A DNA stretch of 60,746 nucleotides from a virus. Taxonomy: Duplodnaviria; Caudoviricetes. The translations under genes and the position numbers were made by a program. The DNA lies in the IMG/VR virus record IMGVR_UViG_3300049491_000195, positions 1 to 60,746 of that record. One strand, 5' to 3'. Positions within the stretch are counted from its first letter, which is position 1. Each line of letters opens with the position of its first letter. Shown here piece by piece: positions 1 to 60,746 of the stretch. Under the pieces are notes generated by a model that was not told the origin of the DNA, ran no database searches, and saw only the letters and a program-made list of their open reading frames with translations.

Positions 1-206
1 TCGAAAGTCATCCAATCACCTGCATCAAAGAATGTGTCGCAGAATGAGCACGCTAGGTTGCACTTTGTCAGTCTAAGGAAGAATGCTGGTTTGCCAGCAT
101 ACGGACCCTCACCCTGCAATGTAAAGAACATGCTGGTAACAAACAACGCCTCCGGCGGAGCATCTTTAAAGTATTTCTGACCTACAATCTCATTTGTTCC
201 AAACAT
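1..206 (-). CDS. queE: 7-carboxy-7-deazaguanine synthase (radical SAM), 5' part; runs off the window
   Basis: Manual translation MFGTNEIVGQKYFKDAPPEALFVTSMFFTLQGEGPYAGKPAFFLRLTKCNLACSFCDTFF has the F-x-T-LQGEG and CxxxCxxCDT signatures; AAGGAG RBS upstream. Confidence 0.92.
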   Translation of the reverse strand, partial: MFGTNEIVGQKYFKDAPPEALFVTSMFFTLQGEGPYAGKPAFFLRLTKCNLACSFCDTFFDAGDWMTF

Positions 207-241
207 CTTATCTCCTTATGCTATAAAACAAAAATCCCGTA

Positions 242-418
242 TTACGGGACCAGTGTTTCTTTGTTGTAATTTTTTATCTCTCGCTTGAGAATTTTTAACG
301 CATCTTCCTTACGTTTCCATGCAAACTCAAGTGAAGGTCCCCAGGAAAAGTCTTCCACATCGGGTTTGCATTCTCTCAAAGATTCTTCTATCTGCTTTAG
401 TTCCTGTAGAGTCAGCAT
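242..418 (-). CDS. hypothetical protein
   Basis: ORF track; likely start MLTLQEL; packed between neighbours. Confidence 0.55.
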   Translation of the reverse strand: MLTLQELKQIEESLRECKPDVEDFSWGPSLEFAWKRKEDALKILKREIKNYNKETLVP

Positions 419-420
419 AT

Positions 421-618
421 TTACTCTTCGTGTGCCTCCACACCCCATACATCTTTGTTTAGAACTGCATCTTCGTCGGCTATCCAGATTTTTCCAACTT
501 GTTCATTATCATCGGGTTCAAACAACCTAAAGATATCACCCTCGCATATTTTAGACATTGATGTATTCATCCATATACCATTTTCTAATCTCTCAACTAC
601 TCTTAAATCAAGAGTCAT
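421..618 (-). CDS. hypothetical protein
   Basis: ORF track; likely start MTLDLRV. Confidence 0.6.
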   Translation of the reverse strand: MTLDLRVVERLENGIWMNTSMSKICEGDIFRLFEPDDNEQVGKIWIADEDAVLNKDVWGVEAHEE

Positions 619-1237
619 GCCTGCCACCCTTTAGCTTTTCTACAATTTTAGACGCTTGTAACAGATAAGTCAAGTCCTCTGCTGTTAAGGAGCCCTTTTC
701 TTTTGCGATTGCAATTAAGTCCTCAAATACGCTATCACGCATTTCAAGTTTAACTCTCTTTGTAACACCTGCTGAAAGTTCAGCACCAATACTGATAGCT
801 TGTCCGAATGCTTCGGCAGCCGCATCAACATCGACCTTATCATTCCAAGTAACAGATCCATCAATGTTCAGTCTAACAATTTCTGTACCACTATTGCTAA
901 GAGCAATAATACTTGTCGGTTTGGGTGGTGAAAATGTAATGGTCCCAAAACCACCAGCAAATGAACCACCGCCACCACCGGCCATAACACCAGCACCGCT
1001 ACCAACGGCAGTAATATACGAGCCAGAATATACAGGTGCTGGCGCAGCGGCTGTAGCACCAACAGACGAAAACCAAGATGATGGTGCTGCTGCGGTTGTG
1101 GGATAAACAGACATTGACGAAAGAGTCGATGACAATGTTGCCATCTTTTCATCTAGATCACGTTGAACTTCATCACTGAGTTCTTCCATAGTTTTGTCCC
1201 TTTTGCGCTTAAAGTAATCTAACCACTTGCTGCTCAT
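608..1237 (-). CDS. hypothetical protein with Ser/Ala/Gly-rich middle
   Basis: ORF track; likely start MSSKWLDY overlapping the stop of the upstream gene (ATGA). Confidence 0.7.
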   Translation of the reverse strand: MSSKWLDYFKRKRDKTMEELSDEVQRDLDEKMATLSSTLSSMSVYPTTAAAPSSWFSSVGATAAAPAPVYSGSYITAVGSGAGVMAGGGGGSFAGGFGTITFSPPKPTSIIALSNSGTEIVRLNIDGSVTWNDKVDVDAAAEAFGQAISIGAELSAGVTKRVKLEMRDSVFEDLIAIAKEKGSLTAEDLTYLLQASKIVEKLKGGRHDS

Positions 1238-1536
1238 TTTGCACCTACAGTATCTGCCCAGGTCCACATATAACGTGAAAGGCGCGCCATCTTAGCTACC
1301 TTCGCCTTTTCTAATCCCTCATCAGTAATGCCGATATTGGCTTCTTTGATAAGTTGAACTAGAGCTAGAACATCTCCCAGTTCCATTTCCAGGTTCTGAA
1401 GATTATTTAGCTCTGAACCGTCTCTTCTGTTAGTAAGTCCGAAACGTTTGATCTTAGATGCGGCTTGAATTACTTCAGCACATTCCTCCTGCAGAATGTT
1501 GAGACATTCTTCTTGGTGTTCATTTACTTGTTTCAA
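1234..1536 (-). CDS. MazG-like NTP pyrophosphohydrolase
   Basis: LQEECAEVIQAASK...LEMELGDVLA acidic motifs; probable TTG start. Confidence 0.75.
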   Translation of the reverse strand: MKQVNEHQEECLNILQEECAEVIQAASKIKRFGLTNRRDGSELNNLQNLEMELGDVLALVQLIKEANIGITDEGLEKAKVAKMARLSRYMWTWADTVGAK

Positions 1537-2500
1537 AATACTTTCCTTTAGTCTGTTCCCAATCCCAGGCGTGGGCAATAATATCTCGTATATCATACTC
1601 TGGTGTCCAATCTAACACGTTCTTAGCATGAGAAATGTCAGCTACCAACATTGCTGGATCGCCAGCTCGCCTTGGTGCATAAACAACTGTTGGAGTCTTT
1701 CCTACAACCTGTCCTGCATATTTTACCAATTCTTTTACACTAACACCGGAGCTACCGCCACCAATGTTAAAGGTTTGGTTCGCTAATTGGTTATCGAAAA
1801 GTTCTATGGCCTTTGCGTGTGCTCTTGCCAAATCCTGCACGTGAACATAGTCACGCACACAAGTACCGTCATTGGTTGAATAGTCCGAACCATAGATTGT
1901 AAATGGTTCCTCGTTCAGAATCTTGTTGCATAGAATTGGAATAACATGTGTAGCAGGACGCTGCACATAACCGAAACGTGCATGTGGATCTGCACCGGCT
2001 GCATTAAAGTAGCGGAAGGTTACATACTTCATACCGTATGCCCTTGAATAATCCTTGATTAAAAGTTCACCTGCAACCTTTGTACTTGCATATGGATTCT
2101 CTGGATCATAATATAGGTTTTCACGCAGTGGACCTGCGGCACCTTGTCTTCCATAAGTGTTGCCACTTGAACTAAAGACAATATTCTTGATCTTACGTGT
2201 GTGCATAACATCAAGCAGCGCCTTCATTTTTACCACGTTATTTGTGTAATACTTCTTCGGTTCAGAGACACTTTGCTCAACGAGATGTTCTGCTGCGAGG
2301 TGTATTACAGTATCGAAGGTTTCTTCTGTTGTTGAGATGAAATCTAGGTAATCTTCAACTTTGTAAACATTTGGAAAGAAGTGTACCGGATTAGCCCTGT
2401 CTACAATTGTAACATTATGCCCGGCATTGGCTAATTCCCAAGCTACTTGAGTTCCAACAAACCCGCCACCACCTGTAATTAAAATTCTATGTTTGATCAT
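1520..2500 (-). CDS. galE: UDP-glucose 4-epimerase
   Basis: ILITGGGGFVG NAD-binding loop, HLAA, YASTK (YxxxK), RYFNAAGA, DGTCVRDYVHV, RRAGDP. Confidence 0.93.
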   Translation of the reverse strand: MIKHRILITGGGGFVGTQVAWELANAGHNVTIVDRANPVHFFPNVYKVEDYLDFISTTEETFDTVIHLAAEHLVEQSVSEPKKYYTNNVVKMKALLDVMHTRKIKNIVFSSSGNTYGRQGAAGPLRENLYYDPENPYASTKVAGELLIKDYSRAYGMKYVTFRYFNAAGADPHARFGYVQRPATHVIPILCNKILNEEPFTIYGSDYSTNDGTCVRDYVHVQDLARAHAKAIELFDNQLANQTFNIGGGSSGVSVKELVKYAGQVVGKTPTVVYAPRRAGDPAMLVADISHAKNVLDWTPEYDIRDIIAHAWDWEQTKGKYFETSK

Positions 2501-2732
2501 TTCCTAGTACCAGCCTTTCGATAAGTTTATACTCGCGATATGCCTCAGCGAGTGCAGGATACTTAGCCAAAGTCTCAGCAGGCGGATCAATAATCAATAA
2601 ACGCTTCTCAACTATCCTCAGTCGTTCATCTAAATCCATCGCTGGAATAGAATTAACAACATTAGCCCTTGAATAGAATTCGGACCAGTCTCGCGTATCT
2701 TGATTGAAATCACTTTTTATTAGCTTGGTCAT
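2487..2732 (-). CDS. hypothetical protein (YPAL-motif family)
   Basis: C-terminus EKRLLIIDP...KYPALAEAYREYKLIERL is paralogous to the next ORF. Confidence 0.7.
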   Translation of the reverse strand: MTKLIKSDFNQDTRDWSEFYSRANVVNSIPAMDLDERLRIVEKRLLIIDPPAETLAKYPALAEAYREYKLIERLVLGNDQT

Positions 2733-3021
2733 TTACTAACTTTTCAATAAGTTTGTAATGGTCGTATGCTTCTTGCAAGGCAGGAAACCTTGCCTGTAAA
2801 TCCTCATTTGGAATTACAATAGCAAGGCGTTTCTCAATTTCAACCATCCTGGCCGATAGTTCTTTGAACTCTTTATTTTCCGGAAGATTTAGTTCCAGTG
2901 ATTGCCATCCGGTTGATCCGGTAATGCTGATTCCTTCTCCAGCTACTAAGACTTGGCCAGCCATTCCCCCGGAAGGAACACCAAAATTCCATGGATCACC
3001 ACATGTTGCTTCTGTACTCAT
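2710..3021 (-). CDS. hypothetical protein (YPAL-motif family)
   Basis: EKRLAIVIPN...RFPALQEAYDHYKLIEKL. Confidence 0.7.
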   Translation of the reverse strand: MSTEATCGDPWNFGVPSGGMAGQVLVAGEGISITGSTGWQSLELNLPENKEFKELSARMVEIEKRLAIVIPNEDLQARFPALQEAYDHYKLIEKLVNDQANKK

Positions 3022-3251
3022 ACTCTATACTTTATTTTGAAAAATAATGCGTCATCAGATTCCTCAAACGCAAAATAAATCCATTCGTTATCCTCGGACC
3101 GGCCAACATCAACAGAACCATGACTGTTGACTTGTGCCCATTCTAATTTCTCGAAAAAATCATGAGAGTATTTCGATTTAACTACTACCTTGTATTTCTT
3201 ATCAAATTTAGGCTCCGGGCTCGAAATACAGTGTTGCACCGTTTTCTCCAT
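3018..3251 (-). CDS. small protein of the F-x-F-xx-E-x-DA-xx-F family
   Basis: C-terminal IYFAFEESDDALFFKIKY; start uncertain. Confidence 0.6.
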   Translation of the reverse strand: MEKTVQHCISSPEPKFDKKYKVVVKSKYSHDFFEKLEWAQVNSHGSVDVGRSEDNEWIYFAFEESDDALFFKIKYRV

Positions 3252-3606
3252 CTTCGCTGACTTCGACGGAAATTTTTCTGCCAGGATACTTTTTAGATAT
3301 GTAATCAATCAAATCCTCTGCCAACATCTCACAGCTCTTATGATCAATCTCGAGAATGGATTGGCTATATTGATTCTCAAGTTCTCTTTTGAACTGAATA
3401 AATTCAATATCTCTATCATTATGCACAACCGAAATAGTTACACGGAAATGAAATATATGTCTGTGTGGGCTTGCTAGAAAGCTAACATCAAGCCATTTTC
3501 TAGCAGGATCTTTTGACGTGTTTAGCTTTGGATCCGTTTCGGCTGCTGGATAACGGTGTATCCCTTCCTTCTGGAAAGTTACAAAAACTGTTCTTTCTGA
3601 AATCAT
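3208..3606 (-). CDS. QueD-like / 6-pyruvoyl-tetrahydropterin synthase-like T-fold protein
   Basis: H...HRH (cf. HGH), SCE (cf. TxE), C-terminal V-x-V-x-E pattern, size 132 aa, and queE context. Confidence 0.65.
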   Translation of the reverse strand: MISERTVFVTFQKEGIHRYPAAETDPKLNTSKDPARKWLDVSFLASPHRHIFHFRVTISVVHNDRDIEFIQFKRELENQYSQSILEIDHKSCEMLAEDLIDYISKKYPGRKISVEVSEDGENGATLYFEPGA

Positions 3607-4436
3607 TTCTTCTTTGTTCCCTTCTTGCTGCCTTCCTTGCTTAATGGGTCGGAAGTAGTGCCATCGGCATATATTTCAGCCGCTGCGGCTGCCGAAGCGG
3701 GAGTTACCTTAGCAATAACTTCTTCCGGATCAGGCTTCAGTGAAGACTTAGATTCGAGATCAAGCCCAAGAGTTGCATCATTAAATCCTGCCAATACGTC
3801 TGGATCTTGTAAGGCTTTAACTTCTATCGGGTGTAATGTGCTTAGATCTACAGTCTTACGCATTTCTCTCATCTCTGTAGAAACTTGTGGCTGTGGTGCA
3901 TATGGTGGCATTGGTGTTGGCTTGTCATCCAGTGTGATAACAACATCAGAACCGTACTCAACCCAATCAGTGAAACGATTGCTGTCTGTAACTTCATGGA
4001 AGTGCATACACCATACGCCGGGGTTGGTTCCCTTAAAGTCAATATCATCAATCTTAACTGTTAGATTAGGACTTGATGTTTGTACGCTTGGAATGCGAAC
4101 GCTCAGCAATGGTACAAACATGCGCGATTGCCAGATGCCCTTGTTTAGCATTCCTAGCACCTTTTCGTGTAGGTGTGCTTGATAATCCAATGTTACCCAA
4201 AATCCACGATCCAGTAATGCGGTGATTGTCATATCCCAATATGCATCAACAGTGCTTTCAAATGAGTGGTTTGCACCCATAAAGATATGTGGTGCCTTGT
4301 GTTGGCGTGCTAGATCAACAATTTCGTCGACCGGTTGTTTGCCAACAACAAAGAGTGTCTTCTTAGAATAGGCAGGAGTATGTTCTACTTCTGGTCCTAC
4401 AAAATACATGATATCGTTGTGTCCGTCTCTGTTCAT
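3603..4436 (-). CDS. hypothetical protein in the base-modification cluster
   Basis: Likely start MNRDGH with GAGGA RBS; globular N-terminal domain plus low-complexity tail. Confidence 0.7.
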   Translation of the reverse strand: MNRDGHNDIMYFVGPEVEHTPAYSKKTLFVVGKQPVDEIVDLARQHKAPHIFMGANHSFESTVDAYWDMTITALLDRGFWVTLDYQAHLHEKVLGMLNKGIWQSRMFVPLLSVRIPSVQTSSPNLTVKIDDIDFKGTNPGVWCMHFHEVTDSNRFTDWVEYGSDVVITLDDKPTPMPPYAPQPQVSTEMREMRKTVDLSTLHPIEVKALQDPDVLAGFNDATLGLDLESKSSLKPDPEEVIAKVTPASAAAAAEIYADGTTSDPLSKEGSKKGTKKK

Positions 4437-4449
4437 AATTTTTCCTCGT

Positions 4450-5628
4450 TTAAAACTTGGCAACGCTAACATACTTTCTGTAGTCGTTTCCGTTTCTGGC
4501 CCATTGTTCTCCCTTACCCTCAAATACATCAACAGTTCTGTCAATCGTACCATTTTGCCAATGGCTAATCATTCCTGTCTCATATGTTGTTGGCTTTAGG
4601 AACATATTTTCTAACCTGTCCGCAGCATCCTCGACGCTCCACGGAATGTACATATTCTTAGCATTGTTGGCAAACACTTCAGGGAAACTGCGATATGCAG
4701 GATATAGAGTGAGAGTGCCAAATGTATCAGCTTCGCTTACTGTATTACTTACCCAGTCTTGAAGTGCGCAGTTAAATAAAACGACAGAATCCGCTAAAAG
4801 ACGGTAATAATCGTTCTTTTTCAAGCCAGTATACACTTTAAAGTTGGCATTCTTGCTATTTTCTAGTGCTTTTGCACGTTCTACATAAGCTGGGTTATTA
4901 CTCTTCAATTCTGGATGGCCACAGAATACAGCAAACTCTACAAGTGGGTGAGTCTTATAGAACCTCTCAGCCAAATCCATGTAAAAATTCGGCTGCTTCT
5001 CATCATCCCAGCGTGCGGCAAAACCTACTCGCTTTGTTCTGTTTACCAATGGCATTTGCAGTGGAACACGCTCTAAAACCTCACCTTTACCAAACGGTAA
5101 ACCGGTGACATAGATAGGTGCCTTCATTCCTGCAATGCGTAGATGTGCAACCATCTCTTCGCTTGCCACAAGGATACCATCTACAAACTCGTCTACCATC
5201 TGCTCAAACTTACGCATCCAGTTTGCCATACCTTCGCGGTTGACAAAATCATCCGGATCAATGGATTGTGCCAAGCAACGAACATAAACACGTGGCCTAT
5301 ATTCTGCAGGAACTTGGTCGAGGATATACGGTAGACTCTCGATACCAGGGGTGAACATATCTTCATAAAAAATAACGTCATCCGAAGTAATCTTACCTTC
5401 CTTCATCATCTTGATAAGGTTGGCAGTTTGCATCATGCTGTAATATGTGCGTCCGTGTGCATCGAGCACACTACCTGTCACAATTTTCTTGTCCGTAGTT
5501 AATTCAGCACCAGTGACCAATTCATAGTCAATACCACGGCGCTTAAACACACGTTCATTCCAGTCTTGTAATTGAAGTGTGTAACGTGCCTCATAAGACT
5601 CAAGTCCCATGTAAATTAATTTTCTCAT
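4450..5628 (-). CDS. GT-B fold glycosyltransferase (group 1-like)
   Basis: VGFAARWDDEKQP, YYRLLADS..., QDWVSNTVSEA (E-x7-E-like), YRSFPE. Confidence 0.75.
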   Translation of the reverse strand: MRKLIYMGLESYEARYTLQLQDWNERVFKRRGIDYELVTGAELTTDKKIVTGSVLDAHGRTYYSMMQTANLIKMMKEGKITSDDVIFYEDMFTPGIESLPYILDQVPAEYRPRVYVRCLAQSIDPDDFVNREGMANWMRKFEQMVDEFVDGILVASEEMVAHLRIAGMKAPIYVTGLPFGKGEVLERVPLQMPLVNRTKRVGFAARWDDEKQPNFYMDLAERFYKTHPLVEFAVFCGHPELKSNNPAYVERAKALENSKNANFKVYTGLKKNDYYRLLADSVVLFNCALQDWVSNTVSEADTFGTLTLYPAYRSFPEVFANNAKNMYIPWSVEDAADRLENMFLKPTTYETGMISHWQNGTIDRTVDVFEGKGEQWARNGNDYRKYVSVAKF

Positions 5629-5876
5629 AGCTGCAACCCTTTTCTAATAGCTAATACTGTCAATTCTTCGCCGCTCAGTACAACAGTGTTTTCTGGAGTT
5701 GTTCTAATCGGGCCACCATTCTTAAAGTCTAGTTCAGTAACTACAATAGACTTTCTATTCATCTTTACAACCTTGCAAATTTTCATTCTACCAGAAACGG
5801 CGACAAGCAGCCTCGATTTCTCTGTAATCGGCTGATTGAAAAAATCTACGTATTCTGTATTAGGTTCCGGAATCAT
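5625..5876 (-). CDS. small SH3/KOW-like protein, paralogue of 6145..6390
   Basis: DFFNQPI..., ICKVVKMNRK, VVLSGEE align with the paralogue. Confidence 0.65.
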   Translation of the reverse strand: MIPEPNTEYVDFFNQPITEKSRLLVAVSGRMKICKVVKMNRKSIVVTELDFKNGGPIRTTPENTVVLSGEELTVLAIRKGLQL

Positions 5877-6144
5877 TTTTCTTAATCGGGAGTGTGTGAA
5901 TTTCACCAACGGGACCAGTCATCGGCTGAACACCTATAATCTCATTTGCAATCAGTGTAGGTAATACTTTCCTAATCATTGGCATAACTATTCTGCGAAA
6001 ATCATCCGGTGGCGTTGGATGGGTTGCAAGACGACGGACAATTTCGTCCGCTTCTTCTTCTTTGGTCATTGGTACTTTAGGCTTCTCAACCTGGTTAACC
6101 TCGGACAATATCTTCTTTAAATCTTGAAATTCTTTATCAAACAC
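5860..6144 (-). CDS. small protein carrying an N-terminal fragment of the gp23-type major capsid protein
   Basis: RIVMPMIRKVLPTLIANEIIGVQPMTGPVGEIHTL matches the conserved gp23 motif (T4 VRRAIPNLIAFDICGVQPM). Confidence 0.8.
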   Translation of the reverse strand: MFDKEFQDLKKILSEVNQVEKPKVPMTKEEEADEIVRRLATHPTPPDDFRRIVMPMIRKVLPTLIANEIIGVQPMTGPVGEIHTLPIKKNDSGT

Positions 6145-6390
6145 TTATCCGCCCGCATTTTTTAATATGTATGCGAGCGCATCGGGGCCCGACAGCAATA
6201 CTGATTGGCTTGCATAAATGAGATATCCATCACCGTTGCGATGCTTGATAGGCATCACTCTCATCATTTTAGGATTAAGTTTTGTGATGGAACATATATG
6301 CATGGCATTATGATGAGAGATGGCAACGTAATTGCCCTCACTAAGTGGTTGTCCGAGGATGTCGGTGTGAATAGGTTTTTCTTTTGCCAT
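6145..6390 (-). CDS. small SH3/KOW-like protein, paralogue of 5625..5876
   Basis: DILGQPL..., ICSITKLNPK, VLLSGPD. Confidence 0.7.
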   Translation of the reverse strand: MAKEKPIHTDILGQPLSEGNYVAISHHNAMHICSITKLNPKMMRVMPIKHRNGDGYLIYASQSVLLSGPDALAYILKNAGG

Positions 6391-6623
6391 TGTGTCGCTG
6401 TAACTAATATCTGCTCATCAATTTCTTTTGCAATCTCAGCAGATAACGCCTCCATTATTTCTTTTTCTAAATCAAGTCCATGATAAGTTTCTAGGTCTTT
6501 TACGGATTCGATAGTCCACGTGGCCTCTAATCTACGGCCTTTCTTCTTCGGCGGAGTAGAAAGACGTTTGATAATCTCATCAGCTTCCTCTTCCCGAGTT
6601 AAGACTTTCTTCTCATCCGACAT
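6264..6623 (-). CDS. small protein carrying an internal fragment of the gp23-type major capsid protein
   Basis: RRLEATWTIESVKDLETYHGLDLEKEIMEALSAEIAKEIDEQIL matches gp23 (T4 RQLKAAYSIELAQDLRAVHGMDADAELSGILATEIMLEINREVV); 3' end overlaps the next gene by 127 nt. Confidence 0.78.
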   Translation of the reverse strand: MSDEKKVLTREEEADEIIKRLSTPPKKKGRRLEATWTIESVKDLETYHGLDLEKEIMEALSAEIAKEIDEQILVTATQWQKKNLFTPTSSDNHLVRAITLPSLIIMPCIYVPSQNLILK

Positions 6624-6897
6624 AGTCGATTTTGCGGATAAGTTTGTCTCCCATCCAGAAAGAACCTTCGCCGGTTGTTTCGGCATCCTTAAGCATCTTC
6701 CGATACTCTGCTTTTGTGATAGCTCTGGTATCAACAATTGTTTCTCCCAGGTGTTTCTGACTGAATTCCCCGAATGTGTCATCCGGATCACCCGAATCAA
6801 TCATTGTAACTTCGTCTTCGGCATGCGAAGCTTCCTTTGCGTCAATTACGTAACGCATACGCATGGTAACAATTGTGTCAACTACAAATAGTGGCAT
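6613..6897 (-). CDS. hypothetical protein
   Basis: ORF with RBS, tightly packed. Confidence 0.7.
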   Translation of the reverse strand: MPLFVVDTIVTMRMRYVIDAKEASHAEDEVTMIDSGDPDDTFGEFSQKHLGETIVDTRAITKAEYRKMLKDAETTGEGSFWMGDKLIRKIDYVG

Positions 6898-6899
6898 GA

Positions 6900-7370
6900 T
6901 TAGTATCCTCTCCAGAATTCTTCTGTTTTGTCATCTTTGGCGTCGATGCCGGCCAGCGCATTCTTAGTTTTCTCTTGTTGAGCAAGATCATATTCCAAAT
7001 CAATACGCTTCTTAAGGAATGAACGAATTGTATCTCGTTCAGCCCATATAAATGTTTCAAATCGGTGTAGACCATTGCACGGGCAATCCTCAACGAAGTT
7101 AATGCTGTTGAGTGTATGCCCCATAACACAATCCCAATCCCAGTGCAGAACTACACCTTCGGGGTTGTCTTTGTATTCCTGTTCGCAGTGCTCTTTCCAA
7201 CCTAAACCGCCATCGTCATCACCAAGGTAAGATTCGGCTGTTGGGCACAGGTGCATTCTTCCACACCATCCACATTCCATATCCGGTGACCCGGCACCAT
7301 TCTGTATCGAATCAACAAACATCTGCGATGGTGGCTTATCGTCTGTTCTGTATTCTTTCTTCGAGGTCAT
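6900..7370 (-). CDS. hypothetical Cys-rich (possible Zn-binding) protein
   Basis: CGWCGRMHLC and DCPCNG motifs. Confidence 0.65.
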   Translation of the reverse strand: MTSKKEYRTDDKPPSQMFVDSIQNGAGSPDMECGWCGRMHLCPTAESYLGDDDGGLGWKEHCEQEYKDNPEGVVLHWDWDCVMGHTLNSINFVEDCPCNGLHRFETFIWAERDTIRSFLKKRIDLEYDLAQQEKTKNALAGIDAKDDKTEEFWRGY

Positions 7371-7548
7371 ATATTCTTTTTTCTAAACGTACCATTTCTT
7401 TGCGCCAAGAATCATGTAAACCCAAATAATAATCCCTTTGCCGTTCATCCAATGAGAATATAAATTCAGCATTGCGTTGAATAGCTGACTTGATTGCTAT
7501 TTCTATTTCGCTATCAGATTTGCACCATGCTATAAATCTTTTTATCAT
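7336..7548 (-). CDS. hypothetical protein
   Basis: ORF overlapping both neighbours. Confidence 0.55.
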   Translation of the reverse strand: MIKRFIAWCKSDSEIEIAIKSAIQRNAEFIFSLDERQRDYYLGLHDSWRKEMVRLEKRIYDLEERIQNRR

Positions 7549-8372
7549 ATTTCAAAGTCTTTTGCTTCATCAAACGAGCGTTTAAATCCGGATGCGTGTT
7601 CGTGTCCGCCACCGCCGAATTGTACAGCAATTTCGCCTACATGTATACCGCCTTCTAAGGACCTAAGCCCAAACTCGCGATGTGTTGGTTTGTCGTAATA
7701 ATACGCCGCAAACGGTTCATTTTCCGCCAGTAGCATACACATATCCGAACCATATTGATAGGGCACGTTGGCACATGGCACATTGTATCCTGCGATGTTC
7801 ATTCGCCTGACCACAACACCCATGAGTTCGCGGACGTCTTTCGCCATCCTTCGCTCAATTGCCGTTCCTTCTAGGATTTGCTGATCCAAACGCTGGTTCA
7901 TTAGCATATTCCAATTTTCAAATGTATATGCGTAACTGAACATATTGGCAGCAATTTCGCGTGTACCAGGAAGGTTAAATTTCCAACGGTCGCGGTCGTC
8001 AACGTGTTTGATTATGTCCGGAACGTCTGCATTAGGGAAGAAATACTTCCACGTAAGCATTGCACCACTCTCGGTGTTTTCCGGACTATAGAATTTTTCT
8101 AACTTGGGAGATTCAAAACCAGCCATTGCCTTGATAGCTGTGTCATGGTGGTCTATGTGGATGACCTTAAAGGCCTTCGCCACAATCTCTTCCATGATCT
8201 CACGTGAGTAACTGAAATCTACAATAAAGACAATCTTGCCAGTTACATCTGGTGGAGAATCTCTGTAGAACCCTGCGTGGAATGCTGTGTTAGGATGAAC
8301 TTTCTTTACGACCCAGGCTGCGGTAAATCCGTCAGCGCAATTTCCGTGATATATGCATAACTTCTGGATCAT
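7545..8372 (-). CDS. DHH/DHHA1 family phosphoesterase
   Basis: YHGNCADG, IVDFS, IDHH, DDRDRW, GGGGHEHASGF. Confidence 0.9.
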   Translation of the reverse strand: MIQKLCIYHGNCADGFTAAWVVKKVHPNTAFHAGFYRDSPPDVTGKIVFIVDFSYSREIMEEIVAKAFKVIHIDHHDTAIKAMAGFESPKLEKFYSPENTESGAMLTWKYFFPNADVPDIIKHVDDRDRWKFNLPGTREIAANMFSYAYTFENWNMLMNQRLDQQILEGTAIERRMAKDVRELMGVVVRRMNIAGYNVPCANVPYQYGSDMCMLLAENEPFAAYYYDKPTHREFGLRSLEGGIHVGEIAVQFGGGGHEHASGFKRSFDEAKDFEI

Positions 8373-8587
8373 TCATTTCCCTCTAACACAACCTGGAGGG
8401 ATGCCTTTGCAAATATATCAAAGCGTTCTCTGTTCGCATCGATGAATTGCTCTGCCATCAGCAACGCAACTCCATCAACATTTCCAACGCCTATTTCTTC
8501 AATGTTCTTTGTGTAACTTTCTAACGCAAGTTGAATTGCGGAAACGGCTTCTTGAGCTGTTACGGGATAAACTGTCAAATCTCTCAT
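8369..8587 (-). CDS. hypothetical protein
   Basis: ORF track, coupled start/stop. Confidence 0.6.
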   Translation of the reverse strand: MRDLTVYPVTAQEAVSAIQLALESYTKNIEEIGVGNVDGVALLMAEQFIDANRERFDIFAKASLQVVLEGNE

Positions 8588-8820
8588 TATCTTCCTTTCT
8601 TACTTTTAGCATTTTTATGCCTTACTATACGCCCATATGGCCGTCGAGGTCTAGATACGTATTTTGGAGATTGATCAGTGAACATGGAATGTGCCAAAAT
8701 CATACCATTGGCCATTCCATGCATATAATCTACAGCATTGCCGGAACCATCGATACAATTTTTTTGTGTACCTATCAATGATTCTAGCAATGAAAGTTTT
8801 TCTTGTAGAGTCTTATTCAT
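8587..8820 (-). CDS. hypothetical protein
   Basis: ORF track; YMHGMANGMILA motif. Confidence 0.6.
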   Translation of the reverse strand: MNKTLQEKLSLLESLIGTQKNCIDGSGNAVDYMHGMANGMILAHSMFTDQSPKYVSRPRRPYGRIVRHKNAKSKKGR

Positions 8821-10414
8821 CTAACTTTGATAGAGCTTCCGTCTTTGACTCTGCCTTCATTACAAGGTTTAGGTTTGCATCAATATCAATTAATGACTCT
8901 GCTGTTATCTCCTGAAGAACTTTTTCTTCCTTAATTTTACCAAAGATTGAATCAAATTCAGTTACAACCTTCTTATCACCGAAGCTTACATATTTTAGAA
9001 AAGAATCATGTTCCTTCAACATGGTATAGGGATCCGGCAACAACGGGTCTAGCAATACTTCAACAAATTTATTAAAATAGATGATAGAATTAGGAAGAAA
9101 CTTGCTTAACTTTACACCCTTAGATCTGCACTGGTCCCAATCAGAGACAAGAAATTCTTCGGGATCTCTGGTTGCATAATCTAAGTCAGCCAATCTATTC
9201 ACTTCCTGAATAGCCTGAATATGATTGTACACATTATGTGCCATTACCAATGCGTAAGTGGTTGTATCCCAGCTTGTCTTCCCTTCTTTACCATGTTTGT
9301 TTAGATCACCGGGACCCATTACGCATAGATCACCCAGTGTCAATCTTTCCATGATGGGTCCCTGGAAGGGCGCACCGGCAGTGCTGCCCTTCAATGACTT
9401 ATCATCAATTCCTCTGCCCATCGCATATGTAAGCTGATGCGGACTAAATTTATTGTAATTGTATGAAAGTGCATAACCACCTGCTGCAACAAAGGGAGAT
9501 GCGGCATCGAAACTAATATTGATGTTAGGATTATCGTGCTTTCGAAGTTGTCGTTCAATAGATGTTAAGTAACACGCCCAATCAAGCCTACCAATTCCCA
9601 AAAAGTGAATCCAATCCTTATCCTTAAGTAGCCCATCACGACGTAGATCAAGAATGCGCTCCAGAACGGTATACATGTTCTTCATGTTGATACCCGCAAA
9701 TGCCCATCCCTCTAAAGTACGATCACTTGTGTAATCCATTTTTTCCACTTCAGATGGAATGCTGAACTTCTTTACACACTCGTACCATGTCCTTGAGTTT
9801 TCATTACTGCTGCCCGACAGTACATTTAGGAACTTTGTCGCGCCCGGCACACGATGTTTCATAAAATAATGAAGATTGTATTCTGTAACTTCAAGACAGT
9901 CTTCAAATTTTGTGAGGCCAGTTTTCTCACTCAATGGTGGGAGTGCGGCAAACGCCGGAACATCGAGCGTCATTGACCAATCTGCAGTGTGTTCAAGGTA
10001 TCGAAGAATTTCTTCTCTTAGTTTATCACCGGCCGGAGTCTTAACAGTTGCCCAATCAAGTTTGATAACGCCTGTAGCAATTTGGAAACCACCGGAGTCA
10101 CCGATTAGAATTGTATCCTTATCTCTTTTGTGAATCATTGGTTCTCTAGCATCACACTTAGATAGATTTCTCTCAGCGTGGCCGGCCGAATATAATCCAA
10201 ATTTATAGTTAAAGTAACTATAGTCTGGATCAAAGAAATTAAGACCTTGTAGGCCAAATTCGAAATTTTTTGGCAGACGCGCCTGCGGCACAAATTTTTC
10301 GTCTGCCAAATCCTTGCCCAGGTGTGTAGTATAAAAACCACTGATAGCAGGCAGGTATTTTGCCCAACCACCAGCAATGTGTCGTTCTGTGAAATTTACT
10401 ATGTTTTTTGTCAT
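8813..10414 (-). CDS. tRNA-guanine transglycosylase-fold protein (DpdA-like 7-deazaguanine transglycosylase)
   Basis: DSGGFQ catalytic motif, TLDVP, LNVLSG, GWAFAG, IHFLGIG, ISFDAAS in the TGT motif order; near queE and the QueD-like gene. Confidence 0.8.
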   Translation of the reverse strand: MTKNIVNFTERHIAGGWAKYLPAISGFYTTHLGKDLADEKFVPQARLPKNFEFGLQGLNFFDPDYSYFNYKFGLYSAGHAERNLSKCDAREPMIHKRDKDTILIGDSGGFQIATGVIKLDWATVKTPAGDKLREEILRYLEHTADWSMTLDVPAFAALPPLSEKTGLTKFEDCLEVTEYNLHYFMKHRVPGATKFLNVLSGSSNENSRTWYECVKKFSIPSEVEKMDYTSDRTLEGWAFAGINMKNMYTVLERILDLRRDGLLKDKDWIHFLGIGRLDWACYLTSIERQLRKHDNPNINISFDAASPFVAAGGYALSYNYNKFSPHQLTYAMGRGIDDKSLKGSTAGAPFQGPIMERLTLGDLCVMGPGDLNKHGKEGKTSWDTTTYALVMAHNVYNHIQAIQEVNRLADLDYATRDPEEFLVSDWDQCRSKGVKLSKFLPNSIIYFNKFVEVLLDPLLPDPYTMLKEHDSFLKYVSFGDKKVVTEFDSIFGKIKEEKVLQEITAESLIDIDANLNLVMKAESKTEALSKLDE

Positions 10415-10659
10415 TCTGAATCCGGAATTTCGATTAATTGATAGATGCGATATTTAGGCGGTTTGCCCGACTTCTTCTCAGTTTTATGGTCACGAGCAGT
10501 CTGTTCATTTACGTATGTACGAAATTGCTTTGCTTCTTCCATTGTACCGAAATGAACTTCGCTATGATAAGCGTAAATGCAAATAGAAGACTTGGGATCT
10601 TCTGGATCCCAAGGACGACCTACGGCATAACTAAATTTCTGTTGTTCTTTCTTCTTCAT
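10411..10659 (-). CDS. hypothetical protein
   Basis: ORF track. Confidence 0.6.
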   Translation of the reverse strand: MKKKEQQKFSYAVGRPWDPEDPKSSICIYAYHSEVHFGTMEEAKQFRTYVNEQTARDHKTEKKSGKPPKYRIYQLIEIPDSE

Positions 10660-10798
10660 TTTTATGCTCGTGCTGATAGATAAGCCTCATATGCCTGCGT
10701 ATGAATTGGAGGTCATCAAAATCTGCCCGCTCCTGAGCTAATTTCTCAAAGAGAATTTGCTCAGATTTGGGATCAATAGATTCTGGTAACTCTGGCAT
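10631..10798 (-). CDS. hypothetical 55-aa protein (not in ORF track)
   Basis: Manual translation MPELPESIDPKSEQILFEKLAQERADFDDLQFIRRHMRLIY...; start coupled to the upstream stop (TAATG). Confidence 0.5.
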   Translation of the reverse strand: MPELPESIDPKSEQILFEKLAQERADFDDLQFIRRHMRLIYQHEHKNEEERTTEI

Positions 10799-11529
10799 TA
10801 AGTCTTGCTTGCCGGAAGGATATAACTGTAACGACCGATGCCGCTGTCGATATCAATCTTCATCGCACCCATATCTGAGAAATGAAGTGTAACATCTTCG
10901 GTGTCGTTAAGTTTCAGAATGCTCAGTACCTGTGAAAGAGGCCACGACCATTGATGCTTCAATGCGCCAGTAATTCCCTTCGCAAACGGGAGGTTGGTTC
11001 TGTCTGTTGGACCGCTACCAATTGAGAAGTTCAGTGTGTCTCCCTTTGTGGAAACAATGAAACGCTTCTCGGCACCACCCAATACACCTGCATATTGGTT
11101 CAAACGATCAACCTTAGCCTTTTCTGGCTTTAGTGTAACGTTCCATGTTGCACCCTTGAATGGCGGAACCTTGATTTGTTCATTTGCCATTGTTTCGCCC
11201 ATGAAGCGATATGATGCAACATCACCTTCCAAGTCATCGAACTTGAGTTCTGTGGGTACAGAAGCGCCAGCTCTAACTTCTTCGTCTACCGTAACTGTAG
11301 ACTTATCGTGAAGGTCCATAAAGCCCTTCAGTAATCCCAATCTTGACAATCCCACAGTGGATTGCAATTCCTTGATTGGTTGATACATTTCGCCATACAG
11401 TACCACAGTCTTGTCTGCATCGATTGCTTCAATCTTTGCATCAGTTGCAGTACCAATTAGCTTTACCATTTCTACGAAGCCCAGCGAATGTGTGTGCTTC
11501 ACAATATCTTTAAGTGAATCTAGTAACAT
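10798..11529 (-). CDS. probable DNA polymerase sliding clamp (gp45-like)
   Basis: 243 aa, clamp-like two-domain pattern ending YSYILPA, just downstream of PolB; clamp loader present elsewhere in the window. Confidence 0.55.
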   Translation of the reverse strand: MLLDSLKDIVKHTHSLGFVEMVKLIGTATDAKIEAIDADKTVVLYGEMYQPIKELQSTVGLSRLGLLKGFMDLHDKSTVTVDEEVRAGASVPTELKFDDLEGDVASYRFMGETMANEQIKVPPFKGATWNVTLKPEKAKVDRLNQYAGVLGGAEKRFIVSTKGDTLNFSIGSGPTDRTNLPFAKGITGALKHQWSWPLSQVLSILKLNDTEDVTLHFSDMGAMKIDIDSGIGRYSYILPASKT

Positions 11530-11725
11530 TTTCTTCCTTTATGAAAACGGGTAGAAGTATCCAGTCAAAAAAGACATGAGATTTTAGAAAATTTTCTAAA
11601 TCTCCTGAATACAATCTTTCACATGTTAGTTTTGTTTGTCCGCCAATAATGCCGTAGGTAAGATAATACAATATACCGTCTGTGCCATTAAGCTTCTTTA
11701 ATTGTTCTGAAAAATATTCTTTCAT
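11510..11725 (-). CDS. hypothetical protein
   Basis: ORF directly after a sigma70-like promoter. Confidence 0.5.
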   Translation of the reverse strand: MKEYFSEQLKKLNGTDGILYYLTYGIIGGQTKLTCERLYSGDLENFLKSHVFFDWILLPVFIKEENVTRFT

Positions 11726-11730
11726 ACCCT

Positions 11731-11759
11731 AGTATACAGAGTCTGTTACAGAATGTCAA
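11731..11759 (-). promoter_or_regulatory. sigma70-like promoter
   Basis: TTGACA-17 nt-TATACT. Confidence 0.75.
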
Positions 11760-11764
11760 GGTGT

Positions 11765-14716
11765 TCACATGGCGCTGAAGTCAAACAATGTCTCCAAATG
11801 TGCGTGCTCTTTGTTGGTACGGCTTAGGTCCCACTTCAGCACACCGAGCAAGTTCTCAACCTTCTTGTCAACAATACCAGCCTGCATGCCGTCGGTGTCG
11901 AATGGTAGGTTTAAGAACCAATCCGGTAAGTGTGCCTCGTCTACAGGATAGGCAATGCTGCTTAGATAGTTTTCTGGTGTCTCTCTTAGCTTGCAAACAA
12001 TAATCTTCTGTCCGTCAATAATCCGCATGGCATGTTGATCCATGTTGATTTCCTTCATTCTATTCCATGCAAGACTTGCTGTAACGTGTCCCGGAACATG
12101 CAGGTTACCCATATCAATACCCTTTAGTTTCTTGATACCAGCTTCCTCAATCTTGTCTCGATAGAATGTTAGCTTGTTAACTGCTCGTGGAGTACCTTGT
12201 TGCCAAGGCTTCATGTCTTCGAACTTTTCCTTGAATAAACGGATCTTATCAATAACTGCTGCTTCACCCTTATCGCACAATGTATCCATCAAAATATCTG
12301 ATAGGAACTCTTGTACGAACTTAGGAGTATCTGCGCGCTTCAAGTCCAGACCCATAGCCTTAACTTTACCTGGCTTACCACCAACGTCGAGTCGGATTCC
12401 GTCCTTGTCATACATCAAACAAGCATAACGCTTCTTAACCATCCAAATGCCACTTACAGAAACAGTTTCACGTGAGCTTGCAATAACACCAGTTGAACGC
12501 TTAACTGGAACATTTAGCTTGCCAAGCAAGAACTCTGGGAACGTTGCAGAAACCGCCTTCGCTAGGTCGTTATACAATGCAATGATACTTTCCTTAGACC
12601 AGTCAATATTACCGTTCTCAATTTCTGACTTAAGAATTGGATACGCGGAGAAATAGCACGAGTCTGTATCACCGTAAACAATGGCATCACCGTAGTGGTC
12701 ATAATCGCCAGTCATCATCTCGTTGGTTTTGGCTGCCATGTGCTTGGTAATTGTTCTACCAGTCAATGTTGTGGATTGACCCAGACGCTGGTCGAAGAAT
12801 CTGCTACCTGCATTCAACAAAGCGCCGTAAGCGGAGTTCAAGTTAATCTTCTTTACCAACTGACGCTTATCCCAATATCCAATAATGCGCTTCAAGTCCT
12901 TTTGGTTACGGTGAATAGCCTTACCATCCTTAACCATTAGGTTGTGTTGGTTCATGTACTGAACAACTCTAGCCTTGTGTCCTTCAGACACAATTTCCTT
13001 CAATTTTGTAGGCTTGTAGGACTCGGCGTCAACGTAGGGGTTGGCCTTAATGCCGGCATCGGAGATATCGTCATTTGTGAACAAATTATCAGGTACAAGT
13101 ACACCTTCTATCTTAGCATTGTCCTCGATGTCTGTGTAGTTGGTCATAATTTTCTGCAAGACCTTACGCTCGTTGTACCAACGAGTCAATAGTCTTGGAA
13201 TCACGCCTTCTACGTCAGTCTTGAAAATAGTACCATTGGCACTAATGCACCATGGCTGTCCACTTTCAAAGATCAAGTCATAAAGTTCCTTACCTGTAAC
13301 TTCAAACTCACTACCGTCTTCCATGTCAAGGATTAGCTTGGTACCAATATCCTTGTTATAGAACTCTTCCATTTCTAGAACATTGAATCTGTCGTTCCAC
13401 CATTGTGCGAATGTATGCTTACCGCCCTTAGATTCATAATCAGCAATAGCCTGGTTGGTACGATCAAGACGAATCTGCCCAACAATAGTTTCTGGGCTCA
13501 TATTCAGTGTTCTAATAACAGATGGATATAATGACTTCATGTCAGTGGATGCGATCCAGCGGTGAAATCCCTTACGTGGGTTCGCTACCCAACCGCCTGC
13601 TGCGCGAGTAGCTGTTTCATCATGCCCACGCTTCTTATCGGGACATACTTCACCGCAGCTATGCGCTTCAACAAGAACAGCCTGGTCTGTAACTGCTACC
13701 GCACCCATTGTTGTTTGAATAAGCACGCAGGTACCGTGTGCAATGGAATTTGCCAATTCAATGAATTGCAACTTCTTGTCAAGTCTGTCCAACAACCGTG
13801 TATCTTGAATGTTATACTCTAAGAACCTCTTAAAATCGTCATTGTATAATTCGTCAAGTGTACCTTCATACGCAATCTTACTTTCACCCAATTCCGTGTC
13901 GGCAATTGCGTTCAGTGCATAACTGTGACGTTCTTCATAGTTGTATTTCTTGTAGATTTGCATGTAGTCCACATGAACACGACCAATCAAGTCATATGTT
14001 TGTGCAGCCTTACCGCCACGTTCAAATTCGCGTGGTTTTGGTTCTTGATCCCACAAGCATAGTTTCCTAGCCTCATGTCGGCCCAGGGCTTTCTTGATAC
14101 GATTTACAACATAGGGAATATCATACGCTTCACTGTTCCAACCACTAAGAATGTCTGCATCTTCAATAACGGACATGAATGCTTGTAGCATTTCACCTTC
14201 GGACTTGAATAGCACAACATTGCCAACACTTTCGGCAATTTCTTGTGCTTCGTCCCATGTGAGTGTTTCTGGTGGTACAGCCAAACAAATAATTTCATCA
14301 ATCCACTGTAAGTGTACAGATATGGATGTGATGTAATTGTCTGCATCCGATGCTTCCGACCAGCCCGATTCTTTATCGAAACTTGTTTCAATGTCGAAGA
14401 AAGCGATGTTTAGTGCCGGTGCTTCAGAATGTAGGTAATTCTGTTCAATGCAACGGAAGATGGGATCAACATCCGACTCCCATCGTTTGACGTTACCAGA
14501 AAGAGATTTAACCAGTTTTTGTTTTTCTACAAAGGTTCGTGGAACTACCTTCTTTACGACATCGCCGTAAATAGATTTATGTGAACCTTTGGGATCATTA
14601 ATAAAGAAATGGTAATCAGGTGCGTATTCCTTGTAAACGCGCTTGCCGTTTACTCTTTCTACTACCTTGATTACCTCTTGATCGCCACCGCGTTTGAAAA
14701 GGCAATCTACGTACAT
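11765..14716 (-). CDS. family B DNA polymerase (gp43-like)
   Basis: Exonuclease motifs DIET, WNSEAYD, YNIQD; polymerase motifs DMKSLYPS, KINLNSAYG, YGDTDS, KKRYA. Confidence 0.96.
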   Translation of the reverse strand: MYVDCLFKRGGDQEVIKVVERVNGKRVYKEYAPDYHFFINDPKGSHKSIYGDVVKKVVPRTFVEKQKLVKSLSGNVKRWESDVDPIFRCIEQNYLHSEAPALNIAFFDIETSFDKESGWSEASDADNYITSISVHLQWIDEIICLAVPPETLTWDEAQEIAESVGNVVLFKSEGEMLQAFMSVIEDADILSGWNSEAYDIPYVVNRIKKALGRHEARKLCLWDQEPKPREFERGGKAAQTYDLIGRVHVDYMQIYKKYNYEERHSYALNAIADTELGESKIAYEGTLDELYNDDFKRFLEYNIQDTRLLDRLDKKLQFIELANSIAHGTCVLIQTTMGAVAVTDQAVLVEAHSCGEVCPDKKRGHDETATRAAGGWVANPRKGFHRWIASTDMKSLYPSVIRTLNMSPETIVGQIRLDRTNQAIADYESKGGKHTFAQWWNDRFNVLEMEEFYNKDIGTKLILDMEDGSEFEVTGKELYDLIFESGQPWCISANGTIFKTDVEGVIPRLLTRWYNERKVLQKIMTNYTDIEDNAKIEGVLVPDNLFTNDDISDAGIKANPYVDAESYKPTKLKEIVSEGHKARVVQYMNQHNLMVKDGKAIHRNQKDLKRIIGYWDKRQLVKKINLNSAYGALLNAGSRFFDQRLGQSTTLTGRTITKHMAAKTNEMMTGDYDHYGDAIVYGDTDSCYFSAYPILKSEIENGNIDWSKESIIALYNDLAKAVSATFPEFLLGKLNVPVKRSTGVIASSRETVSVSGIWMVKKRYACLMYDKDGIRLDVGGKPGKVKAMGLDLKRADTPKFVQEFLSDILMDTLCDKGEAAVIDKIRLFKEKFEDMKPWQQGTPRAVNKLTFYRDKIEEAGIKKLKGIDMGNLHVPGHVTASLAWNRMKEINMDQHAMRIIDGQKIIVCKLRETPENYLSSIAYPVDEAHLPDWFLNLPFDTDGMQAGIVDKKVENLLGVLKWDLSRTNKEHAHLETLFDFSAM

Positions 14717-14967
14717 TAACCTAGCCCTGCCGCTTTGTACAGCTCTTCTAGAGTTTCAACGTCTTCACGCTTATCATTCATATCACCCTTCTGGCAAATC
14801 TTGATAAGCTTGTTTAGGATTGCAGGCTTGACTTCTAATTCTTCTGCGATTGCTTTTACGGTTTCGCTTAGACCTTGTTTCAGATCTTCGCATTCTTGTA
14901 AGACTTGAACGCCGTCAGCAATGACTTGTTTCAATCGTACAACATTTTCTGGGGATAGTTTAGCCAT
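14716..14967 (-). CDS. T4 DsbA-like dsDNA-binding protein
   Basis: 83-aa helical protein, EDLKQGLSETVKAIAEELEVKPAILNKLIK...ETLEELY pattern. Confidence 0.6.
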   Translation of the reverse strand: MAKLSPENVVRLKQVIADGVQVLQECEDLKQGLSETVKAIAEELEVKPAILNKLIKICQKGDMNDKREDVETLEELYKAAGLG

Positions 14968-15006
14968 TTGACTCCTCGAACTTATAGTTTACTTACCGTT
15001 GCAGTA

Positions 15007-15035
15007 AGTATAGGCAAAACGTTTCTGAAAGTCAA
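15007..15035 (-). promoter_or_regulatory. sigma70-like promoter
   Basis: TTGACT-17 nt-TATACT. Confidence 0.7.
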
Positions 15036-15042
15036 GAATTTC

Positions 15043-15438
15043 TTACTTGCAGGCGCAGCGAGCTTCTTCTTTGCCCTGATAATCCGCTATAGCGGCTTTA
15101 ACGGCATCCTCGGCGAGAATGCTACAATGTATTTTGACCGGAGGTAGGGCGAGTTCTTCTGCAATGTGAGAATTCTTAATGCTTCCTGCCTGCTCAAGCG
15201 TCTTTCCCTTGACCCATTCTGTAACAAGAGAACTGGAAGCAATTGCCGACCCACAACCGTATGTCTTGAATTTCGCATCTTTGATGATTCCGTCTTCTAC
15301 TCTGATTTGAAGTTTCATAACATCGCCACAAGCTGGTGCTCCGACCATTCCTGTACCTACAGAAAGATCGTTCTTATCCAGTGCTCCGACATTGCGTGGG
15401 TTTTCGTAGTGATCTAATACTTTTTCAGAATATGCCAT
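15043..15438 (-). CDS. iscU: Fe-S cluster assembly scaffold IscU
   Basis: MAYSEKVLDHYENPRNVG, APACGD, YGCGSAIASSS, LPPVKIHC. Confidence 0.96.
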   Translation of the reverse strand: MAYSEKVLDHYENPRNVGALDKNDLSVGTGMVGAPACGDVMKLQIRVEDGIIKDAKFKTYGCGSAIASSSLVTEWVKGKTLEQAGSIKNSHIAEELALPPVKIHCSILAEDAVKAAIADYQGKEEARCACK

Positions 15439-16013
15439 TAGTAGCTTCCATATGCATTGCCAGTCAACGGATCGTTGGTGCCCTTGTACATATGTGAATC
15501 ATATCCGTGAATTGGAGATAATACACCGTTCTTCTGTGCCATGTCTGGCTCATCTTCAGTAAAACGATACATTTGGTCTGGCATAACTCTCTTAAACCAT
15601 TCAACGATGAGCGGACGAACGTCTAGGCCAGGGTTGCTGGATTCTAACGCCAATAACTGGTCATTAAGTTCATCATCTTCAATGATTTCCTGTATGTAGA
15701 TTGGTGCTACAACCGCAGGAATTGGCCTTTCCATCATTTTCTTTACTACTTCAAAATCATCATAAGAAAGAGGAAGTTTAGTAACCGCTTCAGCTACTGC
15801 ATGAACACGCGGCATAGCATTTCTCAACTCATAATAATCATCACGCAGGCGTGATTTTAGGAACTCTCTACCAGCTTGACTGGTCTTAGGGTCCATAATC
15901 TTGTCAACATATGTATCCATGCGTCTTTGCAACGCATCAATTTGTCGAACAACTTGCGGAGAGAGGCTCCTATCAGAAGCCCCTTTTGGTAATAATATTT
16001 CTACAATTCGCAT
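15438..16013 (-). CDS. hypothetical late protein
   Basis: ATAAATA at 16018-16024 immediately upstream. Confidence 0.7.
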   Translation of the reverse strand: MRIVEILLPKGASDRSLSPQVVRQIDALQRRMDTYVDKIMDPKTSQAGREFLKSRLRDDYYELRNAMPRVHAVAEAVTKLPLSYDDFEVVKKMMERPIPAVVAPIYIQEIIEDDELNDQLLALESSNPGLDVRPLIVEWFKRVMPDQMYRFTEDEPDMAQKNGVLSPIHGYDSHMYKGTNDPLTGNAYGSY

Positions 16014-16050
16014 CTTGTATTTATCACAAGATGCGGCAGATTAGAAATTA

Positions 16051-16434
16051 TTAAACTTCGAATTCTTTCTTAACAGAAGCAGGAATAAAATCAAAATCAT
16101 ATTCTTCTGCAATCTTAGAAAGAATTGGCAATGCAAACATTGCGCCCGGCAAAGCCATTACAGTTGCGAAACGTGCTGTAACCAGCAATTCCTTCGCCTT
16201 CTTGTTTGCTGCGGTAATTTCGTTAATCGAAGCATCGCCAGAAGCGGCCTTGTTGTAGGTGGAAATTACAGCCTTTACATTCTCAGTTTCAGCAGTAACG
16301 ACGCGCTGAGTCTTTTCAACAATTGCCTTGACATCTTCTGGTGTCTTTGGAAGTGTTGCGAATGTGTCTTGTAGAGCCTTGAAATAATCTTGTGGTGTTG
16401 TGAACATATTGTCTCCTTGTGCCATTTTGGCCAC
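16051..16434 (-). CDS. hypothetical helical protein (possibly phasin-like); start probably MFTTPQ
   Basis: Ala-rich amphipathic sequence; AAGGAG before the internal ATG; palindromic operator upstream. Confidence 0.6.
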   Translation of the reverse strand: MAKMAQGDNMFTTPQDYFKALQDTFATLPKTPEDVKAIVEKTQRVVTAETENVKAVISTYNKAASGDASINEITAANKKAKELLVTARFATVMALPGAMFALPILSKIAEEYDFDFIPASVKKEFEV

Positions 16435-16484
16435 TTGTTATCTGCCTCACCATTGAGCGCAGTTCTTTAGTGTAACTGTATTTA

Positions 16485-16499
16485 TGTTGCAGTGCAACA
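16485..16499. promoter_or_regulatory. perfect inverted repeat TGTTGCA-G-TGCAACA (PhaR-box-like operator)
   Basis: 7-1-7 palindrome overlapping the ATAAATA element at 16479-16485. Confidence 0.5.
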
Positions 16500-16507
16500 A
16501 AACCGCG

Positions 16508-17047
16508 TTATTTCAGGCCTTTTCTGACGTTTGTGTAAACCAAACGCTTAATGTTCTCATTTAAAGATTCCGGCAAGCCAAGGAAGAACTGTTCCTTATT
16601 ACCCTCTGCCGCATATTGACGTAATTTGGTAGCACTTGCACCCTCTACGCCCTCTGACTCGACAATCCTTTGTCCTGCGGATATAACTTCGAATCCAATT
16701 CCCCACATATCCGCATATGGAGTAAATCTTTTGGTAAACTCCGCTGCCTGATCAGAGCCCACTACCATCACTATATTATCATAGCTCTTCGCGAGAGACT
16801 CGAGAGCAATATAGGGATTTCTAATAGTGGCATCCTGCGAGATATTGACTCCCCGAAATGCACTCTCACACACACGTCTTTTGAAAAACCACTCAAGAGG
16901 ATCGGTGGGTGCCTTGTGCGTCTGTGAAAGATACACAATATGGTCTCCACCGGTGGATTTAGCTGTCTCTACTACTTTAGAAACAAGGCGTTCGTGACCC
17001 TTTGTTGGAGGGTTCATTCGGCCAAATGTAAAGACAACGCTACTCAT
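16508..17047 (-). CDS. cytidylyltransferase-like HxGH nucleotidyltransferase
   Basis: FTFGRMNPPTKGH, VVGSD, SATKLR. Confidence 0.8.
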   Translation of the reverse strand: MSSVVFTFGRMNPPTKGHERLVSKVVETAKSTGGDHIVYLSQTHKAPTDPLEWFFKRRVCESAFRGVNISQDATIRNPYIALESLAKSYDNIVMVVGSDQAAEFTKRFTPYADMWGIGFEVISAGQRIVESEGVEGASATKLRQYAAEGNKEQFFLGLPESLNENIKRLVYTNVRKGLK

Positions 17048-17053
17048 TTGCAT

Positions 17054-17082
17054 AGTATAGCACAGTCCTTATCGAATGTCAA
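17054..17082 (-). promoter_or_regulatory. sigma70-like promoter (probably leaderless transcript)
   Basis: TTGACA-17 nt-TATACT; ATG 6 nt downstream. Confidence 0.7.
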
Positions 17083-17391
17083 TTAAACCTTTGGTGGCTT
17101 TAGTGATTCGCTATCGTCGCCTGCTGTAATCTTTGGTAGCAATGCTTTAGCTTGATCTACGCGGGCAGTGTCACGGTTATCCAGGAATTTATTCAGACCT
17201 GCATTGCCCGAACCATATGCTAGATAGGCTAGGAAATACTCAATGCTCATTCCGCCAAGAATGACGAGTTTCCACATGAATACTGTAGCTGCGACTGCGA
17301 CTAACATAGAAATAACGCGAGTTGAAGAGTAACGACCGGTGGCGTTATCTTGTAGGGATTCTTTTACGATTTTGCACAATGTTTGAAACAT
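17083..17391 (-). CDS. small two-TM membrane protein (holin-like)
   Basis: YSSTRVISMLVAVAATVFMW...YFLAYLAY hydrophobic segments; TATAAATA late promoter upstream. Confidence 0.55.
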   Translation of the reverse strand: MFQTLCKIVKESLQDNATGRYSSTRVISMLVAVAATVFMWKLVILGGMSIEYFLAYLAYGSGNAGLNKFLDNRDTARVDQAKALLPKITAGDDSESLKPPKV

Positions 17392-17413
17392 GGGTGTCTC
17401 CTAATTATACCCA

Positions 17414-17421
17414 TATTTATA
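17414..17421 (-). promoter_or_regulatory. T4-type late promoter TATAAATA
   Basis: Exact T4 late consensus. The ATAAATA core recurs upstream of genes at 16018, 16479, 20590, 22371, 26677, 31538, 31603(+), 33064, 37518, 43202, 44304, 45242(+), 51356, 56952, 58013 and 58896. Confidence 0.75.
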
Positions 17422-17422
17422 G

Positions 17423-17453
17423 AAAAAGCCCGGGAGATTAAACCGGGCTTTTT
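17423..17453. terminator. intrinsic terminator (bidirectional form)
   Basis: AAAAAGCCCGG-loop-CCGGGCTTTTT. Confidence 0.8.
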
Positions 17454-17474
17454 GTTTTTGGAAGTTAACTAGAA

Positions 17475-20400
17475 TTAACCAGCGACCTTGTATTCAACAA
17501 TAATTTGTGCTGAGCCTACACCGCCTGTTTGACCTGCGACTGTTGCCTGCACAGTAATCGAAGTACCTTCAACAACATAAGTTTCTGCAAGATACAATCC
17601 GGTTGTTTGTGGATCGTTTTCAGCAGTTGTCATGTATTCAGCACCACCCGACTTGCCAATTTGTAATGTCGAGGTTGTGTTAACGACTGTAACATTTACC
17701 TTAACGCGAAGGATTGTTGCACCTGCTGGTAGAGCTGTGCCAATGTTAGTTGATCCGTTAGCACCAAGACTGACTGTAGCCGTAACTGCCTTGATAGCAC
17801 CGGCTGCTGCACCAGAAGCAATTGCATCATCAACATATTGCTTGTTGGTTAGATCCTCTGCAGCCAGGGAAGTTGCATATTCTACTGCTGTTGGCCCGGA
17901 AACTGTAACTTTGTTTCCTGTTCCAGTCGCCAACAACATTGTTGTATCGCCGGAACCGGATTCCAATGTCAATGTTGTGTTACCACGAACTGTCAACGCT
18001 GTTCCACTGTCAGACTGGATCAAACCAGCACCGACCGGACCAATAATAACAGAACCTGTACCATCCGGTAACAATACGATATCACCGTTAGAACCAACTG
18101 CTGTTAGTGTTATGTCATGAGAAGTGGAATCGGTTGTTAATGTCAAACCAGTTGCACCACCGATTGACAATGTATCAACTGGGGAACCCGATGTGAACAC
18201 AAAATCAGATGATGTAGAAATTGGAGATGTTCCATTACCAAACAGAATTTGCCCAGTTGTGAAAGTTGTCTGACCAGTACCACCCTTTGTTACAGGAACT
18301 GTGCCAAGAGTAAATGTTACTTGGTTAGTTGCAACCGCTGTTGTGATTGTGCCATCGCCGTTGAAGTCAAAAGATTCACCAAGTGATACTGGATCAGATC
18401 CTGCATCGCCAGTCATTGTAATTGAACTGTTAACCAACATTGCATTTGTAACGCCAGATGTTGAAATGTCAACGCTGCCTGCCGTCACTGTAAAGGTTGG
18501 GGAAACAAACTTAGCAACACCCTTCTGCGAAGAAGTTGCATCAGCCGCTGTGATTGTTACCGTTTGTGCTGCTACAGAAGTAGAAATACCTTGTACTGAA
18601 GTTCCAATAACTTGCAATGTCTGCCCAAGTGCCAATGTGCTTGTGCCCGAGTCAGCATTCAAACCAACTGTCGAGTTTGTCAACATTGCATTCGAAACTG
18701 CACCGGCTGCAATCTTCAATCCTGTTGAAGTTTGTGCAAGACCGCCTGTAACACCCGATTGCAATTGCAAGTAAAGCTGAGCGCCAGTAGCTGTCGATTG
18801 TGTTGTTCCGTTTGTTGTCAAGAGCAATGCGCCGTTGACTGCATCATACAAGTCGATACCAACTTCGTCCGATGGCAATTGTGTAATACCAGCACCAAGG
18901 TTAACAGAAATTGTGTTACCTGTGATGTCGATACCAGTACCACCAACATATGTGTTAGAACCAGAGAACTGTACCCATGTCTGTGTGGTTGTACCAACAG
19001 TTACAATCGTTGCTGTTTGTGTCCAACCTGTATCAGCGTTAACTGTACCCTGCTGAACGAAAACCGCAGCGGAATCAAGTTCCGACGGGCTGTCTGCATC
19101 AGTTGCACGAGTTGGTGCACCAGAAGCGTTAACAACGTAAATACCGTTTTCTGCACCGGCTGTTTGGTTCTTAATAAGAATGCGGTTACCAGTTGCAAGT
19201 GTAACGCCGTCGATTGTGTCGCCGTTTTCGAATGCTGTTGCTAGTGTACCGTTAACTGTGGTAGCTGCAAGAACTGCTGTCTTCCATGTCAAACCTGCTG
19301 CGGTTGCATCAACATAGGCCTTGTTTGCTGCGTCTGTATCATTTACAGGAGCATCTGGTAATGTGATGTGGGTTCCACCTGACATTGTTAATGAACCGGT
19401 CATTGTGTCGCCAGAAACGTTTACGTATGTAGCATCAACCAACGATGTGATATCAGATGCGACAACGGCTGTGTTACCAGTTACACGGCCAAAACCGTCA
19501 AGTGTTACCTTAACGAAGTTACCAGTTGCTGCTTGAGAAACTGTTGCTAGGTCGATTGAAGTATCAGAAGCAACACCAGAGCCGTTTGTAACAACGATGT
19601 TACCAGCTGTACCAGCAATGGTGCGTGTTGTCCATGTGCTTGTACCTGTACGAACTGCATAACCAGTTGTTGAAAGACCTTCTAGGGCTGCTAGATCATC
19701 TGCCAACACGAATGTTGGGTTACCTGCAATACCTGCCGGGTTGGTAATTGTGATACCGGCTGCTGGAGCAACCAATGTACGGTTTGCAAATACGCCATCT
19801 GCAGTTTCAACTACAAGACCTGTACCAGCCAACGCCGCAAGCGCGTCTAGACCTGCATCCCACGCTTGAACACCGGATGTTGCACCCGGAACAGCCTGTT
19901 GCCAGTTTGAGCCATCGGAATAGATTACCTTTCCCGCACCAGTTTGTGGAAAAATTTCATCTAGAGTGTCTTTTGTTAGAGCGTAGTTAGCAACTTGTTG
20001 AATTGCATTTGTGAAGCTTGTTGGCGAGCTGAATACTGCACCAGTAAATCCGCTCGGAACAAAGTTACCAGACGAATCAACACCAGCACCAAGTGATGCC
20101 TCAATGTTGTCAATTTCTGTTTGTAGTGCTGTTGAAGAACTTAGAACAAACCAAGACGAACCGTTTGCATATTCCATCGCACCGGTTGTTGAGTTATAAC
20201 GGAACGCACCAGCTGTAGCGGCTGGTTGTTGGGCGGTCGTGCCATTTGGCATAACAATTGCGCCAGTACCACTAAGTTGAAATACTCCGGTACCAAAGCG
20301 GCTCAATGAACCTGCATCACCTAGAGTGACAACACCAGAATTCGATGAAAGAACTACGTTGCCTGTGGTAAGTGTTATGTTACCTGACGCAGATGTGATT

Positions 20401-20546
20401 CCTGCTGCTGTTAGGGCTGCATTGGTTGTACCATCTGCTGCCTTAAAGTTGAAAGTACCCGCATTGTTGATAAGTCGCGTACCAGTCTTACCAAACTGTA
20501 CATCAGAACCTACGCCAATGAGGCTGAAATTTTTTACGTTAGCCAT
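17475..20546 (-). CDS. virion structural protein (fibre/decoration-like), 1023 aa
   Basis: Thr/Gly/Ala-rich; DAANKAYVD, RILIKNQT..ENGIY fibre motifs; late promoter. Confidence 0.75.
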   Translation of the reverse strand: MANVKNFSLIGVGSDVQFGKTGTRLINNAGTFNFKAADGTTNAALTAAGITSASGNITLTTGNVVLSSNSGVVTLGDAGSLSRFGTGVFQLSGTGAIVMPNGTTAQQPAATAGAFRYNSTTGAMEYANGSSWFVLSSSTALQTEIDNIEASLGAGVDSSGNFVPSGFTGAVFSSPTSFTNAIQQVANYALTKDTLDEIFPQTGAGKVIYSDGSNWQQAVPGATSGVQAWDAGLDALAALAGTGLVVETADGVFANRTLVAPAAGITITNPAGIAGNPTFVLADDLAALEGLSTTGYAVRTGTSTWTTRTIAGTAGNIVVTNGSGVASDTSIDLATVSQAATGNFVKVTLDGFGRVTGNTAVVASDITSLVDATYVNVSGDTMTGSLTMSGGTHITLPDAPVNDTDAANKAYVDATAAGLTWKTAVLAATTVNGTLATAFENGDTIDGVTLATGNRILIKNQTAGAENGIYVVNASGAPTRATDADSPSELDSAAVFVQQGTVNADTGWTQTATIVTVGTTTQTWVQFSGSNTYVGGTGIDITGNTISVNLGAGITQLPSDEVGIDLYDAVNGALLLTTNGTTQSTATGAQLYLQLQSGVTGGLAQTSTGLKIAAGAVSNAMLTNSTVGLNADSGTSTLALGQTLQVIGTSVQGISTSVAAQTVTITAADATSSQKGVAKFVSPTFTVTAGSVDISTSGVTNAMLVNSSITMTGDAGSDPVSLGESFDFNGDGTITTAVATNQVTFTLGTVPVTKGGTGQTTFTTGQILFGNGTSPISTSSDFVFTSGSPVDTLSIGGATGLTLTTDSTSHDITLTAVGSNGDIVLLPDGTGSVIIGPVGAGLIQSDSGTALTVRGNTTLTLESGSGDTTMLLATGTGNKVTVSGPTAVEYATSLAAEDLTNKQYVDDAIASGAAAGAIKAVTATVSLGANGSTNIGTALPAGATILRVKVNVTVVNTTSTLQIGKSGGAEYMTTAENDPQTTGLYLAETYVVEGTSITVQATVAGQTGGVGSAQIIVEYKVAG

Positions 20547-20610
20547 CTATTTTAATCTCCATATCGGCCGTAAATGGCCTTCAGTACGTTATTTATCCTA
20601 AGTTGTTCTT

Positions 20611-21897
20611 TTAGACGTAAGACACTATGATTTGCGCAGACCCCACAGTTGAGCCTCCCGACACAAAATTTCCTGTTATATCGACGTCCCCTGGTAGTGT
20701 GTCTGTGCCGAAAAGTATGTCAGATAGTGCAGAATATGTGCCTGCAACAGTCAAATCAATTTCACTAATTGTCATCAAGCCAGCAGGGACTGGTGGTGGC
20801 AACGATGGATTGTTAACTGTATATCCGAGTTCTAGTGTTGGTGCTCCATCAAACGGTGTTGTAACCTCAATGGTAATAAGTGTAATACGTCCGCCAGTTG
20901 GTAGAGTTCCAACTGCAAATGGGCTTGGTTCTGTAGGACCAAAGGTAAATTCGAGTGTTGCGGAATCTGAATCTGCGCTGTCTTGGCGTGAAAGTAATGT
21001 CCATCCATTTGATGGTCCAGAAATGGTGTAAATCCACAGGCTCCACTGGTTAACATAATCACCTGCGCCATCGTCGGAGTTGACAACATACGATTGATTA
21101 CCAAGTGTTGGTGTCAATGCATCACGTGCTGCAAGATTGGCAACAACTCTCATTGGTGGATTAATGACAACCCATTGCGAACCGTTCCACTGCAAAATCT
21201 TACCAGCATCTGTGGTATTGTTCAATGTATCTGCGATTGGAGAAACATTAGTTAGGGAGCCGATTGTTCCTGCTGTTGCTACTGGAGCAAGACCCGATAC
21301 TTGTGTGGCTGGAATTGTGGTTGCATAGACAACAGTTGCTGCCAATGCATCCCATTTTAAGATAGCATTTGCAACCGCTGGCTTTGCTGTATCTGACAGT
21401 CCAATTAAAGCATATGAAGCCGATGTTGGTTTGTTAGACAAATCATTAAAATTTCCACTTGTAGCAACCAGAGCAAGACCTGTTATGCTCGCAGCCGGTA
21501 TAGTTGTGGAATATACCAATTGTGTGCCGGTAGCATTCCACAATACGTAGCCATTTGATACTGCTGGTTTAGCAGTATCCGATAATCCGATAAAACTGTA
21601 TGCTGAGCTTGTTGGTGGATTCAACAATGTATTGAAATCCACAAACTGGTTAACCCAGAGTTGATTTAGTGCATTGTAAACCAATGCTTGTCCATTAGGA
21701 ACAAGAACGCTGTCAACAGAATCATCCACGTTGACAAGTTGTCCCAAACGTGTGATGTTTGAAACTACAACTTCTGGATCAACGTTAATGAAAGTCTTTC
21801 GTGTTGAATCATACACAAGTACCTGTCCGTCGATGAGATCCCTCATCGTGAATGTAGGCATGTATTGGTTAATGAGAGCGTTTTGACCTATAATCAT
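20611..21897 (-). CDS. virion structural protein with internal tandem repeat
   Basis: GQVLVYD...W repeats; two ~60-aa LSDTAKPAV repeats; C-terminal domain shared with 17475..20546. Confidence 0.7.
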   Translation of the reverse strand: MIIGQNALINQYMPTFTMRDLIDGQVLVYDSTRKTFINVDPEVVVSNITRLGQLVNVDDSVDSVLVPNGQALVYNALNQLWVNQFVDFNTLLNPPTSSAYSFIGLSDTAKPAVSNGYVLWNATGTQLVYSTTIPAASITGLALVATSGNFNDLSNKPTSASYALIGLSDTAKPAVANAILKWDALAATVVYATTIPATQVSGLAPVATAGTIGSLTNVSPIADTLNNTTDAGKILQWNGSQWVVINPPMRVVANLAARDALTPTLGNQSYVVNSDDGAGDYVNQWSLWIYTISGPSNGWTLLSRQDSADSDSATLEFTFGPTEPSPFAVGTLPTGGRITLITIEVTTPFDGAPTLELGYTVNNPSLPPPVPAGLMTISEIDLTVAGTYSALSDILFGTDTLPGDVDITGNFVSGGSTVGSAQIIVSYV

Positions 21898-21907
21898 TTC
21901 TTAATCC

Positions 21908-22351
21908 TTACAAGCTCAATAACACTGTATCAACCTGACCCCATTGCCATGTAGTCCATTGGGCCTGTGATGGCGGAATAGGTGGTTGAATGTAATCACG
22001 TGTAACTACTGCACGGATGAATACAAAATTTCCAATAAAGGATGTTGCCAACGAACCCGTGTCACCACCATTAGCACCTGTTGGTGCAAGTGGGACCTGT
22101 GGGAATGTTAGAAACGGAGTATTCACATCACCTTCCGGATTGATCTTGATCCAAAACCAATCTTCTGGTTGTGGCTTCAATGCTAGGGTTGCCTGCAATC
22201 CAAAGCCACCAACAAAGTTTTGGTAGATTACCTGAACAGTGTGAATTCCATCAGTATAGCCATAATATGCGTCGCCGCGGACTGGCTCACCGATCACATT
22301 CCATTTTGTGCCGGTGTTAGTCATCATCAAAACTGATTTACGAATTGCCAT
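21908..22351 (-). CDS. probable virion structural protein
   Basis: Beta-rich; lies in a late operon. Confidence 0.6.
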   Translation of the reverse strand: MAIRKSVLMMTNTGTKWNVIGEPVRGDAYYGYTDGIHTVQVIYQNFVGGFGLQATLALKPQPEDWFWIKINPEGDVNTPFLTFPQVPLAPTGANGGDTGSLATSFIGNFVFIRAVVTRDYIQPPIPPSQAQWTTWQWGQVDTVLLSL

Positions 22352-22376
22352 TATTTTTCCTTTCTTTCAGTATTTA

Positions 22377-23753
22377 TCAAGGCTGGCCTTCATAATCTAG
22401 GACTGGTGGAGTAAAGTTTGCTGTCCAACGAGCCATCTTTGAAACACGAACTTCCTCAAGATATCCTTTATATATGTATGCGTTCGCACCATCAGTAGAA
22501 CCTGCACCAATGTAGATAGATGTTGCAGCATTACCATCCCAACTTGTGGCATTGATGGCAAAAGTGGCCGCTGATGTTCCGTTGATATAAAGTGTCAATG
22601 TACTTCCATTTCTCACCAATGCAATGTGATTCCAGGCTTGGTCGGTTATAAGACCGCCGGCCGATTCCATGATTGGCGAAGCATTATTTGCATTGAAATT
22701 AAAGATAGCCATTGTCTTGGTGTTACCAGCACGGTTATAGTAGAATCCCCAGAAATTAGCTGCAAAGCTTCCAAGGAAGTTACTGAGAGGAATATTCAAT
22801 GCTGTATTACTTGTACTGTCGGGCCACATCCAAAAATCATATGTGAAATTATCAGTACCCATTGATGTAGAAGATGAAGACGGTGTCTGAAGCAAATTCG
22901 CAATTGCTCCGGTGAAATTCATACTACTTCCACCAAACTTAAATTGGGTTGTACTAATGGTTGTTGTGGTGCCTGTTCTTGTAATTGTTCTTCCACGAGC
23001 CGAATCGACGAAAACTGTTGATCCGTTGACATTGTCTCCGTGTAATAGAAGAGATGTGGTATAATCAAGTGGATCGTAAAGGCTTCCAAATTTTGTAGCA
23101 CGTGAAATTGTTACCGGGCCGCTAACTGTCGAGACAGTCGCTGCCACAGTTGAAGTATCTGTAGCGTTGCCAACAGTAAGAATAAGAATCTTGGTATTTG
23201 CCACTGCTGTTAATGGTGCTGTCGGCGGCGTGAAATTGGTTGTATAAATTGCGGTACCATTTACATAACGGAATTGAGAAATGTTGCCAACAAAGTTGAT
23301 TGAACCTTCTCCAAACCATCCCACGTTCCATGCATTGTTTAGTGGTGTAATATTTCTAGAAGCAGTATCTGTGCCATTAGCAATACCATTGATATAGAGA
23401 GTGGTAGTAGTTCCAACTCTTGCTACAGCGATATGATATAAGGTATTCACAGCAAGAACAGCCGAAGATGTTATTCTTGCGCCACCGCTGATATCCACCT
23501 GTACATGCCCCGATGCATCGGTATAGCATCCCAACTTCGGGACCGCGCCTGCGCCGTTAGAGCATCCCCAAAAGAAAACACTCACCACAGTTGACGTGAA
23601 GGTGAACCAACCCTCAACTGTAAAATCGGCGTTACCCGGTGCATAATCTGTCGAATTGGCCGGCAAGGTATAATACTGGCCAGCAGTGAAATTCGCTTGA
23701 TATCTACGGGCGGGATCAAGCGTTAATCCGTATCCTGACTGAGCACTTTTCAT
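22377..23753 (-). CDS. tandem LamG/concanavalin-A-like domain protein (receptor-binding/fibre-associated)
   Basis: Two repeats of DFTVEGW...HIAVAR...LYING...G.I.E.R..K.A.YT.NFTPP. Confidence 0.8.
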   Translation of the reverse strand: MKSAQSGYGLTLDPARRYQANFTAGQYYTLPANSTDYAPGNADFTVEGWFTFTSTVVSVFFWGCSNGAGAVPKLGCYTDASGHVQVDISGGARITSSAVLAVNTLYHIAVARVGTTTTLYINGIANGTDTASRNITPLNNAWNVGWFGEGSINFVGNISQFRYVNGTAIYTTNFTPPTAPLTAVANTKILILTVGNATDTSTVAATVSTVSGPVTISRATKFGSLYDPLDYTTSLLLHGDNVNGSTVFVDSARGRTITRTGTTTTISTTQFKFGGSSMNFTGAIANLLQTPSSSSTSMGTDNFTYDFWMWPDSTSNTALNIPLSNFLGSFAANFWGFYYNRAGNTKTMAIFNFNANNASPIMESAGGLITDQAWNHIALVRNGSTLTLYINGTSAATFAINATSWDGNAATSIYIGAGSTDGANAYIYKGYLEEVRVSKMARWTANFTPPVLDYEGQP

Positions 23754-23754
23754 A

Positions 23755-26646
23755 TTAGTAGTTCAATCCAACTACAGCACCATACCAGTTTGTACCACCA
23801 TCCGGCGTTGTCAAAGTAATAATGTCTGTCTTACCAGCTGTTGTGGTTAAAACGGGTGCTGCACCGCCTTGCCACTTTGTTCCTGTCGGCCATGTCATTG
23901 TTCTCGAACCAGTACCGTCCTGTGTTAGGAACAATGTAACTGTATAAACAAGTCCAGATGCCGGAACGTTTGTAAAGGCAAATGATGTTGTATTGGCAGT
24001 GAGTGTAGCACGATACGAATTTACCAATGCACAGTTGATTGACAATGTTGCAGAGAATGTTGTATTAGCTGTATCAGCCCAACCAGTGTTGAATTGCATT
24101 GCACCTGTCGAACCCTTAACTGTGACACGAGTGGTAAGTGCCGAACCGGCACCTGCAGGCGACTGGATAATAACATCTCCAGGAACACCAACTGTAACTG
24201 TTGTACCTGACGCAATAGTGACATTACCGCCTGTTCCTGATGTTGCGCCGTTGGTTGAATTACCACCTCGAATCGTAATATTACCACCGGGGCCTGTTGC
24301 GCCGTTGCCGCCAGCATCGCCACCACGAACAATTACCGCGCCGCCAGCACCTAACGAACTATCGGCATGAATTGTAACTGCACCAGCAGTACCACCAGCC
24401 GCAGCGGTGTCTCCTCCACGAAGAGTTGCTGCACCACCATTGTTTGCGCCGCCACCTGCCGCACCAGATACTAGAATTGCACCACCGGTGGTGGCTCCTG
24501 CACCACCAAGAAGTGTCAATGAGTTACCAGTTCCCGACGATGTTGCACTTGCGCTGATAGTCATTGGTGACGATGAGGCTGTTGTTCCCGAAATACCAGT
24601 GATAGAAGTGGCACTGTTAGTTGTTGTTCCAAGAGTTGTTGCATTGGCAAGAGATGATATTGCAAGTGTTGTCCAGGTTGGTGGAGCATTACCTGCCGAT
24701 GTTAGAACTTGTCCTGAAGTACCAAAGTTAGCACCGGAAAGTCCAAAACCGCCTGCATTTGAGATTCTAAAGCGTTCTACTAGGGTGGTACTTGTGCCTG
24801 TGTGCATTGAAATTAGACCACCTGTAGATCCTGCGCCACCTGTACCACCACGTATGATTGCATCACCGCTCCCACCGCCCGAAGTGGATGCGCCACCACC
24901 TTCGACAATAGCATCACCACCTGCATTTGCACCAGTACCGGTCGAAGCTGTACCACCACGAAGATATGCGTCTCCGGCGTTTGAACCAGTTCCTGCTGTT
25001 GCCTGCCCACCCTGGATGAAGATGTTTCCAGCTGTTCCGCTAGTTCCCGAAACTGCACCACCACGTAATGTCATTGACGCCGCAGTTGATGAAGTAGAAT
25101 TTCCCGGAGACATTGTTACTGTTCCGGCAGTTGTTGCATCAGCAGTTTGAATTACAAGGTTACCACCGCCTGTGCCGTTTTGAATTGTACCGCTGGTTGC
25201 ATTACCGACAGATACTGTTCTTGTTGTGCTGTCGAATGTGAATGTTGTTGTACCAGACAGAACGTTTGAACCGTTACCAAAGCCAACCTGCGTTGCTGTT
25301 AATGATGATCCACTGGACGGAGTAGTCCAGGTTGGTGTTGCACCAGTACCTGCCGATGTTAGAACTTGTCCTGAAGTTCCAGCCGATCCACCGACCTGCA
25401 ATGGAGAACTTGCGCCGGCAAGATTAAGAGCACCAGTCTGAGTTGTTGTACCGGTAACTGCCAGGGACGATAACGTTCCAACAGATGTCAATGATGAAGT
25501 AACGACATTAGATGCGAGTGTTGTTCCAGTTAGTGTACCTGCTGCCGAACCACCTGCTTGCCATGTAGGTGCTGATCCCGATCCATTGGATGTTAATATC
25601 TGACCTGCTGTACCGGTATCAGTTCCGGCCGATCCTACAGACCATGCACCGTTTCCAGTAATGCGGAAACGTTCTGTATTGGTTGTCTTGAAAATAACAA
25701 CACCCTGAGATGCTGTACCAACACCACCAGAAATGTATACGTGTCCTGCATAACCAGTTCCGCTAAATCCAGCACCACCGGAAATGTTTACGTCACCACC
25801 ACCATAACCGCTTGTATTTTCTTGACCCGCTGTAATGACAACATTACCACCGCGACGTGAAGATTGACCACCAAATAGGTTCAAATCCGCACCCGGAGTA
25901 TTGCCGATATATGTAGAAGGATACAATGAGAGTGATAGTCCGCCACCCGATGTAATGACACCAGAAACAGATCCGCCATCTTCGCTAACTTTCAACGTAG
26001 CGGTGCTATCAGTAAATGTGAGTTTTGTGGAACCGGTTAATAGATTTGACCCGGATCCAAATCCAACTTGTGTGGATGCTAGTGTAGGTGTTCCACTAAT
26101 CGGAGATCCTGCTACTGTTGGTGCTACTGCAAAATCAACCACGCCTGTTGCGCGGGATGCGGTAAACACGGTATTCTGTGTAGCACCGTTATCCGCAATT
26201 CGAAGAAGTTGCAAATTAGAACCTGCATTGCTGCCACTTTCCGATGTGCTGTTTGCTCTAAGAATCCAACGATCACTTCCAGATGTTTGATAAGTGAAAT
26301 CTCTGTCGGAAACTGCTTTCGAAATATACAAGCCTTGGTTGAGCAAGGTACTTGTTGACGTTACAGCACCAGTTGATTTATTGATTGTTAGAAACGAGTT
26401 TCCGCCGAATGAGCCAGAATCGTTATACTGGATTGCTGTATCTGAACCGCCCGGTGTTCCTGACAGGTTCTGCCACGCTGCGACAGTTCCATTTGTAACC
26501 AAAGCTTTGCCGGAATTACCGGCTTGTGATGGGAGAAGTGCAGTGATAGCAGCTGAAGCTGACGTCTGTCCTGTACCACCATTTGCAATCGGTAGTGGAC
26601 CACCGTTTGACTGAACGAGAATATTACCTGCAAATTGTACACCCAT
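23755..26646 (-). CDS. glycine-rich tail fibre-like protein
   Basis: LPIANGGTG, GTSGQVLTS repeats, ERFRI motifs, C-terminal QDGTGSRT.TWP...W.GG.AP domain. Confidence 0.75.
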   Translation of the reverse strand: MGVQFAGNILVQSNGGPLPIANGGTGQTSASAAITALLPSQAGNSGKALVTNGTVAAWQNLSGTPGGSDTAIQYNDSGSFGGNSFLTINKSTGAVTSTSTLLNQGLYISKAVSDRDFTYQTSGSDRWILRANSTSESGSNAGSNLQLLRIADNGATQNTVFTASRATGVVDFAVAPTVAGSPISGTPTLASTQVGFGSGSNLLTGSTKLTFTDSTATLKVSEDGGSVSGVITSGGGLSLSLYPSTYIGNTPGADLNLFGGQSSRRGGNVVITAGQENTSGYGGGDVNISGGAGFSGTGYAGHVYISGGVGTASQGVVIFKTTNTERFRITGNGAWSVGSAGTDTGTAGQILTSNGSGSAPTWQAGGSAAGTLTGTTLASNVVTSSLTSVGTLSSLAVTGTTTQTGALNLAGASSPLQVGGSAGTSGQVLTSAGTGATPTWTTPSSGSSLTATQVGFGNGSNVLSGTTTFTFDSTTRTVSVGNATSGTIQNGTGGGNLVIQTADATTAGTVTMSPGNSTSSTAASMTLRGGAVSGTSGTAGNIFIQGGQATAGTGSNAGDAYLRGGTASTGTGANAGGDAIVEGGGASTSGGGSGDAIIRGGTGGAGSTGGLISMHTGTSTTLVERFRISNAGGFGLSGANFGTSGQVLTSAGNAPPTWTTLAISSLANATTLGTTTNSATSITGISGTTASSSPMTISASATSSGTGNSLTLLGGAGATTGGAILVSGAAGGGANNGGAATLRGGDTAAAGGTAGAVTIHADSSLGAGGAVIVRGGDAGGNGATGPGGNITIRGGNSTNGATSGTGGNVTIASGTTVTVGVPGDVIIQSPAGAGSALTTRVTVKGSTGAMQFNTGWADTANTTFSATLSINCALVNSYRATLTANTTSFAFTNVPASGLVYTVTLFLTQDGTGSRTMTWPTGTKWQGGAAPVLTTTAGKTDIITLTTPDGGTNWYGAVVGLNY
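24691..24720. repeat. exact 30-nt direct repeat, copy 1
   Basis: ACCTGCCGATGTTAGAACTTGTCCTGAAGT, identical at 25348-25377. Confidence 0.85.
25348..25377. repeat. exact 30-nt direct repeat, copy 2
   Basis: Identical to 24691-24720; encodes TSGQVLTSAG. Confidence 0.85.
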
Positions 26647-26700
26647 GGGAAATCTCCGATATTTGATTGATAATCATATTTATCAGAAATCTCCAAAAGG

Positions 26701-26720
26701 AAAGGGCCCGAAGGCCCTTT
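26701..26720 (-). terminator. intrinsic terminator after clpA
   Basis: AAAGGGCC-CGAA-GGCCCTTT hairpin (UUCG loop on the minus strand). Confidence 0.8.
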
Positions 26721-26736
26721 GATTAAGTGGGGTGTT

Positions 26737-28959
26737 TTATACCACTACTGTTTCCACTACAGGTTCAAAAACATCTACATGGATCTCATCATTGATGCAA
26801 TCCGCATTTGCTCGTCCACCCTTTGTAAGTCTGCCAAACAAGATTTCCTTTGACAGTGGAATCTTGACAAGCTTCTCAAAGAGCCTTTCAAACGGTCTTG
26901 CACCCATCTTTGGATCCAAGCCGTGCTGTGCAAGCCAATCGCGTGCCTGTTGTGTTACATTCAATGTAACATTCTTCGGAGCAAGCAATACCTCAGTCTT
27001 CTCAACTTCAGCGTTGACGATAAGGTTCATCTCAACCAATGTGAGCTTATTGAACCTAACAATGCCGTCCAAACGGTTTCTAAACTCGGGACTGAAGAAT
27101 CGCTTGATCTCCTTTTCCACCGCACCAGAGTTGTCCTGATCACCAAAGCCAATCTTGAGCTTTTCCGCATCGGCAGAACCCAAGTTAGCAGACAAGATGA
27201 TAATGACATTTGAGAAGTCAACGGTCTTGCCCTTAGCGGATGTCAATCTTCCATCATCCATAACTTGCAAGAGCACCGTCATAACATCAGGGTGCGCCTT
27301 ATCAACTTCGTCCAGCAACAATACGCAAGTTGGATTGGTATCAACTGCCTGGATAAGTTGTCCTTCGCCCATTTTGCCCTCACCGTGGCCAACGTAGCCC
27401 GGAGGTGCACCAATAAGCTTGGATACAGTGTGCTTCTCCATGTATTCCGACAAGTCGAAGCGAACAAACTTCACTCCAAGAGCCTTGGCCAGCTGTTTTG
27501 CTGTGTAGGTCTTACCAGTACCGGTTGTACCAGTAAACAAGAACGAACCAATAGGCTTGGTAGGATTACGCAAGCCTGCCTTAGAAAGGAAGATTGCTGT
27601 TGTCAATGTGTCGATTGCTTCATCCTGACCATACACTGCGTTCTTAACACGCGGAGCAAGGTTGGATAAAGAGTCATTTTCCTTCATATCCATCATCTGC
27701 GGAGGAATCTTAGCAAGCTTACTGGCCTGTGTCAATACCAGGTCCTGCGTTACTACTTTTTCCTCTATGAGCTTGGCCATAGCGCCTGCCGAGTCCATAA
27801 TATCGATGGCCTTGTCTGGGAAAAACTTGTTCTTCATATAGCGGTCTGCCAAGTCAACGCAAAGGTCCAGGGAACCTGCTTCAAAGGTAACACCGTGGAA
27901 CTTCTCGTATTGGTAAGCAATGCCTGCCAGGATGAGCTTTGTCTGCTCGGCGGATGGCTGCTCAATGTCGTACTTTTGGAAACGACGTAGCAGAGCCTTG
28001 TCCTTTTCAAAGTGTTCGTGGAACTCGTCGTAAGTGGTTGCACCCACGCACATGAGTTGACCCTTAGCAAGCATCGGCTTCAGCAAATTACCTGCATCCA
28101 TCTGGCTGCCAGTTGTTGAACCTGCACCAAGGATCATGTGTATTTCGTCGATGAACATAATGCAGTTTCCAAGCTTCTTAACTTGATCCAGCACACCCTT
28201 CAGACGTTCTTCAAAATCACCACGGAACTTGGTACCTGCAAGCAATGCACCCAAGTCCAAACTGTAAACAACCTTGTCTTGTAGGGCCTTTGGTACTTCC
28301 TTCTTGACGATCTTGAATGCAAGTCCTTCCGCAAGTGCTGTTTTACCAACACCGGGTTCACCCACATAGACCACATTGTTCTTCTTGCGACGTGCCAAGA
28401 TTTCAATGGTATCCTTAACTTCCTTCTCTCGTCCAATAACAGGGTCGATGGAACCGTCTGCTGCTTCTTTGTTCAAGTTGCGTGCATACATATCCAATGG
28501 GGATTCTTCGGGTTGTCCCGGTGTTCCCTTTTCATCCGACTTACGCAATTGTGCGATGATCTTTTCACGGTTCACGCCATTCTTACCAAGGAAGTAATAT
28601 GCGTGACTTGTTTCCTCACTAAGAATGCTTAATAGCACCGCTTCATTCGTGAGCTCGTTGCGTCCACTGAACACAAGTTGTGTCAGGGCGCGCTGAAATG
28701 TACGTTGCAGGACTGCTGTACGCTTTGCAGGAACATCTTTCAATGCTTCCGGCTTCTTAAGCTCGGGCTGTCCAAGAAACTGAATTACATCAGCTTTGAT
28801 TTTGGCTGGCTGTGCGCTAATGGAGAGAATCAGTTCGTTAACATCCTTCTCATGAAGCAATGACAACAAAATGTGTTCCAATGTAACATATTCGTGATTG
28901 TTATCATTGGCGATCGATACTGCACGTTCGATCATCTTCTCTACTTTCTTTGTACTCAT
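26737..28959 (-). CDS. clpA: ATP-dependent Clp protease ATPase ClpA
   Basis: N-domain HEYVTLEH; two AAA+ modules (GEPGVGKT, GTTGTGKT); IGF ClpP-docking loop; no M-domain. Confidence 0.93.
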   Translation of the reverse strand: MSTKKVEKMIERAVSIANDNNHEYVTLEHILLSLLHEKDVNELILSISAQPAKIKADVIQFLGQPELKKPEALKDVPAKRTAVLQRTFQRALTQLVFSGRNELTNEAVLLSILSEETSHAYYFLGKNGVNREKIIAQLRKSDEKGTPGQPEESPLDMYARNLNKEAADGSIDPVIGREKEVKDTIEILARRKKNNVVYVGEPGVGKTALAEGLAFKIVKKEVPKALQDKVVYSLDLGALLAGTKFRGDFEERLKGVLDQVKKLGNCIMFIDEIHMILGAGSTTGSQMDAGNLLKPMLAKGQLMCVGATTYDEFHEHFEKDKALLRRFQKYDIEQPSAEQTKLILAGIAYQYEKFHGVTFEAGSLDLCVDLADRYMKNKFFPDKAIDIMDSAGAMAKLIEEKVVTQDLVLTQASKLAKIPPQMMDMKENDSLSNLAPRVKNAVYGQDEAIDTLTTAIFLSKAGLRNPTKPIGSFLFTGTTGTGKTYTAKQLAKALGVKFVRFDLSEYMEKHTVSKLIGAPPGYVGHGEGKMGEGQLIQAVDTNPTCVLLLDEVDKAHPDVMTVLLQVMDDGRLTSAKGKTVDFSNVIIILSANLGSADAEKLKIGFGDQDNSGAVEKEIKRFFSPEFRNRLDGIVRFNKLTLVEMNLIVNAEVEKTEVLLAPKNVTLNVTQQARDWLAQHGLDPKMGARPFERLFEKLVKIPLSKEILFGRLTKGGRANADCINDEIHVDVFEPVVETVVV

Positions 28960-28967
28960 TATGGTCC

Positions 28968-29798
28968 TTAAATTGTTATGGAGTCCCTATGAGGCAAACT
29001 CCCGAGTGACGCCTTTTCAGAATCTTTAAGATCTCTTGGAATGGTAATACCTATACGTACCAACAGGTCACCATGCGCTTCCATCTCCGGGTTTTTCATA
29101 CCCATCTTTGAAAGCTTTACAATCTGCCCTGGCTGTATTCCGGCCGGAATATCAAACTGTAATTTGTTACCATCAAGGTGTTCCAACATTGCTTCAATGC
29201 CTAACATTGCCTCAATTGCAGTGATATTTATTTCAACCATCAGGTCATCTAACGCCCGCTTGAATTTTGCATCAGGGCGAACGTCAATCTGATAGAATTT
29301 TCCATTCACGTACAATTTTGTACCAGAACGAATTCCCTTAGGAATAATGATTGTGGTGTGTGAGTCGTGCTTTACAGTTCTACCAATGTAGGCATCCTGT
29401 AAGCTAATATTGATGAGTGTGACAGGTGTGGCACGTTGACGTCCGAAACCACCAGCAGCCTGCGATTTAAAGATTTCATCGAAGACATGTTGCATGTCTC
29501 CAATATCCTCAAATGTCCAAGTATGTGATTGGCCACGTGCTTGGCGACCATGTGCAAACGGATTCTGGCTAGGATCAATATGACCGTGTTGGTCATAGAT
29601 TCCTTTCTTCTCAGGATCACTAAGATGTTCGTATGCTTCCTTGGCTTCCTTGAATTTAGCTTCGCCGGCAGCTTTTTCAGCTTCGGCCAATTTGTCAGGA
29701 TGGTATTTGCTGGCTAGTTTACGATATGCTTTCTTGATATCGTCTTCACTAGCATTTTTTGCAAGGCCCAGGACTTCGTAGTAATCCCGTTTGCTCAT
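28968..29798 (-). CDS. DnaJ-family chaperone lacking the zinc finger (CbpA-like)
   Basis: DYYEVLG...YHPD J-domain plus C-terminal domain. Confidence 0.9.
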
Positions 29799-29805
29799 AG
29801 TGTGG

Positions 29806-29976
29806 TTATTTCTTTTTTAGGTTGACAACACAAACGTATTTGGTTGCACTCCATTCGTATCCTGCGGCAAGGCAGGCTGACCTGTCAGCCGAATGTGCTG
29901 ATGCTAGAAACTCTGCTACACCAATCATTATGGCTAGGCTTATCCCACAAATGATTGCAACTTGAAACCAAGACAT
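29806..29976 (-). CDS. small membrane protein (not in ORF track)
   Basis: Manual translation [26 protein letters not shown]...; start coupled to the infA stop. Confidence 0.55.
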
Positions 29977-30194
29977 CAGAAGCGATAGGTGATTCTACCC
30001 AGCGTCAAATCGTAAGGACTTAGTTCAATCTCAACCAAGTCATCAAGTAAGATCTGGATATTGTTTTTACGGATTTTTCCGCTGATAACTGCATTCAAGA
30101 CATGCCCGTTTTCTAGTTTTACCTTAAATCGAGCACCGGGTGATGCGTCTGTGACGCGACCCTTCGTAATAATCATATCGTCTTTGCTGGCCAA
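29976..30194 (-). CDS. infA: translation initiation factor IF-1
   Basis: [37 protein letters not shown]; probable TTG start with GGAG RBS. Confidence 0.93.
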
Positions 30195-30198
30195 GTTA

Positions 30199-30951
30199 TC
30201 AAACTCCGTAATCAAGTTGGGTATTTTTAAGTAACATTACCGTGTCGTCCCTATTGACGCATAGGTATTTTCCGAGTGGAAGTACATTGCAATTGCCCAA
30301 CATGCTTTGTAATACATTAGCCTCATGCGGGTTCTTGCCTACTCCAAAAGCAGATTCGCTTAAGAAGTTCCTTCCAATAACAACATCATAATCGCCCACG
30401 TCAACTACTTCCGCGACGATCTTTCGCTTGTTATGAGTGAGTGTAACAACATTACCTTCTAGAGTCAAGCCCGATACTAAGGATTCTTTGAAGAATTGAT
30501 TGATGCTTTCTTTCATATCTTTCATTTTGAATTCGTCCTTAGGTACATATGCTTCTGGTTGAAGGATGAGGTAATTGAATAGTTCCGGATCGTTATAAGC
30601 GAACGATTGTCCATCCGCCAAATAAGTCTTTACGGTCCAATCCATACTACCGGTTAAGTTACCAACGTCCTTTAACAGGGCCTGGAACTTGTTAGGAAAA
30701 GTATCATCTCTCGACATTTCGACGAAGACGAGATAGCGCCCTTCTTCATCTGTATTGGGACTTACTTCAACATCCAGGGTGTCGATAAACCCTCTTTGGA
30801 TGAATGTATTAAGGTCTTCTGCGGGGTTTTGGTCGTTGAGATAGAAGGCCACCACGATAACGTCTTTTTCATCTCCGGCCTTAGGTTCAAACTCGTCGAT
30901 CGAAACGTCCGGCAAGATAGTACCTGCTAGATCGCCATTCTTTAAGCTCAT
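30199..30951 (-). CDS. hypothetical protein
   Basis: 250-aa ORF in a late operon. Confidence 0.75.
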
Positions 30952-31520
30952 ACTTCTTCCTCTGGAGGCATCTCTTCGCCAGGTCCACCCATATCTTCGG
31001 GTGTAATGTCTTGAGGTGCTTCTGCTTCTGGTGGCTGCTCATCCGCAAATGCGCTTGCTAGTTCTTCGTTGGTATCATCAATGTCTTTCTGGATGATATC
31101 GTCTAGGTCTTGCAATCCGCGGTTGATATACTTAATTGGCAATTCTATTGTCACGAGCCAGACATCACTGTCTACCATTTTTGCTCGCTTACTTTGGGGA
31201 TCAACCCAATCTTCAGGTCCCTTAACTTTTACGGGTCTCTTAAAGATACCCTTTCTAAAATTCACTTTAGCGCCAAGCTTGGTTAGACGCAGTCCGGCAT
31301 TTGGATCTGGCATCATTGCATATGGATACATCCATACAGTTTTGTACCAGTATCTTCCAATTGTTGGGCCTTCTACCAATTCGCCAAGAATCCAATTCTT
31401 ATAGGCGAAGATTTCCGCATTATCTAATGTGCGCTCAAACTCCAATAGGGTGTCCAGAATTGTGTCACCCTTTGAAATTCCCACTAGCGTCTGTTTAATC
31501 GTATCTAAATCGGTAGTCAT
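30948..31520 (-). CDS. hypothetical protein with acidic tail
   Basis: 190-aa ORF after ATAAATA; NW..GELV.GP...RYW, MPDP motifs. Confidence 0.75.
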   Translation of the reverse strand: MTTDLDTIKQTLVGISKGDTILDTLLEFERTLDNAEIFAYKNWILGELVEGPTIGRYWYKTVWMYPYAMMPDPNAGLRLTKLGAKVNFRKGIFKRPVKVKGPEDWVDPQSKRAKMVDSDVWLVTIELPIKYINRGLQDLDDIIQKDIDDTNEELASAFADEQPPEAEAPQDITPEDMGGPGEEMPPEEEV

Positions 31521-31717
31521 TGTTACCCTCTTTTGAGTATTTATCTATAAGTTGTCGGAATCTGAAATTATCGTCTATCGGTGCTCAAACGTTCCATTGA
31601 CCATAAATACCTGGTATGCAAAATACACTCGATACTATTATCGACGTTTCGCAGGGTGGACAGTCCTTGTCCAGCAATCCCTTAACTCCAAAAAAATCAC
31701 ACCGAAGGAGCATAACT

Positions 31718-32476
31718 TTGAGCAAAAATCGCAAAATGGCTTCCAAGCCAGCATCGTCACGTTCAGCACGTTCATTACCATACCGCGCTGAGGAGACACA
31801 ACCCACAAACGTAGTAAAACTAGGCAACCGCAATTACAAGCGAGTCGAAATGATTCCACGTAATACAGCCCAAGAAACTTACGTTGAAGCGTTGCTAGAA
31901 AAGAGAATGGTATTTGCTGTAGGTCCGGCAGGTACTGGAAAGACGTTGCTCGCTGTCCTACGTGCCATTAAAGCACTAAGAGAACAAGAAATAACAAAAA
32001 TCATTCTGACACGTCCAGCCGTGAGTGTAGATGAAAAACACGGGTTTTTACCGGGAGACTTAAATGCAAAAATGGAACCTTGGACACGTCCGATCTTTGA
32101 CGTATTTGAAGAATATTACGGACTACAGGAGACAAAGAGAATGCTTGATGAGGGCACCATCGAAATTGCGCCCCTGGGCTTTATGCGCGGTCGTACATTC
32201 AAACACGCATATGTCATCGCAGATGAAATGCAAAACGCGACGCCCGATCAAACTAAGATGCTCCTAACACGTATTGGTGAAGGAAGCAGCATGATTATCA
32301 CGGGTGACTTGAAGCAACACGATCGTGGCTTTGAGAAGAATGGTCTTAAGGATTTCCTAGACCGTCTAAAGATCACGCCAAAAAGCTCAATGGCAATTTG
32401 TACATTCCAAAGATGTCACATTGAACGAGATCCGCTAGTAGCGGAAGTCCTTGAAATATACGGGGATGAAGAGTAA
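31718..32476 (+). CDS. phoH: PhoH-family ATPase
   Basis: GPAGTGKT, LTRPAV, GFLPGD, FMRGRTF, DEMQN, TGDLKQ; TTG start after AAGGAG. Confidence 0.93.
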   Translation: MSKNRKMASKPASSRSARSLPYRAEETQPTNVVKLGNRNYKRVEMIPRNTAQETYVEALLEKRMVFAVGPAGTGKTLLAVLRAIKALREQEITKIILTRPAVSVDEKHGFLPGDLNAKMEPWTRPIFDVFEEYYGLQETKRMLDEGTIEIAPLGFMRGRTFKHAYVIADEMQNATPDQTKMLLTRIGEGSSMIITGDLKQHDRGFEKNGLKDFLDRLKITPKSSMAICTFQRCHIERDPLVAEVLEIYGDEE

Positions 32477-32480
32477 AAGG

Positions 32481-32503
32481 AAAAGGGCCTAAACGGCCCT
32501 TTT
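32481..32503. terminator. bidirectional intrinsic terminator
   Basis: AAAAGGGCC-TAAAC-GGCCCTTTT between convergent genes. Confidence 0.8.
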
Positions 32504-32716
32504 TTAATGCTTTGAAAGTTCTTTGAGTTCTTTTTTCATGTCGTCAATTGCTTGGCGAATTTCTGCGTTGTTCTTCTTAACGTCTACTGCGTGAGCGTAA
32601 CGCGCATCGGAAAACATTGTACCAGCAACAGTAAAAATAATTGTTCCTGTTGTACCAGTAAGTATCTTTCCGTAATGGTTCTTAAGAAATTGGATTGTAG
32701 TTGATAATTTGCTCAT
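32504..32716 (-). CDS. small membrane-anchored coiled-coil protein
   Basis: TM segment plus DARYAHA motif; paralogue of the next ORF. Confidence 0.65.
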   Translation of the reverse strand: MSKLSTTIQFLKNHYGKILTGTTGTIIFTVAGTMFSDARYAHAVDVKKNNAEIRQAIDDMKKELKELSKH

Positions 32717-33042
32717 CTATCGTCCCTCTTTTGTGCAATTTCATCTAGCTGCCTTTTGTATCTTGCTGCTAATGCTGCATCAATGGGTGATAATCTTTGT
32801 TGAGTTGATTGTTCCCTTTTTATATCTAATTCGAACAACTTGTCCTCCAACATCTGCTTTCGAAGGCCTGTCGTTGTCTCTCTTACCACTTGCTGAATCT
32901 GTTTCTTGTCCTTCTCGACATCTGCGGCATGGGCGTAACGTGCATCGAGCGTGAAAAGGGTTGCCACTAGCGTAATGATAGTGCCGGAAGAACCCAACAT
33001 GATTTTCCATGGATTTTCTTTAATAGTTTGCATTACTGGCAT
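32713..33042 (-). CDS. small membrane-anchored coiled-coil protein
   Basis: TM segment plus DARYAHA; late promoter at 33064. Confidence 0.7.
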   Translation of the reverse strand: MPVMQTIKENPWKIMLGSSGTIITLVATLFTLDARYAHAADVEKDKKQIQQVVRETTTGLRKQMLEDKLFELDIKREQSTQQRLSPIDAALAARYKRQLDEIAQKRDDR

Positions 33043-33087
33043 AGGTTTGTCCTCTTAAGCCAGTATTTATCGCGAATTTTAAAGAAA

Positions 33088-33690
33088 TTAAGTTGGTAGA
33101 TTATACGCCTTACACACTAGATGATAAATTTCTTGCCAAGGACTCTTAGGCCCGACAATATCAAACTTATCAGTTTCATAGTGTGCATTATGATCCTGCT
33201 GGATTAGTACAGTCCGTAGGCCCATTTCATGGCCTTGCTCGGCGTTCTTAATGTGATCCTCAATCCAGAAGAAGCCAGTACCTTCCCAAGACATTAGGGC
33301 AGCTTTCTTAGGCGATCCCATTGCTAGGCAAATAATTTCTAGGAAGTGCGGACCAAAGAGTTTTTCTAGATTCTCTCTTCGATACTTTGCCGCATTGGGA
33401 TGAGAGCTAATGCTTGTGATACAAACGAATTTGAATCCATGTGCAACTAACTTTCCAATGTACTCAACTGCATCTTCGTGAGCTGGCAAATCGGCAATGA
33501 ATGGGCTTTCGTTATACAGACGAATAACCCTATGTGCCTCATCGCTTGATATTCCGTAACGTGCTTCCATTCCGTAATGGTGCTCGGTGCCAGGAATCAA
33601 ATTATAACCTTCACTTGCCATGAATTGTTCAAATCCGGCGAGCCAAGTAACTAGCACGCCATCAGCATCAGTTAGGATAATCTTTTTCAT
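33088..33690 (-). CDS. HAD-family phosphatase (T4 gp30.2 / 5'-deoxynucleotidase-like)
   Basis: ILTDADGVL motif I; WIEDH motif IV. Confidence 0.8.
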   Translation of the reverse strand: MKKIILTDADGVLVTWLAGFEQFMASEGYNLIPGTEHHYGMEARYGISSDEAHRVIRLYNESPFIADLPAHEDAVEYIGKLVAHGFKFVCITSISSHPNAAKYRRENLEKLFGPHFLEIICLAMGSPKKAALMSWEGTGFFWIEDHIKNAEQGHEMGLRTVLIQQDHNAHYETDKFDIVGPKSPWQEIYHLVCKAYNLPT

Positions 33691-34064
33691 ACGTCAAAGA
33701 CAGTTTTCTGTCTAACATTTCCAAAACTGTCAATGAACACTTCGGGACTTTCTGGAGGTGCCACTTGTTGGTCACGATAAGCAGTGTCGAGTTCGTCCAT
33801 TTGCTTTTTGTACTTTGTGCGAATGTATTCTTCAAACTTCTCGTATTCTGTCACACCATGTCTTGCACCAATAACCATCTTTCGGTTGATGTAATCACCG
33901 ATGGCGCTTGCTGTTGAAATGTGCTTATTACGAACTTGATTTACAAACTCAACGTTCTCGGTAACTTCCCACTTGATTTCGTCCTTGTTGTTGCGTCCAG
34001 GATGTGATCCCTTTGCCGGACTATTCAAATGTGTTACAACAATGAATACTTTTTCTTTAGACAT
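33687..34064 (-). CDS. hypothetical protein
   Basis: ORF track. Confidence 0.65.
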   Translation of the reverse strand: MSKEKVFIVVTHLNSPAKGSHPGRNNKDEIKWEVTENVEFVNQVRNKHISTASAIGDYINRKMVIGARHGVTEYEKFEEYIRTKYKKQMDELDTAYRDQQVAPPESPEVFIDSFGNVRQKTVFDV

Positions 34065-34341
34065 TCTTTTCTTCCTTTACGGTATATCTATTAACTTTTA
34101 CATCTTTTCTACCAGCAAATTTAAGTGCCAGAAATGCATCTACCTCACGAGAATACACCAACAAAATTATCCTATTTGTGTCTGTCGCAAGTGCCGGTGT
34201 TACACCTTCAATGTGAACTCCTCGTTCATCAAACACCTGTGTAACCATCGCATTATACTCATCAACAACCTCGATATATGAATCCTTATCCATTGGATAT
34301 TCATATCGGGCATAAATTACTTGCTTATGCTTCTCTTGCAA
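34057..34341 (-). CDS. hypothetical protein (possible member of the E-x-DA family)
   Basis: LVYSREVDAFLALKF. Confidence 0.55.
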   Translation of the reverse strand: MQEKHKQVIYARYEYPMDKDSYIEVVDEYNAMVTQVFDERGVHIEGVTPALATDTNRIILLVYSREVDAFLALKFAGRKDVKVNRYTVKEEKNV

Positions 34342-35263
34342 TTATTTCAAGCTCCACCAGTGTTGCACTCAGGTTAATTTCCAAATCGGAACATAGTGTG
34401 TGATTAACCAAACCATCACGAATCATCAAAATGCAACGATCTTCTTTAGCTGAGTTTCCGTCCGCCCACACATCAAGATTTTCATACATGAAGCGATAGA
34501 TATCTTCGTACTCTTCCTGCTGTACCTGTGTGCAGATCAACTGTCTTGCTTCCTTAAACTTCTTAGATCTAAACAATGCAATCATGTCCAGTCTGTAGTC
34601 CGATACACTCTCGCTACCTTCGCCGGGTTTTTGCAATTTTCCATCTAAAGAATTCGCCTGCGTCATGCTGATGCCCCTACGCAAGTCGGGATAGGTTTTT
34701 TGAACGATTGCTTCTAGCGCATCCGGATCAATCTCTATCTTTTCCTTGTCCAGAATATCCACAAGGCGCATATAGAATTCGCCAGTCTCAAGTTTCTCAA
34801 TATGCATGCGCCCTGTTTCACAGCGCGAATGTATAGCCTGGATGAGCTTGTGTGGATAGTTGCAGGTTAGCAGGAATCGCACACTCGCTGCATACTTTTC
34901 CATTGTGCCACGTAATGTTCCCTGCGCTGACGGAGATAATCCATCTGCTTCGTCTAGGAATACATAGCGGATTTCTCCGTAGCCCATTGTCTCAGAGAAT
35001 TTTGTAATTGTGTCGCGAATATAATCAACACCGTTGTCCTTAGAAGCATTAACTTCCAAAACGTCAAAGGGATTTACACCTAATTCGTTTAGTAGGGCTT
35101 TTATCAGTGTTGACTTACCCGTGCCAGGACTTCCGGATAGGAGCATGTGTGGTAATGCTCCACCAGAGATCCAGCGTTCAATTTGTTTCTTTTGATTTTT
35201 GTCTTTAAAGACGTAACCATCCAGCTTTGGAGGTCTATATTTGTCAACCCAGAGTTCTTTCAC
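34325..35263 (-). CDS. clamp loader ATPase (gp44 / RFC small subunit)
   Basis: LWVDKYRP, GSPGTGKS, NAS, LDEAD, SRC, YPDLR. Confidence 0.93.
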   Translation of the reverse strand: MKELWVDKYRPPKLDGYVFKDKNQKKQIERWISGGALPHMLLSGSPGTGKSTLIKALLNELGVNPFDVLEVNASKDNGVDYIRDTITKFSETMGYGEIRYVFLDEADGLSPSAQGTLRGTMEKYAASVRFLLTCNYPHKLIQAIHSRCETGRMHIEKLETGEFYMRLVDILDKEKIEIDPDALEAIVQKTYPDLRRGISMTQANSLDGKLQKPGEGSESVSDYRLDMIALFRSKKFKEARQLICTQVQQEEYEDIYRFMYENLDVWADGNSAKEDRCILMIRDGLVNHTLCSDLEINLSATLVELEIIAREA

Positions 35264-35288
35264 TGATCAAACCTTTCACGTTTATCTA

Positions 35289-35317
35289 AGTGTAACAGTT
35301 TGATGTAGAAACGTCAA
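35289..35317 (-). promoter_or_regulatory. sigma70-like promoter
   Basis: TTGACG-17 nt-TACACT. Confidence 0.55.
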
Positions 35318-35667
35318 ATTGGTGCGCGTTCGTTTGCTTGGGAAAATACTGAAAAGATTTCTGTCTCCGGATCAGTGTCGGAAACGAGCATAACAGATTG
35401 TGGCCATTCAACGCCCCACAATTGTGTTTCTGACCCGTCATCTTCCTTCACCTTAAGCATTCTCGTCCAGCGACCATTTTCAATCAAAATCCACTGACCG
35501 GGTACAATATCGGTAATGTCGAATCCGACAGAATAAACCTTTCCCCAGCGAGGACGAATGCCTTCACTCTTGCCATTGTCGTCAGGAATAATGATTCCCT
35601 TAACAACTCTAGAACCACGTTCTAAATCGGTAACAAGTACCTTTCCTTTAAGTGCTTTAACTGTCAT
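35314..35667 (-). CDS. GroES-like co-chaperonin
   Basis: VKALKGKVLV, GIIIPD mobile loop, GKVYSVG, IVPGQWIL. Confidence 0.75.
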   Translation of the reverse strand: MTVKALKGKVLVTDLERGSRVVKGIIIPDDNGKSEGIRPRWGKVYSVGFDITDIVPGQWILIENGRWTRMLKVKEDDGSETQLWGVEWPQSVMLVSDTDPETEIFSVFSQANERAPI

Positions 35668-36004
35668 CTTCTTCTTTCATAACAATGTCGCCGCTTGGCA
35701 ACTCTACTTCTATCAAAGGCTTGGCTGGTGCTGTTGCCTTTCCCGGAATTTTCTTAGACTTAGGAGCTTCCAAAACTGCTGGTGCAGCTGGAATTGGTCC
35801 CTTCAATCCTGTGTTCACAATTGTTGCTTGAACGCGATGATTTTCGCGTGCAATCTGATCGGCTGACTTGGTAATGCGGCCGCCAGCGATTTGATCACCC
35901 TTAGCGTTAACTTTCATGTTACCAATTGCTGGTACCTTTTCGTTGTCACGGCGAATAGAATCCATGTCTAATGTTGCGCCACGATATGTTGTATGTCTAC
36001 TCAT
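35657..36004 (-). CDS. hypothetical protein
   Basis: AIGNMKVNAKGD motif; ORF coupled to the GroES-like gene. Confidence 0.7.
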   Translation of the reverse strand: MSRHTTYRGATLDMDSIRRDNEKVPAIGNMKVNAKGDQIAGGRITKSADQIARENHRVQATIVNTGLKGPIPAAPAVLEAPKSKKIPGKATAPAKPLIEVELPSGDIVMKEEDDS

Positions 36005-36016
36005 ATTCTTCTTTTC

Positions 36017-36553
36017 CTATTTTAGATAATCTCTAATGTCAAAACCATATTCCAGAGAGTTTACGCGGTGAACACCAATCAGGAATAGAATGTAGGACGA
36101 TACACTAGAACCGCGCCCTACTCCCCAAATAAAACCATTCTTTCTCATGTAATCAATTAAGTAGATAAACATTCTGAGCAACATGATTAAATCCCTTTCT
36201 TCATAAAGGGCGTATTCCTGTTCAACTCTATCTGTTTCGGCTAACGTCTTACATTTATCAAGTAGCCATTTCTTAACATCTATTTGCTGATAGATCTCTG
36301 GAAAAATCCATTCTTCAGCGCACTTTGCGTGAAACTCGTCAAACGTCAATTCTTCTGCTGGTGGATCAAGGAATACAATTGTTTCCTGGAGTAACTCAGC
36401 CTGGTGTTTTTGGAAGAGCAGAATTTCATCATCCGGCTCTACGTTTAGATGGCTTATACTTTTTCCCTGTAGGAGTAATTCTTTTAACTCGTTACTGGAT
36501 AGTATGGCTTGGCCATACATATTTACTTTTATTCCACCTTCTTTGGTTTCCAC
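36017..36553 (-). CDS. stand-alone fragment of DNA polymerase III alpha (DnaE)
   Basis: R...E...Y...YLIDYMRKNG..WGVGRGSSVSSYILFLIG matches the DnaE G-x-GRGS region. Confidence 0.8.
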   Translation of the reverse strand: METKEGGIKVNMYGQAILSSNELKELLLQGKSISHLNVEPDDEILLFQKHQAELLQETIVFLDPPAEELTFDEFHAKCAEEWIFPEIYQQIDVKKWLLDKCKTLAETDRVEQEYALYEERDLIMLLRMFIYLIDYMRKNGFIWGVGRGSSVSSYILFLIGVHRVNSLEYGFDIRDYLK

Positions 36554-37245
36554 TTTTCCACCTGAACAATTCGAGCTGGTTCTCTTACCATGCCTATGTG
36601 TGTATCGGACATCTCTGAGATTGCTTTCTCAAATTCGTCCATCGGGTCATTAATACCCGCAAAAATCTCTTCGTCCGTTGCTTCTGATTCTTCTGGCCTG
36701 ACAAATTCAAAGCAGAATCCATCGTTTCTTGTCCACCACGGTTCGGAATCTCTACAAGTTCCTTCTGTGTAATACTCTGTTGTCTTTGAGGGTAACTCAT
36801 ACTCACTATCAGGACAATCGTATGTGTATTGCAGTGAAGTATCGCTGGCTTTTAGCCTAATTTCGCCAATCTCCATGTCGGTACCGGCGAGTGTAGATAG
36901 CTTAGAATGAATCAAACGTATGATCAAATCATCGCTGGGATTGCCAGGACAATACATCATAATGTTGGATGAAAGGTTGGCAAGATACAGATCATCTTCG
37001 TTACCTACGTCAACCATTGCAATTGAGGGTAAGTTTGTATCTAACCAGAAATAAAGTTTCTGGTAAACAACTGTGGCCCTGTACTCAATGTCTTCTTTGG
37101 ATTTAGACTTCTTTGCAGTTACAATTAGATTAACCTCTAGGTCCCAATCTACTGGTGTTAGAAATCCTTCTTGAATTCGAATACCGGTAAACTCGTAACT
37201 TAGAGTCATGTAGTTTCTAATGATGTTTTTTCCACGTTTCATCAT
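36529..37245 (-). CDS. hypothetical protein
   Basis: 238-aa ORF. Confidence 0.7.
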   Translation of the reverse strand: MMKRGKNIIRNYMTLSYEFTGIRIQEGFLTPVDWDLEVNLIVTAKKSKSKEDIEYRATVVYQKLYFWLDTNLPSIAMVDVGNEDDLYLANLSSNIMMYCPGNPSDDLIIRLIHSKLSTLAGTDMEIGEIRLKASDTSLQYTYDCPDSEYELPSKTTEYYTEGTCRDSEPWWTRNDGFCFEFVRPEESEATDEEIFAGINDPMDEFEKAISEMSDTHIGMVREPARIVQVEKWKPKKVE

Positions 37246-37248
37246 AGA

Positions 37249-37497
37249 TTAGTCCTCGAGCTTACCTAATTCGATCGGTTTATTGGCATCGGGGAATTTT
37301 CTTGCATACTCGTCATCAACAAGTTTCTGCATTCTTCTGCTTCTTTCATTTTCCAAGTCTTGGATCACTTCCTTGATACTTAATACTGCCGGAGTGTGTC
37401 CTAGAACTTTTTGCATATTCATGAAGGTGTAGGCTTTACCCAGCTTCTCAATAATTTCTTCGTCGGTGAGTTTAGCTACATCTAAAAACGGGTGCAT
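37249..37497 (-). CDS. hypothetical protein
   Basis: Likely start MHPFLD after AAGGA and ATAAATA. Confidence 0.65.
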   Translation of the reverse strand: MHPFLDVAKLTDEEIIEKLGKAYTFMNMQKVLGHTPAVLSIKEVIQDLENERSRRMQKLVDDEYARKFPDANKPIELGKLED

Positions 37498-37531
37498 GGC
37501 TTGTCCTTTATATCTTGTATTTATGGCCAGT

Positions 37532-38122
37532 TCAGAGCCGTGCTGAGAATGCTGACATAGCAGACATTTTGTTACGAAGGAAATCAGTGAGCGCTTTGCG
37601 ATACTTTTCTGCAGTATCTTTGTCATAGAACATCTCTATAAAATCAGATTTTGCGTGCGGAACAATAGGCAGGGTATTCAGCCTAAATGTTAGTGCATCG
37701 AACACCTCTCCGTCTTTTACAAATCTTTCAAACTTATCACCCTCTGTCAAACAATATGGCAATCCGTTGTGCTCTATACTGCCGACATGAAGCGTAGTAG
37801 CTTCTTTTGCATTTTTATACAGGATTGGATTGTTAGTAAGAATAACAGGTCTTACCAGTTCAACAACATGTGCTTCTTCGTATGAGTCATGCTGTGTGAG
37901 CAGGCCGGCCGAAACAATATACACTGTTTCGCCCCTTAAATCAAGCAATTGCTCCGTGAACTCTATGCGGCAGGGCCAACTAAACTTGGGATCGTAGACA
38001 GCATCCCATGGCTGAATATGGTCTATTGCAGACCGTGCTTCTTTGAAGTAGGCGACATGCTCTGGCTTGCTCTGCAGGAATCTGAAGCTCCTGTATTCGT
38101 CGGTGTAGAGATCAGGATTCAT
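37532..38122 (-). CDS. hypothetical protein
   Basis: ORF track. Confidence 0.65.
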   Translation of the reverse strand: MNPDLYTDEYRSFRFLQSKPEHVAYFKEARSAIDHIQPWDAVYDPKFSWPCRIEFTEQLLDLRGETVYIVSAGLLTQHDSYEEAHVVELVRPVILTNNPILYKNAKEATTLHVGSIEHNGLPYCLTEGDKFERFVKDGEVFDALTFRLNTLPIVPHAKSDFIEMFYDKDTAEKYRKALTDFLRNKMSAMSAFSARL

Positions 38123-38543
38123 CCGTTTCTACTACCTCGTGGATAGTGAACCATCTTTCCGGCCACATGAATACTTGCCTAGCAGTAGTCGAGATGGCGA
38201 GTCTAAATTGCAATGCATCCAGTTCGTCTGCGAAACACAGATAACCGCGTGTGCGGTGCTGGTAATCGGAATCGAACAAAGATGCAATCATCACACCCGG
38301 AGCCATTCCGGCAAAGTGTGATGGACCTGGCGGGGTAGGATGATTAAATTCATCCTTTACTTTGACCAATTCTGGTTCCAGTGGACAATAACCCCATGTA
38401 CCCTTAATTAATCTATAGGCTCGGCGTGTGAGCTTCCTATAGTCAGATTCTGCCTGCTCCATCATTATGTCCGCAGGATATTCCACCCGCACCACATAAG
38501 GACGAGAGAAGAATATTTTAGAACGTGGATGAAGCCGTTTCAT
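38112..38543 (-). CDS. E-x-DA family protein
   Basis: LCFADELDALQFRL. Confidence 0.65.
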   Translation of the reverse strand: MKRLHPRSKIFFSRPYVVRVEYPADIMMEQAESDYRKLTRRAYRLIKGTWGYCPLEPELVKVKDEFNHPTPPGPSHFAGMAPGVMIASLFDSDYQHRTRGYLCFADELDALQFRLAISTTARQVFMWPERWFTIHEVVETDES

Positions 38544-38797
38544 TAAATGTATTCGTGATGATCCCTGTGGAAGGAAGTTAGATCATCCTTCTCGGAGAAG
38601 CGCAGGATGATATACTGACCCATGTCAAGTTCCGCGTACAGGCCCTTGATCTTTTCCAGCGTAGGCAAAATATCTTCCTGACGACGGTAATAGGTAGTCG
38701 GGTGCATCTTGACAGACATCCAGTTGGTGGTGTAGCTGTCAACCACACGTTGCTCGCCAACAATGCATTTTCCTAGTTGCTTCATTACCATCTCCAT
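38543..38797 (-). CDS. hypothetical protein (E-x-DA family-like)
   Basis: ILRFSEKDDLTSF. Confidence 0.6.
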   Translation of the reverse strand: MEMVMKQLGKCIVGEQRVVDSYTTNWMSVKMHPTTYYRRQEDILPTLEKIKGLYAELDMGQYIILRFSEKDDLTSFHRDHHEYI

Positions 38798-39066
38798 TAA
38801 GGTTTGTTAATCCAGAGCCACTTTTCACAAACCGCTATGGCCAAGTCTTTGCCGTGGAGCGAACCACCACCTAAACTTTCCCATACCGACTTCATTGATG
38901 CTGTATGTTCTTTTCCGGATATCGTTCTAATCGAGAGAACAACGTCCCCCTTAAGTTTGTCGATTACCAAATCATCGTCATCACGGACGTGTATGGATTC
39001 AACAAACTTAAGGAGGACGAGGTCACCCTCCACAGTCATAATGGAATGACCGCTGTAAACGGACAT
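38797..39066 (-). CDS. hypothetical protein
   Basis: ORF coupled TAATG. Confidence 0.6.
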   Translation of the reverse strand: MSVYSGHSIMTVEGDLVLLKFVESIHVRDDDDLVIDKLKGDVVLSIRTISGKEHTASMKSVWESLGGGSLHGKDLAIAVCEKWLWINKP

Positions 39067-39344
39067 TAAAGCAGGCTCAGATACAGAGAGCTGGACGGAT
39101 CAAAATCCTGCTTGAAAATGTAGACCTTCGGGCTGACGGTCTTGCCGGTCTTCAGGGTCTTCAGAACACGGCCTTCCATGGTCCACTTGTCCTGACCCTT
39201 GCCGACGTTTGCGTTCAGCCAGTTCACGATCTTGTAGAAGTGATCACGATCGCGGACCGTGACACGGAAGGAATGAGCCGCATTCTTTTCCTTGAGGTTC
39301 ACCGGTTGTTCCTTGGTGCCCGTCTTGGTAGCTTGCTTGTTCAT
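39066..39344 (-). CDS. hypothetical early protein
   Basis: Follows a sigma70-like promoter (TTGACG-17-TAAAAT, ~39381-39409). Confidence 0.7.
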   Translation of the reverse strand: MNKQATKTGTKEQPVNLKEKNAAHSFRVTVRDRDHFYKIVNWLNANVGKGQDKWTMEGRVLKTLKTGKTVSPKVYIFKQDFDPSSSLYLSLL

Positions 39345-39405
39345 ATTACACTTTCTATAAGGTAAAGTTGTTGAGTCTCTATTTTACTAAGGCCCGACTA
39401 AAGCG

Positions 39406-39858
39406 TCAAGTGGTTGGGATATCCAACTCTAATAACTCTAGTCCACATTCAGCAATATATTCACGAACCTTCTCCATAGCTGGTCCCCAACGGGAAATGA
39501 TATCTGGAGATGATTTTGGTGCTACAAAACGTGTAATTCCTGCCTGTGCCATATGTGCAAAGCAACGGTCACACGACATGAGCGGCCAGGTATATAGTGT
39601 GCATCCATGTGTATCTTCTTGTGCAAAAAGCAATGCATTCATCTCACAGTGAATAATTCTGCTGTACTTTTGCTCACGGTTGGAATAGTTTTCCGGAAGA
39701 TCTATCATCTTCTGCGGAAAGCCATTGAAACCTACCGAAACCACTCTGTTTCCTTTTGTAATGACTGCACCTGTCTGCGTGCTCGGATCTTTGGACCACG
39801 TCGATACAAGTTTGGCCATTTCCAGAAATCGAAGATCCCACTTTAACTTATTTTCCAT
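39406..39858 (-). CDS. dCMP deaminase
   Basis: WSKDPSTQTGAVI, GFNG, HCEMNA, SCDRC zinc motif. Confidence 0.9.
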   Translation of the reverse strand: MENKLKWDLRFLEMAKLVSTWSKDPSTQTGAVITKGNRVVSVGFNGFPQKMIDLPENYSNREQKYSRIIHCEMNALLFAQEDTHGCTLYTWPLMSCDRCFAHMAQAGITRFVAPKSSPDIISRWGPAMEKVREYIAECGLELLELDIPTT

Positions 39859-40052
39859 TTTATTACGTATGCTAATGCATCCTCTTCATTATTAAATCTT
39901 ATATAGCGATCATCGGAGTTAACACCACCATACCATGCCCGATAAGAGTCCTTCTGAAGATTTTCAATAAGCCAATTCTGCCTATCTATAACTTCCTTCA
40001 CATGCCAGTCGACCCCACAACCAACAATGGTCTCTTTTACGGTTATCGGCAC
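39843..40052 (-). CDS. E-x-DA family protein
   Basis: IRFNNEEDALAYVIKW. Confidence 0.65.
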   Translation of the reverse strand: MPITVKETIVGCGVDWHVKEVIDRQNWLIENLQKDSYRAWYGGVNSDDRYIRFNNEEDALAYVIKWKIS

Positions 40053-40366
40053 AGACTTTCTTTAGTAATAATTTGACCCAACTCGTCTCCCAGATCTTCT
40101 TTATCTGTAATTACATACAGACTGGTATTGTGTCGATCGGTGCGCGGATCATAGGTTCTAACTTCTATAGCCTTTCCACCAGTTGCAGAATAAACCATAA
40201 AGTTCATCCCATTTGCACCATCACGAATACTCGGAGATCCTTTAGATATCATTCCAGATGAAACAGACACAGGGTAATCATCCCTAATCTTTGTATTTTC
40301 ATCATCCCTGACAGCCCATTTAATCATCGCTTTTATCGCTGTTTTTACATATCTACCAATCGCCAT
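40043..40366 (-). CDS. hypothetical protein
   Basis: ORF track. Confidence 0.7.
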   Translation of the reverse strand: MAIGRYVKTAIKAMIKWAVRDDENTKIRDDYPVSVSSGMISKGSPSIRDGANGMNFMVYSATGGKAIEVRTYDPRTDRHNTSLYVITDKEDLGDELGQIITKESLCR

Positions 40367-40592
40367 AATGCCCCCACGTTAGTTTGAATACCAATAATGT
40401 TGCCTCATCCTTGAACGCATACATCCTAGTACGTTTATTATCACCAAATCCGTAACTATACCAATCTATAAATCTTCTTCCAATAGATTGCGCACACCAG
40501 TTATCAAGTGCAACTAATTCATTTACCGTTTCAACTTCTGGCATCGTGATAAAGACCTGGTAAGGCCAGACTTCTTTCTTTAATGTTCTCAC
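40353..40592 (-). CDS. E-x-DA family protein
   Basis: WC...G...W...YAFKDEATLLVFKLTWG. Confidence 0.7.
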   Translation of the reverse strand: MRTLKKEVWPYQVFITMPEVETVNELVALDNWCAQSIGRRFIDWYSYGFGDNKRTRMYAFKDEATLLVFKLTWGHYGDW

Positions 40593-40906
40593 CAGGCACC
40601 TGCCCCACCGAACCTGTCGGGATTAGGATTCCATGTCAACTTAAACAATGTTGCATCTTCGGGTTTGGTAATAAGGACAGTGTGCATAGGATCGCCGGAA
40701 TTAAATCTCCATGTGCAATCGTATGCACCTGTCATATTATTTTTCATCCATTCCTCGAAACCATGATGATCATCACAATATGCCCAGCAATGCCAACCGA
40801 CAAGTTCCTCGTTAAATTCCTTTTCAGGGCCGCCACTCTTACGCAAGACGTGTGGAATATCTCTCCATCCATCCATGTAATGCCAATGGTGAACTTTTAC
40901 TTGCAT
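40589..40906 (-). CDS. E-x-DA family protein
   Basis: FNSGDP...ITKPEDATLFKLTW. Confidence 0.7.
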   Translation of the reverse strand: MQVKVHHWHYMDGWRDIPHVLRKSGGPEKEFNEELVGWHCWAYCDDHHGFEEWMKNNMTGAYDCTWRFNSGDPMHTVLITKPEDATLFKLTWNPNPDRFGGAGAW

Positions 40907-41139
40907 TTGAATTTTAGTCTGAATGCTAATGCGTCTTCTGGTGTTGCAAATAGGAAAGTTGCAATTGTATCAAACTTGCCAGATACATCACTAACGTCTT
41001 GATTTTTGAACGAGTGTAATTCTAAGTTAAAATCTTCACAGTAGTCAATCATATCACTAATTTCCTGATCTGTGAGATCACCTATCACAATCTCACATGG
41101 ATTTTTGGGCCAGCGAAATTCGTAGATAGGTTCGGTCAT
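40897..41139 (-). CDS. E-x-DA family protein
   Basis: FLFATPEDALAFRLKF. Confidence 0.7.
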   Translation of the reverse strand: MTEPIYEFRWPKNPCEIVIGDLTDQEISDMIDYCEDFNLELHSFKNQDVSDVSGKFDTIATFLFATPEDALAFRLKFKCK

Positions 41140-41393
41140 ACACCCAGCAGTTTCTTAATCACCATAAACTCTTCCCATGCTTTCTTTAGGGAAGGATGTT
41201 TTTTCATCTGTTCTTCGGTCGGTGGCATAAAAGGTGGCGCTGGCAGTGGATCACCGGAAAATGCAATCCAGGCCATTCCTTGCCAAATATATCCCTGATT
41301 TGTAGCAGAATCAAAATAACAGTCGCCTGTATCGGGTGCCGGTGGCCTCGAGGCGTGCCAACATATTCCGGTCATGACATCATCCGTATACAT
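41136..41393 (-). CDS. hypothetical protein (YPAL-motif family, with GD.YFD...Y.W.G..W module)
   Basis: C-terminal KKHPSLKKAWEEFMVIKKL. Confidence 0.65.
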   Translation of the reverse strand: MYTDDVMTGICWHASRPPAPDTGDCYFDSATNQGYIWQGMAWIAFSGDPLPAPPFMPPTEEQMKKHPSLKKAWEEFMVIKKLLGV

Positions 41394-41399
41394 ACGAAA

Positions 41400-41807
41400 T
41401 CAGAGATCGCCTTCTTTTCTGTTTTCTGAATGCCAAACAGAGAACTTACCACCCGGGTAACGGCTTTCCAGCTTTGAGACATTCTCTTCGATAATTTCAT
41501 ACGGGTCATATCCTAACGCAGTGCAAGCATTCATCCAATACCAAATAATGTCGCCCAATTCACGCTTCATATGAAAGCGATTGTCTTCGTTGTATTCCTT
41601 ACCGTGAAAGAAAATCTTCTTTACGATTTCATCAAACTCTCCGCCTTCACTTGCAAGGCCGATACCGGCAGTCATCAAACGTGCTGGATCACATCCAGCA
41701 GCATCAAGGTCGCGAATGCGTTGAATGAATAGATCTGTTGTTTTGCTTACCGGGCTTGTAACACCATCAACGAATGTTTGATAGTTGTGTAGAAATGTTT
41801 TGTCCAT
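41400..41807 (-). CDS. MazG-like nucleotide pyrophosphohydrolase
   Basis: GLASEGGEFDEIVKK, RELGDIIWY, ENVSKLESRYP. Confidence 0.88.
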   Translation of the reverse strand: MDKTFLHNYQTFVDGVTSPVSKTTDLFIQRIRDLDAAGCDPARLMTAGIGLASEGGEFDEIVKKIFFHGKEYNEDNRFHMKRELGDIIWYWMNACTALGYDPYEIIEENVSKLESRYPGGKFSVWHSENRKEGDL

Positions 41808-41819
41808 GAAACTCCTTAG

Positions 41820-42977
41820 TCATACGTAAGATTCTTTCTTTACGTGTTTGACTATTTTATAGAATTTCGCAAAATTGTCAAGAGATCGAACTTCTTTCGT
41901 TTTGGTCCCACCACCATATCTGCCAGTGTTCTCAAGGATAGGAGAAATTATTTCATCTCCGGCAATTACATTCTGAATCTTATACGCTTCAAATCCGGAT
42001 ATGCTTGATTTCTTTGTTGCTGAGAAACTGTAAGGAAAATCAACCATGTACTTCTGTCCGCGATTATCTTCCACCACTAACATACCGTCATCCGAAATTG
42101 CCGAAGCCTCTGCAAAGAGGTTAGCTGCCTCATCTTGTGTAATTTCTTCTAGAGATAATGTCAGCTTAGGGACTGCATTTAGAGATGTGTGCTTAATCAT
42201 TCCGCGTGTGGAATAATATCCCGATGCTGAGAAATGAGTAGTATTGCTAAACTGCGCCTTACCCTTTAATATCTCTGCATTCATCTTTGCGGATACTTCT
42301 TCACGAGTCAATGGCTTGTCAGTTTTCTTTGTGACCTTTAGAATCTTAAGATCAGTTTGATACGTATACTTGCCCTTTGAAATTTCTACAATTTGCCTAC
42401 GCAAAAAGACTTGTGGCTTGTAGGTACTTCCATACGTATCCAATGGCGCATATAGGGATAGAACACCCATATACTTTCCTGTCTCGTTACTTTGAAGCAA
42501 GACTTCGTCACCGATTTGTACTTCCTTGATACTGACACGATTTTCTAGAAGTTCTGTATTATCGGTGGCTTCAATATAAAGCGGTGAACTGGTGGGTACC
42601 AGAATCATCTTTGTTTGGGAATCCTCACGGGCCCAAACACATTTCTGTTGAATCAACCCTTCTGTAATACCTGTTACGTGTAGAATATCTTCCAAATTGT
42701 CATTTGTAATTCTAACCAAGTATCCGCGTGGATCAATTACTAGCCAGGTAGGGTCGGCAGAACCGTAGTTCTTTCTTTCGTTCTTATGAAGTGTAAATCC
42801 AGGTAAAGGAACATTCTCATGCTCCTTTAGGACTGTGTATCGCTTCGTAATTGTTTCTAGCCGTTTCTTTTCATTAGACGACGTACCAAAAGGTATTACT
42901 TCTGCTTCTGGTAGTTCGTGTTTAATGCCTGCTGTGTTCCATCCTGAGTAAATTTGCTTTGCGATGTTGAGCATCAA
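41820..42977 (-). CDS. hypothetical protein
   Basis: 385-aa ORF; ENVPLPGF, W.VIDPRGY motifs. Confidence 0.75.
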   Translation of the reverse strand: MMLNIAKQIYSGWNTAGIKHELPEAEVIPFGTSSNEKKRLETITKRYTVLKEHENVPLPGFTLHKNERKNYGSADPTWLVIDPRGYLVRITNDNLEDILHVTGITEGLIQQKCVWAREDSQTKMILVPTSSPLYIEATDNTELLENRVSIKEVQIGDEVLLQSNETGKYMGVLSLYAPLDTYGSTYKPQVFLRRQIVEISKGKYTYQTDLKILKVTKKTDKPLTREEVSAKMNAEILKGKAQFSNTTHFSASGYYSTRGMIKHTSLNAVPKLTLSLEEITQDEAANLFAEASAISDDGMLVVEDNRGQKYMVDFPYSFSATKKSSISGFEAYKIQNVIAGDEIISPILENTGRYGGGTKTKEVRSLDNFAKFYKIVKHVKKESYV

Positions 42978-43198
42978 TTGGTTCCGTTGTCACCTGTTAA
43001 ATGTTTAATTCTGCGGCGAACAATAGATCGTAGAACTACGAACTGTTCTTTCTCATCAGGGTTTGGTGTCTCACTGATAAGTTGCAAATAGTTTTCGTCG
43101 AGGATAGTGGCGTCATCAAGGTCAGAGTTTCTGATAATGATAAGGCGTTGCTTCAATTCTTGAACATCGTACATAGTATATCCTCCGTGTGTAGTCAT
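42974..43198 (-). CDS. hypothetical protein
   Basis: ORF track; start possibly MYDVQE. Confidence 0.55.
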   Translation of the reverse strand: MTTHGGYTMYDVQELKQRLIIIRNSDLDDATILDENYLQLISETPNPDEKEQFVVLRSIVRRRIKHLTGDNGTN

Positions 43199-43204
43199 AA
43201 CTAT

Positions 43205-43435
43205 TTATGAACCCAATCCAAATTGGATTTTGAACATGGTTGCATCCATTGCTTCCTCGAACCCGAATTTATTGCCACCCAGCATAGTCCAACGTCCTTC
43301 TAAATTTTGGACACACCAGATAACAATCCCTTTACTAGCAATCTCATGATATGGAAGATTAATATGTGTGAATGTCCAATGAGTTTCTTTATCACGGATT
43401 AGTTCGTTCATTGGTACATACGTATTTTTATCCAT
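43205..43435 (-). CDS. E-x-DA family protein
   Basis: WCVQNLEGRW...FGFEEAMDATMFKIQFG; follows a TTGACA-17-TACAAT promoter (~43464-43492). Confidence 0.7.
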   Translation of the reverse strand: MDKNTYVPMNELIRDKETHWTFTHINLPYHEIASKGIVIWCVQNLEGRWTMLGGNKFGFEEAMDATMFKIQFGLGS

Positions 43436-43509
43436 TTTTCTACCTCGATTGCTATGTTCGTTAATTGTAACAGATATTTTGTGCAATGTCAAATTTGCAT
43501 GAATCATAC

Positions 43510-43534
43510 AAAAAGGGCCCGGAGGCCCTTTTTT
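43510..43534. terminator. intrinsic terminator
   Basis: AAAAAGGGCC-CGGA-GGCCCTTTTTT. Confidence 0.8.
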
Positions 43535-43549
43535 AGTGGTTTTGGTGGT

Positions 43550-44281
43550 TTAGTTTGTCTTGAACGGTGTCCAATTCGATCTTGTTTGAGTTAGACGGTT
43601 AGCAATCACATACATTGCAATTGGATTATGTCCAAGCCCAAGATGACTGGCTGCGGGAATCTCAATATTCTGAGATGTATCGGATTCTTCCTCAATGCTG
43701 CATTCCCAATGTACCACCCCGTCTGATTTACTGTACAAAGAGGTAAATGGGACAGGAGGACGTTCACCCAGCTTTCTTAAAATCTCTGGATTCCTATGAC
43801 TTGTATCTTTGCTCAGCATTTCGTAGACACGAGCAGCATTAGTTCCTTCTCCAATAGATTTGAAGGGTGTTCCTAATGTGATTACTTGACGCACAAGGTC
43901 CGGGCATTGCTTGGCAATTTCCCTGCTGTAGATACCGCCTAAAGACCAGCCAATTATGCTAATCTGCGCGCCACCTGCACCTGCTGAGACCTCTGTAGCA
44001 CGAGCAACAAGATCAGCCAGTAGTTTCTCCATTCCGTGACGTGGGCCCAGGTTTCTTCCAAGACCCCAGGAATGAGGATTGTATCCCAAATTTTCTAGGA
44101 AATTGCGAAGATAGTGGGTTGATCCGTCGGAGCCGCCAAGTCCGGGAATTACCAGAACCGGGTGGCCATCTCCGTGTGGGGAGATAAATTGCAGAGGTGT
44201 GTTTAGAAGCCAACCCAGACCGTACTCATACAATCCTCTAGCTGCCTCCAGGCCTAAGAGCACCTTCGATGGTCCTTCCAT
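43550..44281 (-). CDS. alpha/beta hydrolase (esterase/lipase)
   Basis: PVLVIPG oxyanion region, GWSLGG nucleophile, SDGVV, SHLGL triad. Confidence 0.88.
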   Translation of the reverse strand: MEGPSKVLLGLEAARGLYEYGLGWLLNTPLQFISPHGDGHPVLVIPGLGGSDGSTHYLRNFLENLGYNPHSWGLGRNLGPRHGMEKLLADLVARATEVSAGAGGAQISIIGWSLGGIYSREIAKQCPDLVRQVITLGTPFKSIGEGTNAARVYEMLSKDTSHRNPEILRKLGERPPVPFTSLYSKSDGVVHWECSIEEESDTSQNIEIPAASHLGLGHNPIAMYVIANRLTQTRSNWTPFKTN

Positions 44282-44309
44282 GGGTTATCCTTCAGTGATA
44301 ACGTATTTA

Positions 44310-44633
44310 TTAAAATCCCACACTATTGCCACATCCGCAGGAAGAAGTTTGATTCGGGTTATTGAACACAAATGTTTCTCCCATGATGTCTTTCTTGTAA
44401 TCGACTTCGGCGGAGTCGAGATACATGCTGCTGGCAGCATCTACTACCAGCTTATGCGATTCTCCGAGTGGAAACTCGAAGTCATCCTCTGAAATTGGGT
44501 CATTCTCAATTGCAAGGAAGTAAGTGAAACCATTGCAACCACCGCCTTGTAGGCCAAAACGAATTGTTCCGGCTTTTTCTTCGGTGAGAATGGAGATGAT
44601 TTTGTCTTTTGCTGCGTCTGAAATCTTGATCAT
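44310..44633 (-). CDS. IscA/HesB Fe-S carrier
   Basis: GGCNG...VDY...F.FNNPN..SCGCGNS. Confidence 0.9.
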
Positions 44634-45226
44634 AGTCTCTTATCCACAATATGGTCTGCCAGTCCAAGCTCAACTGCTTCTGGAGCGGTCAACCACTTAT
44701 CTCTGTCAAGCAATGCCACGAATTGATCGTATGTAATACCCTTCGAATTGTGCTTGACATACAATTCAGTCATCTCTTTCTTCATACGGAGACTTTCCCT
44801 AAGGTCAATTTCCATATCAGAAATCTTACCACGTGTGCCCGATGCAGGTTGGTGGATCATTGTCATTGTGCGCGGAAGCAAATATCTGTGGCCAGGTTCA
44901 CCAGCTTGTGCGATAAACGAACCCATACTTGCCGCCCAACCAATTGCATATGTGTGAACTGGACACTTGATGTATTGCATAACATCATAGACTGCCAATC
45001 CGTCATATACAGAGCCGCCCGGTGACTTGATATACATACTTATCGGTTGTTCTGGATTTTCAGCCTCCAGAAACAACATTTGTGCAACAATAACATCACA
45101 CATATTTTCCTCAACTTCGCCGGTGAAGAAAATGACACGCTCTTTCATCAAGCGTGAATAAAGATCGTAGCTACGTTCTCCGCGTGCGGTTTGTTCTACT
45201 ACGATTGGTACCAATGCATTTCTCAT
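44630..45226 (-). CDS. clpP: ClpP protease proteolytic subunit
   Basis: [38 protein letters not shown]. Confidence 0.95.
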
Positions 45227-45253
45227 TTTATGTTTCCTGTGATAAATACTGTT

Positions 45254-45643
45254 ATGAAGATTAAAGACATTTTGAATGAAGGTGCTACTGACGTTGTTGC
45301 CCGTTTCTATAAGGAAGCGAGCTCGGATATGGAAAAATTCTACAATCCCGAAGATGTTAAGTATAAAGCCCAAAACAAGGAATATTACGACGAGCACTTC
45401 AAACAATGGTTTAGTGAAGAAGTAGTTCCTGTCTTTACTAAGCCTGTCACCAAGCCACAGCCAGAATACACTAATCACCCCAAGGAAAGCAAACTTCAGT
45501 CTCCCGGCTATCGTGGACTACAGTATGCACTGGCCGCAGCGGGCCTTCCTTATAATCACGACGTTCAAGCCTACAAAGCGGATCCACAGCGTGCTCTTGC
45601 AGCACAGACTATGGATGGTGCTAGAAACAACAACGGACAGTGA
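45254..45643 (+). CDS. hypothetical late protein
   Basis: MKIKDILNE start 5 nt after ATAAATA. Confidence 0.7.
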
Positions 45644-46420
45644 TCAATCCAGGCCAAGCGCCTTGTGAATGCTTGCTGCAAGATCCGGATCAAAGTTATC
45701 AGCTTCTTCATTAAGCCAATCGGTATTCTTCATACCCCATTGCCAATAACTGTGTGGAATAGCTGACATCAATTCACCCTTATGCTTACCAAACGGCATG
45801 CGTTCGTAAATGATTGGCTCAGCAGCCCATTTCGCAATTTGCGGACCGTAGGGTTGATCCTTATCAATCAGCCCCATTTCTTCCATATAGCTTACCAAGA
45901 CTTCCAACAACTTTGCAGTCATGAAGGAATCGTTGCCTGCACGGTGGCAGCGCATCTCGATTGGAATATCCAATTCAAGTGCGAAACGTAAGTATGGGAG
46001 ATTTGTTTCTTCGATGGTCTCTACACCATTGAACAGCTTCTTTGCCATTCTCCATGTGCAGATCCAGTTGTAATCTGTTGTATCAACTCCGTGTCTTTCT
46101 AAAACACGCATATCATAGAAGTGATTATGTGCTACAAGGTAGCCACCTCTATAACCATTTACAACTTCTTGAAATATTTCTTTTGAATCGATAAAAGACG
46201 GTTTGTCTTCTACCATTTTATTTGTGATGTAGCAGATTGACTCTACTTTCGGTGGGATGGGACGATCGGTGGGCTTATGCAGCTCTTGAAAAATTGTCCA
46301 GGAATCGCCTTCTCTTATAACGAAACCAGATTCGACAATTTCTGCAATCTTGTAATCATCAGAGTTAGTTTCTGTATCTAGAACTAAACAACTCTGTAGA
46401 AAATCTTCTTTGTGTGACAT
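45644..46420 (-). CDS. DEDDh 3'-5' exonuclease (exonuclease X / DnaQ-like)
   Basis: LDTET, AHN..YD, HRAGND, MPFGKHKG C-terminal motif. Confidence 0.88.
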   Translation of the reverse strand: MSHKEDFLQSCLVLDTETNSDDYKIAEIVESGFVIREGDSWTIFQELHKPTDRPIPPKVESICYITNKMVEDKPSFIDSKEIFQEVVNGYRGGYLVAHNHFYDMRVLERHGVDTTDYNWICTWRMAKKLFNGVETIEETNLPYLRFALELDIPIEMRCHRAGNDSFMTAKLLEVLVSYMEEMGLIDKDQPYGPQIAKWAAEPIIYERMPFGKHKGELMSAIPHSYWQWGMKNTDWLNEEADNFDPDLAASIHKALGLD

Positions 46421-46479
46421 GGTGAAACTCTCCAGTAAGTAAAAGTGTAACAATTACTTACCGAAAAGTCAACCACCCT

Positions 46480-46590
46480 TTAAACATTCGCGTAAGGCCT
46501 GCCCGCTTCCTTATAGTAACCCGGATCTTCAGGATACACAGGATAATAATCGGGATTCGGGGCAGGTTCTGGGACAGGAGTTTCCTCCAT
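46480..46590 (-). CDS. tiny Pro/Tyr-rich ORF (36 aa)
   Basis: MEETPVPEPAPNPDYYPVYPEDPGYYK...; start coupled TAATG. Confidence 0.3.
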   Translation of the reverse strand: MEETPVPEPAPNPDYYPVYPEDPGYYKEAGRPYANV

Positions 46591-48212
46591 TAACCCATTT
46601 TACCCAGACTAGCGAAACGCTTCATCCATGTCAGGACTTCTGCGTCTGCGCCTGTGTCTTCGTCGACCTTGTCTTTCTTCTTGTCATCTTTCTTGACATC
46701 TGTGTCGCCACCTTCCGAGTCGGCTGAGTCTTCTGGACCGCCGGCCTTCTTGTCTTTTAGCCAAGGTGGAAGATCACCCTTCTTTTCTTCTAAAGGTTCA
46801 TTCTCGGCAATTCTCTTATCAGCAGCCTTCATTCCGGCAGCTCTTTTATCCATCTTCGCCTGATCACCCTTAATCATTCCCATGCGCCCGTCATCTCGTG
46901 CAGCACCTTTATATGATTTAAGTGTTTCTTGAGATAGTTCATTGAGTTGTGGTTTTGCATTGAGAGTGACCATTCCCATTACAGGAGCCACTGACTCGAC
47001 TAGCTTGTCATATTTCTTAAGTGATGCGAGCATTGCTGCTACGTCTTTGTCTACATTTTCCATGGTTGGATTTCCTTCTTGTGGTTGTGGTGCAGGTAAT
47101 GCTTCGGGCCGGCCGCCTTCGGGCGCATCTGCAGAAGACCCTTTTGCTCTTGGACGAACTTGATCGGTGAAATAACCTTTATCTACCAATTTCTGTAACT
47201 TCTTAATTTCGTCATCAATCTCATAACTCTTAATCTTAAAGTCTTCTCCTTGCAGAGTTGGATCTGCGGAAAGTTCTTTAAATGCTTGTTCCATTTTTGA
47301 CTTATTCTGTTTCAGTGCCTTGGCAAGATCCGTAAACAGATATGGAAACTTTTCTGCAACAATAGCAGGCTTCACTGGCGTATCGGTAATGTCCATAAAG
47401 TTCGGACTCATATCCTTACCGCCTGCATCAAACTGAAACTTATGCTTATCGTTTAGAACTGGCTTACCTTCGTCATTAACTGTGTTAGTTATTTCCCCAT
47501 CTTTTTCTTCTTTAGCATAAGGAAAGACTTGAAACAACATTCCTCTATTGCTATAGTTATGGAAATGGGTACCAGAACTTGAGTTAGCTGTACACCATTG
47601 AGTTCCTAATCCTAGTGCGCAACCTGCTGCACGATTAAGTGTTGTATATACTCTGTAATCATCGTTATCAATAAGTTTGACACTCTTTGCCATCTTATTT
47701 CTAGCTGCATTCTTTGCCGCGTCTCTAACGTCCCTCAACTTATCTTCGTAGTGAGTGTTCATATACTTTCCGATATCACGAACACTATTAAACTTAGGAA
47801 TATCTTTGTGATTTGGGTCTAGAAGATTTCTATTCTTCAGAATAGTCCAATCTCTTAGATTCATGTTCATAACACCGGTAATATCTTCCCAGTTATGAGC
47901 TCCTGCGATGTAACGACGTACAATCCAATCGCTGTAAACACCGTCACGTGAATAAATTGTACCCTCGTAGCCTTCTTTTTCAATCTTGTCTAGATTTTCT
48001 AGGAACCATTGTGCTAATTCTTCGTCTGGTGCTTTCTGAAAAGTTCTAGATGAATTTGGAGGAAAGTTATGCGGATGTGAACGTGCATCATCGCGCATTG
48101 TATCCGCTAAACCTGCGACAAGTCTTCTGTCGTTCATAACGCGCTGGCTGCCCTTTGTCAGGGCAGCAGCTTCAGTTAAGATCATTTCATCTAGTAACTC
48201 TGCTGGCTTCAT
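46590..48212 (-). CDS. probable internal virion protein
   Basis: GTQWCTA motif; LNELSQETLKSY motif; acidic tail; late operon. Confidence 0.65.
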   Translation of the reverse strand: MKPAELLDEMILTEAAALTKGSQRVMNDRRLVAGLADTMRDDARSHPHNFPPNSSRTFQKAPDEELAQWFLENLDKIEKEGYEGTIYSRDGVYSDWIVRRYIAGAHNWEDITGVMNMNLRDWTILKNRNLLDPNHKDIPKFNSVRDIGKYMNTHYEDKLRDVRDAAKNAARNKMAKSVKLIDNDDYRVYTTLNRAAGCALGLGTQWCTANSSSGTHFHNYSNRGMLFQVFPYAKEEKDGEITNTVNDEGKPVLNDKHKFQFDAGGKDMSPNFMDITDTPVKPAIVAEKFPYLFTDLAKALKQNKSKMEQAFKELSADPTLQGEDFKIKSYEIDDEIKKLQKLVDKGYFTDQVRPRAKGSSADAPEGGRPEALPAPQPQEGNPTMENVDKDVAAMLASLKKYDKLVESVAPVMGMVTLNAKPQLNELSQETLKSYKGAARDDGRMGMIKGDQAKMDKRAAGMKAADKRIAENEPLEEKKGDLPPWLKDKKAGGPEDSADSEGGDTDVKKDDKKKDKVDEDTGADAEVLTWMKRFASLGKMG

Positions 48213-51200
48213 TTACAATCCAACAAGTTGGTCTCTTAGTCCATCAAGAATTGGGCGTAGTGCCGAAGCATTTCCACTTGCTGCTGTAGATGCGTATTCC
48301 TTGTATTCATCGCTGTCAACTGGAGCACCGGATGCCTGTGCAATCGCCTTAGTGATTGCTGCCGACAATTCCTTTGTTCTGCTGATGTAAGAAGTGTCTA
48401 CGTTGACTGCATTGTTGGTATCTAGAGAAACAAGCAATTGCTTCAATTTCTGTCCGTTACCTGCAACCTTCTGCGCACCTTCAAAGTTACCACCCTCAAT
48501 ATAGCGTTGAGCACGCTTGTTGATTTGTAGAATAGCTTGGTTTGCCAAGGTCTTTAGAACTGGACGAACACGCTGGAAGATTTGTTGAACTGCCTGCGTT
48601 GGATCAGTGGATGGCGATTTCTTCAAATCTGAACGTTGCTTCATCTTATCACGTTCAACGGAGCCAGGCTTCGCGCCACCAGCTGCATTTTCAAATCCGG
48701 TAATATAGACGTTCTTCAGTGTGCCGATTTGTTCAGCAAGCAAGTTGAAAACGTTGTATGCATTCTGCATGTCTTTACCGCTGTGCTTACCCATTCTAGC
48801 ACGCATAACAGTTGGATCTTTTGCATCGCGATAATCTTGCCCGTCTTCCGGAGGAGCACGTAGCAATTCCGGATCAACTTGTTGACCATCGTCAGTAAAA
48901 GCGATAATCTGGTATGGTAATGTACTGTCTCCACCCGGATTATATTGCTTGCCCTTTCTTGCAAATTCCTTTGTTCTTGCATCAATGAATTTCTTGTCAG
49001 GCTTGATACCTGCGACACCATTTTGTGCTGTAACGATAACAAAGTTGTCTGGATTAGCTTTGAATTCTTTCCATAGCAATCTTTCGCTGAATGGTGCCGG
49101 CTGAAGATCTGCATCGTTGCTCAAGCCGTGCCTTCTGTGCATCCAACGAACTAGATTTTGTCCGCCCTTTTGCTTACCAACTAGCTTGCTCAAGGAACTT
49201 TCTTCAATAAACGCTTCCTCTAGCTCCTCGTCCCACTTAATCTGCTCTAGCAGAGTCGGATTTAGCATTGATTCACGCAATCTAGGCATGCCGCCTTGCG
49301 CACCTGCGATCTGTGCTTGTCCTTGTGTTGGCCCACCTAACTTTGCATCCGAATCCGGATAAGCATAGATGTATTGTCCCATTGGATCTCTTACCAAGTG
49401 GAAACGTACACCATTCATGCTGTATTCCTTGACGTCTGGCTTGTATCCAGGAACTGCCATTCCGTGGTCAACATCAACTCTGCCCAAGTCTTGTGCATTG
49501 TCTCTCAACCATGCTGCTACAGAACGCATTTCTGCATCTGTGTTTGGACCCTGTCCCTGTACATTGGCCATTGTTTGAATTTGTTCAAGTGGAGTATTTG
49601 TAAACATACCAAATAGCTGACGACCCATACCACGAACGTTTTGCTGGCTGTAGCCTGGCAAATTGCTGACATGGTGCCACTCTGGAGTTTGCATTCCTGT
49701 TGTCTGCATTGCATTGCTAATAATTGCTGGAACGTCTGCTGCTGTTCTTAATGCAACCGCATTGGTTGCTTGATCTGGAAGAACATCTGATTCTCCAGCA
49801 CCTGCCATCGGATTAATACGGTTCATGAAGTCACGCATTGTGTCTGATGGAGAAATAGCACCAACTTTACGTTGTGTATCTGCACGTGATGCAGCCGGTA
49901 GGTTCATAGGTTTATCGCTACCAACAACTTCACCATCATCGGTATCCATTGTAGCTGGAAGATCATCATTACCCAAACTTAGAATATCGTCAATATCGTC
50001 GAGGTGATGGCGAGACTTTGTCATTGTTGGCTTTGCTTCAGAAACATCGCCCATAACACGGTCATAGCAAGCCTTCATTTCTTCCGGAGTATACATCATC
50101 AATTCTTGCATTGAATAATGTCTGCTGTCCTTACTGAAACCCATGTTTTGAATGTTTTCAATCTTCTGGGCCATTTCCTGCTTGTGCATGTCATTCCCAG
50201 TATCCATCATTGGTTCTTGTTCATCGAACTCACCGAAATGATCTTGTGAATAACGTCCTGCCTTACCATATGCATCAGTTGTTGTATCTGGCATTTCTGG
50301 TTCAGCTTCATCCATCGCACCTAAGTTCTCATCACCGTATGTCATTGGAGAATTTTGTCCTGCAGACTTACTCTTCATGTCTGATCTAATAACAAGATTA
50401 CCAAGCTTTACACCCTTACCGGATGCTGGCTTTTCGACAAACTTATTATCTTCCTCATCAACCATGCCGTCCATTGTGGCATCATCCATGATTTCCAGGC
50501 CATCGACTTGCATACCCATTTCAGAGCCGTCACACGCCGGGCAACCCTGTCCCTGGCAGGCTGGGCATCCAGTGCTGTCTTGTTCCATACCATCAACCTC
50601 TGCACCCAACTCTGGGAAGCAGGTTGGGCAATTCCAGGCACCACATTCACATGCTGGCTTGGCCATTGCTTGCTGCATTGGAACACCTTCATTCTGAAGT
50701 GCTTCTTCAACTGCCGACATCCACTTGCTAAATTCGTCCTTTTGATCCATTGCTGGCTCCTCTACCTTTACGTTTGCTGAACCGAATGACATAGGCGAGA
50801 GATTGCCGTCATTATCCATTTCACCAAAATTGTCTTTTGCGTTTTGTTCTAGAACTGCTGCAATGTTGGCAACAGGTACGACAATCTCTTTATTGTCGAA
50901 ACTAATGATTGCTTCTTGACCACTTGTGCTGTAGGCAACAAAGACACCCATTCCTGGGCCAATAACTGAGCCGTAAACATCGGCAATTTTCACCATATCA
51001 CCTGAGCGGAATTCCGGACGCTCATTTGATGTACCTGGTGTATCTGGATTTACACTCATGTGGAACCAATCGTTGCCCTTTTGGTAGCCATCTTCGTAGT
51101 CACGTTCTGGGAGGCCAAATTCATCGGCACCAAGTTCCTTAGCAATACCCTTGATATCAACCATAGCACCATCTTGAGTGCTGTGCATATATCTACCAGT

Positions 51201-51329
51201 TCCACCACCGACGCTAGGATCAACCATAATGGTTGCATCTTGCTTAATCAATGCGTGTTTTGGGTCCTGATCGGGGAAGACTGCCGGTACACTCTCCATA
51301 ATCTTTATCCATTTTCTAATATCTGACAT
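48213..51329 (-). CDS. large acidic Met-rich protein, probable internal virion protein
   Basis: Start MSDIRKWIKIMES after ATAAATA; many [LIV]xE sites; Cys cluster CECGAWNCPTC / CPACQGQGCPAC. Confidence 0.65.
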   Translation of the reverse strand: MSDIRKWIKIMESVPAVFPDQDPKHALIKQDATIMVDPSVGGGTGRYMHSTQDGAMVDIKGIAKELGADEFGLPERDYEDGYQKGNDWFHMSVNPDTPGTSNERPEFRSGDMVKIADVYGSVIGPGMGVFVAYSTSGQEAIISFDNKEIVVPVANIAAVLEQNAKDNFGEMDNDGNLSPMSFGSANVKVEEPAMDQKDEFSKWMSAVEEALQNEGVPMQQAMAKPACECGAWNCPTCFPELGAEVDGMEQDSTGCPACQGQGCPACDGSEMGMQVDGLEIMDDATMDGMVDEEDNKFVEKPASGKGVKLGNLVIRSDMKSKSAGQNSPMTYGDENLGAMDEAEPEMPDTTTDAYGKAGRYSQDHFGEFDEQEPMMDTGNDMHKQEMAQKIENIQNMGFSKDSRHYSMQELMMYTPEEMKACYDRVMGDVSEAKPTMTKSRHHLDDIDDILSLGNDDLPATMDTDDGEVVGSDKPMNLPAASRADTQRKVGAISPSDTMRDFMNRINPMAGAGESDVLPDQATNAVALRTAADVPAIISNAMQTTGMQTPEWHHVSNLPGYSQQNVRGMGRQLFGMFTNTPLEQIQTMANVQGQGPNTDAEMRSVAAWLRDNAQDLGRVDVDHGMAVPGYKPDVKEYSMNGVRFHLVRDPMGQYIYAYPDSDAKLGGPTQGQAQIAGAQGGMPRLRESMLNPTLLEQIKWDEELEEAFIEESSLSKLVGKQKGGQNLVRWMHRRHGLSNDADLQPAPFSERLLWKEFKANPDNFVIVTAQNGVAGIKPDKKFIDARTKEFARKGKQYNPGGDSTLPYQIIAFTDDGQQVDPELLRAPPEDGQDYRDAKDPTVMRARMGKHSGKDMQNAYNVFNLLAEQIGTLKNVYITGFENAAGGAKPGSVERDKMKQRSDLKKSPSTDPTQAVQQIFQRVRPVLKTLANQAILQINKRAQRYIEGGNFEGAQKVAGNGQKLKQLLVSLDTNNAVNVDTSYISRTKELSAAITKAIAQASGAPVDSDEYKEYASTAASGNASALRPILDGLRDQLVGL

Positions 51330-51388
51330 TGGGCATCCCTTGTTATTCAATATTGTATTTATCAAGGTCTACGGAGTTTGCGGCCATT

Positions 51389-51414
51389 AAAAAAGGGTGC
51401 CCGGAGGCACCCTT
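51389..51414 (-). terminator. intrinsic terminator
   Basis: AAGGGTGCC-TCCG-GGCACCCTTTTTT on the minus strand. Confidence 0.8.
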
Positions 51415-51432
51415 GGGTGTTTGTTCTTGTTT

Positions 51433-52452
51433 TTATTTCTTTAGTTCATTTGGAATAAAAGATCTGCCAGCGCGCCAGTGCTTGGTTGTCTGTACGTGAC
51501 CCTTTCGTACAAACTTAGCAATGGATGTCTTAAACTCCCTATAGGTGAAAGAATCTGCCAGTCGGACGACATAGCCTTCATCCCTTTCCCAATGCAGAGT
51601 CTTCTCCAGTGCTCGTATTTTAGCCTCATCCCAAATATCTTTGTAGATTACCGGAACAGGTTCAATACCCAGCAGGTCAAAATACTGCAAAGTATCGTCC
51701 CAGCTAAGGCAAACATTCATCTCATTCCAGACGGAAAATCCAAGGAAATAAGATGTTAGGTCCGCGTAGTGGATCGAGTGCTCAGCCCACAGATTCTCGC
51801 CACAAATCCGCCAATCCTGCGGTATATCGTGTGCAATTCCGGACCAAAATCCCTTGACCCAAGCACGGTCTGCCCCGCCCCTTGAATCTATGCTACGTGC
51901 ATGGATATGGTCACTATACATGGTAGTATTTTCACCATCCATTTTCTTTGTGACAATAACCAGTTTCCCTACGAAGTGTGAAAGATCCTGCATTACGCGG
52001 TCATCATCGTTGACGCCCGGACTCCAGGGTAGATGGTTGGTCCTAGGATATTTTACACGAGAGGTAAACAGGGGCAACACTTCTTCTAGAACCTTTTGTA
52101 CGGATTCATCAAAGAATAGTTCGCCCTTCCCCCTGCGGCCGTCTTCCAATACAGGATTACCCCATTTGTCATAAATGTGGTCATCGTAAAGGTGAGGCGG
52201 AACCCATACCTTGGTGATCCCGGCCGCATGGCGGACATCTTCTACGCTGATAGTGGTACGTTCGCATGCAAGGTGGTGTTCCTCACACACAGACGCACCA
52301 TTCTCCAAATAATAGCCGCCGTCGGGCCACAGTCTGCGCTCAAGAATGTGATGTGCATCCTTGGCAGGTTTTTCGCAGAAGACACACCTATGACCATCCC
52401 GTAGGAATACCCCTTCCCGGAATGCATCACGTGTTAACAGTTTTGATTCCAT
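51433..52452 (-). CDS. HNH endonuclease-like domain fused to an RNA ligase-family nucleotidyltransferase
   Basis: RD..RCVFC...DAHHI...NGASVC..HH, then KYPRT.HLPWSPG, KMDGEN, CGENL, EGYVVR, AKFVR. Confidence 0.85.
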   Translation of the reverse strand: MESKLLTRDAFREGVFLRDGHRCVFCEKPAKDAHHILERRLWPDGGYYLENGASVCEEHHLACERTTISVEDVRHAAGITKVWVPPHLYDDHIYDKWGNPVLEDGRRGKGELFFDESVQKVLEEVLPLFTSRVKYPRTNHLPWSPGVNDDDRVMQDLSHFVGKLVIVTKKMDGENTTMYSDHIHARSIDSRGGADRAWVKGFWSGIAHDIPQDWRICGENLWAEHSIHYADLTSYFLGFSVWNEMNVCLSWDDTLQYFDLLGIEPVPVIYKDIWDEAKIRALEKTLHWERDEGYVVRLADSFTYREFKTSIAKFVRKGHVQTTKHWRAGRSFIPNELKK

Positions 52453-52479
52453 AATTCTTGGTAGTCCAAGAACTACCAC

Positions 52480-52947
52480 TCAAAAGTTATATTCAAGCGC
52501 CAAATTGATAACTTCGAAAGTTGAAAAATCCTTCTTCGGAATTACTGACAGAACCGCGTTGGTCTTTTCAGTAATTGGCATCTTCAACAATGCAGCCGCG
52601 AAGGGGAAAATAGCAGAGTTTTCGTAGCCGGTAACAGCACCAAGGAAAACACCCATGTACCTATTGTACATAAATTCCTTGCCGCCGTAAACCGAAGTAT
52701 GGTATTGTGAATTACGATAAACGCCTACAGCATATCCACTGTCAAACTTATATGCCAGCCCAAAGTTGTTATTGTTGTGTGCTTTGTCGGTATGAATCCA
52801 TCGTTGGCCATTCTCGTCGGTAAATTCATATGAACTGTCATGATTATTGGCACTGTGGCGTGAAATCAAATGAACAGTAATTCCATCTGCAAAAGCAAAT
52901 GTCGACGAAAGTCCCAATACAGCTACTGCCAATAATTTCTTATACAT
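52480..52947 (-). CDS. outer-membrane beta-barrel protein, PagP-like
   Basis: Signal peptide, S-x-H, N-x-N-x-G-x-x-Y, Y-x-NS, G..TGY, C-terminal aromatic beta-signal (LEYNF). Confidence 0.55.
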   Translation of the reverse strand: MYKKLLAVAVLGLSSTFAFADGITVHLISRHSANNHDSSYEFTDENGQRWIHTDKAHNNNNFGLAYKFDSGYAVGVYRNSQYHTSVYGGKEFMYNRYMGVFLGAVTGYENSAIFPFAAALLKMPITEKTNAVLSVIPKKDFSTFEVINLALEYNF

Positions 52948-52967
52948 GACAGGCCTTGCTGACCTCA

Positions 52968-53099
52968 TCAGCCTTCATACCTGCCTTGATAGCTTCCATT
53001 TTGCAGGTGTGATTGATATGCACAAGATGAAAGGAAAATCGTTAGGCACATTGCACATATACCTACCAGGAATAATATATTTCTTAGATCTGCATCCAT
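52968..53099 (-). CDS. small putative lipoprotein (43 aa, not in ORF track)
   Basis: MDADLRNILFLVGICAMCLTIFLSSC: hydrophobic stretch ending in an LSSC lipobox; start coupled TAATG. Confidence 0.45.
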   Translation of the reverse strand: MDADLRNILFLVGICAMCLTIFLSSCAYQSHLQNGSYQGRYEG

Positions 53100-54463
53100 T
53101 ATTTAATCTCCGCTGAAGAGTTTGCCACAGTCTTGTCGCTTCTAAACTCGGCAAAACGGCACAGGAACAGTGAATCCACTCCGGTACGAGTCTTGCTCTT
53201 GATGCGCTCATTGTAGAGCACCGTTGCAATGGTTCCAAGAAGTTCATTCTGTGTTGCAGTAATTTCCTTACGCAACTCATCCGAGAATCCACTGATATTG
53301 CATTCAACAAGCCTGTCACTGGATGCCATCTGGATGCTGCCGACCATACCGACAAACTTACCTTCGCCGGGATTGAAACCGATGATCTCCATGTCGGCAT
53401 CCTTTTCTGCCTTGAATTTAACCAGGTGCTTGCTGCGGGTATCTTCCCACAGGCCGCAATAATTCTTCAGGATGGTGCCTTCTTCGCCATCGGCCAGCAA
53501 CTCTTCAAAGTGGGCCACTGCTTCTGCCTGGCTATTCACGACGCGGGTCGGAATCATCCAGAAAGTTGCCTTCTTACCCTTAAGCTTTGCGGCCAGTGCA
53601 TCCACATCTCTCGGTGTGACACTTTGTACAGCCAAATCCAACGATGCAAAACGCTTTTCATACGTCAGCTTGGAAATACCCGCCTTGAATTCATCTGCAG
53701 GGATGATATCCCAAATCTGGGCACGAACCATCTTGGCTTCTTCGGGGCTAATCGTGCCTTTGATAGCTTTGTTGATGATGCCATTGCCGGTCTTTCTATC
53801 CAGAAGCTTGCCATTAGCATCCACAACCACCAACTCACCGTCAATTACGACAGGTTTGGAAAATTGCTTGCCAAGTTCGACAAATTCCGGTTCCATGTAT
53901 CCAAGCAAGTCGATCGCACGACCGCTGCGTCCACAGATAGCAACCTTATTGCCATCCACATGGAAGTTTACCCGGAGACCGTCAGCCTTCAACTGGCTAA
54001 GGGCCGGATAGGTAATGTTCTTGATGTTTTTCTCGTCGTAAGGACGACAGAGCAAACAGGGGTAGGTCGGGATGAATCCTTTGATCACTTCATTGATCGT
54101 GCCATCCGCCATACCGCAACGCAGATCCTTGCCAATAATGCGCTCAATAACAGTGGCGTCAGGAGTGTCAAGGCTGCTAAGAACACCACGAAGATGCTCA
54201 ATAGCTGCGTTACCAGTGAGTTGTCTAGACGACAACTTGTCAAGTTCAGCCAATGCCCAGTCGAGGGTCTGGTGGCTTTCGCCTTCTGCAAGGAACTTGA
54301 AGGTATAGGAAGGGATTTTTCGGATGAAGAAGTTGACATATGGATCCAGAGCAAGTTTCACAACTTTCAGGAATAACTCGTTGTCACGATGCTGCTCGAT
54401 CAGCGCATGCTTATGACCACGCTTAGTGTCGGACCCGATATTTTCCAGAATCTGCAGAATCAT
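53099..54463 (-). CDS. ATP-dependent DNA ligase (gp30-like)
   Basis: KDLRCG, QLKADGLR, IDGEL, WDII, EGTILKN, RSKHLVKFK, SLFL.RF. Confidence 0.93.
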   Translation of the reverse strand: MILQILENIGSDTKRGHKHALIEQHRDNELFLKVVKLALDPYVNFFIRKIPSYTFKFLAEGESHQTLDWALAELDKLSSRQLTGNAAIEHLRGVLSSLDTPDATVIERIIGKDLRCGMADGTINEVIKGFIPTYPCLLCRPYDEKNIKNITYPALSQLKADGLRVNFHVDGNKVAICGRSGRAIDLLGYMEPEFVELGKQFSKPVVIDGELVVVDANGKLLDRKTGNGIINKAIKGTISPEEAKMVRAQIWDIIPADEFKAGISKLTYEKRFASLDLAVQSVTPRDVDALAAKLKGKKATFWMIPTRVVNSQAEAVAHFEELLADGEEGTILKNYCGLWEDTRSKHLVKFKAEKDADMEIIGFNPGEGKFVGMVGSIQMASSDRLVECNISGFSDELRKEITATQNELLGTIATVLYNERIKSKTRTGVDSLFLCRFAEFRSDKTVANSSAEIK

Positions 54464-54483
54464 AGTATCCCCTTTGTGTCACA

Positions 54484-54512
54484 ATTGTACTGTGATCAAC
54501 AGGTCTTGTCAA
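54484..54512 (-). promoter_or_regulatory. sigma70-like promoter
   Basis: TTGACA-17 nt-TACAAT upstream of the ligase. Confidence 0.65.
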
Positions 54513-54696
54513 TCGGGTGTTTGAATACATCCTTAAGCTCTTTCTCAAGGATATAGTTAGCCATTTCTGGTGGCATTGTCAGGTACATTCTATCGTGGTG
54601 TGTCTCACAATAGGATTTACCGTATATGGTTGGATGATGGCATTTTTCACCATCTCCAATCCACGTGCAAATTGTTGGCTTATCTTGGCTTTTCAT
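54496..54696 (-). CDS. small Zn-finger protein (GcrA C-terminal-like)
   Basis: CTWIGD...C......SYCETHHDRMY. Confidence 0.5.
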   Translation of the reverse strand: MKSQDKPTICTWIGDGEKCHHPTIYGKSYCETHHDRMYLTMPPEMANYILEKELKDVFKHPIDKTC

Positions 54697-55855
54697 ACCA
54701 AGTTGTCATGCCAAACGGAGACTTGATGCGGTGCTCCGGATCGCTGTGGATGACATATACGGTATCGCAGTAAAGCGGGTCGCCAAAGCCAAGACCGCAA
54801 TCATATCCATCGGTGAAGTGGATAAACTTTTCCGGCATGATGTCATTTGCCTTCATGTAACGCCAGTTACAGTTGAAGTCGTTACCACCACGACCCATAA
54901 CCTTGTATTCGTCGATTTCGTCCAAATTGTCCGGTGTGTATTTCTGCGGATTGTAGACTTCCGTGTCCGAGCACCACAGCAGCAAGTTGAAATCTTGGAA
55001 CTGTTGCATAATGCCCTTAACTTCACCAAGGAAGTCACGGATCATCTCGTCGGAAATAGAACCCGAACTGTCCATTGCTACTGCAACGTCAATCTTGAAG
55101 TCTTTCTTCGTGCCAGGCAGGAAAATACCCATCGCCTGGGTCTTTCTCGAGCAACGATTCCAGTCAAAGTCGTTACGCATGATCGATTGGACAGTCATGT
55201 TCAAGATTTCACGCCAATCCATCTGCGGTTCCGTCATGTCTTTCAACATGCGCTTCACACCCAATGGTGTGTTGCCAACGTCAACCTTTGCGGCTTGCAT
55301 AACAGCGGCAGCAATCTCATTGGAAAGGTTGCGACGCTCTTCTTCCGTCATCGGTTCACCCTTACCATCACCCGGTTCGAGGTGAATGTCAAATTCAGGA
55401 TGTTTTGCGCTGGGATCTTTCAGGAGAAGCTCGTAGACTTCTTCCGTGAACATTCCCTTGTACTTGGGATCGTAGCAACCCTCAACACCAGTGCGGACCT
55501 TATCCGGGAATGTACCAACTCTGTGATCACGCAACTCGCCATTGATAACATAGTCAGCAGCAGCATTCCATAACTTGGCCTTTCGGCTTCCGCGGCGGCT
55601 CATGTGGTCATACACACAATGCTCAACTTCGTGTGCAATCAGGAAGATTGTTTCCTGTTTGTTCAACTTCTCGATGAAGTTGCGGTTGTAGTAGAAATAA
55701 CGACCGTCAGTTGCAGCGGTCGGGCACCAATCGGAATCGGTTTCATCCCTCAAAATCAACCTGGTGGCAAGAGTGCCCCAAAAAGGTTGAGTCAGGAGCA
55801 GCGAGACTCGTGCTCTGATAATTTGTTCGACGATTTCGTCAGGTGATTTTGCCAT
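54680..55855 (-). CDS. putative metallopeptidase plus VWA-like domain protein (DUF2201 type)
   Basis: TAATDG, HEVEH, WNAAADYVIN, DSSGS MIDAS, GRGG.DF, FTDG. Confidence 0.88.
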   Translation of the reverse strand: MAKSPDEIVEQIIRARVSLLLTQPFWGTLATRLILRDETDSDWCPTAATDGRYFYYNRNFIEKLNKQETIFLIAHEVEHCVYDHMSRRGSRKAKLWNAAADYVINGELRDHRVGTFPDKVRTGVEGCYDPKYKGMFTEEVYELLLKDPSAKHPEFDIHLEPGDGKGEPMTEEERRNLSNEIAAAVMQAAKVDVGNTPLGVKRMLKDMTEPQMDWREILNMTVQSIMRNDFDWNRCSRKTQAMGIFLPGTKKDFKIDVAVAMDSSGSISDEMIRDFLGEVKGIMQQFQDFNLLLWCSDTEVYNPQKYTPDNLDEIDEYKVMGRGGNDFNCNWRYMKANDIMPEKFIHFTDGYDCGLGFGDPLYCDTVYVIHSDPEHRIKSPFGMTTWYEKPR

Positions 55856-55910
55856 GTGTACCTCGTTGTGTGTCATTATAGCGAGACAGAGGCGTGTCTG
55901 CAAGCGGTAG

Positions 55911-56051
55911 TGGTACCCCATGATGGAACACTTCAAACCACCGTCCTGCCAGTTAAGTGCTGGCTGCTCTCTTCAGTGTAACTAATCCGGCATGCAGCCG
56001 GTGGCGCCACCTTGTGTGCAGCGACCGAACGTTTTTCTGAGCTAATGAGGT
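55911..56051 (-). ncRNA. tRNA-like RNA (Lys-CUU-like anticodon) with a 69-nt structured D-loop
   Basis: Acceptor ACCTCAT/ATGGGGT + ACCA; D-stem GCTC/GAGC; anticodon stem GCCAG/CTGGC with loop CACTTAA; T-stem GGTGG/CCATC; TACACT -10 box 5 nt upstream. Confidence 0.7.
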
Positions 56052-56054
56052 ATC

Positions 56055-56396
56055 TTAGTGTAACAGACCCTGACCCAACTCTTCAAGGTGCTCCAGCACA
56101 ATCTTGTCGTAGCCATTTTGTACTGCGTATTCGATGATTTCGGAGAGGACAACTTGTTCGTCGGGAGTAGAATACCAGAGAACCTTGTAAGGATCAATTG
56201 TATCTGTTCCGGATAGTGTTGCAACTGATTTTTCGAGGTAGTTTTTAATGGATCCAAATTCTGGTGTAAACTTTCCCAGAGCAGCATCAAGTATTTCAGA
56301 ATGCGTAACCACCTGGATCTTCTTAATGACGTTACCGGAAGTATCGGTAACTGTGTATTCGGTCCCCAACGAGTCGATATTAGTATTTTTGAACAT
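56055..56396 (-). CDS. hypothetical protein
   Basis: ORF directly after SOD. Confidence 0.65.
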   Translation of the reverse strand: MFKNTNIDSLGTEYTVTDTSGNVIKKIQVVTHSEILDAALGKFTPEFGSIKNYLEKSVATLSGTDTIDPYKVLWYSTPDEQVVLSEIIEYAVQNGYDKIVLEHLEELGQGLLH

Positions 56397-56397
56397 T

Positions 56398-56946
56398 TTA
56401 GTTTAACCTCGCGTTTATTATTTTCCAGTCTATAATGTTCCAAATACTTTTAAGGTATTTCTCCTTATCAGCACCGTAGTCTATTATATACGAATGTTCC
56501 CACATGTCAACAATTAATGCCACATTGCTAACATCCTTATGATTGGTGATTGTTTTGATAATCCCCTTTGTATCTAAATATACCCAGCCCGAGCCGTGTA
56601 TACCTAGGGCAGTTTTTGTGAACGATTCCTTAAACTTGTCAAAGTCTCCAAACTTACTGTTGATAAGAATTTTGGATGCATCAGATGGTTTATTTGATGA
56701 TTTTGGAACTTGAAGCTGCTCAAAGAATAGTGTATGCAGCTTTGCTCCTGCTACTTGAAATTCTCCCTCGCCGGCAAGTGCCTTTTTGACATAATTTTTG
56801 TACAGTGTTCCATAATGCAAGTCAATTGCATCCTTGGAAAATACTGGAGACAGTTCTGTATCTTTTACAGGTAATTGAATCTGATAAACCTCTGTCTCAG
56901 CAGTTACCTTCTCAATTAAAGTACGAAATGAGTTATCGTCTGACAT
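56398..56946 (-). CDS. Fe/Mn superoxide dismutase (compact)
   Basis: LHY..LY.NYV, LH.LFF, FG.F..FK..F, GSGWVYL, DMWEHSY; four metal ligands present. Confidence 0.85.
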   Translation of the reverse strand: MSDDNSFRTLIEKVTAETEVYQIQLPVKDTELSPVFSKDAIDLHYGTLYKNYVKKALAGEGEFQVAGAKLHTLFFEQLQVPKSSNKPSDASKILINSKFGDFDKFKESFTKTALGIHGSGWVYLDTKGIIKTITNHKDVSNVALIVDMWEHSYIIDYGADKEKYLKSIWNIIDWKIINARLN

Positions 56947-56954
56947 AATAGTAT

Positions 56955-57992
56955 TTATGGAAAATGGAGGAACTTAGATTTGTTATCGTAGAACCTCTTT
57001 ACACCGACCATTCTGTCAAGTGTACCACGTTCAATGATTTCATCAAGGTATTTCTTAACTTCAATATCTGCTTCCTCTTGTGGAATTTCTTCAAGTGTGA
57101 TATTTGACACAGATATGGTGGCCAAATTGGTTGGATCTTGCCCTAAAATTACAGGGAAGAAAGTAACATTTGCCTTACCATACAAAACGTCTCTATAATC
57201 CACATTTACAGAATAATCTTCGCTTGCAGGTTGGACAAATAGAATGGAGTGAAAGTTTCTTGCGTCAGAATTAACAATTCCCAAGAATTCCGACCTGGAT
57301 GCATGATAAGAATGAATCTTATTTTCGTCAATTACATTCGACGAACCCTTACCAAACAATACATGGGTGTAGGAAGTATCATCCTGTGCAATAATATTCC
57401 TATAGAAGAAAGACAGTGCTGAGATATGATTTTGGTAGAAGGTTCTTAGGTCGAGCTTTGCAGTTGTTTGCAGAATATAATTGGTTACGGCATTCAGCGC
57501 ACTATAACTTTCAATTTCTTCAACAATTTCAACATGTATGCCAATCGCCACTTCAACCACAATGACGGAATTGTAAAACGTTTCATAATCCGATTTATAC
57601 TTTAGGTAAATGGGTTCGTCTACCTCTCCCACAATTTGGAACATGGTGTGATTCTGACACACAAGATATGCCATTGTGGAGAAAGTATCCGGATTATACA
57701 GACTGCGCGGATTACTATTCTGGTTCTTATTTTCCATTGAGTTGGTAATAATCACGCTTGGATGATCATACAACTCTTTACTGATATGAACTTCGTTTCC
57801 GGCGATAATTGCAATCAAACCATTTAATCCAGGATCAACAATCATCTGGGCCTTATTTCCTTGAATGAAAAATCGCTGATCAAAGAAGGTATCCAGGTTA
57901 GTGTGTTGATACTTTTCCTGGATAGCTGAATAACTTAGTTCTGGGTAGTATTTTCCTAGGAAGGCTTTTACTGGAATTCTATTATCGGACAT
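56955..57992 (-). CDS. divergent SufD/SufB-like beta-helix protein
   Basis: EKY..T.L N-terminal motif, PIYL, V.IVEE, YT.VLFG pattern typical of SufBD; C-terminus degenerate. Confidence 0.5.
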   Translation of the reverse strand: MSDNRIPVKAFLGKYYPELSYSAIQEKYQHTNLDTFFDQRFFIQGNKAQMIVDPGLNGLIAIIAGNEVHISKELYDHPSVIITNSMENKNQNSNPRSLYNPDTFSTMAYLVCQNHTMFQIVGEVDEPIYLKYKSDYETFYNSVIVVEVAIGIHVEIVEEIESYSALNAVTNYILQTTAKLDLRTFYQNHISALSFFYRNIIAQDDTSYTHVLFGKGSSNVIDENKIHSYHASRSEFLGIVNSDARNFHSILFVQPASEDYSVNVDYRDVLYGKANVTFFPVILGQDPTNLATISVSNITLEEIPQEEADIEVKKYLDEIIERGTLDRMVGVKRFYDNKSKFLHFP

Positions 57993-58021
57993 TCGACTCC
58001 TGCATTACAGGATATTTATGG

Positions 58022-58333
58022 TTATACTTCTTCAAATGTTGCAGTTAGCGGGAAGTTATTCGCACGAGAGAATGAAATAGTCTCGATCGTCTTTTCTTCC
58101 GCAATTTCTCTTGTATAAGGAGAACCTGCAATGCCCTGTTGGTTGACGTGGATGGCCTTTGTGATTTCAATGGCATCTTCCACAGTCCTGTGGAAAATCT
58201 GGACAAGGACAAGTATCACGAAATCAAATGTCGTGGTATCGTCGTTGTGGAGCAGGACCTTGTACATCTTTGGAATCTGTACTTTGATCGTCTCATCAAT
58301 TTTCTCGATGACTTCAATATCTGCGGTTGACAT
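58022..58333 (-). CDS. clpS: ClpS adaptor
   Basis: PKMYKVLLHNDDTTTFDFVI...IH..G.AG.Y.REIAE...FPL; promoter TTGACA-17-TAAACT at ~58360-58388. Confidence 0.93.
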   Translation of the reverse strand: MSTADIEVIEKIDETIKVQIPKMYKVLLHNDDTTTFDFVILVLVQIFHRTVEDAIEITKAIHVNQQGIAGSPYTREIAEEKTIETISFSRANNFPLTATFEEV

Positions 58334-58394
58334 ATTCGTAATCCCCGGGTAATTGCGTTAGTTTACGCTACCCGGGGCCTCTTGTCAAGAAATA

Positions 58395-58817
58395 TTACTT
58401 AATGGCAATGAGCTTAGGTTGTACTTCCTCTGGAAGATTCCTCATCAATGTGATTGATAGGATACCATCTTCGAGTTTAGCATCAACGATTTCTAAGAAT
58501 TCGGCCATCTTAAACTTCTTTTCAAAGTTGCGACGACCAATGCCACGATATTGGAAAGTATCTTCCGCATCCTCTGGGAAACCGTTTTCCTTTGTGCCTT
58601 TAATAACAAGTTCACCCTGGTGTTCGGTAACAGAGATTTCATTCTTCTTGAATCCTGCCACTGCTAACTCAAGTATGAATACATTCTCAGTATTCTTGAT
58701 GATATTGTGTGGTGGATAGTTGTTTGTTGGAATGTGGAACTCCCTGAAGACAGGTCCAAAACCAAGAGACATTGCCTCGAGTTGATCAAAGAGGCGTGAG
58801 AAGTCGTTTCTAGACAT
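58395..58817 (-). CDS. small heat shock protein Hsp20 (IbpA-like)
   Basis: NYPPHNI, LELAVAGF, YRGIGRRNF, AKLEDGILSI. Confidence 0.93.
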   Translation of the reverse strand: MSRNDFSRLFDQLEAMSLGFGPVFREFHIPTNNYPPHNIIKNTENVFILELAVAGFKKNEISVTEHQGELVIKGTKENGFPEDAEDTFQYRGIGRRNFEKKFKMAEFLEIVDAKLEDGILSITLMRNLPEEVQPKLIAIK

Positions 58818-58895
58818 AATTTACTCCTAATATAGCAAGTTATTTGCGCACCATGCGCGATTTGCAAGGCCCCACTATTGGGCACCCTGCAAATT
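58818..58895 (-). promoter_or_regulatory. ROSE-like RNA thermometer in the hsp20 leader
   Basis: Two upstream hairpins, then ACTTGCT-loop-AGGAGT, pairing the U(U/C)GCU motif with the Shine-Dalgarno. Confidence 0.6.
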
Positions 58896-58908
58896 TATTT
58901 ATCACTGA

Positions 58909-59766
58909 TTATAGAGGTGTGAACCTAAAATTCTTTACCCACATATAACGAGTGACGTCGGGTGTACCTAGTCCACCCCAATTTGTATCATTGGTCCCCC
59001 AATGATTGAACAAGAACGGTGCTGGTTGAGTTGGTACAACCTTTGTATGTGTACCAATTAGCACATTATTTCTGTAGAATTGAATCTTACCGGGTGTCCA
59101 AACAAACTTATAGTCGAAGAATGCTTCGTGTGGAAGTGCTCCGGCCGGAGAAACATCAGTATGCTCATTTGGCTTGGTTTCATCAATCCAAGATGTAAGT
59201 TGAGTGGTGCGATTTCTTTCGTTACCTTCAACTTCAATGTCAATTTCCGTTGCAGAAGCTGTCAAATAGTTGAAGCAACCAGTAATGGATCCACTAACAG
59301 GTGTTCCTACGGCTTCAGGTGTTGCTGCTGTTGAGCTTGCCTTAACTGAATATTCGTATGTACCATATCCAAACTTCTCTACAGTAGCAATCTCGCCACC
59401 CTTTGAGGAAATACCATACGACACCGCCGATTGGTTCAGGGTTAAGCACAAAACACCGTTAACAATTGTGGCGTTTTTGGCTAAAAACGTGCCCTTGTGT
59501 ACTGCGTTAGTGCCAGGTGCTGCCCATGTAGAGATGACCCATTTTGCAGGATCAATTTTACCAGAATCAAATCCATCAACAAAGGTAGGCAATGCTACCA
59601 CTGGTGGAGGTGCTGGTACAGGAGCAGGTGGTGGGGGCACGAGTGCCGGAGGCATCGGTGCAGGTGGGGTAAAAGGAGGAGGCGCCGGAACAGGTGTTGG
59701 CGCCGGAACAGAAATTGTATTCTTTCCGAATAGTTTATCGAGAAATCGTCTTATTGCTTTCATCAT
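58909..59766 (-). CDS. glycoside hydrolase family 16 with Pro-rich N-terminal linker
   Basis: GYGTYE, catalytic EIDIE, Y.F.WTP..I.FY. Confidence 0.85.
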   Translation of the reverse strand: MMKAIRRFLDKLFGKNTISVPAPTPVPAPPPFTPPAPMPPALVPPPPAPVPAPPPVVALPTFVDGFDSGKIDPAKWVISTWAAPGTNAVHKGTFLAKNATIVNGVLCLTLNQSAVSYGISSKGGEIATVEKFGYGTYEYSVKASSTAATPEAVGTPVSGSITGCFNYLTASATEIDIEVEGNERNRTTQLTSWIDETKPNEHTDVSPAGALPHEAFFDYKFVWTPGKIQFYRNNVLIGTHTKVVPTQPAPFLFNHWGTNDTNWGGLGTPDVTRYMWVKNFRFTPL

Positions 59767-60562
59767 TGCAGGCCTTTACATGTTTTGTCTGCAACATTTC
59801 TTCGAAATCGACAATGTTGCAGCGTCCGTCTATATTTATACGACGAACCTGTAAAGGTGACATCCCAACAGAATTATTACTATCCGATGTTACCAGCATA
59901 GTTGATGTAAATCCCATATCCGAAATCATCTTCATCACATCACTGCGAATATAGCCAAATGGCCATGCAAAGGATTTAACTTTTACACCAATAGCATGTT
60001 CAATGAGTATCTTTGACATAGCAATCTCGCCAATCATGGTGCGACTGTCGAGACTATCCATCTTATCTGCCCATTCCATAAAATGGGTGTGAGTATGTGC
60101 CCCAATTTCAAAATTCTTATTCTGAGCCAATAACATCAACTCACTTTCAGTTAAATATTCGGGATCATTTACAAACCCACTCACAGCATAGAAAGTAGCA
60201 GAAAAATTGTGTCCATTTAAGACTCGTACAGCATTCAATCCAGATTTCCAACCGTCATCGAATGTCAATACTACAGTCTTAGAAGGAAGTTGTATATTTC
60301 CGTTCAGGAATTCTGTCAATTCGGACGCTGTAATTGTCTTGTATCCGTTTGCTTGGAGATAAGACATCTGTTCGGCAAATTTGGAGGTTCCTACAATCGT
60401 CTCACCTAATGGTTTAGAGTCTGTCACCTGATGATACATCAGGGCAGGAATTTCTATTGGCGTGCAAGATTCCTTATTAATAGTAGACGAACTCATACAA
60501 CGGCCATTGGCAAAAACACTGCATGAGGTAATTGCAATCAGGGCGCCAATCAGAAATTTCAT
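59735..60562 (-). CDS. secreted polysaccharide deacetylase (NodB/CE4)
   Basis: Signal peptide, LMYH, LTFDDG, GAHTHTH, FAWPFG. Confidence 0.9.
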   Translation of the reverse strand: MKFLIGALIAITSCSVFANGRCMSSSTINKESCTPIEIPALMYHQVTDSKPLGETIVGTSKFAEQMSYLQANGYKTITASELTEFLNGNIQLPSKTVVLTFDDGWKSGLNAVRVLNGHNFSATFYAVSGFVNDPEYLTESELMLLAQNKNFEIGAHTHTHFMEWADKMDSLDSRTMIGEIAMSKILIEHAIGVKVKSFAWPFGYIRSDVMKMISDMGFTSTMLVTSDSNNSVGMSPLQVRRINIDGRCNIVDFEEMLQTKHVKACNDESNKTISR

Positions 60563-60746
60563 TTTATGGTCACTTTCGAAGTTGAACAACAGTCCATTAG
60601 CTGATTATACACTTCGGGCGTCACGTTTACGCAACCGGCTGTGACAGTTATACGATGCTCAGCATATGGGCTTCTAATTCTTGCAAGACGTTGTTGCCCT
60701 GGGATATCTAATACCCGATGGATGGCGTATATATCATTTCCATCTA
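60559..60746 (-). CDS. L,D-transpeptidase (YkuD-like), 3' part; start lies outside the window
   Basis: Manual translation ...IYAIHRV...RITVTAGCVNV: H and T-x-GC-x-N catalytic motif. Confidence 0.7.
   Translation of the reverse strand, partial: DGNDIYAIHRVLDIPGQQRLARIRSPYAEHRITVTAGCVNVTPEVYNQLMDCCSTSKVTIK

What the first reader, a model, noticed from the sequence alone, without database searches (positions are those of the whole stretch)
5625..6623. Duplicated two-gene cassette displaying two different fragments of the major capsid protein
Seen: the layout is A2-B2-A1-B1. A2 (6264-6623) and A1 (5860-6144) share a leader, [LM]T[RK]EEEADEI[IV][KR]RL[SA]T-x-P. After it, A1 carries the gp23 segment RIVMPMIRKVLPTLIANEIIGVQPMTGPVGEIHTL, while A2 carries a different segment, RRLEATWTIESVKDLETYHGLDLEKEIMEALSAEIAKEIDEQIL. 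B1 and B2 are paralogous ~82-aa SH3-like proteins. Known: both segments are highly conserved gp23 motifs, and some defence systems (e.g. CapRelSJ46, Lit) are triggered by capsid protein. Inference: intact ORFs with a shared non-capsid leader do not look like random decay. They may be capsid-mimic decoys that titrate capsid sensors, or dominant-negative inhibitors of assembly by competing phages.
Basis: partly seen in the sequence, partly recalled or inferred. Interest (0 to 1): 0.88.

Follow-up and report, generated by a model that had tools for sequence, protein, structure and literature searches.

The report
Conserved capsid-fragment miniproteins in jumbo phage
An uncultured giant phage keeps, under selection, tiny genes that join short conserved pieces of the major capsid protein to one invariant helix, next to small SH3-like partner genes; this gene family appears undescribed and may work by mimicking the capsid protein.

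Summary
On the minus strand, four tightly packed genes lie in the order A2-B2-A1-B1. A1 matches Pfam Gp23 positions 3-44 (E 2.5e-12) and A2 matches positions 146-195 (E 1.9e-13). Both carry the motif T-x-EEEADEI[IV]-x-RL followed by prolines. B1 and B2 are distant paralogues (27% identity) with a predicted SH3/Tudor-like barrel.

This is not decay. Dozens of short homologues (63-140 aa) occur on phage contigs from metagenomes. The leader's core is invariant, while its synonymous sites are nearly saturated. The leader was found in no protein of 250 aa or more. The cassette always occupies one genomic slot, but its make-up varies: the leader precedes or links three capsid modules in several orders.

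The function is not shown. My best reading (about 0.35) is molecular mimicry: soluble copies of the most conserved, partner-contacting capsid segments compete for a factor that recognises unassembled capsid protein, most plausibly a host capsid sensor. A1's segment aligns to T4 gp23 95-127, which I take to be the Gol region. Rival readings are interference with capsid assembly, a role in the phage's own head assembly, targeting of EF-Tu or a chaperonin, and debris. The phage's own capsid gene, the timing of expression and any binding partner are all unknown.

The parts
6264..6623 (-). A2: leader + E-loop-equivalent strand + short helix + spine-helix piece of gp23-type capsid protein. The conserved core is 6393-6623 (77 aa). 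The remaining tail overlaps B2 in another frame.
   Evidence: ORF. Pfam Gp23 positions 146-195, E 1.9e-13. Residues 26-73 align to T4 gp23 260-307, 35% identity. Ten homologues, all with the leader. The tail is absent in most relatives.
6549..6599 (-). A2 leader (residues 9-25, T-R-EEEADEII-K-RL-STPP)
   Evidence: T9, E11-I18, R20 and L21 are invariant in 10 of 10 A2-type proteins. The AlphaFold2 model has a helix at 10-22.
6393..6542 (-). A2 capsid-derived piece (residues 28-77)
6145..6390 (-). B2: 81-aa protein with a predicted SH3/Tudor-like barrel. Its start lies inside the A2 ORF, and its stop abuts A1's GTG start.
   Evidence: 21 distinct family members found in the held loci. Model pLDDT 81.9. 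Foldseek matches. phrog_2251 (unknown function), E 3.9e-5.
5860..6144 (-). A1: remnant of the capsid protein's N-terminus + leader + the most conserved N-terminal block of gp23 (the ...GVQPM... segment)
   Evidence: Pfam Gp23 positions 3-44, E 2.5e-12. Residues 53-85 align to T4 gp23 95-127, 52% identity. Homologues P0002-P0020. The N-terminus aligns with capsid protein N-termini.
6016..6066 (-). A1 leader (residues 27-43)
   Evidence: E31, A32, D33, E34, I35, R38, L39 and P43 are invariant in 20 of 20 A1-type proteins.
5878..6003 (-). A1 capsid-derived piece (residues 48-89)
5625..5876 (-). B1: 83-aa paralogue of B2. Its ATG lies 17 nt upstream of A1's stop, and its stop overlaps the ATG of the next gene.
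   Evidence: Orthologues in L073 and L088.
6613..6897 (-). up94: conserved upstream neighbour (94 aa, no family). Its stop overlaps A2's start.
6900..7370 (-). p156: conserved Cys-rich upstream flank of the variable slot
4450..5628 (-). GT392: conserved glycosyltransferase-like downstream flank of the slot
   Evidence: Weak Pfam Glycos_transf_1 match. 75-85% identical in relatives. Synteny.

Best explanation
The locus is an accessory operon of an uncultured jumbo-phage clade found in freshwater samples. The clade is a distant relative of the Rak2-like, Atu_ph07 and Phosso group. The operon encodes modular 'capsid-piece' miniproteins (A) and small SH3/Tudor-like proteins (B).

Each A protein consists of an invariant amphipathic helix followed by prolines (L: T-x-[ED]EEADEI[IV]-x-RL-x-x-PP), joined to one or two short, highly conserved segments of the gp23-type major capsid protein:
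- Q is the N-terminal ...PMIRK...GVQPM block, which aligns to T4 gp23 95-127.
- E is the E-loop-equivalent strand ...RKLxAxWT...
- S is the short P-domain helix plus the start of the spine helix; together with E it aligns to T4 gp23 260-307.

Origin (inferred from the alignments): a partial 5' duplicate of the capsid gene lost its large middle and C-terminal domains. It acquired the L element at the junction between propeptide and mature protein. It then diversified by duplication, deletion and fusion inside one genomic slot.

Mechanism (inferred, not shown): the A proteins cannot form a capsid fold. Instead they display, in soluble form, the segments through which unassembled capsid protein is contacted by other proteins. 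They therefore act by molecular mimicry, competing for a factor that recognises these segments. The most plausible target is a host abortive-infection sensor of capsid protein, which would make the A proteins decoys made ahead of the late flood of real capsid protein. B is made together with A and is its likely partner or adaptor.

I put about 0.9 on the descriptive part (a real, selected, modular family) and about 0.35 on the mimicry/decoy mechanism.
For: Shown:
1. The gp23 profile matches are significant, and the alignments to T4 gp23 are clear.
2. Family conservation. 52 short proteins (51-165 aa) match A1 at E <= 0.001; I fetched 25 of them, and 20 of those 25 carry the leader. All 10 of 10 A2 matches carry it.
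3. Protein-level selection on the leader. Pooled over 17 genes, pS = 0.72 and pN = 0.19. The EEADEI core has no amino-acid change while third codon positions vary freely and Arg codons switch between CGN and AGR. The Q block gives pN/pS = 0.44 over 9 genes and keeps the residues that capsid proteins conserve.
4. The leader is confined to miniproteins. There were 0 hits among proteins of 166-2000 aa. In the best 150 profile hits from 1.84 billion representatives, 21 carry the leader, all of 63-137 aa, and 0 of the 15 proteins of 250 aa or more do. Of 49 motif-bearing frames in the viral and metagenome loci, 27 are family members, none longer than 178 aa from stop to stop; the other 22 are unrelated proteins.
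5. Modular shuffling. The orders L-Q, E-L-Q, S-L-Q, L-Q-L, L-E-S, E-L-S, L-E-L-S and L-S all occur.
6. Fixed slot with variable content. In 20 non-redundant loci the A genes lie beside at least one of the conserved neighbours p156, up94, B2 or GT392. 17 of 20 have B2 next to an A gene, and the other 3 are cut by a contig end.
7. All starts and stops in the window overlap or abut, so these are packed coding genes rather than spacer debris.
8. The A2 core is predicted as three helices with no compact fold (pTM 0.32), as expected for a binding peptide.

From the literature (passages read):
- The Gol region is a 29-residue stretch in the first quarter of gp23. It is the most conserved part of gp23, binds EF-Tu and is sensed by Lit (PMC3014915).
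- Capsid proteins are common defence triggers (PMC9712102).
- The gp23 N-terminal region contacts the scaffold and later forms inter-capsomer arms. Residues 268-287 lie by the short acidic helix that makes inter-capsomer contacts. Residues 292, 306 and 307 are in the spine helix and govern dependence on gp31 (PMC9546572).

Inferred: the operon lies among replication-type genes such as DNA polymerase B. It is far from any head gene: no portal, prohead protease or full capsid gene was found in the window or in a related 211-kb record. This suggests a non-late accessory role.
Against: - There is no direct evidence of any binding partner, expression time or phenotype.
- In the only studied case, the isolated Gol peptide activates Lit (PMC3014915, PMC9712102). 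A faithful mimic might therefore trigger a sensor rather than blunt it.
- No defence sensor is known for the E and S segments.
- The phage's own capsid gene is not on any record I could read. I cannot tell whether the pieces copy self or non-self. I also cannot exclude that gene conversion from the real capsid gene, rather than selection, keeps the Q, E and S blocks similar. That would not explain the leader.
- The leader motif alone is a common helix type; 22 unrelated proteins matched the DNA pattern.
- The composition is unstable: A1 or B1 is often absent, so no single member is essential.
- PADLOC and NCBIfam give no support.
Confidence: 0.35

Rival explanations
1. Assembly interference. 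The A proteins bind capsid subunits through the very segments that make scaffold, intra-capsomer and inter-capsomer contacts. They would poison head assembly of co-infecting T4-like or jumbo phages, giving dominant-negative exclusion of competitors.
For: The Q, E and S segments map to gp23 regions that contact the scaffold or neighbouring subunits (PMC9546572 passages). These segments are the most widely conserved in the family: A1 matches capsid genes in 1727 phage records, so one peptide could hit many competitors. The variable accessory slot fits a conflict function.
Against: The phage's own capsid protein is probably gp23-like too, because its relatives' are. It would then be poisoned as well unless protected, and no such protection is known. 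There are no data on co-infection. Fragments this short may bind too weakly.
Confidence: 0.17
2. Own-head morphogenesis accessory. The A proteins regulate folding, timing or maturation of the phage's own capsid protein. Examples would be holding subunits unassembled, acting in trans as folding templates, or serving as pseudo-substrates of the prohead protease at the junction between propeptide and mature protein, where the leader sits in A1-type proteins.
For: In A1-type proteins with a full N-terminal domain, the leader occupies the place where related capsid proteins have their propeptide-to-mature junction. The S segment covers the spine-helix positions whose mutation bypasses the gp31 co-chaperonin in T4 (PMC9546572 passages).
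Against: The genes are not in a head module. Their number and kind differ between close relatives, which is unusual for core morphogenesis factors. That the maturation cleavage site lies at this junction, and its sequence motif, are recalled and were not tested.
Confidence: 0.15
3. Host-factor targeting. A1 binds EF-Tu as the T4 Gol region does, and A2 engages the chaperonin or another folding factor. Together they would tune translation or folding capacity for the phage.
For: Gol binds EF-Tu domains II/III and inhibits its GTPase. The conservation of the region has been suggested to reflect a general interaction between gp23 and EF-Tu (PMC3014915 passages). A1 residues 53-85 align to gp23 95-127 at 52% identity.
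Against: The exact Gol boundaries are recalled, not verified here. This reading gives no reason for the leader or for B. It is purely by analogy.
Confidence: 0.1
4. Non-functional debris: left-overs of capsid-gene recombination in a hotspot, kept open by chance, by gene conversion or by hitch-hiking with B or with mobile endonucleases.
For: The slot rearranges often. A related record has an HNH-like ORF next to the cassette. In the window and in two relatives, A2 runs on into B2 in a frame that looks meaningless.
Against: The leader is invariant with nearly saturated synonymous sites. The family persists across proteins only 50-65% identical. The genes are tightly overlapping. No DNA repeats link the copies.
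Confidence: 0.06

Closest known systems
Gol peptide of T4 gp23 (trigger of the Lit protease of prophage e14)
   Same: It is a short stretch from the first quarter of gp23, the most conserved part of the protein, and is active on its own as a peptide (PMC3014915, passages read). A1's capsid piece aligns to T4 gp23 95-127 at 52% identity.
   Different: Gol is a laboratory-defined part of the full capsid protein, not a separate natural gene. It has no leader helix and no partner gene. It activates a defence rather than countering one. The exact Gol coordinates are recalled, not verified here.
T4 alt.-1 / alt.-2 (annotated old partial duplication of the 5' part of gene alt)
   Same: Small ORFs derived from the first part of a virion-protein gene, with new stops and starts (annotation seen).
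   Different: They lie directly beside the parent gene. No added conserved motif, modular shuffling or evidence of selection is known to me. The A genes lie far from any head gene.
Full-length gp23-type major capsid proteins (Pfam PF07068) and the vertex paralogue gp24
   Same: The Q, E and S blocks are homologous to them.
   Different: The A proteins cover only 42 and 50 of the 376 profile positions. They lack the A-domain, most of the P-domain and the insertion domain, so they cannot form the HK97 fold.
Mimicry-type phage anti-defence proteins (decoys and sponges; general class)
   Same: They are small, fast-turning-over accessory genes in variable slots, and the proposed action is competition for a host sensor.
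   Different: Membership is untested. In four literature searches I found no described decoy built from capsid-protein fragments.
Capsid-derived interference genes of animal genomes (e.g. Gag-derived restriction factors; recalled, no call)
   Same: The concept is the same: a fragment or copy of a capsid gene kept to interfere with capsid function.
   Different: They are host-encoded, from a different fold and kingdom. This is an analogy only.

Membership tests
Pfam PF07068 Gp23 (major capsid protein) | Significant match to the family profile | tested here: met
   A1 47.3 bits and A2 51 bits, against a cut-off of 24.4 bits.
Pfam PF07068 Gp23 (major capsid protein) | Coverage of the whole HK97-type fold (A and P domains), so that it can act as a capsid subunit | tested here: not met
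   Matches cover profile positions 3-44 and 146-195 of 376. The proteins are 94 aa and about 77 aa. The A2 core model has three helices, pTM 0.32, and no compact fold.
Gol-type peptide (Lit/EF-Tu) | Homology to the Gol region of T4 gp23 | tested here: inconclusive
   A1 residues 53-85 align to gp23 95-127, 52% identity. The review places Gol in the first quarter of gp23 and calls it the most conserved region (PMC3014915 passages). The exact residue numbers are only recalled.
Gol-type peptide (Lit/EF-Tu) | Binds EF-Tu and enables Lit cleavage | not testable with these tools
   This needs biochemistry.
Anti-defence decoy | Binds a defence sensor and lowers its activation; expressed before the trigger | not testable with these tools
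   No RNA run was listed (see Tried and rejected). No sensor is known for this host.
SH3-like small barrels (Tudor / chromo / KOW class), for B1 and B2 | Five-strand barrel fold similar to solved members | tested here: inconclusive
   Model pLDDT 81.9. The best Foldseek E-value is 0.022, and there are 0 matches at E <= 0.001. PHF1/PHF19 Tudor domains give target TM-scores of 0.73-0.78 and rmsd of 1.9-2.5 over 57-58 columns.
Pfam PF23835 DUF7205, for B2 | Match to the family HMM | tested here: not met
   The language-model look-alike score is 0.94. However, hmmscan found no Pfam family at E <= 1 for B1 or B2, and the HMM search of the window found none at E <= 0.1.
Partial-duplication remnants beside the parent gene (T4 alt.-1/alt.-2 type) | Derived from the 5' part of the parent gene | tested here: met
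   The N-termini of A1-type proteins align with capsid protein N-termini.
Partial-duplication remnants beside the parent gene (T4 alt.-1/alt.-2 type) | Adjacent to the parent gene and without added conserved elements | tested here: not met
   There is no full capsid gene in the 60.7-kb window or in a related 211-kb record. An invariant leader has been added.

The most novel reading that the evidence does not exclude
A phage-encoded 'epitope display' system. A shuffling set of miniproteins each presents one conserved capsid-protein epitope (Gol-like block, E-loop strand or spine helix) on a common adaptor helix that the co-translated SH3/Tudor-like B protein reads. Together they neutralise host immune sensors that detect unassembled gp23-type capsid protein. 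This would be the first natural anti-defence decoy built from fragments of the trigger itself.
Probability: 0.2. Interest if true: 0.9.

Novelty: categorically new. Interest (0 to 1): 0.72.

Why it matters
Capsid proteins are among the commonest triggers of bacterial abortive-infection systems, but how phages shield this unavoidable signal is largely unknown. Here a natural, selected family is built from the most conserved, partner-contacting pieces of the capsid protein, each tied to one invariant helix and paired with a small barrel protein. This gives a concrete and easily cloned set of 70-140-aa peptides. With them one can test capsid mimicry, EF-Tu/Gol biology, or peptide inhibition of HK97-type assembly.

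Even if the function turns out to lie in morphogenesis, the architecture would remain unusual. A structural gene has been cut into modules, re-joined in several orders and kept under selection far from the head genes.

The family also matters for annotation and for gene-marker ecology: these short ORFs score above the Pfam Gp23 threshold and could be mistaken for capsid genes or pseudogenes.

Tried and rejected
- Nearest genomes. Megablast of 4400-7400 against 50,697 phage records gave no match. Blastn found only 62-77-nt matches of the Q block to capsid genes, plus a weak match of the glycosyltransferase-like gene. No cultured close relative exists; the best DNA polymerase identity is 42%.
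- B2 by tblastn against phage records: no match.
- PADLOC and NCBIfam on the four proteins and four neighbours: nothing useful.
- Search for the clade's own capsid gene. PF07068, portal (PF07230) and prohead protease (PF03420) searches of the window and nine related records found only fragments and no head genes. The protease model matched nowhere, controls included, so that blank is uninformative.
- Complex prediction of the A2 core with B2: no verdict (score 0.01, mark 0.32). This is no evidence either way.
- Expression. No RNA holder was listed for the stretch, so nothing can be said about expression. Laying contigs showed only presence and identity in two samples.
- DNA repeats in 5400-7000: only short chance-level families, and none linking the two leaders. 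Promoter-like sites were not above the shuffled expectation (18 against 18.8), and terminator-like sites were 8 against 6.0.
- Prokaryote genome scan with the leader pattern: 56 loci. The 40 motif-bearing frames found in them held no family member.
- P0063 (1194 aa, 19 matched stretches) is a spurious repeat protein, not a relative.
- P0113, a 223-aa 'mini capsid protein', could be an evolutionary intermediate. A scan for its locus returned only ordinary full-length capsid genes, so its context is unknown.
- I considered and rejected a simple split of one capsid gene by insertion of B2. The genomic order (A2 before A1) is the reverse of the order in the capsid protein, and both pieces carry the leader.
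- I considered a programmed -1 frameshift fusing A2 to B2. B2 is in the -1 frame, but there is no canonical slippery heptamer, and most relatives stop A2 just after B2's start. I did not pursue it.
- I considered silent donor cassettes for capsid-gene conversion. I rejected this because the pieces are the invariant parts of the protein, not the variable ones, and the leader would then have no role.
- The resemblance of the leader to the last helix of ribosomal protein L7/L12 and to many enzyme C-termini is treated as a generic helix motif.
- Prior description. Searches found no paper on capsid-fragment genes or capsid decoys in phages. The library lacks most subscription journals.
- Supplementary files of PMC9546572 (per-residue domain maps) were not available and could refine the mapping of Q, E and S.
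Full report
**What is there**

Positions 5625-6623 of the window carry four minus-strand ORFs in the order A2 (6264-6623), B2 (6145-6390), A1 (5860-6144, GTG start) and B1 (5625-5876). They are packed without spacers:
- The stop of the upstream gene up94 overlaps A2's ATG.
- B2's ATG lies inside the A2 frame.
- B2's stop abuts A1's GTG.
- B1's ATG lies 17 nt before A1's stop.
- B1's stop overlaps the ATG of the next gene.

Pfam Gp23 (PF07068) matches A1 residues 48-89 to profile positions 3-44 (E 2.5e-12). It matches A2 residues 28-77 to positions 146-195 (E 1.9e-13). Both are well over the curated cut-off, and PHROG 138 agrees. Against T4 gp23, A1 residues 53-85 align to residues 95-127 (52% identity) and A2 residues 26-73 align to residues 260-307 (35%).

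A1 and A2 share only the leader, with 12 of 18 residues identical. B1 and B2 are 27% identical (E 6e-11).

The sequence itself is sound. A deep contig spans it without a difference, and contigs from a second freshwater sample are identical over the parts they cover.

**The phage**

The window is a whole IMG/VR record estimated at 17% complete. It contains no full capsid gene. It encodes a family-B DNA polymerase and a ClpA/B-like ATPase, among other genes. The polymerase is at most 42% identical to those of Phosso, Atu_ph07 and the Rak2-like jumbo phages. There is no close DNA relative among 50,697 phage records. This is an uncultured jumbo-phage lineage.

**It is a family, not decay**

Searching 5.8 billion protein clusters for proteins of similar length gave 52 matches to A1. 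I fetched 25 of them, and 20 carry the leader. The same search gave 10 matches to A2, all with the leader. In the A2-type alignment T9, E11-I18, R20 and L21 are invariant. In 20 A1-type proteins E31-I35, R38, L39 and P43 are invariant, as is most of the ...P.I...P...A.EI..VQPM block.

At the codon level, 17 leader copies give pooled pS = 0.72 and pN = 0.19. The EEADEI core never changes, although third positions vary freely and arginine codons switch between CGN and AGR. There is no DNA repeat between the two leaders in the window. So the leader is kept by selection on the protein. The Q block gives pN/pS = 0.44 over 9 genes.

**The leader is confined to miniproteins**

- A search of longer proteins (166-2000 aa), using only the leader region of A1, returned nothing.
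- A profile of the A1 family, run against 1.84 billion representatives, gave 1931 hits at E <= 0.001. Among the best 150, 21 carry the leader, all of 63-137 aa. None of the 15 proteins of 250 aa or more does.
- A degenerate DNA pattern for the leader found 9 viral and 57 metagenome stretches. Of 49 distinct motif-bearing frames in the loci held, 27 are family members, none longer than 178 aa from stop to stop. The other 22 are unrelated proteins, which shows that the bare motif is a common helix type.
- The same pattern in 185,579 prokaryote genomes gave 56 stretches; the 40 motif-bearing frames in them held no family member.

**Modular build**

Three capsid modules recur:
- Q is the N-terminal conserved block.
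- E is the ...RKLxAxWT... strand.
- S is the short helix plus the start of the spine helix.

The leader (L) precedes or links them in many orders:
- L-Q (A1 and many others);
- E-L-Q (P0014);
- S-L-Q (P0072, P0076);
- L-Q-L (P0069);
- L-E-S (A2);
- E-L-S (L015, L030, L044, L073, L094);
- L-E-L-S (L031);
- L-S (L029, L076).

Longer A1-type proteins (P0007, P0011, P0013, P0065) begin with a clear copy of the capsid protein's N-terminal domain. In these the leader sits where related capsid proteins have the junction between propeptide and mature protein. The simplest history is as follows. A partial 5' duplicate of the capsid gene lost its large domains and gained the L element. It then duplicated, and the copies were cut down and fused in different ways. 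One 223-aa protein (P0113) looks like an intermediate, but its context could not be found.

**Fixed slot, fluid content**

In 20 non-redundant loci the A genes lie beside the same conserved neighbours. Upstream is the Cys-rich p156 and/or up94. Downstream is a glycosyltransferase-like gene that is 75-85% identical between relatives. 17 of 20 loci have a B2-type gene next to an A gene, and the other three end at a contig edge. The content varies:
- A2-B2-A1-B1 (window only);
- A2-B2-A1 (L060, L070, L076, and L027 with a degenerate first leader);
- A2-B2-B1 (L073, L088, L094);
- A2-B2;
- B2-A1;
- A1-A2-B2 (L029);
- B2-A2 (L005).

One relative also has a Q piece without a leader, fused to an unrelated Cys-rich domain elsewhere in its genome. 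Conserved flanks, rapid turnover inside the slot and small genes are the pattern of an accessory, conflict-type locus. That is an inference.

**The B proteins**

21 distinct B sequences were collected from the loci. The B2 model (pLDDT 81.9) is a five-strand barrel with a C-terminal helix. Its nearest solved folds are Tudor, chromo and other SH3-like small barrels, with weak statistics: best E 0.022, and target TM-scores up to 0.78 on PHF19/PHF1 Tudor domains. A language-model search points to DUF7205, but the HMM does not match. 'SH3-like' is therefore reasonable but not proven, and the ligand is unknown. The proline-rich stretch after the leader is a tempting candidate ligand, but this is untested.

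**What the pieces are in the capsid protein**

According to passages of PMC9546572:
- The gp23 N-terminal region up to about residue 105 is disordered and internal in the prohead. It probably touches the scaffold and later forms the N-arm and N-fist, which make extensive intra- and inter-capsomer contacts.
- Residues 268-287 lie by a short acidic P-domain helix that makes inter-capsomer charge contacts, and mutations there alter head length.
- Residues 292, 306 and 307 are in the spine helix and control the need for the gp31 co-chaperonin.

According to passages of PMC3014915, the Gol function maps to 29 residues in the first quarter of gp23. This is the most conserved part of the protein; it binds EF-Tu and enables cleavage by Lit. 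A1's piece lies in that block; the exact Gol numbering is my recollection. So A1 and A2 carry just those parts of the capsid protein that other proteins touch. On its own, the A2 core is predicted as three helices without a compact fold (pTM 0.32).

**How it most likely works**

The A proteins cannot be capsid subunits: they cover 42 and 50 of 376 profile positions. Selection keeps the same residues that capsid proteins keep, together with an unrelated invariant helix. They lie far from head genes and among replication-type genes.

The reading that fits most of this is molecular mimicry. Soluble copies of contact segments compete for a factor that recognises unassembled capsid protein. The most attractive target is a host capsid sensor, given that capsid proteins are frequent defence triggers (PMC9712102 passages) and that the Gol block is a known sensed element. 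I put about 0.35 on this.

The main weaknesses are these:
- Isolated Gol activates Lit rather than blocking it.
- No partner has been identified.
- The timing of expression is unknown.
- The phage's own capsid gene was not available for comparison.

The rival readings, with my estimates:
- dominant-negative interference with competitors' heads (0.17);
- a role in the phage's own head assembly or maturation (0.15);
- targeting of EF-Tu or a chaperonin (0.10);
- debris (0.06).

**Comparison and novelty**

The nearest known things are:
- the laboratory-defined Gol peptide;
- the annotated partial duplicates alt.-1 and alt.-2 of T4;
- the general class of mimicry-type anti-defence proteins.

None of these is a naturally encoded, selected, shuffling family of capsid-fragment proteins with a common adaptor helix and a paired barrel protein. 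Four full-text searches found no description of such genes, although the library is incomplete. I rate the architecture as new in kind and its function as open.

Noticed in passing
L025:4332-4904 (-), record G001: A 190-aa ORF with a leaderless Q piece (Pfam Gp23 positions 2-40, E 5e-10) at its N-terminus. It runs in one frame into an unrelated C-terminal part of about 130 aa with CxxC pairs, next to a MazG-like gene. The C-terminal part has no relative in any held locus.
   Followed up: partly
P0113 (223 aa, representative library; no locus): A 'mini capsid protein'. It has the N-terminal domain, a leader-like helix with PP, then the Q, E and S blocks and the C-terminal ...YCPY... motif, but no insertion domain or A-domain. 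It may be an intermediate between full capsid genes and the A family. A locus search returned only ordinary capsid genes.
   Followed up: partly
window 6264-6392 (-): The A2 frame stays open for about 42 codons through B2, which is in the -1 frame relative to A2. The same holds in two relatives (P0054, P0055), whereas most relatives stop A2 just after B2's start. There is no canonical slippery site.
   Followed up: no
L027:1990-2937 (-), record G006/G009: A 315-aa ORF with repeated Cys-pair motifs and an HNH-like C-terminus lies on the opposite strand between the cassette and the glycosyltransferase-like gene. This is read by eye and was not profiled. It may be a homing endonuclease in the variable slot.
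   Followed up: no
window 26737-28959 (-): A phage-encoded 740-aa ClpA/ClpB-like double AAA+ ATPase with a Clp_N domain (AAA_2 E 3e-56).
   Followed up: no
window 4450-5628 (-): The glycosyltransferase-like gene has a 704-nt DNA match (64.8% identity) to a hypothetical gene of Synechococcus phage BUCT-ZZ01. It also has a marginal Pfam GYF_2 hit just above the cut-off.
   Followed up: no
L099:11066-11451 (T4 record): The T4 annotation describes alt.-1 and alt.-2 as an old duplication of the first part of gene alt, with a new stop and start. This is a small precedent for retained partial copies of virion-protein genes.
   Followed up: no
P0063 (1194 aa): A repeat protein with 19 weak matches to the Q block ranked fourth in the profile search. 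By inspection it is an unrelated tandem repeat. It shows how short-motif profiles can accumulate score on repeats.
   Followed up: yes
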